IMG/VR virus record: IMGVR_UViG_2695420569_000030
Strand: one strand, 5' to 3'
Length of the DNA: 27,360 nucleotides
Source of the DNA: a virus
Taxonomy: Duplodnaviria > Heunggongvirae > Uroviricota > Caudoviricetes
Under the pieces are notes generated by a model, which did no database searches, was not told the DNA's origin, and worked only from the letters and a program-made list of their open reading frames with translations. Shown in pieces: positions 1-27,360 of the stretch; positions within the stretch are counted from its first letter, which is position 1; the number at the start of each line of letters is the position of its first letter. The position numbers and the translations under genes are program-made.

Positions 1-1053
1 TTACGGGGTAATGCCAACCGCTGCCGCCACTTTGTCGCCACTTGGCAGCGTTGCCAGAGGATTGAAACGGAGCGCCGTTTCCAGATGATCCGGTGCCAGA
101 TGTGCGTAACGCATAGTCATTTTTATATCGTGGTGTCCGAGAATTTTTTGTAAGGCCAGAATGTTTCCACCCGACATCATGAAGTGCGCCGCAAACGTAT
201 GGCGCAGAACGTGTGTGAGTTGACCGCGAGGGAGTACGATAGACGTTTTTTCCATCACGGATAAAAATTGAAAATAGCAGTCTGTGAAGAAATTGAACCC
301 ATCAAGCGCCATGATCTCTTCGTAAAGCTCTTTACTGATAGGGATGCTTCTGTTTTTCTTCCCCTTCGTTCTGACAAAGGTAATTCGGTATTTGGTCACC
401 TGTGAGCGGGTAAGATTTACGGCTTCACGCCAGCGTGCGCCTGTGCTTAAGCATATCTTAACTACCAGTGCCAGAATTGGGTCCTGACGTTTGCAATCAG
501 CCAGCAATTCAACAATCTGCTCATGGGTAAGCCATGCCATCTCTTTTTCTGCGATGGTGAATTTTCGCATGTTCTCCAGTGGGTTCGGATACGACCATTC
601 GCCCAGACGGGATAGTTCGCTAAAAACACTACTTAGATAGCTTTGCTCCAGGTTAATGGTGACCGGGCTTGCTCCTTTCTTCCATTTCTCGCTGAAGTAG
701 ATCTCGCCTGTCAGGCGTTTATCTCGATAGTGGGCAAACATTTTAGAGGTGAGATCGGTTGCAAGAGGATTGCCCAGAGCGTCAACCATCAACAGCAATT
801 TGTCATAGACATGCTGCCCAGCTGTCAGAGATTTACCATGTAGTTTGAACCATAGCTCAACCACGTCTTTCAGTGTTCGACGATCCACTGATTCACCCAG
901 CCAGGGCTTTGCTTCGGTTTCTTCCATCGTGTGGCGCTCAAAAGCCAGTGCTTCGCCTTTGGTGACGAATTGTTTACGCACACGACGCCCACTTCGTCCG
1001 GCGGGGTAACATTCGCAAAGCCATTTCCCAGTGGTGAGTTTTCGTACTGCCAT
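1..1053 (-). CDS. int: Phage integrase (tyrosine recombinase, P2/186 family)
   Basis: Minus-strand ORF ending with TAA at 1-3. Start moved in-frame to ATG at 1053 (MAVRKLTTGKW...), matching the N-terminal region of P2-type integrases as I recall them. C-terminal catalytic region contains ...HVLRHTFAAHFMMSGGNILALQKILGHHDIKMTMRYAHL (R, H-x-x-R and Y of tyrosine recombinases). Confidence 0.9.
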   Translation of the reverse strand: MAVRKLTTGKWLCECYPAGRSGRRVRKQFVTKGEALAFERHTMEETEAKPWLGESVDRRTLKDVVELWFKLHGKSLTAGQHVYDKLLLMVDALGNPLATDLTSKMFAHYRDKRLTGEIYFSEKWKKGASPVTINLEQSYLSSVFSELSRLGEWSYPNPLENMRKFTIAEKEMAWLTHEQIVELLADCKRQDPILALVVKICLSTGARWREAVNLTRSQVTKYRITFVRTKGKKNRSIPISKELYEEIMALDGFNFFTDCYFQFLSVMEKTSIVLPRGQLTHVLRHTFAAHFMMSGGNILALQKILGHHDIKMTMRYAHLAPDHLETALRFNPLATLPSGDKVAAAVGITP

Positions 1054-1241
1054 AAAAAATGCCCTCCAGTAGAGAGCATTTTCACTGTATGTATAACCAG
1101 TGTCAATGTATGAAATCCTACGACCATACATCTCACTGAAGCCATAATTAAGTTGGCTATTCTTTTTGCTATGTGAGCATGTAACTTTTGCGGTTAACCT
1201 GCGGCTCATTTTTATTTTAGACGCAGATATAAAAGCAAAAG

Positions 1242-1433
1242 TTATCGTGAGTTTTTAGTACAGATTTTTTTGGATTTACTAATAGTTCCATCATTGCAAA
1301 CGAATTTGCCATCTGAGGTACAGTGAGAAACACCTCCCTTTTTCCCTGAGCAGGGATAATTTCTAGCATAGGTAGTTAGTGGGTTTAATAACAAAGAACA
1401 TGACAAAACCACAAAAAATACCTTACCAAGCAT
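1242..1433 (-). CDS. Hypothetical small protein with predicted signal peptide, Cys-rich mature part
   Basis: 63-aa ORF between repressor and integrase on the same strand. Strong RBS (GGGAGGAAA) about 5 nt before the ATG. Hydrophobic N-terminus [23 protein letters not shown], then a lysine- and cysteine-containing tail. No homolog recognised. Confidence 0.4.
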
Positions 1434-1448
1434 AGTTTCCTCCCGGTA

Positions 1449-2018
1449 CTATTTAACATACTTGACTGTTAAACTTATAATTTTACCAATTATTTCAATG
1501 TCTTCTATCTTGCATTCGAAGGCTCTGTTTCCACCCTCGACGAAGATTCTTCCACCGGGTAAACGAGTAATGTCACGGATAGTTATTTCGCCATCAATAC
1601 TTATTACCCATTTACCATCACGTATATCATCAAATTCTTTATCACAAATAAATTCAGAATTGTTATCTGTGATGACAAAAGGTTTTTTAAACGTAGAGGG
1701 TAGAAATCCCTTATCAAAAATATAAAAACCGTCTTTCTGCAATGCTCCATCAGACAATAAATATTTTTCTACTTCTATAGTATTTGTATTTGCTGATGCT
1801 TGCTTTGAACCATGCCCTGTTGTTAGCCAATTAAGCGAGGTGCCCGTTTCAAGGGCGCACTGGATTACCCAATCTGCTGGAAAAATATCACGCATATAGC
1901 GCGTTGCCATGGTGCTCTTAGAAACACCTAAATGATCACATAGAGCCTGACGGGTACCGAACCCATATGCTTCAACTAAACGTTCTATGGCTTTCTTACC
2001 GCCGCTATTGAAATCCAC
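1449..2018 (-). CDS. cI: CI-type immunity repressor (phage 186 CI-like)
   Basis: Recalled 186 CI features are present: EAYGF, CALETG...L.WL.TG, W.ISIDGEI.IR.IT.LPG and GG..FEC.I.DI. The track ORF runs to a GTG at 2105; I prefer the in-frame GTG at 2018, which follows a GGAGG RBS and gives about 189 aa (186 CI is about 192 aa). The start is uncertain and 1449..2105 is the alternative. Confidence 0.7.
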   Translation of the reverse strand: MDFNSGGKKAIERLVEAYGFGTRQALCDHLGVSKSTMATRYMRDIFPADWVIQCALETGTSLNWLTTGHGSKQASANTNTIEVEKYLLSDGALQKDGFYIFDKGFLPSTFKKPFVITDNNSEFICDKEFDDIRDGKWVISIDGEITIRDITRLPGGRIFVEGGNRAFECKIEDIEIIGKIISLTVKYVK

Positions 2019-2163
2019 AAGTCCTCCAAAGAAATCCAAAATTCGTTGACAGATTCCAAAAGCGATCTTAAAGTTGAACCAGAAGTGTTCTTTTGGAGCC
2101 TTCACTACTAATCACGACAAACAACGGCTCGCCACAAGCCATATCTAGAAGGAATGTTGCCTT

Positions 2164-2367
2164 ATGACACCTAACATTTCAATTACTCTGAATACACCAC
2201 ATGTCACAATCGAACGTTATAGCGAACTGACTGGCCTTTCTATTGATACGATTAACGACATGTTGGCTGATGGCCGACTACCTCGTCATCGTCTTCGTAA
2301 AGACAAAAAACGTGAAAAGGTAATGATTAACATGGCTGCTCTGACTGTTGATGCTTTGTCTGCTTAA
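2164..2367 (+). CDS. Apl/Cox-like small DNA-binding excision and switch regulator
   Basis: 67-aa basic ORF transcribed divergently from the repressor, at the position of apl (186) or cox (P2). HTH-like segment [22 protein letters not shown]. Confidence 0.5.
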
Positions 2368-2431
2368 TAGACGTCTATTTTCGCAATAAGACGCTGAGTT
2401 CGATTTTGCGATAAGTTCGGAGTTGAAAACC

Positions 2432-2941
2432 ATGTTTGATTACCAAGTTTCCAAACATCCACATTTTGATGAAGCCTGTCGTGCATTCACACTGCGCCAC
2501 AATCTGGTGCAACTGGCAGAACGTGCGGGCATGAATGTGCAGATTCTGCGGAACAAGCTGAACCCAGCTCAACCTCATTTATTAACCGCACCAGAAATCT
2601 GGCTGCTTACCGATCTGACTGAAGATTCAACGTTGGTAGATGGTTTTCTGGCACAGATTCATTGTCTGCCATGTGTACCGATTAATGAGGTAGCAAAAGA
2701 GAAACTGCCGCATTACGTCATGAGCGCAACTGCAGAGATCGGGCGTGTTGCAGCAGGTGCGGTATCTGGTGATGTAAAAACTAGTGCCGGTCGTCGTGAT
2801 GCTATCAGCAGCATTAACTCTGTAACACGACTGATGGCGCTGGCTGCTGTTTCATTGCAGGCCCGTTTACAGGCTAATCCTGCGATGGCGAGTGCAGTTG
2901 ATACCGTGACTGGCCTCGGTGCTTCATTCGGTTTGCTGTGA
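2432..2941 (+). CDS. cII: CII-like lysogeny-establishment regulator (186 CII family)
   Basis: 169 aa from the ATG at 2432, in-frame inside the track ORF that begins at a TTG at 2423. GGAG lies upstream. Position directly after apl and the length match 186 cII. Confidence 0.6.
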
Positions 2942-2948
2942 GGTGCTT

Positions 2949-3245
2949 ATGCTGACGAAAGAACCATCATTTGCATCGCTGCTGGTAAAACAAAGCCCGG
3001 CAATGCACTACGGTCACGGCTGGATCACGGGTGAGGATGGAAAACGCTGGCATCCATGTCATTCACAAGATGAATTGCTGTCTGAATTGACCACGAGGAA
3101 ACGGAGAAAGTCCAAATGTATGCGGCAGAAAGTGAAGTGGTTTATCAGTTTCGTTACAGAGGGGAGAGTTATTCAGTACCTGAAGATGATTTGCTCTGTT
3201 GCTATCCGTCATTGTCGGGCGATGGCAGTTACTTTTTCACGTTAA
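2949..3245 (+). CDS. Hypothetical early protein (uncertain; overlaps the next ORF)
   Basis: ATG at 2949 preceded by GAGGTG. The N-terminal about 57 aa looks protein-like; the distal part overlapping 3116-3245 has odd composition. Possibly mis-framed. Confidence 0.3.
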   Translation: MLTKEPSFASLLVKQSPAMHYGHGWITGEDGKRWHPCHSQDELLSELTTRKRRKSKCMRQKVKWFISFVTEGRVIQYLKMICSVAIRHCRAMAVTFSR

Positions 3246-3340
3246 AGGATGGGACGTTTTTACGGGGAGAGCAGGTTAAAGAGACGATACGAAAAAATGT
3301 ATCTCCTCTTGAGCGTTACCGTAAGAACAAAGAACGATAG
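3116..3340 (+). CDS. Hypothetical early protein
   Basis: 74-aa ORF with RBS GGAGAAAG about 7 nt before the ATG and a balanced composition. Confidence 0.4.
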   Translation: MYAAESEVVYQFRYRGESYSVPEDDLLCCYPSLSGDGSYFFTLKDGTFLRGEQVKETIRKNVSPLERYRKNKER

Positions 3341-3362
3341 CTGCGTTTGGGGGATATGAAGT

Positions 3363-3704
3363 ATGGCAATTAATGGCGCTGCAGCAACTGTTCCATTAAG
3401 CCCCGGTGAACGCCTGAATGGACTTAATCACATTGCAGAGTTAAGGGCGAAAGTTTTTGGCCTGAATATTGAGTCAGAGCTTGAGCGGTTTATTAAAGAT
3501 ATGCGTGATCCACGGGATAGCAATAATGAACAAAATAAACGGGCACTGGCTGCCATATTCTTTATGGCAAAAATTCCAGCTGAACGTCATAGCATCAGCA
3601 TTAATGAGCTGACCACTGACGAAAAGCGGGAGCTGATTAAAGCAATGAATCATTTTCGTGCAGTGGTGAGCTTATTTCCCAGACGGCTAACCATGCCGAA
3701 TTAA
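3363..3704 (+). CDS. Hypothetical early protein
   Basis: 113-aa ORF with GGGGGA upstream, in a compact co-directional early operon. Confidence 0.5.
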   Translation: MAINGAAATVPLSPGERLNGLNHIAELRAKVFGLNIESELERFIKDMRDPRDSNNEQNKRALAAIFFMAKIPAERHSISINELTTDEKRELIKAMNHFRAVVSLFPRRLTMPN

Positions 3705-3771
3705 CCAACTAATGAAATTAATGGCGTAAACCCGCCGGGCATCCCTTTATCTAAATTCAGGAGAATTGATT

Positions 3772-4005
3772 ATGCGTAATATTGAAACCCTCACGACTAA
3801 AACCGGACCGGATGACGCAGGGCTTAATATTTTACTGACAGAGGCTCGTCTGGAAGAACGCCGGGCAAGGGCTGAAGCAATGGCTGCTCGCCTTGATAGC
3901 CTGGCGTGTCATATCACATCCCGCCAGCTAACCCACGTGGAAGCGGCAGAACTGCTGCGCGTGACTGCTGAAGCAATCCAGAACGAAGCGCAGGAGATCC
4001 ACTAA
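3772..4005 (+). CDS. Hypothetical early protein
   Basis: ATG at 3772 preceded by AGGAG. Its stop overlaps the start of the next gene. Confidence 0.5.
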   Translation: MRNIETLTTKTGPDDAGLNILLTEARLEERRARAEAMAARLDSLACHITSRQLTHVEAAELLRVTAEAIQNEAQEIH

Positions 4006-4232
4006 TGGCTGATGCAATGGATCTCGTACAGCAGCGCGTTGAAGAAGAACGCCAGCGCCATATCCGTGCAGCCCGTGCCAAATCACCGGGCGTGTCACGC
4101 GTACTTTGCATTGAATGTGAAGCGCCAATTCCGCCAGCACGACGCCGCGCCATTCCGGGAGTGCAGCTTTGCATTACCTGTCAGGAAATCGCAGAACTGA
4201 AAGGCAAACATTACAACGGAGGTGCTGTATGA
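4005..4232 (+). CDS. TraR/DksA-family C4 zinc-finger protein
   Basis: 75 aa with a CxxC...CxxC arrangement (CIECEAPIP...LCITCQ) typical of phage and plasmid TraR/DksA-type zinc fingers. Confidence 0.7.
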   Translation: MADAMDLVQQRVEEERQRHIRAARAKSPGVSRVLCIECEAPIPPARRRAIPGVQLCITCQEIAELKGKHYNGGAV

Positions 4233-5086
4233 GCACCATCCTGAAATGGGCGGGAAATAAAACCGCCATTATGCCAGAACTGAAAAAATACCTTCCTGCT
4301 GGCCCGCGACTGGTTGAACCTTTCGCGGGTTCCTGTGCTGTGATGATGGAAACGGATTATCCCAGCTATCTGGTTGCGGATATTAATCCTGATTTAATCA
4401 ACCTCTATAAAAAGGTTTCCGCTGATTGTGAATCGTTTATATCTCGCGCCAGAGTTTTATTTGAGATCGCAAACAGGGAGGTGGCTTATTACAACATAAG
4501 GCAGGAGTTTAACTGCTCAACTGAAATTACTGATTTCATGAAAGCGGTATATTTCCTGTATCTTAATCGTCACGGTTACCGTGGTTTATGTCGCTATAAC
4601 AAGAGCGGGCATTTCAACATCCCCTACGGTAATTATAAAAATCCGTATTTCCCTGAAAAAGAACTTCGCACATTTGCAGAAAAAGCCCAGCGAGCAACGT
4701 TTATCTGCGCCAGCTTTGATGAAACGCTGGCGATGTTGAAGGCGGGAGATGTGGTGTATTGCGATCCGCCGTATGACGGTACGTTTTCCGGCTATCACAC
4801 TGATGGTTTCACTGAAGATGACCAGTATCACCTGGCATCCGTTCTTGAACATCGGTCATCAGAAGGACATCCAGTCATTGTTTCTAACAGTGACACATCC
4901 CTGATCCGTTCGCTGTATCGCAATTTTACTCACCACTATATCAAGGTAAAACGCAGCATCGGTGTGGCAGCTGGCGAGGGTAAATCAGCAACAGAAATCA
5001 TTGCTGTTTCCGGGCCGCGCTGCTGGATGGGATTTGATTATTCGCGTGGCGTGGATAGTTCTGCCGTGTACGGAGTACGTGCATGA
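4229..5086 (+). CDS. dam: DNA adenine methyltransferase (Dam-like N6-adenine MTase)
   Basis: In-frame ATG at 4229 after GGAGG. SAM-binding motif (FAGSCAV) and catalytic DPPY motif (VYCDPPYDG). ATGA overlaps with both neighbours. Confidence 0.85.
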
Positions 5087-7497
5087 GTCATGCCGATATG
5101 AACAACTGCTGCGGCTTTAACGAGGCTGCTGCAGCATTCTCATGGAACAGCCCGAAAAAGGCCATTAACCCTTATCTGGACCCGGCGGAAGTTGCGCCGG
5201 TTTCTACGCTTTCAAACCTGATCACTCTGTACGCTGCCGATAACGAGCAGGAACAGTTGCGCCGCGAGGCACTGAGTGATCAGGTCTGGGAGCGTTATTT
5301 CTTTAATGAATCACGTGATCCTGTCCAGCGCGAAATGGAGCAGGATAAGCTCATTAGCCGGGCAAAGCTGGCGCATGAGCAGCAGCGTTTTAATTCAGAC
5401 ATGGTCATTCTGGCGGACGTCAACGCCCAGCCTTCCCATATCAGCAAGCCGCTGATGCAACGTATTGAATACTTCAGCAGCCTGGGCAAGCCAAAGGCTT
5501 ATTCCCGCTATTTACGTGAGACGATTAAGCCATGTCTGGAACGACTGGAGCATGTACGCGACAGTCAGCTATCTGCATCTTTTCGCTTTATGGCAAGCCA
5601 TGAAGGGCTGGACGGCCTGCTGATCCTGCCTGAAATGAGTCAGGATCAGGTGAAACGCCTGTCCACCCTGGTAGCTGCGCATATGAGTATGTGCCTTGAT
5701 GCAGCTTGTGGTGATTTGTATGCCACCGATGACGTTAAGCCAGAAGAAATCCGCAAGACATGGGAAAAGGTGGCAGCGGAAACCCTGCGTCTGGATGTCA
5801 TCCCACCTGCGTTTGAGCAACTCCGTCGGAAAAGAAACCGCCGTAAACCCGTGCCCTATGAACTCATTCCGGGTTCGTTGGCGCGTATGTTGTGTGCCGA
5901 CTGGTGGTATCGGAAATTATGGAAGATGCGTTGTGAATGGCGGGAAGAGCAGTTGCGTGCTGTCTGCCTGGTCAGCAAAAAAGCATCCCCCTATGTCAGC
6001 TATGAAGCCGTGATGCATAAACGTGAGCAGCGCCGTAAGTCGCTGGAGTTTTTCCGTTCTCATGAACTGGTGAACGAAGACGGCGACACGCTGGATATGG
6101 AAGATGTGGTAAACGCCAGCAGCAGCAACCCGGCGCATCGCCGCAATGAGATGATGGCCTGTGTTAAAGGTCTGGAGCTTATCGCGGAAATGCGCAGTGA
6201 CTGCGCCGTTTTCTACACTATCACCTGTCCGTCGCGTTTCCATTCCACGCTCAATAACGGCAGACCCAACCCGACCTGGACAAACTCGACGGTAAGACAA
6301 AGCAGCGACTATCTGGTCGGCATGTTTGCTGCATTTCGTAAGGCGATGCACAAAGCCGGATTGCGCTGGTATGGCGTGCGGGTGGCTGAGCCGCATCATG
6401 ACGGTACAGTTCACTGGCACCTGTTGTGTTTTATGCGCAAAAAAGACCGCCGCGCCATCACTGCATTACTGCGTAAGTTTGCCATCCGTGAAGACCGCGA
6501 GGAGCTGGGCAATAACACTGGGCCGCGCTTTAAGTCTGAGTTGATTAACCCGCGCAAAGGAACGCCGACAAGCTACATCGCGAAATATATCAGTAAGAAC
6601 ATTGACGGGCGTGGTCTGGCTGGCGAGATCAGCAAGGAAACGGGTAAATCTCTGCGTGATAACGCTGAATACGTTAATGTCTGGGCGTCTCTGCATCGTG
6701 TTCAGCAATTCCGCTTCTTTGGCATTCCGGGGCGTCAGGCTTACCGTGAACTGCGATTGCTGGCTGGTCAGGCGGCAAGGCAACAGGGTGACAAAAAAGC
6801 AGGTGCTCCGGTACTGGATAACCCGCGCCTTGATGCCATTCTGGCTGCTGCTGATGCTGGCTGTTTTGCCACCTACATTATGAAGCAGGGCGGCGTGTTG
6901 GTTCCCCGCAAATATCACTTGATCAGAACCGCTTATGAAATCAACGAAGAGCCGACAGCCTATGGCGATCACGGCATTCGTATTTATGGCATCTGGTCAC
7001 CCATTGCAGAGGGCAAGATCTGCACTCATGCAGTGAAGTGGAAAATGGTTCGTAAGGCCGTTGACGTTCAGGAGGCGGCAGCCGACCAGGGCGCTTGCGC
7101 CCCTTGGACTCGTGGCAATAACTGTCCCCTTGCTGAAAATTTGTACCAACAAGGGAAAGACAAATCAGCTGATGGAGATACCAGAACTGATATCACCCGT
7201 ATGGATGACAAGGAGTTGCACGATTACCTGCACAGTATGAGCAAAAAAGAGCGCCGGGAACTGGCAGCAAGGTTACGCCTGGTGAAACCGAAACGGCGTA
7301 AAGACTACAAACAGCGAATTACAGATCATCAGCGACAGCAGCTCGTGTATGAACTGAAGTCCAGGGGATTTGATGGCAGCGAGAAAGAGGTCGATTTACT
7401 CCTTCGCGGCGGCAGTATTCCGTCAGGAGCAGGCCTGCGTATCTTCTATCGGAACCAGCGTTTGCAGGAAGATGATAAGTGGCGGAACCTGTATTAA
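5083..7497 (+). CDS. A: Replication initiation endonuclease (P2 gpA-type rolling-circle initiator)
   Basis: 804 aa, the size class of P2 A. HUH-type metal-binding motif (HWHLLCF) and downstream tyrosines. Located after the early regulators, as in P2/186. Confidence 0.9.
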
Positions 7498-7589
7498 TTA
7501 CGCGGGTTAACAATTCGTGCTCTTAATAATACCAGGCATTTCTGGCTGATGAACGTAAAAAAACGTTTTACATCAGTAAGATTATTATA

Positions 7590-7609
7590 TACTGTAAATA
7601 TAAACAGTG
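7590..7609 (+). promoter_or_regulatory. LexA operator (SOS box) upstream of the tum-like operon
   Basis: TACTGTAAATATAAACAGTG is a CTG-N10-CAG motif with an AT-rich spacer, close to the LexA consensus, about 40 bp upstream of the ATG at 7650. A second degenerate box (GTG-N10-CAG) abuts it. Confidence 0.6.
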
Positions 7610-7649
7610 GTTATGTATACAGTATCGCTTTGGTGTCATAGGAGGAAAG

Positions 7650-7838
7650 ATGCAGGACTATTTTTTGGAGTCTTTGAAGCTCCAGCGCATTGATTTTTTT
7701 CTTAAGCTTGTAGCGGCTAGTGAGTGTAGTGATGAAGAGAAGGGGCTGGCTCTGCAGTGGGTTTCTGAATTGACTGATGAACTCATGGCAAAAATCAGAA
7801 CCCACGAATACAACCGCTCAATGGATGTCATCAGTTGA
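7650..7838 (+). CDS. Small protein, possible N-terminal part of a Tum-like antirepressor
   Basis: 62-aa ORF with strong RBS (GGAGGAAAG), directly downstream of the LexA box and upstream of the DinI-like ORF. Confidence 0.5.
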   Translation: MQDYFLESLKLQRIDFFLKLVAASECSDEEKGLALQWVSELTDELMAKIRTHEYNRSMDVIS

Positions 7839-7848
7839 GGTGACTTTT

Positions 7849-8082
7849 ATGCGCATTGAAATAATGATCGATAAAGAGCAGAAGATTAGCCAGTCTACCC
7901 TGGACGCCCTTGAATCCGAGCTTTACCGCAATCTGCGCCCCCTGTATCCCAAAACGGTAATTCGTATCCGCAAAGGTAGCTCTAACGGTGTGGAACTGAC
8001 CGGACTGCAACTGGATGAAGAAAGAAAACAAGTGATGAAAATTATGCAGAAAGTGTGGGAAGACGACAGCTGGCTGCATTAA
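7849..8082 (+). CDS. DinI-family protein
   Basis: 77 aa (MRIEIMIDK...DALESEL...VWEDDSWL) that aligns by eye along its whole length with E. coli DinI (MRIEVTIAK...DALAGEL...TWESADDW). RBS GAGGTG. Confidence 0.8.
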   Translation: MRIEIMIDKEQKISQSTLDALESELYRNLRPLYPKTVIRIRKGSSNGVELTGLQLDEERKQVMKIMQKVWEDDSWLH

Positions 8083-8193
8083 GAAACGTTGCCTCCAGGA
8101 GGATTCATTCTGATGGGGGCTAGTTTGGGCAACGAGTGAAACGAGGCGTAAGGTGGGCGGGCATTTTGATAAGTGATCGTCCGCTTTGTGCTA

Positions 8194-8213
8194 GAAGCGG
8201 TCGTTACCGCTTC
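8194..8213. terminator. Stem-loop between convergent genes (possible terminator)
   Basis: GAAGCGG-tcgtta-CCGCTTC, a perfect 7-bp stem. An upstream CCGCTT copy could form an alternative pairing. The U-tract is weak. Confidence 0.25.
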
Positions 8214-8226
8214 AGCACTTTGTTAA

Positions 8227-10086
8227 TTAGTGAGGGCTGGTTATTACGTAGTCGCTCTGGTCATCCTCTCCCAGCCTCTCAGGTATTAAATCGTTGAAGG
8301 AAATAGTATTACTCTTAGGTTTTTCTTCAATTGGAAGTTCAGCTACCCTTAATTTGAGCGGCATGGGGCAGACGATACCACTAAAAATACAGGTTCCTGT
8401 AGATAGCGTTGGAATCGACTCTTCAGTCAGTCGATCTATATATGATACTGATTTTTCAATTGCGTACAGATCATTCTGATTAATAAGGCGATGAATAAAA
8501 TAATTGTGTGCTTGGGATATGATTGTCGACGATATATCATTAGGGCGTTGACTGGAAATTGTGATAAAAACTCCAAATTTTCTCCCCTCCTTTATGATTT
8601 CCTCAAAAGTTTCCAGACGATAATCTCTCCAACTTTCCGTTTCCCGAAAAGAAGTATTAGACAAAATATTGTGGGCTTCATCTATAATGATGTGCAGTGT
8701 AGATTTCTCTGTAGACATTTTCTTCATATTGTAAGCCCACTTGGCTATCAAAAGAGGAAGCGTTTTTTTCATGGTTATATTAACCATATTTAGATTCACA
8801 ACCGTGAAATTATGTTCACCCCAAAAGTCAGACTGTCCGGAAGTATCAAATATTTTGGCTATATCTTTACGGTTAGCACTCATTCTATTTATAACTGGTG
8901 AAATATGTTCAGGGTTAGACTTGTTAGATAAATATTCCTGTATTAACTGTAAGTACATAAAGTCCAACAGTTCTTCAATCATATCAGTTTTAAATAAAAA
9001 ATTGCTTGCAAGACTGAATAGATAGGAGCGCTCAGTATCAGCTTCTGTATTGAAAATACTACCACCCCTCAATTTCCATTTATATGCAGTTGAATGATAC
9101 TCAAGATCAGATATAAGTTCTGGGTCATCTTTGAAAATTGGGCTAAGAAACTGATTTATAGTATCGCATTTGGGTTTGTCGCTACTAAAGAGATTTTGTC
9201 TGACTTTTTTCTTCAGGATATTGCGCATAAACTCAAGAGGATTATCAGCAGTCATCACTTTCTTGCGAAACTCAAGAACTCTCTTCAGGAAAGGTTTCTG
9301 TGTTTTGTCTGTTGCATCGGTTAGAACTGAGAGCATATCATGCTCAAGTAGAACCTCTCTGGGTAGAGGAAGTTTGTCACCATTTGCATGGTGCGTGTTG
9401 AGATTATAAACCGTCTTCTCGTCAGTAATACAGCGTGGGGCAGTATATTCTCCATTAAAGTCGAATAGAATAAATTTGCATCTTTCACTAAAGTGGTTGC
9501 CGAGAATATGTTTAACTTGGGCAATACCTGCTTTGTATAGCGCGGCTAGGGTATTTGACTTTCCGCTGCCTGTATTACCGAAAATGGCAATGTGGGAATT
9601 AATAAGACCATTGATTGGTAGTGCAATTTCAATATCTTCAAGATCTGTACGAGTAAACCTCATTACAGTTTCGTCTGCATTAGCTATCTGATGAACCGTT
9701 TGTATCATCTCTTCAGTTACCACGAAGACTTCATTGCCGATGAGAGGTAGTTCACGCGAACCACCAATGAAGCAACCAGTACGATCAATGTAACCCGTAA
9801 GAGTAGAGGTCAGGTATCGCCGATATCGCCAGGCATCACTGCCGCTCCCAGCGAGATGTTTTTCCTCAATGATTCGTTCCGCTTCAACCTTGCCGATCAG
9901 GCTCATGAAACCTTTTTTGATCTCAATGAAGCTACCCACTGATACATTTCTTAGAACTTTTCCCTGATAAAACAAGTCACTGAGATTTTTGTTTTTATCG
10001 ACCAAAATTGTCACAGCGCGTCCAGAAACCTCACAGACTTCGCCTATACGGAGCACCGCTTCCTCTTCAGTAAAATGCCTGCTCAT
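8227..10086 (-). CDS. HerA-like P-loop ATPase (partner of SIR2)
   Basis: Walker A GNTGSGKSNT and Walker B HIIIDEAH. Start taken at the ATG that forms an ATGA overlap with the SIR2 stop; the track ORF extends 7 codons further. Confidence 0.8.
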   Translation of the reverse strand: MSRHFTEEEAVLRIGEVCEVSGRAVTILVDKNKNLSDLFYQGKVLRNVSVGSFIEIKKGFMSLIGKVEAERIIEEKHLAGSGSDAWRYRRYLTSTLTGYIDRTGCFIGGSRELPLIGNEVFVVTEEMIQTVHQIANADETVMRFTRTDLEDIEIALPINGLINSHIAIFGNTGSGKSNTLAALYKAGIAQVKHILGNHFSERCKFILFDFNGEYTAPRCITDEKTVYNLNTHHANGDKLPLPREVLLEHDMLSVLTDATDKTQKPFLKRVLEFRKKVMTADNPLEFMRNILKKKVRQNLFSSDKPKCDTINQFLSPIFKDDPELISDLEYHSTAYKWKLRGGSIFNTEADTERSYLFSLASNFLFKTDMIEELLDFMYLQLIQEYLSNKSNPEHISPVINRMSANRKDIAKIFDTSGQSDFWGEHNFTVVNLNMVNITMKKTLPLLIAKWAYNMKKMSTEKSTLHIIIDEAHNILSNTSFRETESWRDYRLETFEEIIKEGRKFGVFITISSQRPNDISSTIISQAHNYFIHRLINQNDLYAIEKSVSYIDRLTEESIPTLSTGTCIFSGIVCPMPLKLRVAELPIEEKPKSNTISFNDLIPERLGEDDQSDYVITSPH

Positions 10087-11126
10087 CTCGAGCCTCCCAG
10101 ATAGCACGTGATAATGTTATTCATTACCGGAAAATCAACATTTCTTCCCGGCCGATAAATAATCTCTACGTTTGAGTAATCCCGAAATTTCTCCATAAAG
10201 CCGTTAACACTGGCCTCATCGAAAGCAAAGATCAGTAGCTTCAGGGTGGCGTTGCGCAGGGCTTTTTTAGTTATCGTTTCAATGTGCTCATCAGCAAACG
10301 AGAACCCAAAGACAATTAGTAAAGTTGCTTCTTTATCAAGCTCGTTGGAATAGGTTCTCAGTAAATCATAATAAACGTTCTGTAGTAGAGTCTCTTTAAA
10401 CTTCTCCTTACGTGGAAGAATAAGTGCATGAGCAAGTACCCATCCTTTCATTTCGGCTAGGGTGGGAAAGTCAAGCGGCTTAATATCTGCAATACGATAA
10501 ATGATTTTCCCTTTAGAATGCTGCCAAGAGAGCGAACCATGAAGTTTTATAAGGTTAACAGTAGGAAGCTCAACTTTATAATTATACAGATTTCCGGTTG
10601 CACTTACAGAATGATTAAAGCTACCCGCATCAAATTCCGCATCTCCCAAAATACTTGCTCTTCTATTGAATCCATCATTAAAAAGAATATTGTTATTACG
10701 TGTGGCAGCTTCTTCGATGAATAAATCATAATTAGTTGTAAAAACGTTAATACGCCTCGGAAGTAGGCCAGTTCGGCGGCGGGTCAGTATCTTTTCCAGT
10801 GAAGACATAAATGCATCATAATTTGCACGGGTACATTCCAAATCGGTGATCACCTGAGGTGCGAAGGGGGTGCCGTAGCCGCGCTTCAACATGCATTCAT
10901 GAGGTAGCCAAACATCTGACAAAAAGTCAGCTGCCATCCTTAAGTATTCATCTTCCTGTTCATCATTAATAAGCTGCTGAAGATCCGTTTCGATTGTCCC
11001 CAGTACTTTAATCGCTGGGAGGGATGCACCTGATCCGATGAGAAAGTTAATGTTAGCTGACTGAAATATCCGCTCTAAGTAGTCTCGGTCACTATCGTTA
11101 CCGTAGTATGCGCGCTTGACTGCCAT
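10083..11126 (-). CDS. SIR2-like domain protein (defence-type, predicted NADase)
   Basis: Motifs GSGAS, VFTTNYDLFIEEA and IKLHGS, characteristic of defence-associated SIR2 domains. ATG at 11126 with AGGA RBS; the track start at 11141 is a TTG. Confidence 0.75.
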   Translation of the reverse strand: MAVKRAYYGNDSDRDYLERIFQSANINFLIGSGASLPAIKVLGTIETDLQQLINDEQEDEYLRMAADFLSDVWLPHECMLKRGYGTPFAPQVITDLECTRANYDAFMSSLEKILTRRRTGLLPRRINVFTTNYDLFIEEAATRNNNILFNDGFNRRASILGDAEFDAGSFNHSVSATGNLYNYKVELPTVNLIKLHGSLSWQHSKGKIIYRIADIKPLDFPTLAEMKGWVLAHALILPRKEKFKETLLQNVYYDLLRTYSNELDKEATLLIVFGFSFADEHIETITKKALRNATLKLLIFAFDEASVNGFMEKFRDYSNVEIIYRPGRNVDFPVMNNIITCYLGGSR

Positions 11127-11550
11127 CTTATCCTTCCACAAAACATTGGATTAGTCTGTAATTTATTTAATCTTAACGCCGAGCTCAATACTTTAACATC
11201 ACTTCTTCTGGCGATTGCTATGAGCCCTTCTTGATAAAAAGTTCGATCGGGAAACTGATCCTTTATGCCACAAGTTTTCTAGCTATCCTCAAAAAATTGG
11301 TGTTAAAACTGTGCCAACAAAGTTGCAAGGTTCGCTTCTCGCTCACAGCGAACTTTCATCTTTGTAAACCCGTATGATTCGCTTTTCAGCAGTCATTCAG
11401 ATACGGATTTACGCTTCCCTTGGCAGCGCATGACTATGACGCATGAGATCGCATGATCGTTTGAGGATCGTTTTTGCTGAAGTCAGCCAGAACTGGCGTG
11501 CTTTTGCTTATGTCATGCAGGTGCATGAAAACCACTACATAAAGCGGGCA

Positions 11551-11569
11551 GGCGTGGCGGGGATACGAG
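11551..11569. other. Candidate cos (cohesive-end) site
   Basis: GGCGTGGCGGGGA followed by GCGCGCGCT resembles the 19-nt cohesive ends of P2/186 as I recall them (GGCG[A/T]GGCGGGGAAAGCA...). It lies in the intergenic region between the two cargo operons. Recalled from memory, not verified. Confidence 0.3.
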
Positions 11570-11721
11570 CGCGCGCTAAGTCATATAAGAGTTATATATT
11601 GATTTGATTGCTGGACATGCATACAGTATCGCTCTATCATCTAATAAATCTTAGAGTATTTGACAATGTTTGGATAAAATGGAACCTAACTTATTCATAA
11701 TCCGCTAAACAGGGATGTCAG

Positions 11722-12636
11722 ATGCCATACCAATTGGTAGAGCTTAGCCCCGTAGCTAACGATCTTGAACAGTTAGGAACCAAAGAGAAGTTTTGGTTCT
11801 ATTTCTCCGATGACACTGTAAATTTGCAGTTGTTTAAGTACTCTAGGCCAGGTACTGGCGAGCATTGGTCTGAAAAGTGTGCTGCTGAGTTATGTCATTT
11901 GCTTAACATTCCACATGCTAGCTATGATTTGGCGCGATACAATGGTCGATTCGGTGTGGTGACTCAGAATATCATTCCATCTGGTTTCCGGATGGTAATG
12001 GGAAATGAAGTGCTTCACAGTTCGACATTCGATTATCCTGGGTCTTTACAAGCCGGGGAAAAGCCGGTAAGGGTCAGAGAACACACTGTCACAAGGGTAT
12101 TGGGTTGTTTAGATAGGGAATCTATCAAGCCTCCTCCGAGTGTATATGATCTAACCGGGCTAAATGCAGCAGATGTATTTTGTGGATATTTGATGCTCGA
12201 TGCACTTGTGAGTAATCAAGATCGCCATCATGAAAATTGGGCGATCATGCTTAACAATGAAACTGGTGAGCAGTTTTTGTGTCCAACATACGATCATGCC
12301 GCTAGTTTAGGAAGGGAGATGTTAGATGATGAGCGTAACGAACGGCTTAATACTAAAGATAAAAATCGACAAATCCCATGTTTTGTAAGAAAAGCTCGCT
12401 CTGAGCTATTCAAAGCAAAAACTGATAAAAAGCCCTTGCTGACCGTTGAAGCATTTCAACATGCAGTTGAAGGGAGAGTTGCCGCTCGCGACCATTGGTT
12501 AGGTAAGTTGAGCGTTTTAACAGAAGATTCCATTACAGATGTGTTTAACCAAGTGCCTTCATCGTGTATATCCGACAGTGCACGTAGATTTGCAACGTTA
12601 ATGGTAATGGAAAATCGCAGAAGGTTACTAGAATGA
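11722..12636 (+). CDS. HipA-family serine/threonine kinase (short, HipT-like core)
   Basis: Catalytic-loop motif SNQDRHHENW (HipA D-x-H-x-x-N), downstream CPTYDHA (HipA activation-region PFYD) and a Gly-rich-loop-like GTKEKF. 304 aa, shorter than canonical HipA. Confidence 0.75.
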   Translation: MPYQLVELSPVANDLEQLGTKEKFWFYFSDDTVNLQLFKYSRPGTGEHWSEKCAAELCHLLNIPHASYDLARYNGRFGVVTQNIIPSGFRMVMGNEVLHSSTFDYPGSLQAGEKPVRVREHTVTRVLGCLDRESIKPPPSVYDLTGLNAADVFCGYLMLDALVSNQDRHHENWAIMLNNETGEQFLCPTYDHAASLGREMLDDERNERLNTKDKNRQIPCFVRKARSELFKAKTDKKPLLTVEAFQHAVEGRVAARDHWLGKLSVLTEDSITDVFNQVPSSCISDSARRFATLMVMENRRRLLE

Positions 12637-13373
12637 CTAATACAAACTCCGTTTACGTCGCATGGCAGGCACCAGATACCAGAGACTGGCATGTTGTTGG
12701 TAACTTGCAAGAGCGCAAATCGGGGTATGTTTTCAGGTATACCAAAGGTGCTCTCAAATCTACTAAATTTACAAAGTTTAGCGGCATGAGTGATGTTCGT
12801 GAAACTTATGTTTCGGAAGAATTGTTTCCTCTTTTTAAAAATCGCCTTTTATCACCGAGACGTCCAGAGTATCCGAGTTTCATTAAATGGCTTGGATTTG
12901 AAGAAGATAAGGTAAATCCTATCGATATTCTTGCTCGCTCGGGAGGCTTACGAAGCACTGATCAGCTGCAGATTTTCAAAAAAATTGATGTTGATTCTGA
13001 TGGTAACTTTGAGCATTTTTTCTTCTTACATGGACTTGGTTACTTAAATAGCTTAGCTAATGCTCGTGTATCTGAATTGAAACCGGGGCAAATTTTGCGT
13101 CTTTGCTTGGATCTTCAAAATGAATACGATGGGGATGCTGTTGTCGTTCGTGCAGATAAACCAGCTGAAATCGTTGGTTACTGCCCTAGGTATTTAAGTA
13201 ATGATATCAAGAAGATGTTATTGGATGATCCAAAATCAATCACTTTAACGGTCGAAAAGATTAGCGATGATGCTCCTCATAACTATCGGTTATTATGTAA
13301 ATTATCAGGAGTACTAAGCCAAGCCTGTCAATCGACGCTGATTCCTCAGGATGAGTTTGAACCTATTGAGTAA
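12633..13373 (+). CDS. HipA-N-terminal-like (HipS-like) domain fused to a HIRAN-like domain
   Basis: Start overlaps the kinase stop (ATGA). The N-terminal region (W...VGNL...F.Y, then LFPLFKNRLLSPRRP...IDILARSGGLRS) parallels the HipA N-subdomain 1. The C-terminal region (LHGLGY...LRLCLDLQNEYDGDAVVVRA...IVGYCPRYLS) matches the HIRAN signature. Confidence 0.6.
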   Translation: MTNTNSVYVAWQAPDTRDWHVVGNLQERKSGYVFRYTKGALKSTKFTKFSGMSDVRETYVSEELFPLFKNRLLSPRRPEYPSFIKWLGFEEDKVNPIDILARSGGLRSTDQLQIFKKIDVDSDGNFEHFFFLHGLGYLNSLANARVSELKPGQILRLCLDLQNEYDGDAVVVRADKPAEIVGYCPRYLSNDIKKMLLDDPKSITLTVEKISDDAPHNYRLLCKLSGVLSQACQSTLIPQDEFEPIE

Positions 13374-13379
13374 ATGAAG

Positions 13380-13406
13380 AAAAGCCACCAAACGGTGGCT
13401 TTTCTT
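13380..13406. terminator. Bidirectional rho-independent terminator
   Basis: AAAAGCCACC-aaac-GGTGGCTTTT, a perfect GC-rich stem with an A-tract on one side and a T-tract on the other, between the convergent stops at 13373 and 13408. Confidence 0.55.
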
Positions 13407-13407
13407 A

Positions 13408-14445
13408 TTATGGGACTATATCTAGCGAGTAGGTATTAAACTGTATCGCCTCCTTGCCAAGCCAATCATTCATCTCCTGTAATCGCTTTTGTAGTGGCAT
13501 TAGCTCATTTCGGACGAATACACGGCTTGCCTTCTCCACATCCCCAAACCCCCCAACATTATTCGGCATAATCCCCATCATTTGCGGCGGTACACGATGC
13601 GCCGCCATCATGTCGTCCCGGCTTACGTTCTTGATGTTCAGAAACTCATCCTTTGCCGCCACTTCTGACAGCGGGATGATCTGAAGCCCGTCCTTTTTGC
13701 CGTTAGGCGAGTACATAAACAGGTTGCGGAAGTTGCCCGGACCTTTGGCGCTTTTCATCGCGTTGCGGAGGTTGTTCACATCCTCCTGGTTCTGAGCGGC
13801 ATCGGTCATGTACATTATGAATCCTGCATGGCTGCCATTAATATAATATTTGCGTCGGAACAGCGTGGCGGACTCGTTGAGCAGGGCTGACGGAATGGCA
13901 GAAAGATAGCCGGGCAGGCCGTAGATCTCCTGGTTGATATCGGGTTCCATCAGATGAAAGATGCTGCCTTTCGTGAACTGATACGGCTGGGTTGTCATAC
14001 CGTATTGCACAAACCAGTAGGTATCCAGGTCTAACCCGCGTCGGGTGTATTTTGCCAGCGCAGGCTCAAGGGCGATAATTTCACCGAACCGGTTCGTGCG
14101 TTTCTCCAGGTAGGCGTTACCAAATACCAGATAGTCCTGCACAAAACGTGAAAAAGCCTGCTGGCTGAGCAGCGGGTGAGGGATGTAGGTGCTGGTCAGA
14201 ATGTTGCATTTCACCGCAATCGGTGAGCTATGATGCACGGCGGCGCGGAAGGTTCGCGCCAGTCCGTCGAAACTCACTGGTGGCTCATACCAGCGGTCCA
14301 TCTGTACGCATTCCACATAGTCCAGTAATTCGCGGCGGTCCAGAACAGGAACGGGATCGCCGAAGCTGAATGCTTCGGCTGAAGTCTGGCTTTTATGCTG
14401 GATCTGATTCATCGCCGCTGCGCGGTTTTTCTTACGCTTTCCCAT
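13408..14445 (-). CDS. Q: Portal protein (P2 gpQ-like)
   Basis: 345 aa from the ATG at 14445, which overlaps the P stop by one nt. Size and position (downstream of the large terminase, next to cos) match P2 Q. Confidence 0.9.
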   Translation of the reverse strand: MGKRKKNRAAAMNQIQHKSQTSAEAFSFGDPVPVLDRRELLDYVECVQMDRWYEPPVSFDGLARTFRAAVHHSSPIAVKCNILTSTYIPHPLLSQQAFSRFVQDYLVFGNAYLEKRTNRFGEIIALEPALAKYTRRGLDLDTYWFVQYGMTTQPYQFTKGSIFHLMEPDINQEIYGLPGYLSAIPSALLNESATLFRRKYYINGSHAGFIMYMTDAAQNQEDVNNLRNAMKSAKGPGNFRNLFMYSPNGKKDGLQIIPLSEVAAKDEFLNIKNVSRDDMMAAHRVPPQMMGIMPNNVGGFGDVEKASRVFVRNELMPLQKRLQEMNDWLGKEAIQFNTYSLDIVP

Positions 14446-16211
14446 CAAAAAATCTCCACAATATTACTGGTATTGGCGGACTCGCCTTGCAGTGGTTCGT
14501 TAAACAGTGCGTGCATTGTTGCCCAGGCCAGATCGGCGTGGCTGGCTTCTTCGCTGCGGCTGGCTTCATAGGTCGGGCGGTTGCCACTGGCGGTGGTGGC
14601 GCGACGGATTGCCATAAATGACTGCGCTATGTCGGTGTGTCCGGCGTCAAACTCCAGACGGCGGTGGCTGATAATGTCGTAGGCCTTGAGTACCAGAGCG
14701 TTTTTAACGTTGGGGTTGTAGACAAACTCCCGGACGGCAGGAAAGAACGCTTTCACGTTCTCATAAACCCCGTGACCGACGCCTGTCGAGTCAATGCCGA
14801 TATAGGTCACGTTGTACTGCTCGGTCAGTTTTTTGATGGCGTCAGCCTGGGCGCGGAAGTCCATTCCGCGCCACTGGTGACGCTCAAGAATGCGGAACTT
14901 ACCGCCCGGCACGGCTGGCGGTGCCACCACCACGCACCCGGCGCTGTCGCCGTTTTGCGTACCTTTTGCCGGGTCATAACCGATCCACACTTCGCGCCAG
15001 CCAAACGGGCGCAGCGCCAGTGCATGAAAGTCGGTCCAGACTTCCCAGCTGTCCACCATGCACCCCTGCAGCTCGCTGAGCGGGAACACGGACGCGAGAT
15101 CGTCCACGAACTCACACATCAGCAGGTTCTGGTATTCATCCGGGCTGTATTCCATGCGTAACTGGTCGAGGTCGAACAAGTTGCAGCCGCCGCGCACCGC
15201 ATCTTCCACAGTGACTATCTGGCGGTACTGCCCGTCTGCGCACAGCAGGCCGGGGGCCAGATTGCTGTGGGACAGGTCGATGTCCACCTTGTCGGCTTTG
15301 TTGCGTCCACGGTTGAACAGCGCACCGGACCAGAACGGATAAGCACTGTGGGTCAGGCTGGATGGCGTGGAAAAATAGGTTTGTCGCCATTTTTTGTGAA
15401 TAGCCATACCGGAAGCCACTTTGCGCAGCTCCTGGAATTTCGGTATCCAGAAATATTCATCCAGATACAGGTTACCGTGATAACTCTGGGCTGTGCGGGC
15501 ATTGGTGCCGAGGAAGTAAAGCGTGGCCCCGTTAGGAAGCACCATCGGATCGCCTTTCAGCTCCACCTCCACTTCTTTGGCGAAGTCGATGATGTACTGC
15601 TTAAAGACGTGGGCCTGTGCCTTACTGGCGGAAAGGAAAATCTGGTTACGTCCGGTCAGCAGGGCGTCAATCAGGGCTTCACGGGCAAAGTAAAAGGTCG
15701 CGCCGATCTGGCGTGACTTCAGCAGGTTGCGGATGCGGTTGGTTTTTCCGGCTTCCCACCAGTGGCGCTGGTAGTTGAACATGGAGGAGTGGAAGATTTC
15801 TTCCAGCTTCTCAATTTGTTCATCGGTGAAAACGTTCTTTTCCGGCTGACGGCGCGGGCCTTTGTTGCGGTTGGCGACGTTAGGGTTTAAGTCGGCTTCG
15901 TTACCGCCATTGTTAAACTTGCCGATGCGCGCGTGGCGCTCCGACTGGCGCGCCAGCAGGTCAATTTCTTTGAAATCTTTCCCTTCTTTGTGCTCCTTCA
16001 TAATGAGCTGGCAGTAGCGTGCGGCGGTGGTGAGCTGCATCTGATCCAGCGGCCCATAGTCACCCCACTTGTCGCGTTTTTTCCAGCTGTGAACGGTTGC
16101 AACTTTCTCGCCCAGCATTTCAGCAATGCGGGCTACGCGGTATCCCTGAAAGTACAGCAGCATGGCCTGCCGACGGGGATCGAGATCTGCGGGTGTCAGT
16201 GTGGTGTTCAT
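14445..16211 (-). CDS. P: Terminase large (ATPase) subunit (P2 gpP-like)
   Basis: 588 aa, divergent from the scaffold gene as in the P2 P-Q/O-N-M-L arrangement. Confidence 0.9.
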   Translation of the reverse strand: MNTTLTPADLDPRRQAMLLYFQGYRVARIAEMLGEKVATVHSWKKRDKWGDYGPLDQMQLTTAARYCQLIMKEHKEGKDFKEIDLLARQSERHARIGKFNNGGNEADLNPNVANRNKGPRRQPEKNVFTDEQIEKLEEIFHSSMFNYQRHWWEAGKTNRIRNLLKSRQIGATFYFAREALIDALLTGRNQIFLSASKAQAHVFKQYIIDFAKEVEVELKGDPMVLPNGATLYFLGTNARTAQSYHGNLYLDEYFWIPKFQELRKVASGMAIHKKWRQTYFSTPSSLTHSAYPFWSGALFNRGRNKADKVDIDLSHSNLAPGLLCADGQYRQIVTVEDAVRGGCNLFDLDQLRMEYSPDEYQNLLMCEFVDDLASVFPLSELQGCMVDSWEVWTDFHALALRPFGWREVWIGYDPAKGTQNGDSAGCVVVAPPAVPGGKFRILERHQWRGMDFRAQADAIKKLTEQYNVTYIGIDSTGVGHGVYENVKAFFPAVREFVYNPNVKNALVLKAYDIISHRRLEFDAGHTDIAQSFMAIRRATTASGNRPTYEASRSEEASHADLAWATMHALFNEPLQGESANTSNIVEIF

Positions 16212-16257
16212 GGCACAAACCTACAGCCTTGAATGACGGCTTTCCCCGCCTGCGGTT

Positions 16258-16275
16258 TGTGTGGTTGTCGGTACA
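16258..16275. promoter_or_regulatory. Late-promoter activator dyad (Ogr/Delta-type TGT-N12-ACA)
   Basis: TTTGTgtggttgtcggtACAAA in the P/O divergent intergenic region, about 85-90 bp upstream of the O start. Coordinates are within about 1 nt. Confidence 0.45.
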
Positions 16276-16353
16276 AATACCGCGCATTGTTTCACTGCCC
16301 CCATCACCGCAACCATAAGGCTCCAGTAAGTTTTTTCTAACGGAGCACGGCTC

Positions 16354-17166
16354 ATGACAGTGAAAACAAAACGTTTTCGCATCGGGGTGGAAGGTGCCAC
16401 CACCGACGGACGCGAAATCCAGCGTGAATGGCTGGAACAGATGGCAGCCAGCTACAACCCGGCGGTGTATACCGCGCTGATTAACCTTGAGCACATCAAG
16501 TCTTATCTGCCGGACAGCACCTTTAACCGCTACGGCAAGGTGACGGCGCTGTTTGCTGAAGAAATCACGGAAGGTCCGCTGGCAGGCAAGATGGCGCTGT
16601 ATGCCGACGTTGAGCCAACGGAGTCCCTGGTGGAACTGGTGAAAAAAGGCCAGAAATTATTCACCTCTATGGAAGTCAGCCCGAAGTTTGCTGATACGGG
16701 CAAAGCCTACCTGGTCGGCCTGGCTGCCACTGATGACCCTGCCAGTCTGGGTACGGAAATGCTGACATTCAGCGCCAGTGCAGCCCATAACCCGCTGGCA
16801 AACCGCAAGCAGAATCCCGCCAATCTTTTTACCGCTGCAGAGGAAACGGTGATCGAACTGGAAGAAATCCAGGAGGACAAACCGTCCCTGTTTGCCCGTG
16901 TCACGGCGCTGTTTACCAAAAAAGAGCAGTCCGATGACGCCCGGTTCTCTGATGTGCATAAGGCCGTGGAGCTGGTCGCCACTGAGCAGCAAAACCTGAG
17001 TGTGCGTACCGAAAAATCCCTGTCTGAGCTGGAGACTGCCCTGCAGGCACAGCAGACCGCCTTTAACGAACTGGTGAATAAGCTGAGTCATGAAGACAGC
17101 CGCCAGGACTACCGCCAACGTGCAACAGGCGGTAACGCCCCCGCTGACACTCTGACCAATTGCTGA
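16354..17166 (+). CDS. O: Capsid scaffolding protein (P2 gpO-like)
   Basis: N-terminus MTVKTKRFRIGVEGATTDGREI... and the central FTSMEVSPKFADTGKAYLVGLAATDDPASLGTE closely parallel P2 gpO as I recall it. Confidence 0.9.
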   Translation: MTVKTKRFRIGVEGATTDGREIQREWLEQMAASYNPAVYTALINLEHIKSYLPDSTFNRYGKVTALFAEEITEGPLAGKMALYADVEPTESLVELVKKGQKLFTSMEVSPKFADTGKAYLVGLAATDDPASLGTEMLTFSASAAHNPLANRKQNPANLFTAAEETVIELEEIQEDKPSLFARVTALFTKKEQSDDARFSDVHKAVELVATEQQNLSVRTEKSLSELETALQAQQTAFNELVNKLSHEDSRQDYRQRATGGNAPADTLTNC

Positions 17167-17182
17167 TGGAGCACAAAACCTG

Positions 17183-18241
17183 ATGAAGAAGAATACCCGC
17201 TTTGCTTTTAACGCTTACCTGCAGCAGCTGGCGCGTCTGAACGGTGTGGCAGTTGAAGAACTGTCCAGCAAATTCACCGTAGAGCCGTCTGTACAGCAGA
17301 CGCTGGAAGACCAGATCCAGCAGTCCGCCGCATTCCTGACGCTGATTAACGTTACGCCAGTGACTGAGCAGTCCGGTCAGCTGCTTGGATTGGGTGTTGG
17401 CAGCACCATTGCCGGAACCACTGATACCACCGCGAAAGAGCGTGAGCCTGTCGATCCGACGCTGATGGTCGATGTGGAATATAAATGCGAGCAGACTAAC
17501 TTTGACACGGTGCTGACCTACGCGAAGCTGGACCTGTGGGCGAAGTTTCAGGATTTCCAGGTGCGTATCCGTAACGCCATCGTGAAACGTCAGGCACTGG
17601 ACCGCATCATGATCGGCTTTAACGGCGTGAAGCGTGCGAAAACCTCCAACCGTAGCGAAAACCCGCTGCTGCAGGATGTGAATAAAGGCTGGCTGCAGAA
17701 AATCCGTGAGGATGCACCGGATCACGTCATGGGCAGCACCACCACGGGCGGTGAAACCACACCGGGCGCGGTGAAAGTCGGTAAAGGTGGCGAATATGCC
17801 AACCTGGACGCCGTGGTGATGGATGCCGTTAATGAGCTTATCGACGTGGTCTACCAGGACGATGACGATCTGGTGGTGATTTGCGGTCGTGAACTGCTGT
17901 CTGACAAGTATTTCCCGCTGGTCAACAAAGAGCAGGAAAACAGTGAAAAACTCGCTGCCGATATGATCATCAGTCAGAAACGCATGGGTGGCCTGCAGGC
18001 CGTGCGTGCGCCGTTCTTCCCGCCGAATGCGTTGCTAATCACCCGTCTGGATAACCTGTCCATCTACTGGCAGGAAGACACCCGCCGCCGTTCAGTTATC
18101 GACAACCCGAAACGTGACCGGATTGAAAATTTTGAATCCGTTAACGAAGCCTATGTGGTTGAGGACTACCGCTGCGCCGCACTGGTGGAAAACATCCAGA
18201 TTGGCGACTTCAGCGCCGCCGCAGCAGAAACCGGAGCGTAA
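17183..18241 (+). CDS. N: Major capsid protein (P2 gpN-like)
   Basis: 352 aa immediately after the scaffold gene; the N-terminal RFAFNAYLQQLARLNG resembles gpN. Confidence 0.9.
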   Translation: MKKNTRFAFNAYLQQLARLNGVAVEELSSKFTVEPSVQQTLEDQIQQSAAFLTLINVTPVTEQSGQLLGLGVGSTIAGTTDTTAKEREPVDPTLMVDVEYKCEQTNFDTVLTYAKLDLWAKFQDFQVRIRNAIVKRQALDRIMIGFNGVKRAKTSNRSENPLLQDVNKGWLQKIREDAPDHVMGSTTTGGETTPGAVKVGKGGEYANLDAVVMDAVNELIDVVYQDDDDLVVICGRELLSDKYFPLVNKEQENSEKLAADMIISQKRMGGLQAVRAPFFPPNALLITRLDNLSIYWQEDTRRRSVIDNPKRDRIENFESVNEAYVVEDYRCAALVENIQIGDFSAAAAETGA

Positions 18242-18244
18242 TCC

Positions 18245-18895
18245 ATGAGCCTGAGTCCCGCACGGCAGCATCGCCTGCGCGTTCAGGCTGAACAGGCCGC
18301 CCGTGAGGGCGGCAGTGTTCGCCACGCGTCGGGCTATGACCTGATGCTGCTGCAACTGGCGGAAGACCGCCGCCGTCTCAAGGGCGTTCAGTCCACGGTG
18401 AAAAAAGCGGAAATAAAGGTGGAGCTGCTGCCGAAATATGCCGCCTGGGCGGAGGGCGTTCTGGCTGCCGGAGGCGCTCAACAGGATGACGTGCTGATGT
18501 ACGTGATGCTGTGGCGCATTGATGCCGGAGATTATGCCGGGGCGCTGGAGATCGGGCGTCATGCCCTGCGTCATGGCTGGGTGATGCCGCTGGGTAACCG
18601 CAACGTGCAGACCGTGCTGGCAGAGGAAATGGCAGACGCGGCGCAGAGCGCAATGCTTGCTGCCACCGGCTTTGATGCCGATCTGTTGCTGCAGACGCTG
18701 GAGCTGACAGACGGTCTGGATATGCCGGATCAGTCACGGGCGCGTCTGCATAAAGCGATTGGCGCGGTCCTGAGTGAAGGCAATCCGGCGTCTGCCCTTA
18801 ATCATCTCAACCATGCGTTACAGCTCGATCCCCGCTGTGGCGTGAAAAAAGACAAACAGCAGCTGGAGCGCAGACTGCGCAATGACAGCCGCTGA
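18245..18895 (+). CDS. M: Terminase small/endonuclease subunit (P2 gpM-like)
   Basis: 216 aa at the M position after N. Confidence 0.8.
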   Translation: MSLSPARQHRLRVQAEQAAREGGSVRHASGYDLMLLQLAEDRRRLKGVQSTVKKAEIKVELLPKYAAWAEGVLAAGGAQQDDVLMYVMLWRIDAGDYAGALEIGRHALRHGWVMPLGNRNVQTVLAEEMADAAQSAMLAATGFDADLLLQTLELTDGLDMPDQSRARLHKAIGAVLSEGNPASALNHLNHALQLDPRCGVKKDKQQLERRLRNDSR

Positions 18896-18990
18896 CAGAA
18901 CGTGCCCCCGCGCACGGGCGGCACGGGGTGGCGAAAGGCACTGCCACATCAAAACCCCGTCCACCGCCCTCTATTTCAGGAGAAAGCAGC

Positions 18991-19455
18991 ATGAAGTTTG
19001 TTGCGCCAGAACAGGCACCGGAACAGGCGGAAATCATCAGAAATACGCCGTTCTGGCCTGATGTGGACCTGTCGGAGTTTCGCAGTGTCATGCGCACTGA
19101 CGGCACGGTGACGCAGCCGCGTTTAAAGCAGGTTGCGCTGTCGGCAATTTCGGAGGTCAACGCAGAGCTGTATGAGTTTCGCAGACGCCAGCAGATGCTG
19201 GGGTATGCCTCGCTGGCAGAAGTCCCGGCGGAACAACTGGACGGCAAAAGCGAGCGCATTCAGCACTATTTCAACGCGGTTTACTGCTGGGCACGCGCCA
19301 TGCTCAACGAACGTTACCAGGACTATGACGCCACGGCATCCGGTGCGAAGCGAGGCGAGGAACTGGCGGAAGCAAGCGGTGATTTATGGCGTGACGCCCG
19401 CTGGGCCATCAGCCGGGTGCAGGATGCGCCGCACTGCACAGTGGAGCTTATCTGA
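18991..19455 (+). CDS. L: Head completion/stabilisation protein (P2 gpL-like)
   Basis: In-frame ATG at 18991 after AGGAGAAAG; the track ORF starts at an upstream GTG. Stop overlaps the X start. Confidence 0.8.
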   Translation: MKFVAPEQAPEQAEIIRNTPFWPDVDLSEFRSVMRTDGTVTQPRLKQVALSAISEVNAELYEFRRRQQMLGYASLAEVPAEQLDGKSERIQHYFNAVYCWARAMLNERYQDYDATASGAKRGEELAEASGDLWRDARWAISRVQDAPHCTVELI

Positions 19456-19658
19456 TGAAAGTGCGTGCGCATCAGTATGACACGGTGGACGCACTTTGCT
19501 GGCGTCATTACGGGCGCACGCAGGGTGTCACGGAGCAGGTACTGAAGGCAAATCCGGGGCTTGCCGAATACGGCCCCTTTTTACCTCACGGGCTGCAGGT
19601 GGAGCTGCCGGACATTCCGACCACCACCACCGTGCAGACCGTCCAGCTATGGGACTGA
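19455..19658 (+). CDS. X: Tail protein X (P2 gpX-like, LysM-like)
   Basis: 67 aa; ...YGRTQGVTEQVLKANPGLAEYGPFLPHGLQVELPD... parallels P2 gpX. Confidence 0.85.
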   Translation: MKVRAHQYDTVDALCWRHYGRTQGVTEQVLKANPGLAEYGPFLPHGLQVELPDIPTTTTVQTVQLWD

Positions 19659-19661
19659 ATT

Positions 19662-19877
19662 ATGACGCTTGAGCGAATCAGCGCCTTTATCACGTATTGC
19701 ATCGCCGTCGTGCTGGCCTGGCTGGGCGATTTGTCCATCAAGGATGCCTCAACGCTGGGCGGCCTGATGATTGGTGTGCTGATGCTGGCTATCAACTGGT
19801 ACTACAAACATAAAGCCTACCAGCTTCTGCGCGACGGGCAGATCTCGCGGGAGGACTATGAATCCATCAATCGTTAA
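19662..19877 (+). CDS. Putative holin
   Basis: 71 aa with two hydrophobic segments and a charged C-terminus, immediately upstream of the endolysin. Confidence 0.55.
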   Translation: MTLERISAFITYCIAVVLAWLGDLSIKDASTLGGLMIGVLMLAINWYYKHKAYQLLRDGQISREDYESINR

Positions 19878-20370
19878 ACGCTGCCTTGTCGGGGCCGTGC
19901 TGGCTATTGCAGCTACGTTGCCGGGTTTTCAGCAGCTTCACACCTCCGTGGAGGGGCTGAAACTAATTGCCGATTACGAAGGCTGCCGTCTGCAGCCGTA
20001 TCAGTGCAGTGCAGGTGTCTGGACCGACGGCATTGGTAATACATCGGGCGTCATTCCCGGCAAAACAATCACGGAACGACAGGCAGCAGAAGGGCTGATT
20101 TCCAACGTGCTGCGTGTGGAGCGGGCACTGGAAAGGTGTGTGAAGCAACAGCCGCCGCAAAAGGTGTATGACGCGGTGGTGTCGTTTGCCTTCAACGTGG
20201 GAACGGGCAATGCCTGCAGTTCCACACTGGTGAAATTACTCAATCAGCGGCTCTGGGCGGATGCGTGCCGACAGTTGCCGCGCTGGGTTTATGTAAAAGG
20301 TGTGTTTAATCAGGGGCTGGATAACCGCCGTGCGCGGGAGATGGCCTGGTGTTTACAGGGAGCAAACTGA
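19858..20370 (+). CDS. K: Endolysin (T4-type lysozyme fold with SAR-like N-terminal anchor)
   Basis: EGLKLIADYEG...DGIGNT catalytic region. N-terminal weakly hydrophobic segment CLVGAVLAIAATLPGF typical of signal-anchor-release endolysins. Confidence 0.85.
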   Translation: MNPSIVKRCLVGAVLAIAATLPGFQQLHTSVEGLKLIADYEGCRLQPYQCSAGVWTDGIGNTSGVIPGKTITERQAAEGLISNVLRVERALERCVKQQPPQKVYDAVVSFAFNVGTGNACSSTLVKLLNQRLWADACRQLPRWVYVKGVFNQGLDNRRAREMAWCLQGAN

Positions 20371-20371
20371 A

Positions 20372-20749
20372 ATGAAAAAGAAATTAATCAGCGGACTGTT
20401 TCTGATGTTATGGATGGCGCTGTTAATCGCAGCAATGGTGTATCCGCAGGGGATTTTTCCGGTACTGGCAGCGTCCGGCGTTTGGGTAGCCTGTTTGCTG
20501 ACATGGGCGGTAATTCCGGTAGCACTGGCTGCGTTAATTAAGAATGGCCCGCTCTGGCAGGAGTTAAGGGCATCTTTACTGAAGACAATTACCCGAAAAG
20601 AAAACGTATTTATCAGTTGGGTGATGCGATTGCTGATTGTTGTAAGTCTCGCCTGGACGGGGTGGGCTATTACCCTGGTCTTTTATCTACTGACCGTTAT
20701 TGCCTTCTGGATCACCCGTAATCAGATGGCGAAACAGGTAGCAGCATGA
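20372..20749 (+). CDS. LysA-like multi-pass membrane lysis protein
   Basis: In-frame ATG at 20372 after GGAG. Several hydrophobic helices. Sits at the lysA position before the spanins. Confidence 0.6.
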   Translation: MKKKLISGLFLMLWMALLIAAMVYPQGIFPVLAASGVWVACLLTWAVIPVALAALIKNGPLWQELRASLLKTITRKENVFISWVMRLLIVVSLAWTGWAITLVFYLLTVIAFWITRNQMAKQVAA

Positions 20750-21174
20750 ACCGGTTGCTGCTGGTTGTGCTGGCGTTATTACTGGCGGCGCTGGGCTGGC
20801 AGACGTGGCGGCTGGCTGATGCCAGCCAGACCATCAGCACGCAGGCAGACGAGCTGCAGAGCAAAAGCCAGGCACTGGCAAAGAGCAACAGCCAGCTTAT
20901 CAGCCTGTCCATTCTGACTGAAACCAATAACCGGGAGCAGGCGCGGCTCTATGCCGAAGCAGAACAGACCAGCACGCTGCTGAGACAACGACAACACCGG
21001 ATCGAGGAACTGAAACGTGAGAACGAGGATTTACGCCGCTGGGCTGATACTCCTTTGCCTGCTGACATTATCCGGCTGCGGAAACGTCCGGCACTCACCG
21101 GAGGTATGGCTTACCGTCAGTGGTTGTCCGCGAGTGACGCCGTGTCGGCTGGATCAGGCAACGCCGCGCACTAA
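20746..21174 (+). CDS. lysB: LysB, Rz-like inner-membrane spanin
   Basis: N-terminal TM helix (LLLVVLALLLAALGW), then a coiled-coil-like Q/E/R-rich region. Confidence 0.7.
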   Translation: MNRLLLVVLALLLAALGWQTWRLADASQTISTQADELQSKSQALAKSNSQLISLSILTETNNREQARLYAEAEQTSTLLRQRQHRIEELKRENEDLRRWADTPLPADIIRLRKRPALTGGMAYRQWLSASDAVSAGSGNAAH

Positions 21175-21307
21175 CGGTGATCTGAACGCGTTGCTGGATG
21201 AAACGGAGGCCGCCTGGGCGGTCTGTGCAGACAAAGTGGACATGATTATTGCGTGTCAGGAGCGAAACAGTGAACAAACCACAATCCCTGCGCCACGCCC
21301 TCAATAA
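21017..21307 (+). CDS. lysC: LysC, Rz1-like outer-membrane lipoprotein spanin
   Basis: Embedded out of frame in the 3' end of lysB and extending beyond it. Lipobox LTLSGC after a hydrophobic segment. The start codon is uncertain; the track ORF begins at a GTG. Confidence 0.6.
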   Translation: MRTRIYAAGLILLCLLTLSGCGNVRHSPEVWLTVSGCPRVTPCRLDQATPRTNGDLNALLDETEAAWAVCADKVDMIIACQERNSEQTTIPAPRPQ

Positions 21308-21701
21308 AGCGGTGCCTTATGTCCGCAATAACCCGGACAAACTGCATCTGTTTGTGGATAACGGTTCGCTGGTTGCCACGGGGGCCAGCTCCATGTCGTG
21401 GGAGTACCGTTACACACTGAACGCGGTGATTGAGGATTTCAGCGGCGACCAGAATCTGCTGATGGCCCCGGTTTTGCTGTGGCTGAGGGATAACCAGCCC
21501 GATGCCATCAATAACCCGGCGTTACGGGAAAAGCTATTCACCTTTGAGGTGGATATTCTGCGCAACGATGTCTGTGATATCAGCCTGAACCTGCAACTGA
21601 CGGAACGTGTGCTGGTCAGCACTGACGGCAGTGTGTCGAGCGTTGAAGCTATAGCGGAACCTGATGCACCTGAAGAAATGTGGACGGTGAAACGTGGCTG
21701 A
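21270..21701 (+). CDS. R: Tail completion protein (P2 gpR-like)
   Basis: In-frame GTG at 21270 after AGGAG. Sequence from NKPQSLRHALNKAV...FVDNGSL... onward resembles gpR. Confidence 0.7.
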   Translation: MNKPQSLRHALNKAVPYVRNNPDKLHLFVDNGSLVATGASSMSWEYRYTLNAVIEDFSGDQNLLMAPVLLWLRDNQPDAINNPALREKLFTFEVDILRNDVCDISLNLQLTERVLVSTDGSVSSVEAIAEPDAPEEMWTVKRG

Positions 21702-22140
21702 ACTGCAGAAGGTGGACGACTGGCTGAGTGCCTTGCTGGCGAATCTGGAACCAGCCTCGAGAAGCCGCATGATGCGCCAGCTGGCGCAGGAACTTCGCCG
21801 GACACAGCAGCAGAATATCAGGATGCAGCGCAACCCTGACGGCAGCAGCTATGAACCGCGACGGGTAACAGCACGCAGTAAAAAAGGCCGTATCAAACGT
21901 CAGATGTTTGCAAAGCTGCGCACCACAAAATACCTGAAAACTGCCGCCAGCACCGACTCTGCCAGCGTGCAGTTTGAAGGCAAGGTGCAGCGCATTGCCC
22001 GCGTTCACCATTACGGCCTGCGAGATCGCGTCAGTCGTAAGGGACCGGAGGTGCGTTACGCAGAGCGTCGCCTTCTGGGTGTAAATGATGATGTTGAGGC
22101 AATGACCCGCGACATGATTCTGCAATGGCTGGCGGGGTGA
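21694..22140 (+). CDS. S: Tail completion protein (P2 gpS-like)
   Basis: 148 aa overlapping the R stop, at the S position before V. Confidence 0.7.
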   Translation: MAELQKVDDWLSALLANLEPASRSRMMRQLAQELRRTQQQNIRMQRNPDGSSYEPRRVTARSKKGRIKRQMFAKLRTTKYLKTAASTDSASVQFEGKVQRIARVHHYGLRDRVSRKGPEVRYAERRLLGVNDDVEAMTRDMILQWLAG

Positions 22141-22144
22141 TCTT

Positions 22145-22162
22145 TGTATCAGCACTGATACA
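22145..22162. promoter_or_regulatory. Late-promoter activator dyad (TGT-N12-ACA) upstream of V
   Basis: TTGTATCAGCACTGATACAA, a near-perfect palindrome containing TGT-N12-ACA, located between S and V where the P2 V-operon late promoter is expected. Confidence 0.45.
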
Positions 22163-22208
22163 AGTTGCAGCACTGCCGCCTTTCTTCCCCTGATGGCAAC
22201 CTTTCCCT

Positions 22209-22787
22209 ATGAACGCACAATTAACCGAAATCATGCGCCTTATCACCAACCTGATCCGCACAGGGGTAGTCACCGAAGTGGACAGGGAAAACTGGCTTTG
22301 CCGGGTGAAAACGGGCGAGCTTGAAACCAACTGGATCAGCTGGCTGACGCTGCGTGCCGGGAATGCCCGTACATGGTGGCGACCATCGGAAGGTGAGCAG
22401 GTGGTGCTGCTGAGTCTGGGCGGCAATCTGGAAACCGCCTTTGCGCTGCCCGCTGTCTATTCGAATCAGTTCGCACCACCGTCGACGTCGGCGGACGCCT
22501 GCGTGACAGAACATCCTGACGGTGGCTGGTTTGAATACGAACCCGCCACCGGGCGCTGGTATGTCAGGGGCATCAAATCAATGGTCATTGAGGCTGCTGA
22601 CAACATCACCATGAAAACCAGTGAGTTTGTACTGGAGGCTGACCGCACGCGCATTAACAGCGAAGTGGTGATCAATGGTGGCGTTACCCAGGGCGGCGGA
22701 GCGATGAGTTCTAACGGGATCGTGGTTGATGCGCATCAGCATACTGGCGTCCTGAAAGGCGGCGATACAACCGGAGGCCCGGTATGA
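22209..22787 (+). CDS. V: Baseplate spike/assembly protein (P2 gpV-like)
   Basis: 192 aa at the V position. Confidence 0.85.
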   Translation: MNAQLTEIMRLITNLIRTGVVTEVDRENWLCRVKTGELETNWISWLTLRAGNARTWWRPSEGEQVVLLSLGGNLETAFALPAVYSNQFAPPSTSADACVTEHPDGGWFEYEPATGRWYVRGIKSMVIEAADNITMKTSEFVLEADRTRINSEVVINGGVTQGGGAMSSNGIVVDAHQHTGVLKGGDTTGGPV

Positions 22788-23143
22788 CGCTTTATAGCGG
22801 GATGAACAATACCAGCGGCAAAGTCATTACTGATATTGATCATCTGCGCCAGTCGGTGCGGGACATTCTGCTGACACCGCAGGGTAGCCGTATTGCCCGC
22901 CGGGAATATGGTTCCCTGCTGTCGGCACTGATAGATCAGCCACAAAATCCGGCATTACGCCTGCAGGTCATGTCGGCAGTGTATGTGGCGCTGAGTCGCT
23001 GGGAGCCACGGTTGACGCTGGATTCCATCACCATCAACAGCAATTTTGACGGTTCAATGGTGGTGGAGCTGACCGGGCGGCGGAATAACGGTGTGCCTGT
23101 GTCCCTTTCCGTATCAACAGGAGCAGAGAATGGCAGTGATTGA
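22784..23143 (+). CDS. W: Baseplate protein W (gp25-like)
   Basis: 119 aa with ATGA overlap to V, at the W position. Confidence 0.85.
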   Translation: MTLYSGMNNTSGKVITDIDHLRQSVRDILLTPQGSRIARREYGSLLSALIDQPQNPALRLQVMSAVYVALSRWEPRLTLDSITINSNFDGSMVVELTGRRNNGVPVSLSVSTGAENGSD

Positions 23144-24038
23144 CCTTTCGCAGTTGCCTGCACCGCAGATTGTGGATGTGCCGGACTTTGAGACGCTGCT
23201 TGCCGAACGCAAGGCAGAATTTGTGGCGCTTCATCCGAAAGATGAGCAGGAAGCAGTGATCCGCACGCTGGAACTGGAATCTGAACCCGCCACTAAATTG
23301 TTGCAGGAGAATGCTTACCGTGAGTTGCTTCTGCGCCAGCGCATTAACGAAGCCGCGCAGGCGGTGATGGTGGCTTACGCGATGGGCGGCGATCTTGACC
23401 AGCTCGCTGCCAACTACAACGTGACACGCCTGACGGTGACGCCTGCTGATAATGATGCTGTGCCGCCCGTTGCAGCTGTGATGGAAAGCGATGAAGCGTT
23501 ACGCCTGCGTGTGCCTGCAGCCTTTGAAGGGCTTTCTGTTGCGGGGCCAACTGCAGCTTATGAATTTCATGCCCGAAGCGCCGACGGTCGGGTGGCGGAT
23601 GCCAGTGCAACCAGCCCGGCACCTGCAGAGGTGGTGCTGACTGTCCTTAGCCGCGAAGGCGATGGAACTGCAGAAAAAGACCTGCTGGACGTGGTGGAAA
23701 AAGCTCTGAACAGTGAGAACGTCCGCCCGGTGGCTGACCGTCTTACGGTTTGCAGCGCAGAAATCATCCCGTATCGCGTGGAAGCCACCATTTTTCTCTA
23801 TCCTGGACCGGAAGCAGAGCCGGTAATGGCAGCGGCAAAAGCCAGCCTGCAGAAGTACATCGCCAGTCAGACGCGTCTTGGTCGGGATATTCGCCGTAGC
23901 GCCATCTTTGCCGCCCTGCATGTTGAGGGGGTGCAGCGTGTGGAGCTGGCTTCTCCTCTGGCGGATGTGGTCCTGAACAAAACACAGGCGGCATCATGTA
24001 CGCAGTGGAGCGTAACCAACGGAGGAACGGATGAATAG
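23130..24038 (+). CDS. J: Baseplate assembly protein J
   Basis: In-frame ATG at 23130 after AGGAGCAGAGA. About 302 aa, the size of P2 J. Confidence 0.85.
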   Translation: MAVIDLSQLPAPQIVDVPDFETLLAERKAEFVALHPKDEQEAVIRTLELESEPATKLLQENAYRELLLRQRINEAAQAVMVAYAMGGDLDQLAANYNVTRLTVTPADNDAVPPVAAVMESDEALRLRVPAAFEGLSVAGPTAAYEFHARSADGRVADASATSPAPAEVVLTVLSREGDGTAEKDLLDVVEKALNSENVRPVADRLTVCSAEIIPYRVEATIFLYPGPEAEPVMAAAKASLQKYIASQTRLGRDIRRSAIFAALHVEGVQRVELASPLADVVLNKTQAASCTQWSVTNGGTDE

Positions 24039-24636
24039 TTTGCTGCCACCGGGTTCAACACCACTGGAGCGCCGACTGGCGCAAACCTGCAGCGGGATTT
24101 CTGATCTGCAGGTGCCGCTTCGTGACTTGTGGAATCCGGCAACCTGTCCGGTCAGTTTCCTGCCTTATCTCGCCTGGGCGTTCTCTGTGGATCGCTGGGA
24201 CGAGGGCTGGACAGAAAGCGTCAAGCGCCAGGTGGTGAAGGATGCTTTTTATATTCATCAGCATAAAGGGACCACCAGTGCCGTGCGGCGGGTGGTGGAG
24301 CCGTTCGGATTCCTGATCCGCATTATTGAGTGGTGGCAGACCGGAGAAACACCGGGCACGTTTCGCCTGGATATCGGCGTGCAGGACCAGGGCATCACTG
24401 AAGATACCTATCTGGAACTTGAGCGACTGATAAGCGATGCCAAACCATGTAGCCGCCACATGATCGGCATGTCCATCAATCTGCAGACCAGCGGCCCGCA
24501 TTGGGTGGGAGCCGCCAGCTATCTTGGCGAAGAAATCACGATCTATCCGTATATCAACGAAACGATTATTTCCGGTGGCACCGCGCATGAAGGCGGGGCG
24601 GTCCATGTTATTGACACAATGAGAGTGAATCCATGA
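24031..24636 (+). CDS. I: Baseplate protein I
   Basis: 201 aa overlapping J at the 5' end and H at the 3' end, at the I position. Confidence 0.85.
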   Translation: MNSLLPPGSTPLERRLAQTCSGISDLQVPLRDLWNPATCPVSFLPYLAWAFSVDRWDEGWTESVKRQVVKDAFYIHQHKGTTSAVRRVVEPFGFLIRIIEWWQTGETPGTFRLDIGVQDQGITEDTYLELERLISDAKPCSRHMIGMSINLQTSGPHWVGAASYLGEEITIYPYINETIISGGTAHEGGAVHVIDTMRVNP

Positions 24637-26138
24637 GCACAAAATTTTATACCCTGCTGACGGATATTGGCGCGGCGAAACTTGCCAGCGCCGCCGCGCT
24701 CGGTGTGCCGCTAAAAATTACCCATATGGCGGTGGGCGATGGCGGTGGAGTATTGCCAACGCCGGACGCAAAGCAGACGGCACTGGTAAATGAGAAACGC
24801 CGGGCTGCGCTGAATATGCTTTATATCGACCCGCAGAACAGCAGCCAGATTATTGCCGAACAGGTGATCCCTGAAAACGAGGGCGGTTGGTGGATACGTG
24901 AAGTGGGCTTGTTTGATGAGTCCGGGGCATTGATTGCCGTGGGCAACTGCCCGGAAAGCTATAAGCCGCAACTGGCTGAAGGTAGCGGGCGCACTCAGAC
25001 CGTGCGCATGGTGCTGATTACCAGCAGCACGGACAATATCACCCTGAAAATCGACCCTGCTGTAGTGCTGGCAACCCGCAAGTATGTGGATGACAAGGCA
25101 CTGGAGCTGAAGGTGTACGCGGATGATCAGATGGCAAAACATCTTGCCGCACCGGACCCGCATTCACAGTACGCGCCAAAAGCCAGCCCGACATTTACCG
25201 GAACCCCCAAAGCGCCAACGCCAGCGGCGGGGAATAATACCACGCAGGTTGCGACCACTGCGTTTGTACAGGCGGCACTGACGGCCCTTATTAATGGTGC
25301 GCCAGCCACGCTGGACACGCTGAAAGAAATAGCCGCAGCCATTAACAATGATCCGAATTTCAGTACCACCATTAACAATGCGCTGGCACTAAAAGCACCG
25401 TTGTCGAGTCCGGCACTCACCGGAACGCCAACAGCCCCCACGGCGGCGCAGTCGGTCAACAATACACAGATTGCCACTACGGCTTTTGTGAAATCGGCGA
25501 TTGCAGGAATGGTGGGTTCTGCACCTGCTGCACTGGATACACTGAACGAACTGGCGGCGGCACTGGGGAATGATCCGAACTTTGCCACGACAATGCTTAA
25601 TGCGCTGGCAGGTAAACAACCGCTGGACAATACGCTTACCAATTTGAGTGGAAAGGATGTAGCTGGTCTTCTCACATACCTTGGTTTGGGAGAAGGTGCT
25701 CCAGCTATTGGCGTTCCGTTCTTCTGGCCGTCCGCTGCAATGCCAAATACTGTAATCGACAGCTGGTCCAGTATGGTGTTTTTGAAGTTCAACGGCGCGA
25801 AATTCTCTGCCACTGATTATCCTGTGCTGGCGAAAGTATTTCCTTCGCTGGTATTACCTGAAGCCCGCGGTGATTTCATTCGTATCTGGGATGACGGGCG
25901 AGGTGCAGACGGTGGTCGCGAATTATTAAGCTGGCAGGAAGCTACAAACTTTTCTCAGTTTGCCGGGAATATAGGCGGAGGTGCGGGACACGCAATTAAC
26001 TTTCATGATGGCATCGCCGGAAATCAGCCAGGATTTTCACGATTTAATTTCACCAGTAACTCTGTGGGTGATGGTGTGAATTTTGTTGCTGTCAGACCGC
26101 GAAATATTGCATTTAACTTTCTGGTGAGGGCTAAATAA
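24633..26138 (+). CDS. H: Tail fibre protein (P2 gpH-like)
   Basis: N-terminus MSTKFYTLLTDIGAAKLA... typical of P2/Mu-type fibres. Internal TAFV...A.....GAPA.LDTL.E.AAA..NDPNF repeats. Contains a hix-like motif at about 25681-25700. Confidence 0.85.
   Translation: MSTKFYTLLTDIGAAKLASAAALGVPLKITHMAVGDGGGVLPTPDAKQTALVNEKRRAALNMLYIDPQNSSQIIAEQVIPENEGGWWIREVGLFDESGALIAVGNCPESYKPQLAEGSGRTQTVRMVLITSSTDNITLKIDPAVVLATRKYVDDKALELKVYADDQMAKHLAAPDPHSQYAPKASPTFTGTPKAPTPAAGNNTTQVATTAFVQAALTALINGAPATLDTLKEIAAAINNDPNFSTTINNALALKAPLSSPALTGTPTAPTAAQSVNNTQIATTAFVKSAIAGMVGSAPAALDTLNELAAALGNDPNFATTMLNALAGKQPLDNTLTNLSGKDVAGLLTYLGLGEGAPAIGVPFFWPSAAMPNTVIDSWSSMVFLKFNGAKFSATDYPVLAKVFPSLVLPEARGDFIRIWDDGRGADGGRELLSWQEATNFSQFAGNIGGGAGHAINFHDGIAGNQPGFSRFNFTSNSVGDGVNFVAVRPRNIAFNFLVRAK
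25681..25700. repeat. hix/gix-like recombination-site motif, copy A (inside H)
   Basis: TTGGTTTGGGAGAAGGTGCT, 19/20 identical to copy B at 26791-26810. Both encode G(L/F)GEGA in the + frame. Confidence 0.4.
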
Positions 26139-26723
26139 TGAAACCTGTTTTTGATGAAAATGGGCTGGCATTGTCGCTGATGAGGGAAATTTTTTATAGA
26201 GCGTGGACAGACCAATATCAAAAATCAGTGCCACGCGTTGACGTGACTCCCCTGCAGCCAGCAAACGCCCGGCCTGCTCCCACTCACTCGCGGTGAGTTT
26301 CGGTCGTCTGCCACCAATACGACCTTTGGCTCTGGCCGCTTCCAGCCCGGCCCGAGTCCGCTCGACAATGAGTTCTCGTTCCATTTCAGCCAGGGCACCC
26401 ATCACATGAAAGAAAAAACGCCCCATCGGCGTGCTGGTATCAATAGCATCCGTCAGGCTGCGAAAATTAATGCCGCGTTCGCGCAGCTCCTCAACCAGAA
26501 TGACCAGATGCCGCATACTACGCCCCAGCCGGTCCAGCTTCCAGACTACCAGTGTATCCCCCTCCGATAATGTCCTGAGCAGTTTTTTCAGTCCCGGCCT
26601 GTCGGACTTCGTGCCGCTGATTTTGTCCTCAAAAATCCGCTCACATCCCGCGCACTCCAGCGCGTTACGCTGCAATTCCGTGTTCTGGTCATTTGTTGAC
26701 ACGCGTACATAGCCAATAAGCAT
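26037..26723 (-). CDS. Serine recombinase, DNA invertase (Pin/Gin/Cin/Hin family)
   Basis: From the in-frame ATG at 26723, MLIGYVRVSTNDQNTELQRNAL...WKLDRLGRSM...GINFRSLTD...GRFFFHVMGALAEMERELI...GRIGGRRPKL... is near-identical in pattern to Gin/Pin as I recall them. The C-terminus runs about 35 aa longer than those invertases, into the H 3' region. Confidence 0.85.
   Translation of the reverse strand: MLIGYVRVSTNDQNTELQRNALECAGCERIFEDKISGTKSDRPGLKKLLRTLSEGDTLVVWKLDRLGRSMRHLVILVEELRERGINFRSLTDAIDTSTPMGRFFFHVMGALAEMERELIVERTRAGLEAARAKGRIGGRRPKLTASEWEQAGRLLAAGESRQRVALIFDIGLSTLYKKFPSSATMPAHFHQKQVSLFSPHQKVKCNISRSDSNKIHTITHRVTGEIKS
26139..26297 (+). pseudogene. Possible 5' remnant of a tail-fibre assembly (tfa) gene
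   Basis: 52-codon ORF starting at the ATG right after the H stop, where a tfa gene is expected. It lies antisense to the invertase 3' end, so most of its length is probably not genuine coding. Confidence 0.3.
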
Positions 26724-26780
26724 GAGCATCCCCCTGAATAAAAACCGGAGATGATGCCAGTTAGCCATAATCTCTGCATT

Positions 26781-26810
26781 TTCTTAAACGTTGGTTTTGG
26801 AGAAGGTGCT
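26781..26810. repeat. hix/gix-like crossover site, copy B, next to the invertase 5' end
   Basis: TTCTTAAACGTTGGTTTTGGAGAAGGTGCT resembles the gix/hix consensus as recalled (TTCCTGTAAACCGAGGTTTTGGATAA), immediately upstream of the invertase start. Confidence 0.5.
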
Positions 26811-27086
26811 AACTGGGTTATGTTACCTGGAGGAATGATAATTCAGCGTGTTTATCTTGGATTTCCTGTCGGCACCAATGTAAGACACATAACTTTCCCC
26901 CGGTCGTTTACAACAACGAACTATTCCATCTCAATTAACTGGAATGATATCGGTACTGTAACAACTGAAACACAATCGCCAGCAAATGTGGCGGTTGTTC
27001 ATCAAACAAAATCATTAACAGGGGCCAGCATCTGGCAGGCAGGTCCCGGGGGATTTAATGTGGACATTATAGCGGTGGGGTATTGA
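26791..27086 (+). CDS. Promoterless tail-fibre C-terminal variable cassette
   Basis: The reading frame through the hix-like site encodes GFGEGA, then a C-terminal fibre-like segment ending at 27086, followed directly by a tfa gene. There is no credible start of its own; it would be expressed only after fusion to a fibre constant region. Confidence 0.4.
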
Positions 27087-27087
27087 T

Positions 27088-27360
27088 ATGTACGTATGGA
27101 GCGCTAAATCAAATGGCTTTTTCCCCATATCGGAGAAAGAAAAATTTGAGGCATCAGGTCTGTGGCCTGATGATGGTGTAATAGTCAGTGAGGAAGAACA
27201 TAAAAAGTTATTTATGGATATTCCACCAGGAAAACAGATTGGAACACTGAATGGAAAACCAGTACTGATAGATATTCCTCAGCCGACCAAAAAGGAATTA
27301 ATAGCTATTGCTGAAGTTAAAAAATCCCAATTACGGGAAAAAGCTGACAGTGAAATATCC
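27088..27360 (+). CDS. Tail-fibre assembly chaperone (Tfa), 5' partial, continues past the window end
   Basis: MYVWSAKSNGFFP...VIVSEEEHKKLF...GKPVLIDIPQPTKKELIA matches the caudoviral tail-fibre assembly-protein N-terminal pattern. The frame is open to the window end. Confidence 0.7.
   Translation, partial: MYVWSAKSNGFFPISEKEKFEASGLWPDDGVIVSEEEHKKLFMDIPPGKQIGTLNGKPVLIDIPQPTKKELIAIAEVKKSQLREKADSEIS

Follow-up and report, generated by a model that had tools for sequence, protein, structure and literature searches.

The window (the whole stretch of viral DNA analysed here, 27,360 nucleotides) comes from a P2-family prophage of E. coli of the 186 type (CI/CII/Fil, Tum-like, SOS-inducible). The replication initiator gene A ends at 7497 and the stop codon of the portal gene Q occupies 13408-13410, so that the intergenic span between A and Q is 5,910 bp long and coincides exactly with positions 7498-13407 (Table 1). 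All elements that an earlier sequence-only reading had listed in this span are present at the same positions. The G+C content is 0.34-0.43 in this island and 0.51-0.60 in the backbone, whose DNA is 92-97% identical in related phages and prophages. The terminase and portal genes are intact in the window. No flanking repeats, integrase or transposase were found in 7498-13407. Alignment of related loci yielded sharp boundaries at 8092, 11425-11428 and 11575-11577, and a fuzzy one within Q.

Table 1. Features of the A-Q interval and of the adjacent backbone genes
Feature	Position	Strand	Remarks
Replication initiator A	5083-7497	+	left backbone flank; Pfam Phage_GPA 1e-125; identity with close relatives 96-99%
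SOS operator region of the orf62/DinI operon	7592-7622	+	two abutting LexA boxes
orf62	7650-7838	+	small conserved phage protein, first gene of the SOS operon; phrog_698 4e-38
DinI-like protein	7849-8082	+	Pfam DinI 1e-22; relative of the C-terminal half of Tum from phage 186
Variable slot left of cos, on the A side	8093-11424		SIR2-HerA cassette, including an upstream region of its own (11127-11424)
HerA-type ATPase of the SIR2-HerA defence pair	8227-10086	-	PADLOC HerA PDLC04097 7e-267, full length; Pfam DUF87 4e-19
SIR2-family protein, predicted NADase effector	10083-11126	-	PADLOC SIR2 PDLC04080 6e-211; Pfam SIR2_2 1e-12
Conserved cos block	11425-11576	+	152 bp: 126-bp left arm, 19-nt cohesive end, CGCGCGC
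Predicted 19-nt cohesive end GGCGTGGCGGGGATACGAG	11551-11569	+	aligns with annotated 186 and P2 cos
Variable slot right of cos, on the Q side	11577 to ~13480		kinase/HIRAN cassette, terminator, 3' end of Q
LexA-type operator and promoter-like site	11611-11640	+	upstream of the kinase gene
Short HipA-like Ser/Thr kinase, candidate HipI-type	11722-12636	+	PADLOC PDC-M03A 2e-122
HIRAN-domain partner, candidate HipN-type	12633-13373	+	Pfam HIRAN 1e-13; PADLOC PDC-M03B 3e-93
Intrinsic terminator, bidirectional	13377-13406		hairpin between HIRAN and Q, which are convergent
Portal protein Q	13408-14448	-	right backbone flank; Pfam Phage_portal 5e-19

The operator region downstream of A contains a perfect LexA box CTGTAAATATAAACAG at 7592-7607, abutted by a weaker box GTGGTTATGTATACAG at 7607-7622, and shares a 22-nt element with the operator of the candidate hipI gene in the right slot. 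The DinI-like protein shares 41% identity with 186 Tum over residues 71-145 of the latter. No similarity was found between orf62 and Tum, including the N-terminal half of the latter. This is analogous to the p95-tum operon of 186, which also lies just 3' of A, has a LexA box in its promoter (p95, annotated with a putative LexA site) and encodes a DinI-like domain. However, 186 has one Tum protein of 146 aa, whereas the window has two small genes instead and no orf97 homologue. The orf62 gene is kept in 89-101 of 160 related loci. The orf62/DinI pair, with its LexA box, is present in 87 of the 105 loci aligning at the A end, and is missing from P2 and more distant relatives. In most loci the backbone homology stops at 8080-8092, just past the DinI-like gene. 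The pair is lineage backbone and not cargo; the expectation of a tum-like pair between A and cos holds as far as its presence is concerned, but such conservation is at odds with its listing as hotspot cargo.

The genes of the left slot overlap by 4 nt, and the start codon of the SIR2 gene agrees with the RefSeq annotation. Homologues of both proteins are found among the chains of SIR2-HerA complexes with solved structures (8wiv, 8yho and 8j4u for HerA; 8yhx, 3e-21, and 8j4u, 2e-11, for SIR2), and both match the PADLOC subtype profiles over their full length. Their scores of 99.8 and 137.5 bits are under the NCBIfam equivalog cut-offs of 500 and 800. The overlapping two-gene architecture is common to this pair and the SIR2-HerA anti-phage system (Gao 2020; 8j4u/8su9, 8yhx, 8wld), whose members are experimentally established defence systems according to Gao 2020. 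The pair is a divergent subtype of this system with a predicted defence role. By analogy with the family, it would deplete NAD+ on infection and thereby cause abortive infection. None of 160 related loci aligns with the window between 8250 and 11300. The distance from DinI to cos is 18-4382 bp in 88 loci, the slot being empty (~79 bp) in 25 of them, and 58 alternative cassette types were observed.

The stretch 11127-11721 (595 bp) is free of ORFs. An ORF at 11443-11607, crossing the cos block, was considered and rejected as coding. Of 160 related loci, 138 have the 152-bp block at the equivalent position, with 77-97% identity, a recurrence far above chance expectation. The block has no codon periodicity and thus is conserved as DNA. 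Its left arm contains five GCATG/CATGC repeats, with GCATG enriched about 21-fold. The 19-mer GGCGTGGCGGGGATACGAG is the sole such site in the window, and in alignments it corresponds base by base to the ends annotated experimentally for 186, GGCGTGGCGGGGAAAGCAT, and P2, GGCGAGGCGGGGAAAGCAC. The sequences next to it, ATAAAGYGGGCA and, on the opposite side, GCGCGC, are conserved as well. The record of the isolated phage SEN8, whose own annotation is only "putative cos", starts with the identical 19-mer, and its other end corresponds to window position 11550. The initial placement of cos at about 11551 is borne out by the 186 and P2 homology and by these termini, and 11551-11569 is the predicted cohesive end. 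Given this predicted cos, the left slot would be at the right end of the virion DNA, and the right slot at its left end.

The right slot encodes a kinase of 304 aa and a HIRAN-domain protein of 246 aa; the start of the second gene overlaps the stop codon of the first by 4 nt. The kinase matches Pfam HipA_C under the threshold (4e-4). A profile of 19 homologues matches the CtkA kinase 3AKJ over the catalytic loop, which is intact, and in this profile the motif DRHHENW and D191 are invariant. The HIRAN domain is C-terminal in the partner; no sequence match in PDB was found for the N-terminal half. The same gene order and 4-nt overlap are seen in the hipIN modules (Gerdes et al. 2021), where HipI is a short kinase and HipN consists of a HipS-like part and HIRAN. 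This likeness is one of architecture, and the HipI clade and the HipS-like N-domain are candidate assignments here. Further labels for the same likeness are the PADLOC candidate PDC-M03, "HIRAN-kinase" in Rousset Table S6, and Couple_hipA/HIRAN, assigned to a Vibrio homologue of the HIRAN protein in Rousset supplementary file 7. The pair is a PADLOC candidate only, and no experimental paper on it was found in a literature search. From what is known of the family, the kinase may be a HipA-type toxin restrained by the HIRAN partner and freed when DNA ends appear.

The candidate operator CTGGACATGCATACAG at 11611-11626 overlaps a promoter-like site TGGACA-17-TATCAT. The pattern CTG-N10-CAG at -107 to -131 is preserved in 44 of 50 homologous modules. 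In modules of 66-75% identity, some of them located away from cos, the operator is the perfect consensus CTGTATATAAATACAG. This conserved operator-like palindrome, by itself, suggests that the kinase module is repressed by LexA and induced in the SOS response, which would parallel the induction of the Tum-like operon that induces the prophage. Gerdes et al. 2021 do not mention this conserved operator, and their text contains neither "LexA" nor "SOS".

The hairpin downstream of the HIRAN gene is stable on both strands (-21.0 and -20.4 kcal/mol, z = -8.3 and -7.6), each of which has a U-run; it is thus bidirectional. It is not common to loci with different cargo and is part of the cassette, outside the backbone. 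On the right side, homology begins again between 13416 and 13559, most often at 13457, 13462 and 13487; the right boundary is about 50-150 nt inside Q, not at the Q stop codon. The previously suggested limit at Q is correct for the interval, which abuts the stop codon, but not for the exchanged unit, which extends into the gene. Where the right cargo is the same, the tail of Q is 98% identical between loci; where it differs, 52%. The body of the gene is 98-99% identical in either case. The last ~26-31 codons of Q (13408 to ~13500) move with the right cassette. In 138 loci, cos and the Q stop codon are 153-3510 bp apart, with more than 600 bp between them in 122 of these loci. An "empty" right slot, as in P2 (168 bp) and 186 (177 bp), was observed in only 11 loci, and 94 cassette types were found.

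The comparison set consisted of about 160-170 related loci (IMG/VR plus one genome per species). The relatives carry entirely different genes in either slot, from DinI to cos as well as from cos to Q. Most relatives that are otherwise nearly identical lack the two cassettes of the window and have other, mostly defence-type, genes there. Thus the suggested variable cargo is indeed found on both sides of cos, and neither module turned out to be a conserved core of the related prophages. In four phages, the region to the right of cos encodes a retron, a Hypoth_Ymh protein or hypothetical proteins. Defence domains abound in the right-slot proteins and include TIR, retron RT, KAP NTPase, AAA_15/21, AIPR, PIN, OLD-TOPRIM, AbiC and SieB. 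The left and right slots assort almost freely: in 127 loci, 58 left and 94 right types form 120 combinations, although the sample includes related sequences and the pair counts are not independent events. Among 5,426 complete E. coli genomes, 18 carry the SIR2-HerA cassette, 21 the kinase cassette, and three carry both. The partners of the former on the right are GTP pyrophosphokinase, ParA with RelA/SpoT, or other genes; on the left of the latter there is nothing, an ASCH protein with a restriction endonuclease, or a hypothetical gene.

Junction mapping places the switch from left-linked to right-linked polymorphism at 11541-11568, at the cohesive end. The A-Q interval is very probably a cos-proximal hotspot of accessory genes with two slots around the 152-bp packaging signal. 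Cutting by terminase at cos would leave the cassettes at opposite physical ends of the virion chromosome. If two related phages were present in one cell, a single homologous crossover anywhere in the ~28 kb of common backbone would suffice: once the DNA is packaged from cos to cos, or the cohesive ends re-anneal, a left and a right cassette would be newly combined, with the joint exactly at cos. To replace a single cassette, two exchanges would be needed, one of them at cos or close to it and the other in the adjoining backbone, in DinI/A on the left or in the body of Q on the right. The latter would explain why a divergent portal tail travels with each right cassette. Poor recombination in P2 crosses counts against this explanation.

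One possibility, which we consider rather unlikely, is that the slots are reassorted by ordinary RecA-type recombination in the conserved ~55-65 bp core of cos, in prophage or circular DNA, with no role for terminase cutting or linear ends. Indeed, the junction is situated within the most conserved stretch of the block (96-100% identity between relatives), and in pairs with the same right and different left cassettes the identity of the left arm is 0.86 compared to the baseline of 0.81, suggesting that some exchanges occur further left. On the other hand, the interval that is informative spans just 28 bp, close to the length below which homologous exchange is inefficient, and one backbone exchange with cos-to-cos packaging predicts the same pattern without a crossover at cos. 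As this interval is nearly invariant, homologous recombination in the cos core is indistinguishable from exchange of terminase-cut ends, and the current data fit the RecA-type and packaging routes alike.

It is improbable that the cassettes serve the phage life cycle rather than defence, with the SOS-controlled kinase shutting the host down at induction and SIR2-HerA acting in phage DNA metabolism. The similarity of the kinase operator to that of the prophage induction operon means that the module would switch on alongside lytic growth, and the hotspot is not limited to defence, as about a quarter of P2 hotspots carry partition genes, and some toxins, by the account of Rousset 2022. However, the absence of both cassettes from most near-identical relatives means that neither is needed for the life cycle, homologues of SIR2-HerA with solved complexes have experimentally established defence functions, and defence domains predominate among the genes that take the place of the cassettes in these slots. 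Less probable still is a single undivided insertion region with the cassettes as mere neighbours, the cos-like sequence being a relic or coincidence and the true packaging site lying elsewhere or the phage being defective: the cohesive end is assigned by homology, and published surveys count gpA-gpQ as one locus, but the block recurs in one place with sharp edges as conserved DNA, its single cos site agrees with the 186 and P2 ends and the SEN8 termini, the terminase and portal genes are intact, and linkage switches exactly at cos.

The two-slot locus around cos is a real but ordinary instance of a known hotspot. That such a hotspot exists in the P2 family, as supposed initially, is confirmed by Rousset 2022 (PMC9122126), describing a gpA-gpQ hotspot beside cos and speculating on exchange driven by cos ends. 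The interval is this cos-proximal hotspot (Rousset 2022; Odegrip 2006; Dodd & Egan 1996). Rousset Table S5A already contains the window's own SIR2_2/DUF87 and kinase/HIRAN proteins at gpA-gpQ, in the entries WP_001146828 with WP_000185757 and WP_028985770 with WP_029364119. The position beside cos, flanked by the A and Q homologues, is the same as in P2-like phages (the P2 old/tin "TO region", Odegrip 2006; NAR 2026, PMC13586616), and in both cases the cassettes are low in G+C, rapidly swapped and consist mostly of defence genes. However, the accounts consulted refer to a single hotspot "adjacent to cos", whereas the window has two slots and a linkage break at the cohesive end. In P2 only the A-side slot is filled (tin, old), whereas in the lineage of the window the Q-side slot is filled more often.

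Insertions between cos and the portal gene are mentioned in PMC5694545, citing Dodd & Egan 1996 and Nakayama 1999. As described there, the retrons Ec67/Ec86 of a 186-related prophage and ctx of phage phiCTX occupy the same right-hand slot, and relatives of the window, e.g. phage 4LV2017, also have retrons in it. In contrast, the cargo of the window is the kinase/HIRAN pair, and the right unit replaced in its lineage extends beyond the cargo genes, over the terminator and into the 3' end of Q. Two features of these cassettes are possibly new: the conserved LexA-type operator of the kinase module, and the portal C-terminal tail that each right cassette has of its own.

The stretch is a prophage of the P2 family. 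Its lysogeny module is of the 186 type and encodes an integrase, a CI repressor with a CI_C domain, CII/CP76, Fil, a Dam methylase and replication protein A. The island coincides exactly with the intergenic span between the replication gene A, ending at 7497, and the minus-strand portal gene Q, ending at 13408, and this arrangement is syntenic in P2, 186 and more than 150 relatives. The G+C content is 0.34-0.43 in the island versus 0.51-0.60 in the backbone. Three complete E. coli genomes, among them that of strain 2c3, carry prophages with 99.6% identity across the island; in 2c3 the prophage adjoins rcdA/ybjJ. It encodes no integrase or transposase of its own, and a repeat search revealed no flanking direct or inverted repeats hinting at its transposition or site-specific insertion. 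All elements that the sequence-only reading had listed here, that is, a tum-like pair (orf62 and the DinI-like gene, so called after the SOS protein Tum of 186), SIR2-HerA, an ORF-free region, a kinase module and a bidirectional terminator, were confirmed at their proposed places. The Q-proximal terminator hairpin was missed by a consensus terminator scan and confirmed by direct folding. No known RNA was found by an Rfam scan of 7300-13700; the match to BSnc120 over the terminator was rejected as far below threshold (32 bits versus the cut-off of 114).

Features of the A-Q island and its flanks
Feature	Position	Strand	Assignment
A (replication gene)	5083-7497		Pfam Phage_GPA, 1e-125
LexA box CTGTAAATATAAACAG	7592-7607		perfect CTGT-N8-ACAG, 43 nt upstream of orf62
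orf62	7650-7838		phrog_698
DinI-like gene	7849-8082		Pfam DinI, 1e-22; 41% identity to the C-terminal half of 186 Tum
HerA	8227-10086	minus	PADLOC, 7e-267
SIR2	10083-11126	minus	PADLOC, 6e-211
Stretch without a credible gene	between the SIR2 and kinase genes		595 bp
Predicted cohesive end GGCGTGGCGGGGATACGAG	11551-11569		19 nt
Candidate LexA-type operator CTGGACATGCATACAG	11611-11626		about 110 nt upstream of the kinase gene
HipA-like kinase	11722-12636	plus	PADLOC PDC-M03A, 2e-122
HIRAN protein	12633-13373	plus	PADLOC PDC-M03B, 3e-93
Terminator hairpin	13377-13406	both	about -21 kcal/mol on either strand, U-runs on both sides
Q (portal gene)	13408-14448	minus	Pfam Phage_portal, 5e-19

Several other regions deserve mention. 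The spacer 8083-8230 between the convergent DinI-like and HerA genes has an unusually stable plus-strand fold (-59 kcal/mol, z = -5). About 100 bp at its start recur at 86-95% identity in numerous E. coli genomes, BL21(DE3), C and W among them, and are unannotated there. The second low-G+C stretch, 1000-2500 (0.37-0.42), covers the integrase end and the CI repressor region. Gene coordinates there are out of register with those in strain 2c3, whose prophage is 99.6% identical otherwise; this suggests a different immunity/integration module, i.e. mosaicism, as judged from this comparison. Outside the window, in E. coli 2c3, a DUF2971 gene (L009, 3968-4720) lies between rcdA and the prophage integrase gene and may be cargo at the attachment-site end, described as a minor hotspot of such prophages (PMC13586616).

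The 19-nt cohesive ends of P2 and 186 are annotated in their records and were used as the reference for alignment with the window. The circularised junctions of both phages align with positions 11425-11576, the cos block. The left flank, cohesive end and right flank are ...CCCATAAAGTGGGCA, GGCGTGGCGGGGAAAGCAT and TGCGCGC in 186, and ...CTACATAAAGCGGGCA, GGCGTGGCGGGGATACGAG and CGCGCGC in the window. At the predicted cut positions, the cohesive end of the window coincides with that of 186 at 13 of 19 bases and with that of SEN8, an isolated Salmonella phage, at all 19. The 19 nt are predicted to form a 5' cohesive end within a conserved core of about 55 bp (ATAAAGYGGGCA flanks it on the left, GCGCGC on the right). 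The SEN8 record stops at the base equivalent to 11550 and begins with the identical 19-mer, annotated there as 'putative cos site'. No second cos-like site was found in the window. The prediction of cos at 11551-11569, placed at about 11551 by the sequence-only reading, is well supported by homology, both through the alignment to the annotated sites of P2 and 186 and through identity with the SEN8 termini.

The 126-bp arm to the left of the cut (11425-11550) contains five GCATG/CATGC repeats, about 21 times the window density, all in conserved columns. TGCAT-type repeats are also seen by eye, uncounted, in the aligned arms of P2 and 186. The GCATG/CATGC repeats may be recognition repeats of the terminase. 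The 54-codon ORF crossing cos (11443-11607) has been annotated in several public records as encoding a hypothetical protein, and it has a match in phrog_28685. It was rejected as a gene: its three codon positions are equally variable, and no more than 63 of 124 distinct sequences from relatives keep the frame open. This ORF is probably an annotation artefact arising from the conservation of cos. Given the lack of codon periodicity and a frame closed in about half of the relatives, the cos block is kept as DNA and not as protein.

To define the variable segments, we compared the window with four related phage genomes, six E. coli prophages and 160 loci fetched through the portal protein. The backbone DNA is 92-97% identical to that of the relatives, and the flanks 92-99%. 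On the left, homology spans A, orf62 and the DinI-like gene and ends at 8080-8092. It returns for the cos block only, with edges at 11425-11428 and 11575-11577, and restarts on the right at 13416-13559, inside the 3' end of Q. An alignment to P2, 186 and related prophages had been called for by the sequence-only reading. The A-Q span that it delimited is exact as an intergenic interval; the variable part begins only after the DinI-like gene and extends into the 3' end of Q.

The right slot, measured from the end of the overhang to the stop codon of Q in 138 loci, varies from 153 to 3510 bp (median 1679); it is empty in 11 loci, as it is in P2 (168 bp) and 186 (177 bp), and exceeds 600 bp in 122. 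The left slot, from the DinI stop codon to cos in 88 loci, spans 18-4382 bp, being empty (about 79 bp) in 25 loci and longer than 600 bp in 57. Clustering distinguished 58 cassette types in the left slot and 94 in the right, and the 127 loci show 120 distinct combinations of them. Among complete E. coli genomes, 18 carry the SIR2-HerA cassette, 21 the kinase/HIRAN cassette and three both. Elsewhere the SIR2-HerA cassette is paired with a GTP pyrophosphokinase, ParA and RelA/SpoT, or a hypothetical gene on the right, and the kinase/HIRAN cassette with an empty left slot, ASCH and a restriction endonuclease, or a small hypothetical gene. Among the largest proteins of the right slot, defence-type domains are frequent: TIR, retron reverse transcriptases, KAP NTPase and AAA_15/21, and further AIPR, PIN, OLD-TOPRIM, AbiC and SieB. 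Cassettes thus differ on both sides of cos among relatives whose flanks are 92-99% identical, as had been proposed, and by these comparisons the left and right gaps are true variable slots. Their edges are sharp (cos+7; DinI stop codon +10), which hints that new cargo may first enter the slots through illegitimate joins, limited by functional constraint.

The two slots are inherited separately. When loci share the left cassette and differ in the right one, identity is 93-100% across the whole cos block and at background level from 11577. When they share the right cassette and differ in the left one, identity at the variable left-arm positions is at background level or exceeds it only in part. 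Column by column, the polymorphic sites at 11508-11540 track the left cassette and sites 11569, 11570 and 11576 track the right one; therefore, the switch occurs within 11541-11568, that is, at the cohesive end. The C-terminal 26-31 residues of the portal protein (13408-13500) are 98% identical in loci with the same right cargo and 52% identical in loci with different cargo, whereas the remainder of Q is 98-99% identical whatever the cargo. This hypervariable tail yet retains the pattern L..LN.W...I.F..Y.L, and, judged by the alignments, it is fast-evolving. Import of the tail with its cassette from a distant lineage was rejected, since the tails of diverged kinase/HIRAN loci are no closer to the portal tail of the window than expected.

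The cassettes are most likely exchanged through the cos ends, a route on which Rousset et al. have speculated (PMC9122126, Discussion). Once terminase has cut, the right end of the virion chromosome would carry the left cassette, and its left end the right cassette. Given two co-resident relatives, one homologous exchange anywhere in the shared backbone of about 28 kb, followed by cos-to-cos packaging or by annealing of the cohesive ends, would create a new left/right pair with its joint precisely at cos. For one cassette alone to be replaced, the cos junction and an exchange in the flanking backbone would be needed, which would explain the fuzzy breakpoints in Q and the hitch-hiking tail. The linkage data are compatible with this cos-end route; they are also compatible with ordinary recombination inside the invariant cos core. 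Tentatively, and with more doubt than confidence, we propose the cos-end route in a fuller form. The cohesive end would be the pivot of two-slot defence shuffling, with the cassettes at opposite ends of the virion chromosome, each inherited with a packaging piece (the 126-bp cos arm on the left, the terminator and the portal C-terminal tail on the right), and with co-infection or co-induction re-dealing the pairs at the terminase cut; the kinase/HIRAN module would, in addition, be LexA-repressed and SOS-induced together with prophage induction.

The sequence-only reading had assigned the tum-like pair to the variable cargo. However, 105 loci align at the end of A and 87 of these retain the pair; although P2 and more distant relatives lack it, on this evidence it is lineage-conserved and not cargo. 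As in the Tum operon of 186, a predicted LexA box lies downstream of A and before the DinI-domain gene. No alignment of orf62 with 186 Tum was obtained at E <= 100, so that homology to the N-terminal (antirepressor) half was not found. In the promoter region of the pair (7592-7629), a weaker second box GTGGTTATGTATACAG abuts the perfect LexA box. The 22-nt element TGG..ATG.ATACAGTATCGCT is common (19 of 22 positions) to this promoter and the kinase operator (11612-11633).

SIR2-HerA is an established defence family. The genes in the left slot form one minus-strand operon with a 4-nt overlap, and both products are distantly homologous to chains of SIR2-HerA complexes with solved structures (PDB). 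They fall short of the NCBIfam equivalog cut-offs (SIR2_antiphage, 99.8 versus 500 bits; HerA_antiphage, 137.5 versus 800 bits) and by sequence represent a divergent subtype covered by the PADLOC subtype models. By analogy with the family, they would cause abortive infection by NAD+ depletion. The anti-phage role of the cargo in both slots is likewise predicted, by family assignment.

The right slot contains a candidate HipA-like kinase and its HIRAN partner. Single-sequence PDB searches with both proteins produced no matches. A profile of 19 homologues gave a weak match (E 0.007) of the kinase to CtkA (3AKJ), itself HipA-like, with the invariant motif NQDRHHENW aligned to the catalytic loop; residues D167, R168, H169, N172 and D191 are invariant in this set, and the Pfam HipA_C score is 20.7 bits versus the cut-off of 30.5. 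By sequence, this is a short HipA-homologous kinase with an intact catalytic loop, as in hipIN/PDC-M03 (the HipI kinase and HipN antitoxin, and the PADLOC candidate system). The partner has, also as in hipIN, a C-terminal HIRAN domain (residues 127-228, Pfam HIRAN 1e-13). Its residues 1-120, proposed to be a HipS-like N-domain corresponding to HipA N-subdomain-1, gave no Pfam and no PDB profile match. In architecture the pair corresponds to hipIN as described by Gerdes et al. 2021 (PMC8262856), where LexA and SOS are not mentioned, and a Vibrio homologue of the HIRAN partner is labelled Couple_hipA/HIRAN (supplementary file 7 of Rousset et al.; PMC9122126). No experimental work on the kinase/HIRAN module turned up in literature searches on HipN/HipI and PDC-M03.

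The candidate LexA-type operator upstream of the kinase gene overlaps a promoter-like site (region 11611-11640). Comparison of 50 homologous modules revealed CTG-N10-CAG at -107 to -131 in 44 of them, as the sole conserved island within diverged upstream DNA. In modules with 66-75% protein identity the operator is the textbook LexA consensus CTGTATATAAATACAG, and some modules with this operator are neither beside cos or a portal gene nor in P2-like phages. The conservation of CTG-N10-CAG and the perfect consensus in diverged modules argue for LexA/SOS control, and the kinase/HIRAN module is probably LexA-repressed and SOS-induced, like the Tum-like operon of the prophage.

Three features were not found stated in the literature examined: that the hotspot has two slots whose linkage breaks at the cohesive end, that the portal tail is inherited together with the right cassette, and that the kinase module has a candidate LexA operator. 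They are modest refinements and not a new kind of system. This fine structure could interest those mining or engineering such phages. The insertion points have base-pair-sharp edges (cos+7, DinI stop codon +10), accept up to about 3.5-4.4 kb each, and could be payload sites. Recent work describes very fast swapping of defence genes while leaving its mechanism open, and the break in linkage at the cohesive end provides a concrete route that can be tested. The LexA operator would link the SOS response with a candidate defence system so far uncharacterised.

The gpA-gpQ region of P2-like phages was reportedly recognised as a hotspot by Odegrip in 2006. The window has the attributes of this P2-family hotspot: A and Q as flanks, adjacency to cos (by homology), and content that differs among collinear relatives. 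The region has been published as a hotspot 'adjacent to cos' (Rousset 2022, PMC9122126) and was surveyed again in 2026 (PMC13586616). Moreover, Table S5A of Rousset et al. (PMC9122126) lists at gpA-gpQ the window's own proteins, both the kinase and HIRAN pair (WP_001146828 and WP_000185757) and the SIR2_2 and DUF87 pair (WP_028985770 and WP_029364119). The hotspot interpretation of the sequence-only reading therefore agrees with published data: the finding is real, correctly interpreted and already known. Variable cargo around cos is supported, with corrected boundaries. As it stands, the locus is one more catalogued case of a hotspot surveyed across tens of thousands of genomes, and the main value of the analysis is confirmatory annotation, namely the exact slot boundaries, the cos position and the separation of backbone from cargo genes. 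As to the slot between cos and the portal gene, the passages of PMC5694545 concerned cite Dodd & Egan 1996 for the retrons Ec67/Ec86, carried by a prophage related to 186, and also cite an insertion in phiCTX. In P2, by contrast, old and tin occupy the other slot.

Follow-up and report, generated by a model that had tools for sequence, protein, structure and literature searches.

A tumA/tumB-like gene pair behind a LexA box as the probable SOS operon of a P2/186-like prophage

[quoted passage not shown] Its gene lies directly after gpA, a position shared by tumA and tumB of PSP3 and by STM2728 and STM2726.1 of Fels-2. The passage on these phages in Lemire 2011 states, citing Bunny 2002, that tum is split by a stop codon in both Fels-2 and PSP3; it adds, on the strength of a personal communication by G. 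E. Christie, that the upstream gene of PSP3 is an antirepressor and the downstream one a DinI homologue (PMC3121763). Antirepressor activity of an upstream gene is reported for PSP3 only, and this communication was relayed through two papers. A literature search on PSP3 TumA/TumB found nothing. The two-gene SOS switch with LexA control is already known from the GenBank annotation of PSP3 tumA/tumB, from Fels-2 and from the literature. The lethality of lexA-null mutations in Salmonella was reportedly put down to induction of Fels-2 by Bunny et al. in 2002.

The DNA analysed here, a 27,360-nt stretch that we call the window, is a P2/186-like (Peduoviridae) prophage. It starts at the integrase stop codon and continues through the genes for CI, CII, Fil, a Dam methylase and gpA, a cargo region, and the portal, terminase, head and tail genes. 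Its backbone, from 1 to 11576, has 98% identity with a prophage of E. coli E189. The SOS locus adjoins the 3' side of gpA, as expected for the split tum operon of Fels-2/PSP3-type Peduoviridae. The original prediction described a LexA box about 40 bp before a 62-aa ORF, called ORF1 here, followed after a 10-nt gap by a DinI-family ORF in another frame, and each of these features is present (Table 1). Taking the evidence below together, we consider the locus very probably an SOS operon of the common two-gene kind, belonging to a Fels-2/186-like (Peduoviridae) prophage.

Table 1. Coordinates of the SOS locus and of associated features in the window.
Feature	Position	Strand	Details
186-type CI immunity repressor, presumed target of ORF1	1449-2018	-	Pfam Phage_CI_repr 2.5e-31 and Phage_CI_C 3.4e-29
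gpA replicase	5083-7497		Pfam Phage_GPA 1e-125
Putative -35 of p95-like SOS promoter	7567-7572	+	TTTACA; placed by homology, 17 nt before TACTGT at 7590-7595
LexA box	7590-7609	+	TACTGTAAATATAAACAGTG; core CTG-N10-CAG at 7592-7607; first six bases are the putative -10, TACTGT
Second, imperfect LexA-like element	7605-7624	+	Core GTG-N10-CAG at 7607-7622; abuts the first box
ORF1, tumA-like putative antirepressor, 62 aa	7650-7838	+	SD AGGAGG at 7640-7645; stop codon at 7836-7838
DinI-family gene, tumB-like, 77 aa	7849-8082	+	SD GAGGTGA at 7837-7843; +1 frame relative to ORF1
GC-rich hairpin	8194-8213	+	GAAGCGGU-CGUU-ACCGCUUC; within the 148-nt structured spacer; without a clean U-run

The LexA box stands out in the window. 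It is the sole match, at three mismatches or fewer, to the 20-nt consensus in the 27.4 kb, and none of 100 shuffles contained one; the bare CTGT-N8-ACAG core is less exceptional, with at least one match in 31 of 100 shuffles. The box ends 40 nt before the ATG of ORF1, and a CTG-N10-CAG box occupies the equivalent site in all 14 homologous loci that we compared. A generic sigma-70 scan of 7400-8400 called no promoter; the one proposed here was located through homology to the 186 p95 promoter and phylogenetic footprinting over the 14 loci. Twelve of them, 186 included, carry TTTACA or TTCACA 17-18 nt upstream of the TACTGT of the box, with flanks that differ between loci. The exceptions are PSP3, which has a weaker TTCCCA, and an Edwardsiella locus without a clear match. 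In 186 the p95 annotation reads TTCACA-18-TACTGT with the LexA site beginning at the -10, and the same architecture is predicted in the window. At the level of sequence, then, the LexA box overlaps the -10 of the operon, and we infer that TTTACA-17-TACTGT is used as a p95-like promoter and that LexA binds the box. The second, LexA-like element shows five mismatches to the consensus when read from the sequence, the C of CTG among them. All Fels-2-type loci keep this element, including its ...TATACAG half, and it lines up with the only LexA box present in 186 and in PSP3. It may be a relic or a second site at which LexA binds weakly.

Two alternatives had been offered for the tum-like locus: a tum gene interrupted by a frameshift or sequencing error, and a natural two-protein version under LexA control. 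The latter is already documented for Fels-2 and PSP3 (GenBank tumA/tumB; Lemire 2011), and it is the one that stands; the former is refuted because homologues are consistently two genes. The locus occurs in 1125 of 5426 complete E. coli genomes, BL21 included, and every PGAP-annotated record among those listed has two genes. It was also found in 67 phage records, and all phage homologues examined have two genes. Fels-2, Cartapus, SEN8, SopEPhi, MLG42 and Klebsiella phages share the stop after 62 codons and the two-gene layout.

If the window nevertheless held a 186-type tum that a real frameshift or a sequencing error had disrupted, the two ORFs would be fragments of one protein of 144-146 aa. 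Such a reading could point to the span of 433 nt from 7650 to 8082, correctly predicted and not far from the 441 nt that tum has in 186. It could also point to the DinI frame, which lies at +1 relative to ORF1 and stays open over the 75 nt before its ATG, overlapping ORF1. We give it next to no credence, given how widely the two-gene layout is shared and how freely its details vary. In diverged homologues, whose ORF1 is 84-89% identical, ORF1 always has 62 codons, but the gap measures 10, 11, 12 or 13 nt, and in PSP3 it measures 3 nt. The offset of the DinI frame relative to ORF1 can be 0, 1 or 2, and each gap holds a purine-rich SD of its own. In other homologues the stretch over which the DinI frame runs open into ORF1 is down to 42, 12 or 3 nt. 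Purifying selection acts on the whole of ORF1, the overlap with the DinI frame included (dN/dS 0.07-0.09 against diverged homologues, dS about 0.7-2), and most members of its family are stand-alone proteins, as described below. Variable gap and frame, a conserved two-gene layout and purifying selection together exclude a pseudogene, a sequencing error and a conserved programmed frameshift, or make them very unlikely. What we find are two cistrons with separate SDs, of 62 aa and 77 aa, as in a split tum with a product of about 60 aa and a 77-aa DinI homologue. We find neither a conserved frame relation or slippery site nor single-ORF homologues as the norm.

It is also highly improbable that a programmed +1 frameshift joins the two ORFs in some translation events, making a Tum-like fusion of about 145 aa beside the separate products, with the A-run at 7790-7794 (GCA AAA ATC) as the candidate site. 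The +1 frame is open from 7774, so a +1 slip of tRNA-Lys on A AAA A would give about 48 + 97 aa, near the 146 aa of 186 Tum, and 186 itself makes both full-length and DinI-only products. However, the offset is 2 in SEN8, SopEPhi and ST437phi4.1 and 0 in MLG42 and PSP3, and in all five the open +1 stretch stops short of the A-run. The run itself is merely 4-6 nt long and has no known +1 stimulatory context, and the DinI gene has a strong SD of its own.

The second gene of the two-gene operon is readily recognized. Its product matches the Pfam DinI family PF06183 along the whole profile (positions 1-63 of 63; E = 6.6e-23; 81.3 bits, cut-off 24.2) and the E. coli DinI structure 1GHH (E = 2.7e-6), and it is under strong purifying selection (dN/dS 0.05-0.09, dS about 0.7-2). 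It falls below the NCBIfam equivalog NF007893 for chromosomal E. coli DinI, with 42.7 bits against a cut-off of 111, and by this measure it is a phage paralogue rather than the host dinI. Its frame does overlap ORF1, as originally predicted: it is open back to 7774, has an in-frame ATG at 7777 and covers the last 65 nt of ORF1. The start does not lie at 7777; the true start is 7849, and the SD-preceded ATG equivalent to it is the start in all annotated homologues examined except phage 500465-1.

A hairpin at 7827-7844 (GUCAUC-AGUUGA-GGUGAC followed by UUUUAU) spans the junction of the two genes; its loop contains the stop codon of ORF1, and its 3' arm contains the SD of DinI. It could couple translation of DinI to that of ORF1. 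We rejected this hairpin, which was flagged as terminator-like, as an attenuator or a means of SD sequestration: one was found against 0.8 in shuffles, and the sequence of the junction is not conserved in SEN8, SopEPhi or MLG42.

ORF1 is harder to place by conventional means. No family in Pfam, NCBIfam or PADLOC covers it, a PDB sequence search with it gave no match, and its match in PHROG, family 698, is labelled 'unknown function'. An AlphaFold2 model predicts a two-helix hairpin with helices at residues 2-23 and 28-61 (pLDDT 90). A Foldseek search of this model against PDB and BFVD returned generic helical hairpins only, none at E <= 0.001. Some Klebsiella phage records and one UniRef entry label ORF1 a 'levan regulatory domain protein' or 'Levan regulatory protein'; we found no support for this name here, and it appears to be wrong. 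Elsewhere its homologues are labelled 'hypothetical protein', the E. coli records listed included. The ORF1 copy of Escherichia phage 500465-1 (701-889) reads ...EERGWLCSGVSE... where others read ...EEKGLALQWVSE..., and this short out-of-frame stretch between in-frame flanks suggests paired indel errors in the record.

The comparison with 186 Tum is straightforward for the DinI module and more demanding for ORF1. The DinI-likeness of the C-terminal part of Tum was part of the original prediction, and it is borne out by an alignment of the DinI ORF with Tum residues 71-145 (41% identity, E = 3e-24). The likeness of ORF1 to Tum, which the same prediction implied, is weak yet significant. BLASTP of ORF1 against 186 Tum gave no alignment. 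A Smith-Waterman comparison aligns residues 6-41 of one with 6-41 of the other without gaps, at a score of 57 against 21.3 +/- 4.0 for shuffles (z about 8.8); 1 of 2000 shuffles reached this score (p about 5e-4). Profile-profile alignment of the ORF1 and Tum-N families with hhalign is gapless as well, pairing 4-43 with 4-43 at P = 8e-4, with a probability of just 24.5%. When 12 ORF1-type and 12 Tum-N-type sequences were aligned with MAFFT (24 rows, the window ORF1 among them), no gaps were introduced; M1, E7, L20 and A34 are invariant and R13, C26, E40 and K48 nearly so. PSP3 TumA represents a third sequence type. Its relationship to Tum-N is clear, with a score of 55 that none of 2000 shuffles reached, and its similarity to ORF1 is marginal (p = 0.033). 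Because of these alignments, the link through PSP3 TumA, and the shared genomic position and promoter, the view that ORF1 and the N-terminal half of 186 Tum are remotely homologous is well supported at the level of sequence. The window thus encodes a module homologous to Tum residues 1-60, weakly but significantly similar; the two modules are not joined in one polypeptide of about 146 aa, with the ORF1 stop codon between them and DinI in the +1 frame. The locus would act as Tum does, in an unfused form.

We then asked how such modules are arranged across the family, using a combined profile against 1.84 billion representative proteins, in clusters at 50% identity. The search retrieved 158 clusters at E <= 0.001, and the best 150 have a median length of 66 aa. 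A DinI domain is present in the same chain in only 3-4 of these best 150 representatives, three of them clearly of the 186 lineage. Many 186-type Tum-N homologues stand alone at 63-78 aa and carry the source name 'Tum protein'. In the stretches examined from Salmonella and Edwardsiella prophage contigs and from ESSI-2-type phages, a Tum-N/ORF1-type gene with a LexA box follows gpA and no DinI gene is called nearby; by these gene calls, antirepressor-only is a third architecture. Because stand-alone proteins are the majority and some loci have no DinI gene, the antirepressor module appears to be autonomous and the DinI module optional, and 186 is better seen as a fusion than the window as a split. 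The term 'split' probably has the polarity wrong, with the stand-alone form common and the 186 fusion rare.

The repressor encoded in the window fits a need for an antirepressor. It is 33% identical to 186 CI (E = 3e-38), and its Pfam search revealed no peptidase family at E <= 0.001. Since no peptidase domain is detected in this CI, self-cleavage is not expected and an antirepressor would be needed for SOS induction. We envisage that in an undamaged cell LexA would sit on its box, cover the -10 of the p95-like promoter and keep the operon silent. Upon DNA damage, active RecA would bring about self-cleavage of LexA and the promoter would fire, and two independent cistrons would be translated, each from its own ribosome-binding site. 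The helical hairpin of ORF1 would bind the 186-type CI non-covalently, keeping it off its operators and derepressing the lytic promoter. The DinI-like protein, a counterpart of the C-terminal half of Tum and of the short products that 186 tum yields by internal initiation, would presumably modulate the RecA filament and so tune the SOS signal. The interaction between ORF1 and CI, the lytic derepression and the role of DinI are proposed from sequence comparison, and inactivation of the cognate CI by the upstream gene is predicted from its homology, the type of CI and the literature statement on PSP3.

A comparison of repressors bears on which part of CI might be recognized. In phages whose ORF1 is 98-100% identical to that of the window, CI is just 39-58% identical overall, which is unexpected for a specific binder unless its target is the conserved N-terminal domain. 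Over the N-terminal HTH domain (window residues 8-70), these phages share 70-83% identity with the window CI, compared to 49% for PSP3 and 40% for 186; over the linker and C-terminal domain the values are 24-41%, 27% and 27%, in a sample of 6 + 2 phages that is small and confounded by ancestry. The type of antirepressor appears to track the N-terminal and not the C-terminal domain of CI, which fits with ORF1 acting on the DNA-binding domain. A tentative extension, which we hold to be possible and somewhat doubtful, is that the near-invariant ORF1 type recognizes the conserved N-terminal DNA-binding domain of CI, so that one allele could inactivate the CIs of several Fels-2-like prophages that are otherwise heteroimmune. 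If this were true, cross-induction could occur between co-resident P2-like prophages, like the crosstalk among Gifsy prophages, and the CI surface hit by this class of antirepressor would be identified.

The same numbers can be turned the other way. ORF1 might be an SOS-induced small protein that is not a CI antirepressor, for example a partner or modulator of DinI or RecA or a protein with another role in damage, with the prophage induced by other means. The pairing of identical ORF1s with CIs 39-58% identical overall would suit this reading, as would the lack of an experimentally characterized close homologue and a generic helical hairpin fold without an informative structural neighbor. We nonetheless regard it as unlikely. 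The short Tum products, whose annotation describes them only as modulators, lack the half of Tum to which ORF1 is homologous in the same register. Genes of the ORF1/Tum-N type also occur without an adjacent DinI gene, which argues for a function independent of DinI. A CI without a self-cleavage domain would need an antirepressor, and the window holds no other LexA box. The identity of the CI N-terminal domain tracks the antirepressor type, and in PSP3 the upstream gene is, in the passage cited above, reported to be an antirepressor.

Downstream of the operon, the similarity to Fels-2 and to most phage homologues breaks off where the DinI stop codon begins, at 8080, or no more than about 12 nt later (8080-8092). 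Because similarity ends at the DinI stop, we take the variable cargo region to have its recombination junction where the two-gene operon ends. The spacer between the convergent DinI and HerA genes (8083-8230, 148 nt) is strongly structured, with a fold of -59.1 kcal/mol (z = -5.05 against shuffles). Besides a long imperfect hairpin it contains the GC-rich hairpin listed in Table 1, which a terminator scan did not flag and which possibly marks the end of the operon. The spacer as a whole may be a bidirectional terminator or the scar of a mobile element.

Between the SOS operon and the portal gene lies a cargo hotspot, at 8227-11141 (-) and 11722-13373 (+). It carries a SIR2-HerA defence pair (PADLOC HerA 6.7e-267, SIR2 6.3e-211) followed by the candidate system PDC-M03A/B (PADLOC 2e-122 and 3.4e-93), in which Pfam finds a HIRAN domain and, below threshold, a match resembling HipA_C. 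The SIR2-HerA pair is found in E. coli E189 as well, with an AIPR gene where the window has PDC-M03. The window lacks orf97, a gene that the SOS operons of 186 and Fels-2 contain.

Since the layout itself was known beforehand, the locus carries little weight as a discovery, and its practical value lies in the annotation of a very common 'hypothetical protein'. The 62-aa ORF1 is most likely the SOS antirepressor that makes widespread P2-like prophages inducible, that of E. coli BL21 included. Judging by the family census, the two proteins are normally separate, which would make the textbook 186 Tum a rare fusion. The modest lead that is left is the N-terminal domain of CI as the target of ORF1.

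Among known systems, the dinI-gfoA/gftA operons of the Salmonella lambdoid prophages Gifsy-1, -2 and -3 resemble the window in being LexA-repressed and in encoding a separate DinI homologue and a small antirepressor (PMC3121763). They differ in that dinI comes first, the target is another type of repressor and the phages are lambdoid rather than P2-like; GfoA and GftA have been treated as a group separate from Tum (PMC3121763). Phage 186 shares with the window a LexA-controlled promoter with its -10 in the box, an N-module homologous to ORF1, a DinI-like C-module and a 186-type CI. However, its Tum is one polypeptide of 146 aa where the window has two cistrons, its N-module is only about 20% identical to ORF1, and its p95 operon consists of tum and orf97, the second of which the window lacks. 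The separate DinI gene of the window has a parallel in 186, a DinI-only product that is made from an internal GTG and that the annotation describes as a modulator of SOS induction.

PSP3 has the layout of the window, with a LexA box, a tumA of about 60 aa and a 77-aa DinI homologue, tumB, whose product is closely similar to the window DinI. Its tumA is annotated as 'similar to 5' end of 186 tum; UV induction of prophage'. In contrast to TumB, PSP3 TumA is of a different sequence type, with 22% identity to ORF1, and tumA and tumB share one frame, with a stop codon and 3 nt between them, whereas the genes of the window are offset by +1 and separated by 10 nt. The closest of these systems is Fels-2 of Salmonella Typhimurium LT2. 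Its CI is just 39% identical overall to that of the window, and downstream it has the orf97-sized STM2726 where the window has the convergent SIR2-HerA pair. In the operon itself the two agree in the position after gpA, the sequence of the LexA box, the 10-nt gap and the +1 offset, and STM2728 and STM2726.1 are identical to ORF1 and DinI at 61 of 62 and 77 of 77 residues, so that the window copy is essentially the Fels-2 allele.

What the first reader, a model, noticed from the sequence alone, without database searches (positions are those of the whole stretch)
8227..11126. SIR2-like + HerA-like ATPase operon (recognised anti-phage system type) carried as prophage cargo
Seen in sequence: the upstream gene has SIR2-type motifs (VFTTNYD, KLHGS) and the downstream gene has Walker A GNTGSGKS and Walker B IIIDEAH. 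The two are joined by an ATGA stop/start overlap and are transcribed opposite to the flanking phage genes. Established knowledge: SIR2+HerA pairs are an experimentally supported defence system type acting through NAD+ depletion. The locus is visibly AT-richer than the phage backbone, consistent with horizontal acquisition.
Basis: partly seen in the sequence, partly recalled or inferred. Interest (0 to 1): 0.6.

Follow-up and report, generated by a model that had tools for sequence, protein, structure and literature searches.

The report
SIR2-HerA defence operon in P2-like prophage
This is a real, intact two-gene SIR2-HerA anti-phage system carried as swappable cargo next to the packaging (cos) site of a P2-like E. 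coli prophage; both the kind of system and this exact gene pair at this spot are already catalogued, so the finding is correct but ordinary.

Summary
A 347-aa SIR2 gene (11126..10083, minus strand) and a 619-aa HerA ATPase gene (10086..8227, minus strand) overlap by ATGA. All four quoted motifs are present. The operon is 40% GC against 53-56% in the phage backbone.

PADLOC SIR2 and HerA profiles match end to end (E 6e-211 and 7e-267). Pfam SIR2_2 and DUF87/HerA pass their gathering scores. The SIR2 model matches the SIR2 subunits of solved SIR2-HerA complexes first. HerA lies directly downstream of SIR2 in 79 of 80 related loci from many phyla, and both genes are under purifying selection.

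The operon sits in the known gpA-gpQ hotspot of a P2-like prophage, in the slot where P2 carries old and tin, about 425 bp from a cos-like site. About 1282 of 5426 complete E. coli genomes share parts of the surrounding 6 kb. Only 18 hold the operon, 13 of them at this site. The same cassette also occurs in chromosomal islands and on plasmids.

The exact proteins appear in Table S5 of Rousset et al. 2022. This is a compact, divergent subtype, not the characterised Nezha type. I found no experimental test of it, so NAD+ depletion is inferred. Verdict: already known; low interest.

The parts
10083..11126 (-). SIR2-family gene, 347 aa. It carries the Rossmann GSGAS motif (G31-S35) and a predicted catalytic dyad N132 (TTNYD) / H196 (KLHGS). 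The protein is identical to RefSeq WP_028985770.
   Evidence: Searches give the ORF, start codon and motifs. Pfam SIR2_2 E 1.4e-12. PADLOC SIR2 PDLC04080 E 6.3e-211 over the full length. N132/H196 align with the S. aureus SaSir2 residues N226 and H287 (H287 mutation abolished NADase and N226 is proposed from conservation, PMC11514289). Both residues are invariant in 20 homologues down to 43% identity. AF2 model pLDDT 83.5; the top 38 PDB fold hits are all SIR2 subunits of SIR2-HerA complexes. Identity to WP_028985770.
8227..10086 (-). HerA-family ATPase gene, 619 aa. It has an N-terminal barrel region, Walker A G170-S177 (K176), Walker B I466-H472 (D469/E470) and an SQRP motif at aa 512. It differs by 1-2 residues from WP_029364119 and WP_086482717.
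   Evidence: Pfam DUF87/HerA central domain E 3.7e-19. PADLOC HerA PDLC04097 E 6.7e-267. NCBIfam HerA_antiphage aligns aa 17-598 to profile 3-564 of 566 (E 5e-40, below the equivalog cutoff). The six best PDB sequence hits are HerA-family ATPase chains, three of them from SIR2-HerA entries (8wiv, 8yho, 8j4u; E 3e-28 to 2e-18). Residue differences.
10083..10086 (-). ATGA stop/start overlap that couples SIR2 and HerA translation.
   Evidence: Sequence read directly. GGGAGG at 10098-10093 serves as the HerA ribosome-binding site.
11127..11357 (-). 5' untranslated/promoter region that travels with the cassette. The promoter itself is not resolved. The only weak sigma-70-like candidate is -35 TTGAGC (11188-11183), 17 nt spacer, -10 TAAATT (11165-11160).
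   Evidence: Homology with the non-phage copies of the cassette (E. coli island L003, Citrobacter L005, Enterobacter L006) runs to 11338-11357. The consensus scan found no strong minus-strand promoter here. The soft scan found one 8/12 match.
8189..8218 (.). Stable hairpin just downstream of the HerA stop codon, between the convergent DinI-like and HerA genes. It lies inside the mobile cassette. It has no U-tract on the HerA transcript, so it is not a canonical intrinsic terminator.
   Evidence: RNA fold -21.2 kcal/mol, z = -5.6 against shuffles. The left boundary of the cassette is at 8187 in L003 and L005 and 8179 in L006.
8187..11357 (-). Extent of the mobile SIR2-HerA cassette, meaning the DNA shared between prophage and non-prophage contexts.
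   Evidence: blastn of the window against L003 (8187-11357, 90.9%), L005 (8187-11338, 96.8%) and L006 (8179-11345, 91.4%).
11551..11569 (+). cos-like cohesive-end sequence GGCGTGGCGGGGATACGAG, given as context. It separates the SIR2-HerA slot (right end of the packaged genome, where P2 has old-tin) from the hipIN slot (left end, before gpQ).
   Evidence: Alignment with the annotated P2 cosR/cosL junction gives 46/59 identity, and 14/19 within the 19-nt cohesive end. The block 11425-11584 is 87-93% conserved in 91 P2-like phage records. It is the segment shared by all hotspot variants. Function is inferred.

Best explanation
The locus is an intact two-gene SIR2-HerA anti-phage system of a compact, divergent subtype (347-aa SIR2, 619-aa HerA). 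It is a self-contained cassette of about 3.2 kb inserted in the cos-proximal gpA-gpQ hotspot of a P2-like E. coli prophage. It occupies the position and orientation that the old-tin exclusion genes have in P2.

The likely mechanism is inferred from characterised relatives. The two translationally coupled proteins assemble into a large complex of a HerA hexamer with a SIR2 ring. The complex stays quiescent in the lysogen. On infection by another phage, SIR2 is switched on through its N132/H196 site and hydrolyses NAD+, possibly alongside ATP- and DNA-directed activities of HerA. This stops the infected cell and aborts the infection, which protects the lysogen population and the resident prophage.

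Shown here: family identity, conserved catalytic residues, strict gene pairing, purifying selection, and variable-cargo status. Inferred: complex formation, NADase activity, the trigger, and the abortive-infection outcome.
For: Family identity:
- Pfam SIR2_2 and DUF87/HerA both pass their gathering scores.
- PADLOC SIR2 (E 6e-211) and HerA (E 7e-267) profiles match over the full length.
- The SIR2 chains matched in the PDB by sequence are all from SIR2-HerA entries (8yhx, 8j4u, 8w9l). The best HerA matches are 8wiv, 8yho and 9c1m.
- The AF2 model (pLDDT 83.5) has 38 top fold hits that are all SIR2 subunits of SIR2-HerA complexes. DSR2 and ThsA follow about six orders of magnitude weaker.
- N132/H196 align with SaSir2 N226/H287 (PMC11514289) and are invariant across 20 homologues.

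Gene pairing and selection:
- HerA lies immediately downstream on the same strand in 79 of 80 related loci from Proteobacteria, Acidobacteriota, Bacteroidota, Firmicutes, Planctomycetota and others. The one exception ends 94 bp after SIR2.
- dN/dS is 0.09-0.30 for both genes.

Cargo status:
- The operon is 40% GC against 53-56% in the backbone.
- 18 of 5426 complete E. coli genomes hold the operon, while about 1282 share parts of the surrounding 6 kb.
- Alternative cargo sits at the same site in sister prophages.
- The same cassette occurs in a chromosomal island with restriction-modification and IS genes, at a non-phage chromosomal site, and relatives occur on 142 plasmid records.

Literature:
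- The gpA-gpQ hotspot is described, and these very proteins are listed, in Rousset 2022 (PMC9122126).
- SIR2-HerA depletes NAD+ and gives an abortive-infection phenotype (Garb et al. preprint).
- Complex assembly activates the NADase (PMC11514289, PMC11472057).
Against: No experiment on this subtype was found.

Identity to characterised systems is low. Structure-based identity of SIR2 is 17-21%. HerA shares 27% over 135 aa with Nezha HerA. The NCBIfam equivalog cutoffs are missed by a wide margin (99.8 against 500 bits; 137.5 against 800 bits).

The SIR2 is 34-81 residues shorter than the solved ones. It lacks about 90 N-terminal residues relative to SaSir2, and about 35 at each end relative to Nezha Sir2. 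In those proteins, a C-terminal helix (Nezha) and an extra loop and helix bundle (SaSir2) take part in oligomer assembly (PMC11514289); whether they fall in the regions missing here was not checked.

Zhang et al. 2026 found that only 4 of 8 E. coli Sir2-HerA clusters gave robust defence in their assay, and that one active type works through a HerA nickase plus an ATP checkpoint (PMC13434337). I could not determine which cluster this one belongs to.

No convincing promoter was found upstream of SIR2.
Confidence: 0.85

Rival explanations
1. It is a functional SIR2-HerA-type defence, but the main antiviral action is not NAD+ depletion alone. HerA-driven DNA nicking or cleavage and ATP consumption would gate or replace the NADase, as reported for the type III E. 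coli Sir2-HerA. The trigger and the assembly would differ from Nezha.
For: Zhang et al. [quoted passage not shown] This pair is as far from Nezha as those subtypes are from it. The FD-x-x-GEY motif after Walker A, which contains D209, is present. It may correspond to the nickase residue D218 of type III, but I could not align the two.
Against: The SIR2 catalytic dyad and the Rossmann motif are strictly conserved across the whole clade, which argues that the NADase chemistry is under selection. The catalytic Asn of type III Sir2 is N238 against N132 here, so this is not the type III architecture.
Confidence: 0.15
2. It is a genuine SIR2-HerA homologue that gives no measurable protection. It could be silent or poorly expressed cargo, or belong to one of the E. 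coli clusters that showed no robust activity against 110 phages.
For: Four of the eight E. coli clusters tested by Zhang et al. 2026 were not reported as active. No strong promoter was found. The operon is rare, in 18 of 5426 genomes.
Against: Both ORFs are intact in all 18 E. coli copies and in 79 of 80 loci from other species. dN/dS is 0.09-0.30. All catalytic motifs are conserved. The cassette spreads between prophages, islands and plasmids, which is hard to explain without a selectable function.
Confidence: 0.08
3. The pair serves the prophage's own life cycle rather than defence. For example, HerA could act as a DNA translocase in replication or packaging, and SIR2 could regulate host or phage proteins by deacylation or ADP-ribosylation.
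For: It lies next to cos and to the replication gene gpA. HerA-family ATPases act on DNA ends in archaeal repair (NCBIfam hits).
Against: It is absent from about 99% of prophages that share the flanks. It occurs without any P2 genes in all 80 loci from other species and on plasmids. Its GC content is foreign to the backbone. There is no hit to the canonical deacetylase family Pfam SIR2 PF02146, only to SIR2_2. The fold is closest to defence SIR2s.
Confidence: 0.02

Closest known systems
S. aureus SaSir2-HerA (PDB 8YHX/8YHO; PMC11514289)
   Same: It is the best SIR2 sequence match in the PDB (E 3.3e-21), and its HerA matches at E 4.8e-26. Its chains are among the top fold hits. SaSir2 N226 and H287 align with N132/H196 here. 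It is also a two-gene SIR2-plus-HerA system. Like SaSir2, this SIR2 has only a short C-terminal tail after the aligned core.
   Different: Identity is about 20% in the structural alignment. The SIR2 here is 81 residues shorter and lacks about 90 N-terminal residues relative to SaSir2. SaSir2 has an extra loop and helix bundle reported to be needed for complex formation; I did not check whether it falls in the missing region. The host is Gram-positive. SaHerA reportedly lacks ATPase activity, whereas the Walker motifs here are canonical.
E. coli Sir2-HerA / Nezha (Gao et al. 2020 system; PDB 8J4U, 8SU9, 8SXX)
   Same: It has the same domain pair and the same host species. It is also carried in the P2 gpA-gpQ hotspot: Rousset Table S5B system 14 ('SIR2 | DUF87', tabulated figure 188), whose HerA is Nezha HerA (E 1e-202 to 8j4u_M). 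NAD+ depletion and abortive infection are established for SIR2-HerA systems of this kind.
   Different: SIR2 matches at only E 1.5e-11 over the core. HerA is 27% identical over 135 aa. The NCBIfam equivalog thresholds are not met. Nezha Sir2 is 415 aa with a C-terminal helix used for dodecamer formation, against 347 aa here.
E. coli Sir2-HerA types I-III (Zhang et al. 2026, PMC13434337)
   Same: That study found eight divergent E. coli Sir2-HerA clusters, three of them newly shown to defend by an abortive-infection-like outcome. This operon is very probably one of those eight clusters.
   Different: The cluster assignment could not be made because no accessions or supplement are held. It is not type III, whose catalytic Asn is N238 against N132 here.
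P2 old-tin exclusion genes
   Same: They occupy the same slot, between gpA with its small accessory genes and cosR. They have the same leftward orientation, with transcription starting on the cos side. They are likewise non-essential lysogenic-conversion cargo that excludes other phages.
   Different: The proteins are unrelated: Old is an OLD-family ATPase-nuclease, and Tin blocks growth of T-even phages.

Membership tests
SIR2-HerA anti-phage systems (broad family) | A SIR2_2-type sirtuin-fold protein with an NAD-binding Rossmann motif and a catalytic Asn/His dyad | tested here: met
   Pfam PF13289 E 1.4e-12, above gathering. G31/G33/A34/S35, N132 and H196 are invariant in 20 homologues. The dyad aligns with SaSir2 N226/H287.
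SIR2-HerA anti-phage systems (broad family) | A HerA/FtsK-type ATPase (DUF87) with Walker A and B motifs and an N-terminal barrel | tested here: met
   Pfam PF01935 E 3.7e-19. PADLOC HerA E 6.7e-267. NCBIfam HerA_antiphage aligns over the full length. The N-terminal aa 16-267 align with 8wiv residues 9-247.
SIR2-HerA anti-phage systems (broad family) | The two genes are adjacent, co-directional, and conserved as a pair across taxa | tested here: met
   ATGA overlap in the window. HerA lies directly downstream in 79 of 80 related loci, with SIR2 identity from 96% down to 30%; the one exception is a contig end.
SIR2-HerA anti-phage systems (broad family) | The SIR2 fold is closest to the SIR2 subunits of solved SIR2-HerA complexes rather than to ThsA, DSR or deacetylase sirtuins | tested here: met
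   Foldseek against the PDB: ranks 1-38 are all 8yhx, 8su9/8sub/8suw/8uae, 8j4u, 8sxx, 8wld/8woc or 8w9l (E 8e-16 to 2e-9; TM normalised to the query 0.50-0.67). DSR2 and ThsA begin at E 1e-6.
SIR2-HerA anti-phage systems (broad family) | Location in defence islands or hotspots of mobile elements | tested here: met
   P2 gpA-gpQ hotspot. A chromosomal island with a type I restriction gene fragment, a restriction endonuclease and IS elements. Plasmids.
SIR2-HerA anti-phage systems (broad family) | A SIR2:HerA supramolecular complex, HerA-dependent NADase activation, and NAD+ depletion with protection during infection | not testable with these tools
   This needs cloning, phage challenge, NAD+ measurement and biochemistry. 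No published test of these proteins was found.
Nezha (Gao 2020 E. coli SIR2+HerA) in the strict sense | Equivalog-level similarity to the Nezha Sir2 and HerA proteins | tested here: not met
   NCBIfam SIR2_antiphage scores 99.8 bits against a cutoff of 500. HerA_antiphage scores 137.5 against 800. HerA is 27% identical over 135 aa. The PADLOC models listed as PDLC02186/02185 score only 97.8 and 142.9 bits, against 698 and 885 bits for the subfamily models.
Variable cargo of the P2-like gpA-gpQ hotspot (Rousset et al. 2022) | It lies between gpA and gpQ near cos, and it is present in only some otherwise collinear prophages | tested here: met
   gpA is at 5083-7497 and the portal gene at 13408-14445. 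A cos-like site is at 11551-11569. 13 genomes have it at this site, while about 1282 share parts of the surrounding 6 kb. Alternative contents are seen in L002, L085 and L086. WP_028985770 and WP_029364119 are listed in Table S5.
DUF4297-HerA and other HerA-partnered systems | The HerA partner is a DUF4297/Cap4-type nuclease | tested here: not met
   The partner is SIR2_2, and no DUF4297 hit was found.
Canonical sirtuin deacylases (CobB/Sir2, Pfam PF02146) | A match to PF02146 | tested here: not met
   Only PF13289 and a sub-threshold DUF4917 match were found. Presence of the Zn-ribbon module was not examined.

The most novel reading that the evidence does not exclude
The compact clade (347-aa SIR2 plus about 610-aa HerA) is widespread in Enterobacterales and reaches many other phyla. 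It could be a mechanistically distinct Sir2-HerA subtype, with its own assembly mode, because it lacks the N- and C-terminal extensions present in the solved Sir2 proteins. It could also have its own phage trigger, and it may not yet have been characterised. In this prophage it sits across cos from a possibly SOS-controlled hipIN kinase module, so the two cos-flanking slots might form a layered, co-packaged defence pair.
Probability: 0.25. Interest if true: 0.4.

Novelty: already known. Interest (0 to 1): 0.2.

Why it matters
It adds little that is new. It is a clean example of how P2-like prophages carry interchangeable anti-phage cassettes beside cos, and of how one cassette moves between prophages, chromosomal islands and plasmids.

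Its modest value is practical. The pair is a well-delimited, apparently untested compact subtype of Sir2-HerA. It could be cloned from 8187-11357 to ask how far the assembly and gating rules worked out for Nezha, SaSir2-HerA and type III extend. The lysogen also offers a natural setting to test whether two neighbouring modules, SIR2-HerA and hipIN, act together.

Tried and rejected
- DNA and protein searches of 50,697 deposited phage genomes found no close homologue of the operon. 'Phage cargo' is therefore documented only in prophages, not in isolated virions.
- My first search for the P2 cos 19-mer, allowing 3 mismatches, found nothing. The cos-like site was recovered only by aligning the annotated P2 end junction.
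- Consensus scans gave no convincing promoter for the operon. The scan reported no intrinsic terminator after HerA, only a hairpin without a U-tract.
- I could not assign the operon to one of the eight clusters or to types I-III of Zhang et al. 2026. No supplement is held and the main text gives no accessions. Only type III could be excluded, from its residue numbering.
- A literature search for the RefSeq protein accessions returned nothing.
- P2 gpA, portal, DinI and HipI/HipN proteins were searched against the 80 loci from other species and gave no hits. The P2 location is therefore not the ancestral context.
- The repeat search found no flanking direct or inverted repeats that would suggest a transposon-like or integron-like insertion.
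- The Rfam scan of 7400-13600 gave only a sub-threshold chance hit, which overlies the Q-side terminator hairpin.
Full report
**Observation**

The SIR2 gene runs from ATG 11126 to TGA 10083 on the minus strand (347 aa) and is preceded by GGAAGGA. The HerA gene runs from ATG 10086 to TAA 8227 (619 aa) and is preceded by GGGAGG. The two share the ATGA overlap at 10086-10083. The longer TTG and GTG starts listed mechanically are not used in the RefSeq annotation of identical loci.

All four quoted motifs are present: VFTTNYD (N132), KLHGS (H196), Walker A GNTGSGKS (K176) and Walker B IIIDEAH (D469/E470).

The operon is 40.1% GC. gpA is 52.7% and the morphogenesis genes are 55-56%. GC3 is 0.36-0.40 for the operon, against 0.57 for gpA and 0.64 for the portal gene. 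The low-GC stretch covers all of 7498-13407, so it includes the neighbouring genes as well as this operon.

**Family assignment**

- Pfam gives SIR2_2 (E 1.4e-12) and DUF87/'Helicase HerA central domain' (E 3.7e-19), both above their gathering scores.
- PADLOC profiles match end to end: SIR2 PDLC04080 at E 6.3e-211 (profile 1-347 of 347) and HerA PDLC04097 at E 6.7e-267 (3-616 of 618). A subfamily-specific defence model for this clade therefore already exists.
- Against solved structures, the best SIR2 match is S. aureus SaSir2 (8yhx, E 3.3e-21). E. coli Nezha Sir2 (8j4u, E 1.5e-11) and Paenibacillus Sir2 (8w9l) follow. The best HerA matches are 8wiv, 8yho and 9c1m, at E 3e-28 to 1e-25.
- In the phmmer alignment, N132 and H196 line up with SaSir2 N226 and H287. 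H287 was shown by mutation to be required for NADase, and N226 is proposed from conservation (PMC11514289).
- In an alignment of 20 homologues down to 43% identity, the Rossmann motif (G31, G33, A34, S35), TTNYD, H196-G-S and an FGFSFxDxH motif are invariant.
- An AlphaFold2 model built on that alignment (pLDDT 83.5, pTM 0.86) was searched against the PDB. It returned only SIR2 subunits of SIR2-HerA complexes in ranks 1-38 (E 8e-16 to 2e-9; TM 0.50-0.67). DSR2 and ThsA start at E 1e-6.

**Gene pairing and selection**

A scan of one genome per species found 386 relatives of the SIR2. I examined the best 80 loci. In 79 of them a HerA homologue lies immediately downstream on the same strand. The only exception is a contig that ends 94 bp after SIR2. 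These loci come from Enterobacterales, other Gammaproteobacteria, Alphaproteobacteria, Acidobacteriota, Bacteroidota, Planctomycetota, Bdellovibrionota, Elusimicrobia, Spirochaetes and Firmicutes.

Pairwise Nei-Gojobori estimates against copies that are 91-97% identical in DNA (L003, L005, L006) give dN/dS of 0.09-0.30 for both genes. Both genes are intact in every E. coli copy. This is a functional, co-evolving pair.

**Context**

The window is a P2-like prophage. It contains an integrase, CI, CII, a Dam-like methylase, gpA (5083-7497), a small ORF (7650-7838), a DinI-like gene (7849-8082), the operon, a hipA-like kinase and a HIRAN protein (11722-13373), then the portal gpQ (13408-14445, minus strand), the terminase and the late genes. 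Rousset et al. 2022 defined the gpA-gpQ interval as a defence hotspot adjacent to cos (PMC9122126).

Aligning the annotated end junction of P2 with the window places a cos-like site at 11551-11569 (GGCGTGGCGGGGATACGAG). Identity is 14/19 in the cohesive end and 46/59 with its flanks. The surrounding block 11425-11584 is 87-93% conserved in 91 P2-like phage records from Klebsiella, Yersinia, Salmonella, Escherichia and others.

The 'hotspot' here is therefore two slots on either side of cos.
- SIR2-HerA fills the right-arm slot. This is the position and leftward orientation that old and tin have in P2.
- hipIN fills the left-arm slot, between cos and gpQ.

**Variable cargo**

The 6-kb interval 7500-13500 matches 1282 of 5426 complete E. 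coli genomes, mostly through its conserved flanks. Only 3 genomes carry the whole arrangement. The operon alone is found in 18 genomes.
- 13 copies are at least 99% identical and all lie at this prophage site.
- 3 copies are 91.5% identical. The one examined (L003) lies in a chromosomal island with a type I restriction gene fragment, IS1 and IS3 elements and a restriction endonuclease.
- 2 copies are 75% identical. The one examined (L004) lies among metabolic genes.

Sister prophages have other contents at the site: hipIN alone, an ASCH protein plus a restriction endonuclease plus hipIN, or SIR2-HerA followed by different genes on the far side of cos.

blastn delimits the mobile cassette at 8187 to about 11345-11357. 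That extent includes about 220 bp upstream of SIR2 and a stable hairpin downstream of HerA (8189-8218; -21.2 kcal/mol; z = -5.6).

None of the 80 loci from other species has P2 gpA or portal genes within 8 kb. Relatives of the SIR2 occur on 142 plasmid records at 80% coverage or more, from Pantoea, Klebsiella, Yersinia and Atlantibacter. No deposited phage genome holds a close relative.

**Mechanism**

This part is inference from relatives.
- SIR2-HerA systems deplete NAD+ during infection and show an abortive-infection phenotype (Garb et al. preprint).
- Sir2 alone is auto-inhibited. [quoted passage not shown] - For one E. coli subtype, type III, phage SSB and Gp5.9 are the triggers. A HerA nickase together with an ATP checkpoint gates the NADase.

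The present pair has every catalytic motif these activities need, so the same general logic is the most likely one. The trigger, the stoichiometry and the relative weight of NADase against DNA-directed activities are unknown.

**Comparison and membership**

The pair meets every testable criterion of the broad SIR2-HerA family. It is not Nezha in the strict sense.
- The NCBIfam equivalog models score 99.8 of 500 bits and 137.5 of 800 bits.
- HerA is 27% identical to Nezha HerA over 135 aa.
- The SIR2 is 347 aa, against 415 (Nezha), 428 (S. aureus) and 381 (Paenibacillus). It lacks about 90 N-terminal residues relative to SaSir2 and about 35 at each end relative to Nezha Sir2.
- It is not the type III architecture, whose catalytic Asn is N238.
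- Zhang et al. 2026 report eight E. coli Sir2-HerA clusters, four of which gave robust defence. This operon is almost certainly one of the eight, but I could not tell which.

**Novelty**

SIR2+HerA as cargo of P2 and P4 hotspots is published. Table S5B of Rousset et al. lists 'SIR2 | DUF87' (tabulated figure 188), annotated as the Gao et al. system, and its HerA is Nezha HerA. The exact proteins of this window, WP_028985770 with WP_029364119, appear in Table S5A of the same paper at several P2 hotspot loci. The window's SIR2 is identical to WP_028985770, and its HerA differs from the RefSeq proteins by 1-2 residues. PADLOC already carries models for the subfamily.

The finding is therefore correct but already known. 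What remains open is only the experimental behaviour of this compact subtype.

**Seen in passing**

These items are listed separately in the report.
- cos splits the hotspot into two cargo slots.
- The adjacent module is of the hipIN type (HipI-like kinase plus HipS-HIRAN; PADLOC candidate PDC-M03; Gerdes et al. 2021).
- LexA-box-like sequences lie upstream of orf62-dinI and of hipI.
- A bidirectional terminator hairpin lies between hipN and gpQ.

Noticed in passing
window 11722-13373 (+): A second two-gene module lies directly across cos from SIR2-HerA. It consists of a small HipA-like kinase (304 aa, DRHHEN motif; Pfam HipA_C E 3.6e-4, below gathering) and a 246-aa protein with a C-terminal HIRAN domain (E 1.1e-13). 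The two are joined by an ATGA overlap at 12633-12636. PADLOC calls them candidate system PDC-M03A/B (E 2e-122 and 3e-93). The gene order and domains fit the hipIN type (HipI kinase plus HipS-HIRAN putative antitoxin) of Gerdes et al. 2021 (PMC8262856). That paper proposed that the HIRAN domain senses DNA ends, and I found no experimental test. Among the prophages listed it is carried more often than SIR2-HerA. Only 3 of 5426 genomes carry both modules together.
   Followed up: partly
window 11425-11584 (cos-like 19-mer at 11551-11569): A cos-like site and its conserved surroundings lie inside the gpA-gpQ 'hotspot' and split it into two independent cargo slots. The right genome end holds SIR2-HerA, where P2 has old-tin. 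The left genome end holds hipIN, where P2 has only 187 bp before Q. This conserved block is the segment shared by all hotspot variants I compared, so it probably serves as the recombination anchor for cassette swapping.
   Followed up: partly
window 7590-7609 and 11609-11628: There are two LexA-box-like sequences. TACTGTAAATATAAACAGTG has 3 mismatches to the consensus, with none expected by chance, and lies upstream of the orf62/DinI-like pair. TGCTGGACATGCATACAGTA has the CTG-N10-CAG form and 15/20 matches. It overlaps the promoter-like TGGACA-17-TATCAT upstream of hipI. The two regions also share a 22-nt direct repeat (7608-7629 and 11612-11633, 86% identical). This suggests SOS control of the DinI-like gene and possibly of hipIN. 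It is untested.
   Followed up: partly
window 13380-13405: The hairpin AAAAGCCACC-AAAC-GGTGGCTTTT fills the 34-bp gap between the hipN stop and the gpQ stop. It looks like a bidirectional rho-independent terminator, the counterpart of tQ in P2. It also explains the sub-threshold Rfam hit to BSnc120 (32 bits against a gathering score of 114), which I take to be chance.
   Followed up: no
window 7650-8082 (+): A 62-aa ORF with no family match is followed by a DinI-like gene (Pfam DinI E 1.3e-22; RefSeq start at 7849). Together they form a conserved small unit between gpA and the cargo slot. In Rousset Table S5A the same two proteins (WP_001154431/WP_001154434 and WP_001217575) recur in many hotspot arrangements. 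They look like semi-core accessory genes rather than swappable cargo.
   Followed up: no
L002 (NZ_CP116046) locus 11899-14835: In one strain that carries the same SIR2-HerA cassette, the prophage is degraded. The portal gene is truncated and is followed directly by the tape-measure gene, so the head genes and most other late genes are missing. The defence operon nevertheless remains intact. This shows the cargo can outlive its prophage.
   Followed up: no

Follow-up and report, generated by a model that had tools for sequence, protein, structure and literature searches.

Positions 11722 to 13373 of the window (the whole 27,360-nt stretch of DNA analysed, from a Caudoviricetes virus, IMG/VR record IMGVR_UViG_2695420569_000030) hold two genes on the + strand, a kinase gene and, directly downstream of it, the gene of a two-domain partner protein. 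An ORF check of the window sequence found both ORFs, of 304 and 246 aa, exactly as a preliminary description of the locus had given them, along with the ATGA overlap that joins them. The features of the locus are:

11612..11640, + strand: candidate sigma-70 promoter TGGACA-17-TATCAT, from a consensus scan, ~80 nt upstream of the kinase ATG
11711-11715, + strand: AGGGA ribosome-binding site of the kinase gene, read from the sequence
11722..12636, + strand: hipI-type kinase gene, an ORF of 304 aa (PADLOC PDC-M03A, 2e-122)
11773..11790, + strand: Gly-rich (P-loop-like) motif L18-G-T-K-E-K23, near the N terminus of the kinase and invariant in 26 homologues
12211..12240, + strand: catalytic loop S164-N-Q-D167-R-H-H-E-N172-W173, invariant in the family and aligning to the CtkA catalytic loop
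12280..12306, + strand: Mg-binding motif C187-P-T-Y-D191-H-A-A-S195, the DFG equivalent
12633..12636, + strand: ATGA start/stop overlap (hipN ATG 12633-12635, kinase TGA 12634-12636)
12633..13373, + strand: hipN-type partner gene, an ORF of 246 aa encoding two domains (PADLOC PDC-M03B, 3.4e-93)
12633..12986, + strand: HipS-like domain of HipN, ~aa 1-118
13011..13316, + strand: HIRAN domain of HipN, aa 127-228
13119-13139, + strand: HIRAN motif N163-x-Y165-D166-x-x-A169, with N163, D166 and A169 invariant in homologues

The ATGA overlap, together with a GAAGG located 8 nt 5′ of the hipN ATG, implies that translation of hipN is coupled to that of the kinase gene. TGGACA-17-TATCAT is the sole + strand sigma-70 candidate that the scan returned in the region, as a match to the consensus only, and the E. 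coli version of the pair, 1.65 kb in size, appears to have this promoter-like site to itself. As had been proposed from the sequence, a HipB-like HTH gene is absent: the PGAP annotation is empty between the SIR2 gene and the kinase gene, and two small ORFs upstream of the kinase gene, checked as hidden antitoxin or HTH genes, gave zero matches. Operator-like palindromic repeats were not found in the promoter region upstream of the kinase gene either. This region holds a single weak 9-nt inverted repeat, which leaves HipB-style autoregulation unsupported.

The pair sits in the cos-proximal gpA–gpQ cargo hotspot of a 186/Fels-2-type P2-family prophage, within a low-GC island and adjoining a SIR2–HerA defence system detected by PADLOC. 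The P2 gpA–gpQ hotspot is rich in validated defence systems. With up to 3 mismatches allowed, the P2 cos sequence had no match; reading of the region by eye identified a diverged cos-like 19-mer, and the pair lies beside this cos-like block. Close by, this phage also has a gene for a DinI-like SOS modulator.

The motifs on which a HipA-type kinase had been proposed are all present in the first protein: LGTKEKF (aa 18-24), SNQDRHHENW and CPTYDHA. We take its LGTKEK loop to be the equivalent of the ‘AGAQEK’ loop of HipA. Against Pfam HipA_C (PF07804) the kinase scored 20.7 bits (E = 3.6e-4), under the cut-off of 30.5; HipA_C was matched by 25 of the 26 kinase homologues at E<0.01 (best 3.4e-8), and precomputed PF07804 assignments are present on many of its database homologues. 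NCBIfam holds a model for neither the kinase nor HipN. In a sequence-profile search of solved structures with the kinase, CtkA was the only significant match (E = 7.8e-4), and single-sequence searches of solved structures with either protein of the pair, or with the HIRAN region by itself, returned nothing meaningful. Foldseek comparison of an AF2 model of the kinase (pLDDT 83.7, pTM 0.85) matched CtkA (1.6e-10, TM 0.66-0.76), HipA (3.4e-6), Shewanella HipA (1.3e-5) and Legionella HipT (~2e-5), all with a probability of 1.00. Weak matches, at TM 0.27-0.42, were to PI3K, Vps34, ATM, ATR and mTOR. An hhalign alignment of the kinase profile to E. coli HipA, which we used for residue correspondence and not as evidence of homology (42 columns, probability 1.25%), equates D167 with D309, N172 with N314 and D191 with D332. 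D167, N172 and D191 are invariant in all 26 homologues, as is the whole run Y190, D191, H192, A193, A194 and S195. An inactive pseudokinase was considered and rejected, as every catalytic motif is invariant across phyla. We conclude, from the modelled fold and these residues, that the protein is almost certainly a core HipA-superfamily Ser/Thr kinase without the HipA N-subdomain-1 and with its catalytic motifs intact.

The partner, HipN (identical protein cluster P0121), had been described as resembling the HipA N-terminal subdomain in its N-terminal half and a HIRAN domain in its C-terminal half, with the signatures NEYDGDAVVV and VGYCPRYL, both of which we found. Its match to Pfam HIRAN (PF08797) reached 51.3 bits (1.1e-13), over the cut-off of 24.7, whereas that to Couple_hipA (E = 0.018, 16 bits) stayed under the cut-off of 22.5. 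Of the profile searches that the preliminary description had proposed as a check, the one for HIRAN was therefore positive, whereas those for HipA_C and Couple_hipA fell short. Because the latter two scores lie under the Pfam thresholds, evidence at the level of structure was required for both assignments, and it supports them. A profile search of solved structures with HipN was without meaningful match; comparison of predicted models (HipN AF2 model: pLDDT 88.5, pTM 0.83) gave structure-level matches to the HipS complexes PDB 7ab3, 7vkb and 8ezr. The modelled structure confirms a HipS-like fold for the N-terminal half of HipN and a HIRAN domain for its C-terminal half. For comparison we used the HIRAN domains of HLTF/Rad5 and of bacterial lp_0118 (PDB 4s0n, 4xzg, 6l8o and 3k2y), and the HipN HIRAN motif aligns to NQYDDNA of lp_0118. 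In HLTF/Rad5 the HIRAN domain is joined to an SNF2 helicase/RING, whereas in HipN it is joined to a HipS-like domain predicted to bind the kinase. The HIRAN domains known so far bind ssDNA and DNA ends independently of sequence, most bacterial members lack the HLTF Phe142 that duplex binding requires, an absence suggestive of ssDNA ends, and in eukaryotes HIRAN proteins work at stalled forks (PMC8262856).

This architecture has been described before. PADLOC assigned PDC-M03A over residues 2–304 of the kinase and PDC-M03B over residues 1–244 of HipN, in adjacent genes, and the pair matched the PHROGs phrog_8728 (1.2e-183) and phrog_8026 (2.2e-136). The PADLOC, PHROGs and HIRAN matches lie far beyond chance. 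Gerdes, Baerentsen & Brodersen (mBio 2021; PMC8262856) named the architecture hipIN, with a kinase HipI and a putative antitoxin HipN, classed it as a TA-like module and hypothesized that the sensing of DNA ends activates the kinase and brings about abortive infection. Theirs is the survey of HIRAN-associated HipA homologues alluded to in the preliminary description, whose interpretation held wherever it could be checked. HipI was defined there as a short core kinase of 279-321 aa, without N-subdomain-1 and with a Gly-rich loop near the N terminus (PMC8262856). The present kinase has 304 aa and carries the loop at residues 18-23, the pair is bicistronic with the kinase first and without an HTH antitoxin, and its spread over Proteobacteria and Cyanobacteria matches the fourth HipI subclade described for main clade XI. 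The two are alike throughout, with no architectural difference, and we identify the pair as a hipIN-type (PDC-M03) module, in family and in architecture, with very high confidence. PDC-M03 itself is cassette CAS_00033, one of 145 PADLOC candidate systems, and was predicted (Payne et al. 2024 preprint) from the embedding of homologues within BREX, DISARM or type I RM systems. It is also the ‘HIRAN-kinase’ of Rousset et al. 2022 (Table S6), whose Table S5A lists both proteins of the pair, WP_001146828 and WP_000185757. The prediction table of DefensePredictor 2026 includes the HIRAN partner, WP_000185757, as a predicted defence gene. The literature and PADLOC thus already contain the family, its architecture, both of the proteins themselves and the hypothesis. 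Brenes & Laub 2025 aside, no report in the literature searched put hipIN, HipL or PDC-M03 to experiment, in agreement with the preliminary description, which knew of none.

We surveyed the linkage of the two genes at 80 loci, 79 of them testable, from many phyla (Gammaproteobacteria, Cyanobacteria, Acidobacteriota, Planctomycetota, Desulfobacterota, Clostridia and others). HipN lies directly downstream of the kinase on the same strand at every testable locus (79/79), and in most cases it overlaps the kinase gene or follows it by ≤18 nt. Kinase-first order is therefore the family norm; it is opposite to hipS–hipT, as had been remarked, but it is not the oddity it was taken for. A third conserved gene, for example a diDNase-like component, was absent across the surveyed loci; in Actinobacteria, a diDNase has been associated with HipA/HIRAN operons (PMC11706625). 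The only neighbours held in common were housekeeping genes among related Nostocales, in which the pair occupies a syntenic chromosomal site amid such genes and not an obvious island. Chromosomes and other elements without a P2 context commonly carry the pair as well, and in a Vibrio PM2-like prophage it stands beside an integrase. An interrupted kinase with an intact HipN occurred at four loci, three of them metagenome bins, and the reverse at none, an asymmetry that is not statistically significant. These results show that the two genes form an autonomous unit, one that is strictly conserved and is carried on very different mobile elements. The linkage survey, the structure-level support for both HipN domains and the position of the pair relative to the cos-like block are the new observations of this study.

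In HipBST (E. coli O127; Legionella HipS–HipT) the genes run in the order hipB–hipS–hipT and HipS stands alone at ~100 aa, whereas the present pair has the kinase first, no HipB and a HIRAN domain C-terminal to its HipS-like domain. Identity as a HipBST variant was rejected on these three grounds. HipS inhibits the kinase in the solved HipS complexes, those of HipBST and of Legionella HipS–HipT, which to our knowledge are the only ones. Compared with HipT, the present kinase is nearer to CtkA by both sequence and fold. It has no Ser at the HipT-equivalent positions before the loop Gly, for which we assume the HipT numbering S57/S59, and has an invariant T20 inside the loop. The closest solved structure, CtkA (Helicobacter pylori JHP0940, PDB 3akj), is like the kinase a compact protein of ~300 aa with no N-subdomain; unlike it, CtkA is a stand-alone proinflammatory kinase without a HipS/HIRAN partner, and identity between the two is only 15-17%. 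HipA phosphorylates GltX and HipT phosphorylates TrpS. Since the closest solved relative is CtkA and not HipA or HipT, an analogy to these toxins that would make tRNA synthetases the substrates is weak.

Brenes & Laub reportedly carried out, in 2025, the E. coli prophage defence screen that is cited for HipAD/DS-6. HipAD/DS-6 resembles the present pair in having two genes, a small HipA-family kinase, no HipB and a partner predicted to bind the kinase as well as DNA. However, this partner is a DUF3037/DUF1829 protein unrelated to HipS–HIRAN, and its PADLOC family (PDC-M66) is other than PDC-M03. It is a validated anti-phage system in which protection requires the kinase catalytic residue (PMC13092281), so HipA-type kinases can be defence effectors. 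A distant relative, pFR108 ‘Exonuclease + HipA’ (Rousset et al. 2022), comes from the same P2 gpA–gpQ hotspot and differs in being exonuclease-paired and fused: its protein 2 matches both the hipI profile (2.5e-10) and the profile of the HipN N-domain (1e-6), with a HipS-like segment after the kinase core. It is found only in the tested-but-not-validated table of that study, in which a panel of 8 phages was used and expression was from the native promoter. HipL combines kinase, HipS-like and HIRAN domains in a natural single chain (PMC8262856), that is, the same three domains as the present pair but in one polypeptide. Such natural fusions, the 79/79 adjacency and the absence of a conserved third gene argue that the kinase and HipN are functionally linked.

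A role in defence is probable, given the P2 hotspot, the SIR2–HerA neighbour, the low-GC island, the BREX/DISARM/RM embedding of homologues, the DefensePredictor score and the HipAD/DS-6 precedent. On balance, we lean towards reading the locus as a hipIN cargo module in which HipN restrains the kinase and DNA ends trigger abortive infection; we count against this reading that pFR108 was not validated and that the Nostocales pair lies among housekeeping genes. The specific mechanism, release by DNA ends of a HipN-restrained kinase, is a tentative proposal with an even chance of being right, or somewhat less. In the lysogen, HipI and HipN would form a complex in which the HipS-like domain, at the position of HipS on HipT or of N-subdomain-1 in HipA, would keep the kinase off. 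This restraint would be lifted once the HIRAN domain meets free DNA 3′-OH ends or ssDNA, possible sources of which are incoming linear phage genomes, rolling-circle or recombination intermediates and chromosome breakdown in infection. The freed kinase might then phosphorylate an essential component of translation, by analogy an aminoacyl-tRNA synthetase, so that the infected cell would arrest growth and the competing phage would fail (abortive infection or superinfection exclusion). We infer in this scheme that the kinase would be toxic, that HipN would neutralize it and that the pair would protect against phage.

HipN might instead be an activating or targeting subunit and not an antitoxin, giving a holo-kinase activated by DNA 3′ ends. 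The kinase alone, which lacks N-subdomain-1, would then be incomplete, the HipS-like domain would complete it in the way that the corresponding domain does in HipA, and the HIRAN domain would recruit the holoenzyme to 3′ ends or switch it on there allosterically. Such a holo-kinase would be a minimal prokaryotic analogue of the PI3K-like Ku/DNA-PKcs and MRN/ATM assemblies, and its targets may be phage or host proteins associated with DNA, not the translation machinery or a tRNA synthetase. The likeness of the HipS-like domain is both to HipS, which is inhibitory, and to the integral N-subdomain of active HipA. HipN is predicted as a single compact two-domain unit (pTM 0.83), a switch in conformation fits the one-chain HipL-type proteins more readily than a labile antitoxin does, and the locus has neither a DNA-binding autoregulator nor an operator-like repeat. 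The HipA fold is PI3/4-kinase-like, in line with the weak Foldseek matches to PI3K, Vps34, ATM, ATR and mTOR, and the nearest solved relative is CtkA, not a synthetase-targeting Hip toxin. However, likeness at TM 0.27-0.42 reflects a shared kinase fold only, HipS is inhibitory in HipBST and in the Legionella HipS–HipT complexes, and the decay of the kinase alone at four loci that kept HipN leans towards a toxic kinase. We regard an activating HipN as unlikely.

A conventional type II TA or addiction module that stabilizes the prophage or promotes persistence is a little less likely again. HipA relatives are classical TA toxins, and a bicistronic, translationally coupled pair on a mobile element would suit such a module, as would the decay asymmetry of four loci against none and the TA-like classification by Gerdes et al. 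(PMC8262856). The HIRAN domain would here replace HipB in promoter autoregulation, and the kinase would be freed by antitoxin degradation and not by DNA ends. Against this, known HIRAN domains bind ends and ssDNA without sequence specificity, the promoter region is without a palindromic operator-like repeat, and the toxin-first order holds at 79/79 testable loci. The single chain of HipL is incompatible with differential proteolysis of a separate antitoxin, and the hotspot, the RM/BREX embedding and the DefensePredictor score favour defence. We consider it very improbable that the pair benefits the phage without excluding others, with HIRAN sensing host DNA damage or fork collapse and phosphorylation modulating host physiology, prophage induction or DNA-repair proteins, since, although eukaryotic HIRAN proteins work at stalled forks, a DinI-like SOS modulator is close by and the pair adjoins the cos-like block, the pair is common outside the P2 context, including the syntenic chromosomal Nostocales site, its homologues lie inside RM/BREX systems and it has no link to induction genes.

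The case for DNA-end-triggered defence by hipIN was made in print in 2021, and the present locus adds one more clean, testable instance and not a discovery. The E. coli pair is an easy experimental entry point because it is small, seems to carry a promoter-like site of its own and resides in a well-studied phage hotspot. If the hypothesis of a restrained kinase released by DNA ends is true, hipIN would place a protein kinase in defence under the direct control of a DNA-end sensor, a logic unlike that of the nuclease-, NADase- and nucleotide-signal-based systems that dominate the field. The HIRAN domain would then have a definite part in the immunity of bacteria, echoed in evolution by its presence in the fork-repair proteins of eukaryotes.

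The kinase and HipN genes overlap in an ATGA, with the hipN ATG on the kinase TGA and a Shine-Dalgarno-like GAAGG element 8 nt upstream. An AGGGA ribosome-binding site lies upstream of the kinase gene, and the convergent portal gene ends 34 nt past the hipN stop. Both ORFs agree in position and length with the preliminary description, and every motif that it quoted was found in them.

Features of the pair and its surroundings
7777-8082, + strand: DinI-like ORF (Pfam DinI, 1.3e-22)
8227-10107, - strand: HerA of SIR2-HerA (PADLOC, 6.7e-267)
10083-11141, - strand: SIR2 of SIR2-HerA (PADLOC, 6.3e-211)
11551-11569, inside the block 11425-11584: cos-like 19-mer, GGCGTGGCGGGGATACGAG
11612-11640, + strand: candidate sigma-70-like site TGGACA-17-TATCAT, by consensus match only, the sole one before the kinase gene
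11722-12636, + strand: kinase ORF (hipI-type), 304 aa
12633-13373, + strand: partner ORF (hipN-type), 246 aa

Searches with the profiles proposed in the preliminary description gave a divided result: the HIRAN domain of HipN matched Pfam PF08797 (1.1e-13; 51.3 bits, cut-off 24.7), whereas the kinase against HipA_C (20.7 bits, cut-off 30.5) and HipN against Couple_hipA (16 bits, cut-off 22.5) stayed below threshold, a gap filled by family-level and structural evidence. HIRAN is the only domain of the pair that is secure from sequence profiles alone. No NCBIfam model matched the kinase or HipN, and single-sequence searches of PDB sequences with the two proteins gave no meaningful match. At the family level, 25 of 26 kinase homologues matched HipA_C, and the kinase-family profile recovered the HipA-fold kinase CtkA (E = 7.8e-4). 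The kinase structure modelled by AlphaFold (pLDDT 83.7, pTM 0.85) matched CtkA best (1.6e-10, TM 0.66–0.76), followed by E. coli and Shewanella HipA and then Legionella HipT. The nearest solved kinase is CtkA, an assignment contributed by the present analysis, and the model predicts an intact HipA fold. D167, N172 and D191 correspond to HipA D309, N314 and D332 in a short, statistically weak alignment of the catalytic segment; 26 homologues, with identities down to 56%, all keep the three residues and the LGTKEK loop unchanged. Residues 100-119 (STFDYPGSLQAGEKPVRVRE), the sole low-confidence part of the model (pLDDT below 50), form a variable, indel-rich loop flanked by conserved blocks, which may bind partner or substrate.

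The HIRAN motif N-x-Y-D-x-x-A of HipN is conserved among homologues, with N163, D166 and A169 invariant, and aligns to its counterpart in the lp_0118 structure. HipN is predicted to combine a HipT-neutralising fold with a DNA-end-binding fold, and the present analysis adds model-based, structure-level support for both domains. The preliminary description is thus upheld in its observation of the pair, through the ORFs, motifs, kinase model and HIRAN match, and in its reading as a kinase with a HipS-like/HIRAN partner; the toxin release by DNA ends that it envisaged may occur.

Annotation shows the window to be a 186/Fels-2-type prophage of the P2 family, with the order integrase, CI, CII, Fil, Dam, replication endonuclease A, DinI-like, cargo, portal Q, terminase P and late genes. 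The cargo (about 8000-13400) has a GC content of 36–43% versus 53–60% in phage core genes, consistent with horizontal acquisition; being AT-rich, it could be a target of H-NS. It occupies the cos-proximal gpA–gpQ hotspot that Rousset et al. (2022) described. The DinI-like ORF, just 3′ of the replication endonuclease gene, is the conserved left border. The complete SIR2-HerA defence pair (8227-11141, - strand) shares the hotspot with the + strand kinase/HIRAN pair, so two independent defence cassettes are stacked in one island. A roughly 160-bp block (11425-11584) lies between them, separating two cargo slots; its conservation extends to over 1,200 E. coli genomes and to P2-like phages of Klebsiella, Salmonella, Erwinia and Yersinia. 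The 19-mer in this block resembles the P2/186 cohesive-end sequence, and we take it to be a candidate cos. Fels-2 has a matching layout, but an unrelated 565-aa gene, STM2723.1, fills the Q-proximal slot. Placement of the module in that slot, beside the cos-like block, is added by the present analysis; 21 of 5,426 complete E. coli genomes carry the module in full.

At 90% identity, homologue searches returned 955 clusters for the kinase and 535 for the partner; the HipN profile found 1,614 clusters at 50% identity (312 with E ≤ 1e-30), nearly all stand-alone proteins some 250 aa long. We surveyed 80 genome loci from Gammaproteobacteria, Cyanobacteria, Acidobacteriota, Planctomycetota, Desulfobacterota, Clostridia, Myxococcota and others. 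In 79 of them the kinase is followed by a co-directional HipN-like ORF, the remaining locus stopping at a contig edge, and the genes usually overlap or lie within 18 nt. Both HipN domains were detected wherever the contig permits, except at one Myxococcota locus. No third conserved gene was found around the pair in these loci; the module is therefore autonomous, and kinase-first order is the family rule. This 79-of-79 linkage among testable loci, without a third gene, is new here. In four loci (L020, 1367-2377; L021, L043 and L059, about 5900-6950) the kinase is broken by an in-frame stop or frameshift upstream of a full-length HipN, versus none with the reverse decay, as would be predicted for a dangerous kinase with a neutraliser, although four versus none is not significant and three of the four are metagenome bins.

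The Myxococcota exception, from Paraliomyxa miuraensis, carries a gene 3′ of the kinase (L069, about 6870-7658) with a HipS-like domain (1.7e-18) and no HIRAN detectable with the profile used, possibly a HipJS-like or domain-swapped variant. Several cyanobacterial loci have a gap of about 120 nt and no overlap. In Nostocales (L048-L081; Nostoc, Calothrix and relatives) the genes around the pair are syntenic and look like housekeeping genes (sugar kinase, glycosyltransferase, others), with no obvious mobile element or defence island.

A pair of 37% identity, annotated HipA-like_C and HIRAN (PQ189286.1, 6935-8649), adjoins the integrase of a 14.6-kb PM2-like (Vinavirales) prophage of Vibrio cyclitrophicus, one kind of element represented four times in the phage collection; this places the module in an entirely different realm of viruses as well. 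It also occurs on a few actinobacterial and Nostoc plasmids, so its carriers include mobile elements unrelated to one another.

The family, its architecture, the hypothesis and even the accession numbers of these proteins have been catalogued before. Gerdes, Baerentsen and Brodersen (mBio 2021; PMC8262856) defined hipIN as a bicistronic module of a HipI kinase and HipN (a HipS-like domain joined to HIRAN), alongside single-chain HipL, and proposed that HIRAN senses DNA ends from invading phages or from intermediates of replication, activating the kinase for abortive infection. Table S5A of Rousset et al. (2022) includes WP_001146828 and WP_000185757, the proteins annotated at an E. coli locus of 99.9% identity, among P2-hotspot arrangements. 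In that table the identical HipN, WP_000185757, recurs at further P2 hotspots of E. coli with other neighbours, such as DarT + Macro (DarTG), and with different upstream 'hypothetical' partners, a sign that cargo is reshuffled in modules around the cos block; another E. coli hipIN variant (WP_021523856 + WP_021563624) adjoins a DUF5051 gene. Payne et al. (2024) listed the cassette as PDC-M03 (684 RefSeq occurrences), one of 145 PDCs, all predicted candidates, on the basis of embedding inside RM, BREX or DISARM loci, and DefensePredictor (Science 2026) predicted WP_000185757.1 as a novel defence gene. No experimental work on hipIN itself was found in the literature covered by our search. DS-6/HipAD, cloned by DefensePredictor, is a different HipA-type pair (kinase plus DUF3037/DUF1829) whose defence depends on the kinase catalytic residue. 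The pFR108 'Exonuclease + HipA' clone of Rousset et al., from a P2 hotspot, is a distant fused relative in whose second protein a HipS-like segment comes after a kinase core; it appears only in their table of tested, not validated systems.

Linkage of the two genes is obligatory, their translation is predicted to be coupled, natural fusions of their domains exist, and the pair resides in defence hotspots. A defence role is probable. For the specific switch, we put the chances slightly short of even: the HipS-like domain would bind HipI and keep it inactive, HIRAN would meet 3′-OH ends or ssDNA during infection and release or activate the kinase, and phosphorylation of an essential target would arrest the cell. 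The main alternative, that HipN activates or targets the kinase, is unlikely but draws on the HipS-like domain being integral to active HipA, and on HipL, in which the three domains split here over two genes share one chain, a better fit to a conformational switch than to a labile antitoxin. Those fusions also count against a classical addiction module autoregulated through HIRAN, which we consider improbable: no operator-like repeat was found upstream, and known HIRAN domains bind DNA ends non-specifically. A DNA-damage sensor benefiting the phage, though possible, is unsupported and very improbable. The pair will not surprise a specialist, but it is compact and a good candidate for experiment.
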